Virus record (IMG/VR): IMGVR_UViG_2695420687_000007
Coordinates: 1-5,177 of that record
DNA length: 5,177 nucleotides
Source: a virus
Taxonomy: Duplodnaviria; Heunggongvirae; Uroviricota; Caudoviricetes
Direction: 5' to 3' (one strand)
Shown: positions 1 to 5,177 of the stretch, piece by piece
How positions within the stretch are numbered: position 1 is the first letter of the stretch
How the letters are laid out: the number at the start of each line of letters is the position of its first letter
The notes under the pieces: generated by a model
What the model saw: only the letters and a program-made list of their open reading frames with translations
Database searches by the model: none
Told to the model about the DNA's origin: nothing
Translations under genes and position numbers: made by a program

Positions 1-45
1 ACCTATTGCCGATAAACGCTGGACTCACGAGCAAAAAGAGCGTCT

Positions 46-1599
<1,554 letters not shown>

Positions 1600-1609
1600 G
1601 TGAGGAATA

Positions 1610-3562
1610 ATGAGCACAAAATTCAAAACCGTTATCACCACTGCCGGTGCAGCAAAGCTGGCAGCGGCAACCGCGCCGGGAGGGCGGAAGGTCAACATTA
1701 CCACGATGGCCGTCGGGGATGGTGGTGGTAAATTGCCTGTCCCGGATGCCGGACAGACAAAACTTGTTAATGAGGTCTGGCGACATACCCTGAATAAAAT
1801 CAGTCAGGACAATCGACACAGTAATTATATTATCGCAGAGCTGGTTATTCCGCCGGAGGTGGGCGGTTTCTGGATGCGTGAGCTTGGCCTGTACGATGAT
1901 GCGGGAACGTTAATTGCCGTGGCGAACATGGCCGAAAGTTATAAGCCAGCCCTTGCCGAAGGCTCAGGGCGTTCGCAGACCTGCCGCATGGTCATCATCG
2001 TCAGCAGTGTGGCCTCAGTGGCGCTGACCATTGACACCACAACGGTGATGGCGACGCAGGATTACGTTGACGACAAAATTGCAGAGCACGAACAGTCGCG
2101 ACGTCACCCGGACGCCTCGCTGACCGCAAAAGGTTTTACTCAGTTAAGCAGTGCGACCAACAGTACGTCTGAAACACTGGCCGCAACGCCAAAAGCTGTT
2201 AAGGCGGTAATGGATGAAACGAACAAGAAAGCGCCGCTGTCGAGTCCGGCACTCACCGGAACGCCAACCGCACCAACTGCGCCAAAGGGCACTAACAATA
2301 CTCAGATAGCAAACACGGCGTTCGTTATGGCCGCGATTGCCGCACTTGTAGACTCATCACCTGACGCACTGAATACGCTGAACGAGCTGGCTGCGGCACT
2401 GGGCAATGACCCGAACTTTGCGACCACTATGACCAACGCGCTTGCGGGCAAGCAGCCGAAAGATGCCACCCTGACGGCGCTGGCCGGGCTTGCTACTGCG
2501 GCAGACAGGTTTCCGTATTTTACGGGGAATGACACCGCCAGCCTGGCAACTCTGACAAAAGTTGGGCGAGATATTCTGGCTAAAGCGACCGTTGCCGCCG
2601 TTATCGAATACCTCGGTTTGCAGGAAACGGTAGAGTTAGCGGCAGGGGCGGTACCAGCAACACGCAAAGTAAATGGGCGTGCGTTAACCAGTGATATAAA
2701 TGTTACTTCGCAGGATATTTTTAATGGGCAGAGCATTTCTATTGGTGCTAATCAAAACTTAAATGATTATATGACTCCTGGTCTGTATCATCAGTCGCTC
2801 AACGCTAATACAAGCTCTGCGTTAAACTACCCGGAGAATAACGCCGGAAATTTAATTGTGTTAAAAAATGCTGGCGTAAAACAAATTTATCATGTGTATA
2901 ACTCCTCAAGAGTGTGGTCACGTAGCAAATATTCATCAGAACCATGGACACCGTGGGCACGAGAATATAATTCACAAAGCAAACCGACCCCGGCAGAGCT
3001 CGCAGTGTTGGCATTAGCTGGCGGTAGCATGTCAGGGAGTATTAAATTTATAAATGATGCCTTCCTGATTTGGGAAAGAAACACCGACTGGGCGAAAATC
3101 GGATTTAAAAATGATTCAGATTCCGATACTGACTCATACCTGTGGTTTGAAACTGGTGATAATGGCAATGAATATTTCAAATGGCGTACCAGGGTTGGAA
3201 GCGCAACAAAAGACTTAATGTTTTTGAAGTCTGATGCGCTCAGAGTCACAGGTCAGGTGATACCAGCTAATTATGGTAATTTTGATTCACGTTATCAGGC
3301 TAAAAATACCGCGTCCAAAGCGGCGAATGGCTGGCATAAAGATGCCTCTACAGGAATTATTACGCAGTGGGGGTATATTTCTAATGCTGGAGCAGGTTTA
3401 ACATTTCCAGTGGCTTTTCCCTCTGCCTGCGCAAGCATAACAATCACTAACGCACACGGGCGATTTGACTACAGTATTGCTGTTAACTCACTATCCAGAA
3501 CCGGGGCAAAATTTAACAGTGAAGGTAATGGCAATATGTACTGGACAGCTATAGGTTACTAA
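1610..3562 (+). CDS. H: Phage tail fibre protein (P2 gpH-like), conserved N-terminal baseplate-attachment half and divergent C-terminal receptor-binding half
   Basis: 650 aa ORF. The first ~350 residues ([24 protein letters not shown]...[24 protein letters not shown]...AAVIEYLGL) closely match remembered P2 gpH. RBS-like gagga at 1602..1606. The distal portion contains an [36 protein letters not shown] block and a C-terminus ending ...NMYWTAIGY. Stop TAA 3560..3562. Confidence 0.9.
3020..3031 (+). promoter_or_regulatory. ops-like 12-mer GGCGGTAGCATG (matches RfaH recruitment consensus GGCGGTAGnnTG) on the H coding strand; function unproven
   Basis: Exact string at 3020..3031, in frame as codons GGC GGT AGC ATG (G G S M). 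The consensus is from my memory of the ops literature. It lies inside a coding region, not a 5' leader, so may be fortuitous. Confidence 0.15.
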
Positions 3563-3563
3563 T

Positions 3564-3977
3564 ATGACGATTTATTACAGCCCATCAACGAAAGGTTTTT
3601 ACGACGATAAATTAAAAAACGACTACCAGAATAATGACTCATGGCCAGAAGACCTTACTGAAATATCAGAGCGATGGTATAACTATCTTTTGCAAAAGCA
3701 GTCAGAAGGAAAAACTATTAATATCAATGAATATGGTCAGCCAGTAGTTACAGAACCAGAGCTGCCAACTCAGGAAGAGTTAACAGGACAAGCAGAGAGA
3801 CAAAAATCTAAGCTTCTGACAGAAGCGGAGTCTGTCATATTGCCACTGGAGCGCGCTGTCAGGCTGAATATGGCAACAGATGAGGAGCGCAGCCGACTGG
3901 AAGCATGGGAACGCTACAGCGTTCTGGTCAGTCGTGTGGATACAGCAAATCCCGAATGGCTGGAAATACCGCAATAA
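3564..3977 (+). CDS. Tail fibre assembly chaperone (Tfa; P2 gpG / lambda Tfa family), short form
   Basis: 137 aa ORF starting 1 bp after the H stop. C-terminus ...[31 protein letters not shown] fits the conserved C-terminal pattern of Tfa chaperones. Position immediately after the fibre gene matches P2 H-G and Mu S-U synteny. N-terminal part is divergent and AT-rich. Confidence 0.8.
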
Positions 3978-3981
3978 ATAC

Positions 3982-4009
3982 AGGCGGGCTTATTGCCCGC
4001 CTTTTCTTT
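3982..4009 (+). terminator. Rho-independent terminator after the tail-fibre operon
   Basis: Stem aggcgggc (3982..3989) pairs perfectly with gcccgcct (3995..4002) around loop ttatt, followed by the T-rich run ttttcttt. It sits 5 bp after the tfa stop. Confidence 0.75.
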
Positions 4010-4109
4010 ACCGGTGGTTGTGCTGTCGATTAGCCAACCGGGACAAATAGCCTGACATCTCCGGCACAACTGAAAATAGCACTCACCCATTAACCACGGA
4101 GTTAAACGG

Positions 4110-5087
4110 ATGAGTGACTATCATCACGGCGTGCAGGTGCTGGAGATTAACGACGGCACCCGCGTCATTTCCACCGTATCAACCGCCATTGTCGGCATGC
4201 TCTGCACGGCCAGCGATGCGGATTCGGAAACCTTCCCCGTCAATAAACCGGTGCTGATCACCAATGTGCAGAGCGCGATTGCAAAGGCCGGTAAAAAAGG
4301 CACGCTGGCGGCGTCGTTGCAGGCCATCGCTGACCAGTCAAAACCGGTCACCGTTGTCGTGCGTGTGGAAGACGGCACCGGCGACGACGAAGAAACGAAA
4401 CTTGCACAGACCGTTTCCAATATCATCGGCACCACCGACGAAAACGGTCAGTACACCGGACTGAAAGCCCTGATGGGCGCTGAGTCGGTTACCGGCGTTA
4501 AACCGCGCATTCTCGGCGTGCCGGGACTGGATACCAAAGAGGTGGCTGTCGCACTGGCATCGGTATGCCAGGAACTGAATGCATTCGGGTATATCAGCGC
4601 ATGGGGCTGTAAAACCATTTCCGAGGTGAAAGCCTACCGCCAGAATTTCAGCCAGCGTGAGCTGATGGTCATCTGGCCGGATTTCCTCGCATGGGATACG
4701 GTCACCAGTGCCACCGCCACCGCGTATGCCACCGCCCGTGCGCTGGGCCTGCGCGCTAAAATCGACCAGGAGCAGGGCTGGCATAAAACACTGTCCAACG
4801 TCGGGGTAAACGGTGTTACCGGCATCAGTGCGTCCGTATTCTGGGATTTGCAGAAGCCAGGCACCGATGCTGACCTGCTGAACGAGGCAGGCGTCACAAC
4901 GCTGATTCGCCGCGACGGTTTCCGTTTCTGGGGTAACCGTACCTGCTCCGATGACCCGCTGTTCCTCTTTGAAAGCTACACCCGTACCGCGCAGGTACTG
5001 GCCGACACGATGGCTGAGGCGCACATGTGGGCTATTGATAAGCCAATTACCGCAACGCTGATTCGCGACATCATTGACGGCATTAAT
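4110..5087 (+). CDS. FI: Contractile tail sheath protein (P2 gpFI-like), 3'-truncated at about codon 326
   Basis: Not in the ORF track because no stop occurs before the window end. ATG at 4110..4112 with GGAG at 4097..4100. My translation ([30 protein letters not shown]...[56 protein letters not shown]) is near-identical to remembered P2 FI (about 396 aa) up to the GIN codons ending at 5087. Confidence 0.88.
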
Positions 5088-5177
5088 TTTGAGGAAGTCG
5101 CGGCACTGCCTGGCGTCGGACGCTCCACCGCAGGCGCTATCCTCTCACTTTCTCTGGGTAAGCACTTTCCGATTCTC
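5088..5177 (+). CDS. mutY: Internal fragment of adenine DNA glycosylase MutY (helix-hairpin-helix motif region), fused in-frame to the truncated sheath gene
   Basis: Same frame as FI translates [30 protein letters not shown], which matches remembered E. coli MutY around residues 110-140 (..[43 protein letters not shown]..). LPGVGxxTA is the HhH DNA-glycosylase signature and has no place in a tail sheath. Confidence 0.75.

Follow-up and report, generated by a model that had tools for sequence, protein, structure and literature searches.

How does a phage built on the plan of P2 come by the distal half of its tail fibre, and what travels with that half? The question is raised by the stretch of DNA analysed here (5,177 nucleotides, hereafter the window), which holds the fibre gene H and the chaperone gene G of a P2-like (Peduoviridae) prophage of Escherichia albertii. 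A first-pass annotation had read the AT-rich distal half of H, together with its short chaperone, as a receptor-binding cassette grafted onto a P2-conserved shaft. We argue that the fibre very likely combines a P2-type base with an R-pyocin-like distal H and a tip-specific chaperone, and that the arm was probably acquired or exchanged in a double crossover with a lineage in which it is invertible. The distal half itself is composite, with at least three modules of different affinities rather than one graft.

The gene order I - H - G - FI matches that of P2 (Table 1), and the whole P2 order is found in the complete prophages L001-L003. FI follows G without an intervening moron of the P2 fun(Z) type, and the region upstream of P2 FI aligns from 3980. 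Phage sequence starts abruptly at 1525 (in blastn, P2-like records and the complete prophages L001-L005 begin at 1525 or 1527), and at 5087 FI runs in frame into a mutY fragment. The contig is a chimera of tatD-rfaH, phage and mutY, which are unlinked in E. coli. Although these joins might suggest that the fibre mosaic is likewise an artefact of assembly, there is scarcely any chance that it is: an H of 650 aa with the identical sequence, again followed by the same 137-aa chaperone, is found on 11 further contigs, among them some of 260-366 kb that carry complete prophages with 99.9% identity over 1525-5087. The idea of an orphan fibre gene inserted beside rfaH was rejected in view of FI downstream, the chimeric contig ends and the identical H-G pair in complete prophages. 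The exact H protein carries the database name 'phage tail protein [Escherichia albertii]'. The W and J genes are shortened in some prophage copies (L001 and L005), and an IS200/IS605-type insertion is present in all of L001-L003. One E. albertii assembly that carries the prophage is GCA_027565295.1.

Table 1. Features of the fibre locus, in positions of the window
Feature	Position	Strand	Basis
Baseplate gene I (P2-type), last ~70 nt, and I-H spacer	1527..1609	+	blastn
Tail-fibre gene H, 650 aa	1610..3562	+	ORF, Pfam
H N-terminal part, P2 lineage (collar and first repeat)	1610..2170	+	identity to L008
GC-rich shaft common to the invertible-segment lineage	2170..2600	+	identity to L015
Cin/Gin-type 26-bp recombination site (cix-like), TTATCGAATACCTCGGTTTGCAGGAA, encodes VIEYLGLQE	2601..2626	+	20/26 to P1 cixR
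Knob module, H residues 342-470, AT-rich, missing from P2 H	2633..3019	+	phmmer, AF2/Foldseek
Conserved fibre block, H residues 471-545 (...GNEYFKWR)	3020..3244	+	match to Mu S
GNFDSRY junction motif, H residues 546-562	3245..3295	+	conserved in P2 H, Mu S
Putative receptor-binding tip, gp53-like / R-pyocin foot, H residues 563-650 (88 residues)	3296..3559	+	Pfam, PDB matches
Tail-fibre assembly chaperone (G/Tfa), 137 aa	3564..3977	+	Pfam Caudo_TAP E 4.6e-28
Chaperone N-domain, residues 1-67, AT-rich	3564..3764	+	without similarity to P2 G
Chaperone C-domain, residues 68-137, conserved helical hairpin	3765..3974	+	match to Mu U
Intrinsic terminator-like hairpin and T-run, directly after chaperone	3982..4010	+	terminator scan
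Tail sheath gene FI, truncated	4110..5087	+	translation, Pfam, blastn

At the protein level the proximal part of H follows P2 closely. Pfam places Phage_tail_fib (PF12571) at residues 1-151 (E 1.7e-58) and Phage_fiber_2 (PF03406) at residues 170-209 (E 1.2e-20), and residues 1-341 are 95.6% identical to a P2 variant and 94.7% identical to canonical P2 H, which carries one extra 44-residue repeat relative to H here. The earlier estimate that about 350 residues are nearly P2-identical was thus accurate up to residue 341. Over its whole length H is not collinear with P2 H, as only residues 1-341, a 76-residue conserved block and the 17-residue junction motif correspond; in the DNA, collinearity with P2 stops at 2632 and restarts at 3822. 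The extra block of roughly 100 residues that had been proposed before the GNEYFKWR segment was borne out (residues ~357-470, about 114, are missing from P2 H), and so was the C-terminal tip unrelated to P2, in that residues 563-650 give no alignment to P2 H. The DNA also divides the proximal part in two. Positions 1610-2170 are 95-100% identical to the P2-like phage L008 in most 60-nt windows (80-90% around 1707-1797) and only 72% identical to L015, a representative of the invertible-segment lineage. Positions 2170-2600 are 98-100% identical to L015 over most of their length (93-95% near 2520-2600) and 80-96% identical to L008; the best match to this shaft segment among 5,426 complete E. coli genomes is ~91%.

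Low GC had been taken as the signature of the graft. The step as such is real, since GC is 41.5% in 2633-3821 and 56.0% in the phage flanks (z = -8.2), so that the profile across H and the chaperone is not uniform and the AT-rich distal H and chaperone are followed by a GC-rich return, as first described. By part, GC is 55.8% in H from 1610 to 2650 and 42.0% from 2651 to 3562, 37.3% in chaperone codons 1-76 and 51.6% at the chaperone C-terminus, and 57.6% in FI. Two boundaries had to be corrected, the left one from 2650 to 2633 and the GC-rich, P2-like return from the last ~45 to the last ~50 chaperone codons. Amino-acid composition as the sole cause of the low GC was rejected because GC3 drops as well, from 0.50-0.72 to 0.26-0.44. 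However, P2 H shows the same step at the same site (from 55.7% to 43.7%), and GC in P2 G rises from 38.0% to 52.4%, paralleling the rise here. With a step at the homologous site of P2, low GC is not diagnostic of a graft relative to P2, and the step predates the window's phage.

What lies at this boundary is not a plain graft edge but a cix/gix-like inversion site, which had been missed, and the AT-rich stretch begins 6 nt after it. The site agrees with the annotated P1 cixR at 20 of 26 positions and occupies the same place in the fibre protein; it occurs once in the window, where chance would give 0 matches. No second cix-like site was found in the window, even at 1 mismatch, and no long inverted repeat in 2400-4200; the prophage L001 likewise has a single site. 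Nor does the window hold an invertase, the terminator and FI coming directly after the chaperone, and no Resolvase-family gene is listed in L001-L003. In L013, L014, L015, L018, L025 and Fels-2 the site flanks an invertible segment as an inverted pair, and a serine invertase (that of L015 is 76% identical to P1 Cin) together with a second, opposed tip-plus-chaperone arm is present in L013-L015, L018 and L025. Sibling E. albertii prophages carry the arm of distal H and short chaperone beside a Cin-like invertase, with both orientations seen, and the arm of the window is 94% identical to that of L015 over 1851 nt without gaps. In the window the arm is thus fixed, with a single site and with neither a second arm nor an invertase, which indicates that the host range is fixed and not switchable. 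The core of the site carries a synonymous C-to-T change in two non-invertible phages, canonical P2 and the P2 variant L008; here the site does not differ from the active ones of the invertible lineage. It is conceivable, if quite improbable, that the lone intact site is a working docking point at which a Cin/Pin-family invertase, acting in trans from a co-resident prophage, exchanges distal fibre cassettes. If this were true, site-specific as well as homologous recombination would carry cassettes from one prophage to another, or pass them between a prophage and an infecting phage.

Beyond the site, each module of H has relatives of its own. The NCBIfam scan returned no family for H or G. In the knob, phmmer aligns H 376-455 to the R-pyocin (R2/R1) fibre (6ct8 37-113 and 6cl5 135-214). 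H was modelled by AF2 as a monomer, with low confidence in its middle third; the knob model reaches a pLDDT of ~90, and its top Foldseek matches are 6cl6 and 6ct8 (E 2e-10), the R-pyocin fibre 6cxb being also among the PDB matches of H. The closest relatives of the knob are Photorhabdus 'pyocin knob domain-containing' proteins (54-57% identical), and NCBI names a near-identical (99%) H protein 'pyocin knob domain-containing protein'. The conserved fibre block that follows matches Mu S residues 186-265 in 5yvq_A (whole-sequence E 1e-35) and is 69.7% identical to P2 H 396-471, while its DNA is ~80-85% identical to P2, P1, Mu and fiAA91-ss. The GNFDSRY motif appears to be a recurrent recombination junction preceding the tip; DNA homology with other carriers of the tip (L013, L016, L020-L022) starts only at 3245-3284. 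The tip itself has the Pfam domain Gp53-like_C (PF21882) at H 580-650 (E 6.9e-13), sequence matches to 6ct8, 6cl5 and 4mtm (AP22 gp53), and a Foldseek fold match to 4mtm with a TM-score of 0.53 normalised to the target. Among 50,697 phage genomes no relative that covers the tip domain exceeds 45% identity, and the best domain-spanning matches (40-45% identical) are in Klebsiella and E. coli jumbo phages. The comparison with characterised phage fibres that had been suggested for the tip gave none above ~45% identity.

The chaperone ATG at 3564 lies 1 nt past the H stop codon (3560-3562), and the two genes are probably translationally coupled. Caudo_TAP (PF02413) spans chaperone residues 9-134. 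The protein is as short as had been noted (137 aa versus 175 aa for P2 G, to which only residues 69-137 align), and belongs to a family with relatives of 135-144 aa. Its AF2 model (pLDDT 92.9) has two domains, a small alpha/beta domain over residues 1-63 and a C-domain with helices at 70-100 and 106-123. The N-domain has no sequence similarity to P2 G or Mu U and is 100% identical in L013-L015. Residues 67-136 match Mu U 105-174 (E 3e-27), and the DNA is P2-like from ~3822, with 3822-3977 being 89% identical to a P2-like G. Foldseek with the chaperone model against the PDB gave no match at E<0.1 and did not recover TfaMu (5yvq_B).

The two halves of the chaperone also differ in what they accompany. 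In all related loci with an intact tip ORF, collected by exact-protein look-ups, a short chaperone lies 1-3 nt downstream of a gp53-like foot, and the pair of tip and N-domain occurs in P2-like, Mu-like, IncFII-plasmid and other myovirus backgrounds. A chaperone-alignment scan of species-representative genomes gave one locus only, in Salmonella. Tip identity tracks the identity of the chaperone N-domain with a Spearman coefficient of 0.85 (n=10), as against 0.38 for the C-domain, and in L025 the same N-domain family is joined to an unrelated C-domain (25% identity). As far as sequence can tell, foot and N-domain move horizontally as a pair that sits on a fibre base of P2 type, and the C-domain does not move with them. 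The earlier proposal of a horizontally exchanged tip and chaperone therefore stands for the tip and for that half of the chaperone which would bind the fibre, but fails for the C-domain, and the reading of the distal half as a single grafted cassette gives way to at least three modules. Given that no fold match to the Mu Tfa N-domain was obtained, we infer binding of the N-domain to the fibre tip from position, co-variation and family and not from structure. For Mu and Pam3, Tfa has been described as modular, its N-domain being variable and fibre-binding and its C-domain conserved (PMC9608196).

Where, then, did the arm enter? The block common to the L015 lineage runs from ~2170 to ~3800 and is mostly 96-100% identical, and both of its sides are P2-like. 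The left crossover zone (~2130-2190) falls inside the Phage_fiber_2 repeat and the right one (~3810-3835) in the chaperone C-domain, within which identity to L015 falls to 56-73% over ~3845-3900. The shared block thus extends ~460 nt into the GC-rich shaft, and its junction lies away from the GC boundary at which it had been placed at first. In the sequence of events that we favour, a non-invertible P2-type phage would have acquired or exchanged the arm by double homologous crossover, one crossover falling in the conserved Phage_fiber_2 repeat or shaft and the other in the conserved chaperone C-domain, which would have fixed one host-range alternative. The chaperone C-domain is the helical oligomerisation domain conserved across P2 G, Mu U and lambda Tfa; by analogy, the N-domain would dock on the foot and aid fibre trimerisation. 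The direction of transfer is not readable from two lineages, and the shaft segment may instead have passed from a P2-type phage to the invertible lineage.

Other histories have to be weighed against this double exchange. One foreign, AT-rich segment spanning about 2650 to 3850, grafted onto a P2 fibre at the GC boundary and showing its recent foreign origin by its low GC, would fit both the GC step and a P2 similarity that ends at 2632 and resumes at 3822. Such a graft is nevertheless unlikely, as the step is shared by P2, the near-identity to the L015 lineage sets in well upstream of it, and the segment is a mosaic, in which the knob resembles Photorhabdus, STYP1 and Chuche, the conserved block resembles fiAA91-ss, P1 and Mu, and the tip is common to L013, L016 and L020-L022 only from its junction motif on. 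Direct descent from an invertible-segment phage, with deletion of the second arm and invertase and without any double exchange into a P2 backbone, would in turn explain why an intact cix-like site is kept and why the arm aligns to that of L015 without gaps. We consider it very improbable because the N-terminus of H (1562-2205) is only 72% identical to L015 and mostly 95-100% identical to a P2-like phage, and because the chaperone C-domain and everything downstream are P2-type. Moreover, the invertase of L013-L015 has U and T after it, in opposite orientation, instead of FI, and thus the backbones differ.

As to what the acquired arm recognises, R-pyocin fibres bind LPS sugars via foot and knob and require a cognate chaperone (PMC11871291), and by this analogy the ligand of foot and knob here is probably a saccharide, LPS core or O-antigen, on the surface of E. 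albertii-like hosts. The tip is found in E. albertii and E. marmotae, more distant forms of it occur in Salmonella and Citrobacter, and it is absent from the 5,426 complete E. coli genomes; it may thus mark a surface structure that separates these hosts. Our literature search found no paper on the fibres of E. albertii P2-like prophages. Tail-fibre swapping is already well known, and the present case is a nicely resolved but ordinary example, which leaves the current understanding of tail-fibre evolution unchanged. Its use lies in being a precisely mapped natural case of retargeting in a P2-family phage, with an exchangeable unit that has conserved patches at its edges: to the left the fibre repeat or the cix-like site plus GNFDSRY, to the right the chaperone C-domain. 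Where P2 particles or tailocins are to be engineered, these edges would serve as practical fusion points, and the tip must then travel with the first ~67 codons of its chaperone.

Among known systems, P2 provides the frame: its H and G hold the same position between I and FI, the chaperone C-domain here is 77% identical to that of P2 G, and P2 has its GC step at the same cix-like sequence. In contrast to P2 H, the distal half here has a knob and an unrelated tip and is without the ~120 residues that P2 H has between the conserved block and GNFDSRY. The N-domain of P2 G (106 aa) is unrelated to the 67-aa domain here, and P2 has the fun(Z) moron after G, which the phage here is without. Horizontal transfer of these tail-fibre genes among unrelated phages is already stated in the title of Haggard-Ljungquist et al. 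1992, as cited in PMC13100340. Like the window, the P1 C-segment (Cin), the Mu G-segment (Gin), Fels-2 and the segments of L013-L015, L018 and L025 have a 26-bp site at the junction of constant and variable parts of the fibre gene, and the nearest named short chaperone, Fels-2 STM2704 (52.6% identical), lies inside an invertible segment. They differ in that the window and the complete prophage copies are without a second site, a second arm and an invertase. Mu U (TfaMu, PDB 5yvq) matches in its C-domain and follows the same two-domain logic (PMC9608196), although the N-domain here is 40 residues shorter and has neither sequence similarity nor a Foldseek match to 5yvq_B. The fibre Prf15 (PA0620) of the R-type pyocins differs in identity overall (about 21-22%), in that one knob rather than two was detected in H, and in the Mu S-type conserved block that H has between knob and foot; the fibre here also has 41% GC, an enterobacterial host and a place in a phage rather than in a tailocin. 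Yet R-type pyocins are P2-related contractile systems (PMC11871291), the knob and the C-terminal lectin-like foot of Prf15 are recognisable in H by sequence (E 1e-12 to 5e-11) and by fold (E 2e-10; PDB 6cl5, 6cl6, 6ct8), and the cognate chaperone gene (Prf16) lies directly downstream of the fibre gene, as it does here.

The distal half of the tail-fibre gene H and the front of the short chaperone gene behind it form an AT-rich stretch in P2-like DNA. Up to position 2650, H has a GC content of 55.8%; the remainder of the gene drops to 42.0% and chaperone codons 1-76 to 37.3%, before the value climbs to 51.6% at the C-terminal end of the chaperone and 57.6% within the sheath gene FI, as the first-pass annotation had judged by eye. 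Third-position GC drops alongside the total, and 2633-3821 stands at 41.5% against 56.0% in the phage flanks (z = -8.2). The described likeness to P2 is also present: residues 1-341 of H share 94.7% identity with canonical P2 H (in which a further 44-residue repeat occurs), about 114 residues (357-470) before the GNEYFKWR-type conserved block lack a P2 H counterpart, and the final 88 residues give no P2 H alignment. The chaperone has 137 aa versus 175 aa in P2 G, to which only its residues 69-137 align, and collinearity with P2-like phage DNA stops at 2632 and restarts at 3822. However, the GC step cannot be taken as the mark of a recent graft, since P2 has the same pattern at the homologous position (H, 55.7% proximal and 43.7% distal; G, 38.0% in the first 60% of the gene and 52.4% in the last 40%). 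Because the step recurs in a P2 variant (L008) and in an E. albertii prophage (L015), low GC characterises the variable fibre arms as an entire pool rather than the window's phage.

A site at 2601-2626 (TTATCGAATACCTCGGTTTGCAGGAA) agrees with the annotated P1 cixR in 20 of its 26 positions and has the same place in the fibre protein (VIEYLGLQE in the window, VIQYLGLRE in P1). It occurs once in the window, where none is expected by chance. The AT-rich sequence starts 6 nt past it, exactly where the two arms of related invertible segments diverge; the GC boundary is a recombinase site. In Fels-2 and five related E. albertii prophages (L013, L014, L015, L018 and L025), two sites in inverted orientation bracket a segment with two opposed tip-plus-chaperone arms, adjoining a serine invertase that in L015 is 76% identical to P1 Cin. 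Given that L015 and L013/L014 share flanks but differ in the orientation of the inner segment, inversion has happened in nature. The window's cassette is one arm of an L015-type segment (2128-3978 aligns ungapped to L015 at 94.2%); the window, which has a single site and a single arm and lacks an invertase, is not itself such a segment. Canonical P2 (L009, 2381-2406) and L008, which have no inversion system, carry a cix-like sequence whose core differs by a synonymous C-to-T change: it reads ATATC instead of the ATACC that the window and the invertible lineage keep.

Sliding-window identity places the real lineage junctions in two zones, the left within the Phage_fiber_2 repeat and the right where the chaperone C-domain begins. 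Identity to L008 is mostly 95-100% up to ~2170, and the window is then ~96-100% identical to L015 across most of ~2170 to ~3800, with short stretches at 88-95%; P2-like identity is back from ~3835. In complete E. coli genomes, 2190-2632 has no match above ~91%, and past the conserved block the AT-rich cassette is absent from every such genome searched.

The window is one entire contig of 5177 bp (CDRK01000751.1, GCA_000936005.1) with three unrelated parts, whose loci are non-adjacent in E. coli. Bacterial and phage DNA meet at 1524/1525, with just a few bases in common, and FI runs in frame into the mutY piece at 5087/5088. Because complete P2-like prophages on 260-366 kb contigs, where they adjoin ogr / pflB-focA, share 99.9% identity with the phage fragment, both joins are assembly chimeras and the H-G region is genuine. 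The exact H protein carries the annotation of a phage tail protein from Escherichia albertii. The rfaH reading frame (825-1532, minus strand) is listed at 235 aa; its NusG-domain match begins at residue 76, homology to E. coli ends at 1320, and the opening ~73 codons probably extend the frame by chance into upstream sequence, as far as the chimeric join.

Parts of the contig and domains of the fibre and chaperone
Feature	Position	Match or content
tatD-rfaH	87-1320	88.6% identical to E. coli
P2-like prophage fragment	1525-5087	end of gene I, H, chaperone G, most of sheath gene FI
mutY internal piece	5087-5177	91% identical to E. coli; in frame with FI
P2 collar domain	H residues 1-151	Pfam
Fibre repeat, one copy	H residues 170-209	Pfam
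Knob	H residues ~376-455	R1 and R2 pyocin fibre knob (solved-structure search)
Conserved block	H residues 471-545	Mu fibre S 186-265 (solved-structure search)
GNFDSRY junction motif		Mu S ~425-442 (solved-structure search)
Foot start	H residues ~565-613	start of pyocin foot (solved-structure search)
Gp53-like_C	H residues 580-650	Pfam
Caudo_TAP	chaperone	Pfam

The entire tip matches AP22 gp53 in the solved-structure search. An AlphaFold model of H, for which 41 homologues were used, is confident for knob and foot (pLDDT 80-92) and poor in the trimeric middle part; the folds closest to it are those of the R2 pyocin fibre (E 2e-10) and of AP22 gp53. A near-identical (99%) distal half is already named 'pyocin knob domain-containing protein [Escherichia albertii]' at NCBI. 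The chaperone model is confident (pLDDT 92.9) and comprises a small alpha/beta N-domain (1-63), with no fold match in the PDB, and a two-helix hairpin (70-123), the region where Mu U 105-174 matches. Modular Tfa proteins bind the fibre tip through a variable N-domain, and their oligomerisation is driven by a conserved C-domain (PMC9608196), a picture with which the modelled layout agrees.

Tip and chaperone had been proposed to be exchanged as a pair, and they do travel together, specifically through the chaperone N-domain. Loci were recovered for ten relatives of the chaperone. In these, the short chaperone lies 1-3 nt after a gp53-like foot in P2-like prophages, in Mu-like prophages (L021, L024), on an E. 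marmotae IncFII plasmid (L016, L017), in other myovirus-type clusters (L020, L022) and in a Salmonella chromosome (L012), and DNA homology with these loci starts at 3245-3284, the GNFDSRY junction. The exception, L023, has a degraded tip: in this P1-like element of E. fergusonii (DarA, LydB; 2443-3500) ~31 codons of the tip are left upstream of the short chaperone, and its place is taken by a hexapeptide-repeat acetyltransferase-like gene. How closely a tip resembles that of the window goes with the identity of the N-domain (Spearman 0.85, n=10) and not with that of the C-domain (0.38). The smallest unit that moves is therefore the foot together with the N-domain of the chaperone, while C-domain and junction motif act as shared homology patches. 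The chaperones of L025 (3501-3920), P0142 and P0145 join an N-domain of the window's family (77% identical) to an unrelated C-domain (25% identical) and are natural domain-swapped Tfa proteins. In some database proteins the conserved C-domain is joined to an unrelated domain, such as a PF00959 lysozyme domain (P0168) or a fibre collar domain (P0206); these may be fusion or pseudogene products.

Directly after the chaperone, 3978-4109 holds a strong hairpin of terminator type (3982-4002, with a T-run), then the FI upstream region. This slot, empty in the window, holds fun(Z) in P2 and accessory genes (DUF5677, SMEK, others) in other P2-like phages. In the complete prophages with the window's H (L001-L003), two genes are inserted between tail S and baseplate V (~6280-7870; 5900-7490 in L002/L003): one for an IS200/IS605-type Y1 transposase and one of 357 aa without Pfam match, which also lies at the edge of L004 and L005. 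Some copies are probably defective: L001 (8591-9467) and L005 (1824-2700) encode a W of 109 aa and a J of 185 aa without the Baseplate_J_N domain, and L002, L003 and L004 a W of 115 aa and a J of 302 aa. Upstream of the L022 fibre (1-2417) is an unusually large gpI-like protein of 861 aa, with a Tail_P2_I domain and weak Big_2 and faint LRR matches.

Beyond the anatomy, boundaries, recombinase site, invertible siblings and co-travel, which are directly observed, we infer that a non-invertible P2-type phage gained one arm of an invertible host-range segment via double homologous recombination, which would have fixed that one specificity. The chaperone N-domain would dock on the foot and aid trimerisation. 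By analogy with R-pyocin fibres, which bind saccharide through foot and knob (PMC11871291), the foot and knob of H may bind a surface saccharide. Against 50,697 phage genomes the tip has no domain-spanning match above ~45% identity, the best being in Klebsiella and E. coli jumbo phages, and it is a variant that isolated phages have not shown. The first sequence paper on P2 H and G, by Haggard-Ljungquist et al. in 1992 (listed among the references of PMC13100340), reportedly concluded that P2, Mu, P1 and lambda exchange the distal fibre and its chaperone horizontally. The locus is a further example of this already known exchange, and modular chaperones and R-pyocin fibre architecture are likewise published (PMC9608196, PMC11871291); what it gives is a clear view of how a fixed cassette relates to an invertible segment.

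Follow-up and report, generated by a model that had tools for sequence, protein, structure and literature searches.

An in-frame tail sheath-mutY join in a draft-genome contig, most likely from Escherichia albertii, is very probably an assembly or library chimera

Genuine truncated P2-like prophage remnants occur in Enterobacteriaceae, an example being ogrK/D' of E. coli K-12. Such remnants are located at or near the P2 attachment site, have contiguous host flanks and recur in related strains. The stretch of DNA analysed here, 5,177 nucleotides in total and referred to as the window, resembles them in that a few P2 late genes (I', H, G, FI') stand beside host genes and the phage genes are cut mid-ORF. 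The phage genes follow the I-H-G-FI order of the Peduovirus P2 tail module, with about 92% nucleotide identity to P2, Wphi and relatives over the aligned 64% of the query; they differ from P2 itself in the central and 3' part of H and in gene G, which diverge, and 46-64% of the query aligns. The last bases of the window match mutY, the gene of the MutY adenine glycosylase (HhH-GPD superfamily), and comprise 30 of its 350 codons, a fragment and not a gene. Taken separately, there is nothing out of the ordinary in the phage part, a P2-like (Peduovirus) tail module, or in the mutY part, a fragment of the chromosomal gene.

The window is the entire record CDRK01000751.1 (5177 bp, coordinates 1-5177) of the draft assembly GCA_000936005.1. 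This record was reached by looking up exact copies of the full-length tail fibre protein H (1610-3559), which matched 12 contigs; five matching contigs with flanking sequence (L001-L005) served for comparison of the prophage. The deposited record has an N at positions 84, 86, 1322 and 1383, and the window letter is A at all four, these being the only differences. The draft is fragmented, as the number in the record's accession implies at least 751 contigs. A literature search for the accessions CDRK01 and GCA_000936005 returned no paper. On sequence grounds the source species would most likely be Escherichia albertii, because the backbone genes are 88.6-91% identical to E. coli, because an exact 32-mer and a 90-mer at 100% match the E. 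albertii type strain, and because identity to E. whittamii is 95.6%.

Five pieces are joined at four breakpoints within 5.2 kb, in the order yfcH' / 'tatD-rfaH / amylase' / P2-like I'-H-G-FI' / 'mutY'. Besides the sheath-mutY break at 5087/5088, which was the subject of the original prediction, three breakpoints of the same abrupt kind are found at about 85/86, 1320/1321 and 1524/1525. The features are as follows.

1-84, plus strand: yfcH internal fragment (TIGR01777-family oxidoreductase), cut by the contig start; from BLAST against E. coli genomes.
84-87: junction A, yfcH/tatD; from the window against the deposited record and the native tatD alignment.
88-828, plus strand: tatD without its first 14 codons (codons 15-260 and stop); from the match of the piece 87-1320.
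825-1313, minus strand: rfaH, complete, 162 aa, with 7 bp of its upstream region extending to 1320; from exact-protein look-up.
1320-1322: junction B, rfaH upstream region/amylase-family fragment; N at 1322 in the record.
1321-1524, minus strand: internal fragment of an alpha-amylase-family glycosyl hydrolase gene, 204 bp; from BLAST against E. coli genomes.
1525-1599, plus strand: P2-like baseplate gene I, last 24 codons and stop, with junction C at 1524/1525; from alignment with L001-L005.
1610-3562, plus strand: P2-like tail fibre gene H, complete, 650 aa; Pfam PF12571, PF03406 and PF21882, identical protein in L001-L005.
3564-3977, plus strand: complete gene G for tail fibre assembly, 137 aa; carries PF02413 (Caudo_TAP) and has the same place in L001-L005.
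4110-5087, plus strand: tail sheath gene FI, codons 1-326 of 396; from BLAST and comparison with L003.
5087-5088: junction D, sheath/mutY, blunt, with 0 bp microhomology and in frame; from the three-way alignment of the window, L003 and L009 (the E. albertii type strain).
5088-5177, plus strand: mutY codons 108-137 of 350, helix-hairpin-helix region, cut by the contig end.

The ORF that is open from 4110 runs off the window end at 5177. In a megablast search of 4800-5177 against 5426 complete E. coli genomes, hits annotated as phage tail sheath protein aligned to query positions 1-288 (4800-5087) and no further, and in a blastn search of 5060-5177 against the E. coli genomes annotated mutY aligned from query base 28 to the end with 91.2% identity. 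The window tracks the sheath gene of the intact prophage in L003 as far as ...GGCATTAAT, at base 5087, and from TTTGAGGAA... at 5088 onwards it equals mutY of E. albertii NBRC 107761 (L009), with 90 of 90 bases identical. The original prediction had let the sheath homology end with the codon ending at 5087 and had suggested BLAST as the means of fixing the breakpoint to the base; BLAST and the L003 alignment agree on this position, and base-by-base comparison with near-identical native sequences fixed the break at 5087/5088. The letters across junction D are ...GAC GGC ATT AAT / TTT GAG GAA GTC...; native sheath continues after AAT with GCC AAA TTC, native mutY has GAG ACC before TTT, and no bases are shared. 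The three-way alignment bore out the claim that no stop codon, intergenic spacer, IS element or repeat separates the two genes, and showed no inserted base, linker, IS end, att site or microhomology at this junction. A mechanistic signature of rearrangement (IS end, att site, repeat or microhomology) was thus not found at 5087/5088.

The sheath ends at codon 326 of 396, so that exactly 70 codons are absent where about 70 had been estimated, and the mutY part begins in frame at Phe108. As anticipated, the MutY HhH codons follow directly and in the same frame; they are mutY codons 108-137 and span the HhH LPGVGRST motif. The truncated gene is FI by homology and by its position after H and G, with 99.9% identity to L001-L005, and the domains PF22671, PF04984 and PF17482 were found on its 396-aa relative. 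It is not a complete sheath gene, the C-terminal domain (codons 327-396) being missing from the window. Identity to mutY (91.2% with E. coli, 100% with the E. albertii L009 gene) together with the HhH motif assigns the terminal piece, which is not a full-length MutY gene either: it has 90 bases only, with sheath sequence in place of codons 1-107 and the contig end at codon 137. A full MutY gene would have an N-terminal catalytic domain with the Fe-S cluster loop and a C-terminal MutT-like domain.

The pieces were then compared with their native loci. In each of the 5426 E. coli genomes, the annotated yfcH is 93-94% identical to bases 1-84. The tatD-rfaH piece (87-1320) is 88.6% identical to E. 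coli and 99.0-99.4% identical to six genomes with an identical RfaH, in which the native order is fre-ubiD-rfaH-tatD-tatC-tatB-tatA. The exact RfaH protein occurs in 1066 index blocks, and in all six of the places listed ubiD is its immediate upstream neighbour. The amylase-family fragment (1321-1520) is 76% identical to an annotated gene in 3432 of the 5426 E. coli genomes, and the E. coli alpha-amylase-family orthologue adjoins glaH. The prophage piece (1525-5087) has 99.9% identity to L001-L005, and its gene I part translates to the C-terminus of the 176-aa gpI of L003. The full P2-like prophage of these relatives adjoins pflB-focA, and its 396-aa sheath is followed by the tube, E/E', tape measure, U, D and ogr genes in L001, L003, L004 and L005, four of the five flanked contigs; the sheath gene of L002 has the same length and is uncalled due to a 1-base gap. 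L007, a short contig, stops within the sheath gene ahead of the breakpoint position, and the prophage sequence is unbroken in the other listed contigs with an identical H protein. The E. albertii type strain has an intact mutY, and the prediction was right in saying that mutY is not a phage gene and does not lie near tatD-rfaH. Thus one short contig joins five source loci that are unlinked in annotated genomes, and three of these (the tatD-rfaH, prophage and mutY loci) could be read straight through the breakpoint in other genomes. The tatD-rfaH segment of the window is a transplanted fragment and not the resident locus.

Several features of the prophage piece and its relatives were observed alongside. 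The 3' half of H together with the whole of G (2650-3980) is AT-richer than the rest and finds no alignment in P2 or in most P2-like prophages of E. coli; this is the host-range cassette that tail fibres usually swap. Just after G, at 3982-4008, there is a GC-rich hairpin (aggcgggc-ttat-tgcccgcct) with a T run behind it, which resembles an intrinsic terminator separating G from FI, and the G-FI interval of the window, the Z/fun slot in P2, holds no cargo gene. At position 4200, the first position of sheath codon 31, the window has C (Leu), L003 has G (Val, as in P2), and L001, L004 and L005 have T (Phe). The resulting L31 versus V31 is the sole amino-acid difference from the L003 sheath over codons 1-326, and the site may be variable, or the window may have a sequencing error there. 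In L001 (6282-7872), and likewise in L002 and L003 (5898-7488), tail genes S and V are separated by two genes in opposite orientation, one for a Y1 transposase of IS200/IS605 type (PF01797) and one of 357 aa with no Pfam match. At this position, that of orf30 in P2, the pair could be a cargo or defence gene. W/J is shortened to 109/185 aa in L001 (8591-9467) and L005, compared with 115/302 aa in the others. Some of the near-identical prophages look defective, namely L002 (12501-13691, with the uncalled sheath), L001 and L005.

The other three junctions were placed in a similar manner. At junction A, native tatD matches from 87 only (from 85 if the Ns are disregarded), the E. coli yfcH match fades out over bases 82-84, and yfcH sequence stands in place of the native tatD start codon and codons 1-14. 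At junction B, the native rfaH upstream sequence diverges from the window after 1320. Junction C (1524/1525) joins two coding fragments in opposite orientation. The orthologues used at the yfcH and amylase-family breakpoints were from E. coli only, with 94% and 76% identity. The Ns at 84, 86 and 1322 are no more than 1-3 bases away from junction A or B, and junctions C and D have none; the N at 1383 lies inside the 204-bp amylase-family fragment, where the match to the orthologue is collinear. The Ns at junctions A and B would mean conflicting or thin read support at those spots. The two terminal pieces measure 84-86 bp and 90 bp, about as far as one short chimeric read would extend past a junction.

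Same-orientation joins are in frame in two of three cases (amylase' with the rfaH upstream region, and FI with mutY), and the yfcH-tatD join is out of frame. The in-frame status was considered as a sign of selection or design and rejected: two of three is compatible with chance, and therefore the open frame at 5087/5088 carries no weight. The joins also create spurious ORFs in gene calls on the deposited contig, namely a 235-aa amylase'-RfaH read-through (825-1532, minus strand) and a 260-aa TatD whose N-terminus is out-of-frame yfcH (46-828, plus strand). An exact-protein look-up of the 235-aa ORF gave no match, which is uninformative as the record has Ns where the window has A.

The sheath-mutY join was searched for in independent sequence collections. 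The junction 26-mer GACGGCATTAATTTTGAGGAAGTCGC had no exact match in 185,579 species-representative genomes (GTDB, one per species), in the JGI metagenomes or in IMG/VR. None of the 5426 complete E. coli genomes covered at least 80% of the junction-spanning queries, and of the 177 phage records that match the window none reaches beyond base 5087. Recurrence in independent assemblies or relatives, as a real rearrangement might show, was thus not found in GTDB, JGI, IMG/VR or E. coli, with other E. albertii strains sampled through protein look-ups and one representative genome.

As judged from these comparisons, the window is very probably a chimeric contig, and the sheath-mutY join would be absent from the bacterium's chromosome; a rough probability of 0.93 is assigned to this reading. 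With the same confidence, no sheath-MutY protein is expected to be made. This reading is favoured because the window makes up one entire contig out of a fragmented draft of at least 751, because five unlinked loci are joined, with native continuity read for three, because the terminal stubs are of read length, because junction D has no microhomology, IS, att site, repeat or linker, and because the join is unique in all collections searched. It is favoured as well because Ns sit at two of the four junctions, but the clean junctions C and D count against it. Of the three readings that the original prediction offered, the assembly chimera stood, whereas a real rearrangement and an engineered join lost ground to the five unlinked loci, the Ns and the uniqueness of the join.

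The chimeric contig could have arisen as follows. The DNA of one E. albertii isolate would have been sequenced to a fragmented draft, in which unrelated loci were linked through a small number of chimeric templates or reads. Such links would most likely stem from blunt end-to-end ligation of sheared fragments in library preparation, or alternatively from an overlap assembler joining poor read ends. The assembler may then have followed four such links to yield the five-piece contig, and the in-frame continuation at 5087/5088 would be a one-in-three coincidence. A technical origin needs few chimeric templates or reads, and would also account for the Ns, the read-length stubs and the lack of recurrence. 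A de Bruijn assembler needs at least one spanning read for a 0-bp join, and therefore a chimeric molecule probably existed, at least in the library. Such a library molecule is a more likely source than lenient overlap assembly of poor read ends, and we infer a route by chimeric reads or ligation over a pure software misjoin.

A real rearrangement in E. albertii, in which double-strand breaks were repaired by homology-independent end joining with filler capture and a prophage remnant was fused to mutY, is very unlikely. It is consistent with the window sequence being that of the deposited contig, with all pieces for which a close relative was found looking like DNA of one species, with junctions C and D being clean and without Ns, with the in-frame sheath-mutY join, and with the occurrence of truncated P2 remnants in enterobacterial genomes. 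However, four independent illegitimate joins would be needed within 5.2 kb, between loci that are hundreds of kb apart in E. coli, with no IS, att site or repeat and, at junction D, no microhomology. The positions of the Ns, exactly at two junctions, and the read-length terminal stubs also argue against it, as does the failure of the junction to recur in any collection searched. To our knowledge, Escherichia lacks Ku/LigD end joining, a further difficulty for this explanation, and the rare alternative end-joining events in Escherichia are single events. The version in which the contig is real and arose by shattering and rejoining with filler capture, with five loci scrambled, mutY knocked out and a sheath-MutY hybrid ORF formed, is very unlikely. 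Deletion from a prophage remnant into its host neighbours was also considered and rejected, as the same prophage adjoins pflB-focA and not mutY or rfaH, and the flanks in the window are orphan fragments.

That the window is an engineered or synthetic construct, or a multi-insert library clone deposited with the genome, is highly improbable. Blunt, scar-free joins are what co-ligated shotgun inserts would give, and an in-frame fusion could hint at design, yet one of the three same-orientation joins is out of frame, and none of the junctions has a vector, a linker, a tag, a promoter cassette or a restriction site common to both sides. The fragments are arbitrary internal gene pieces without design logic, and we know of no plausible purpose for a 30-codon MutY stub on a truncated sheath, which likewise speaks against construction. 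Restriction-ligation cloning was rejected: ATTAAT at 5082-5087 is native to the sheath, native mutY reads GAGACC/TTTGAG at the break, and CTGCAG at 1522-1527 is made by the join and absent from the native prophage. A natural sheath variant with a MutY-like C-terminus, or a phage carrying a mutY fragment as cargo, can practically be dismissed, as nothing but the ORF staying open across the join speaks for it, whereas the last 90 bases, which the original prediction had considered might prove not to be mutY-derived, are 100% identical to and collinear with codons 108-137 of the E. albertii type-strain mutY, the same prophage at 99.9% identity keeps normal sheath codons 327-396 in L001, L003, L004 and L005, none of the 177 matching phage records passes 5087, and the junction is absent from IMG/VR.

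Biologically, the evidence supports neither a sheath-MutY fusion protein nor a rearrangement mediated by a prophage. A real join would mean an unusual multi-fragment end joining in a bacterium without classical NHEJ, together with loss of mutY; with mutY inactivated by such a rearrangement a mutator phenotype would be possible, and a sheath-MutY hybrid ORF would be present. With the chimeric contig as the preferred reading, the result is a data-quality flag: given four false joins in CDRK01000751.1, GCA_000936005.1 probably holds more, and its gene calls are unfit for work on synteny, pan-genomes or fusion proteins. Misleading calls on this contig are a 356-aa "sheath", a 235-aa "RfaH" and a 260-aa "TatD" with a foreign N-terminus.

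Compared with real P2 remnants, the window differs in that its flanks are internal fragments of unlinked genes and its join does not recur. With chimeric draft contigs it shares the short contig that joins unlinked loci abruptly, the ambiguous bases at two of its four joins, the read-length stubs and the lack of recurrence; it differs from them in that the other two joins have a clean consensus, and the technical route is here one that we infer.
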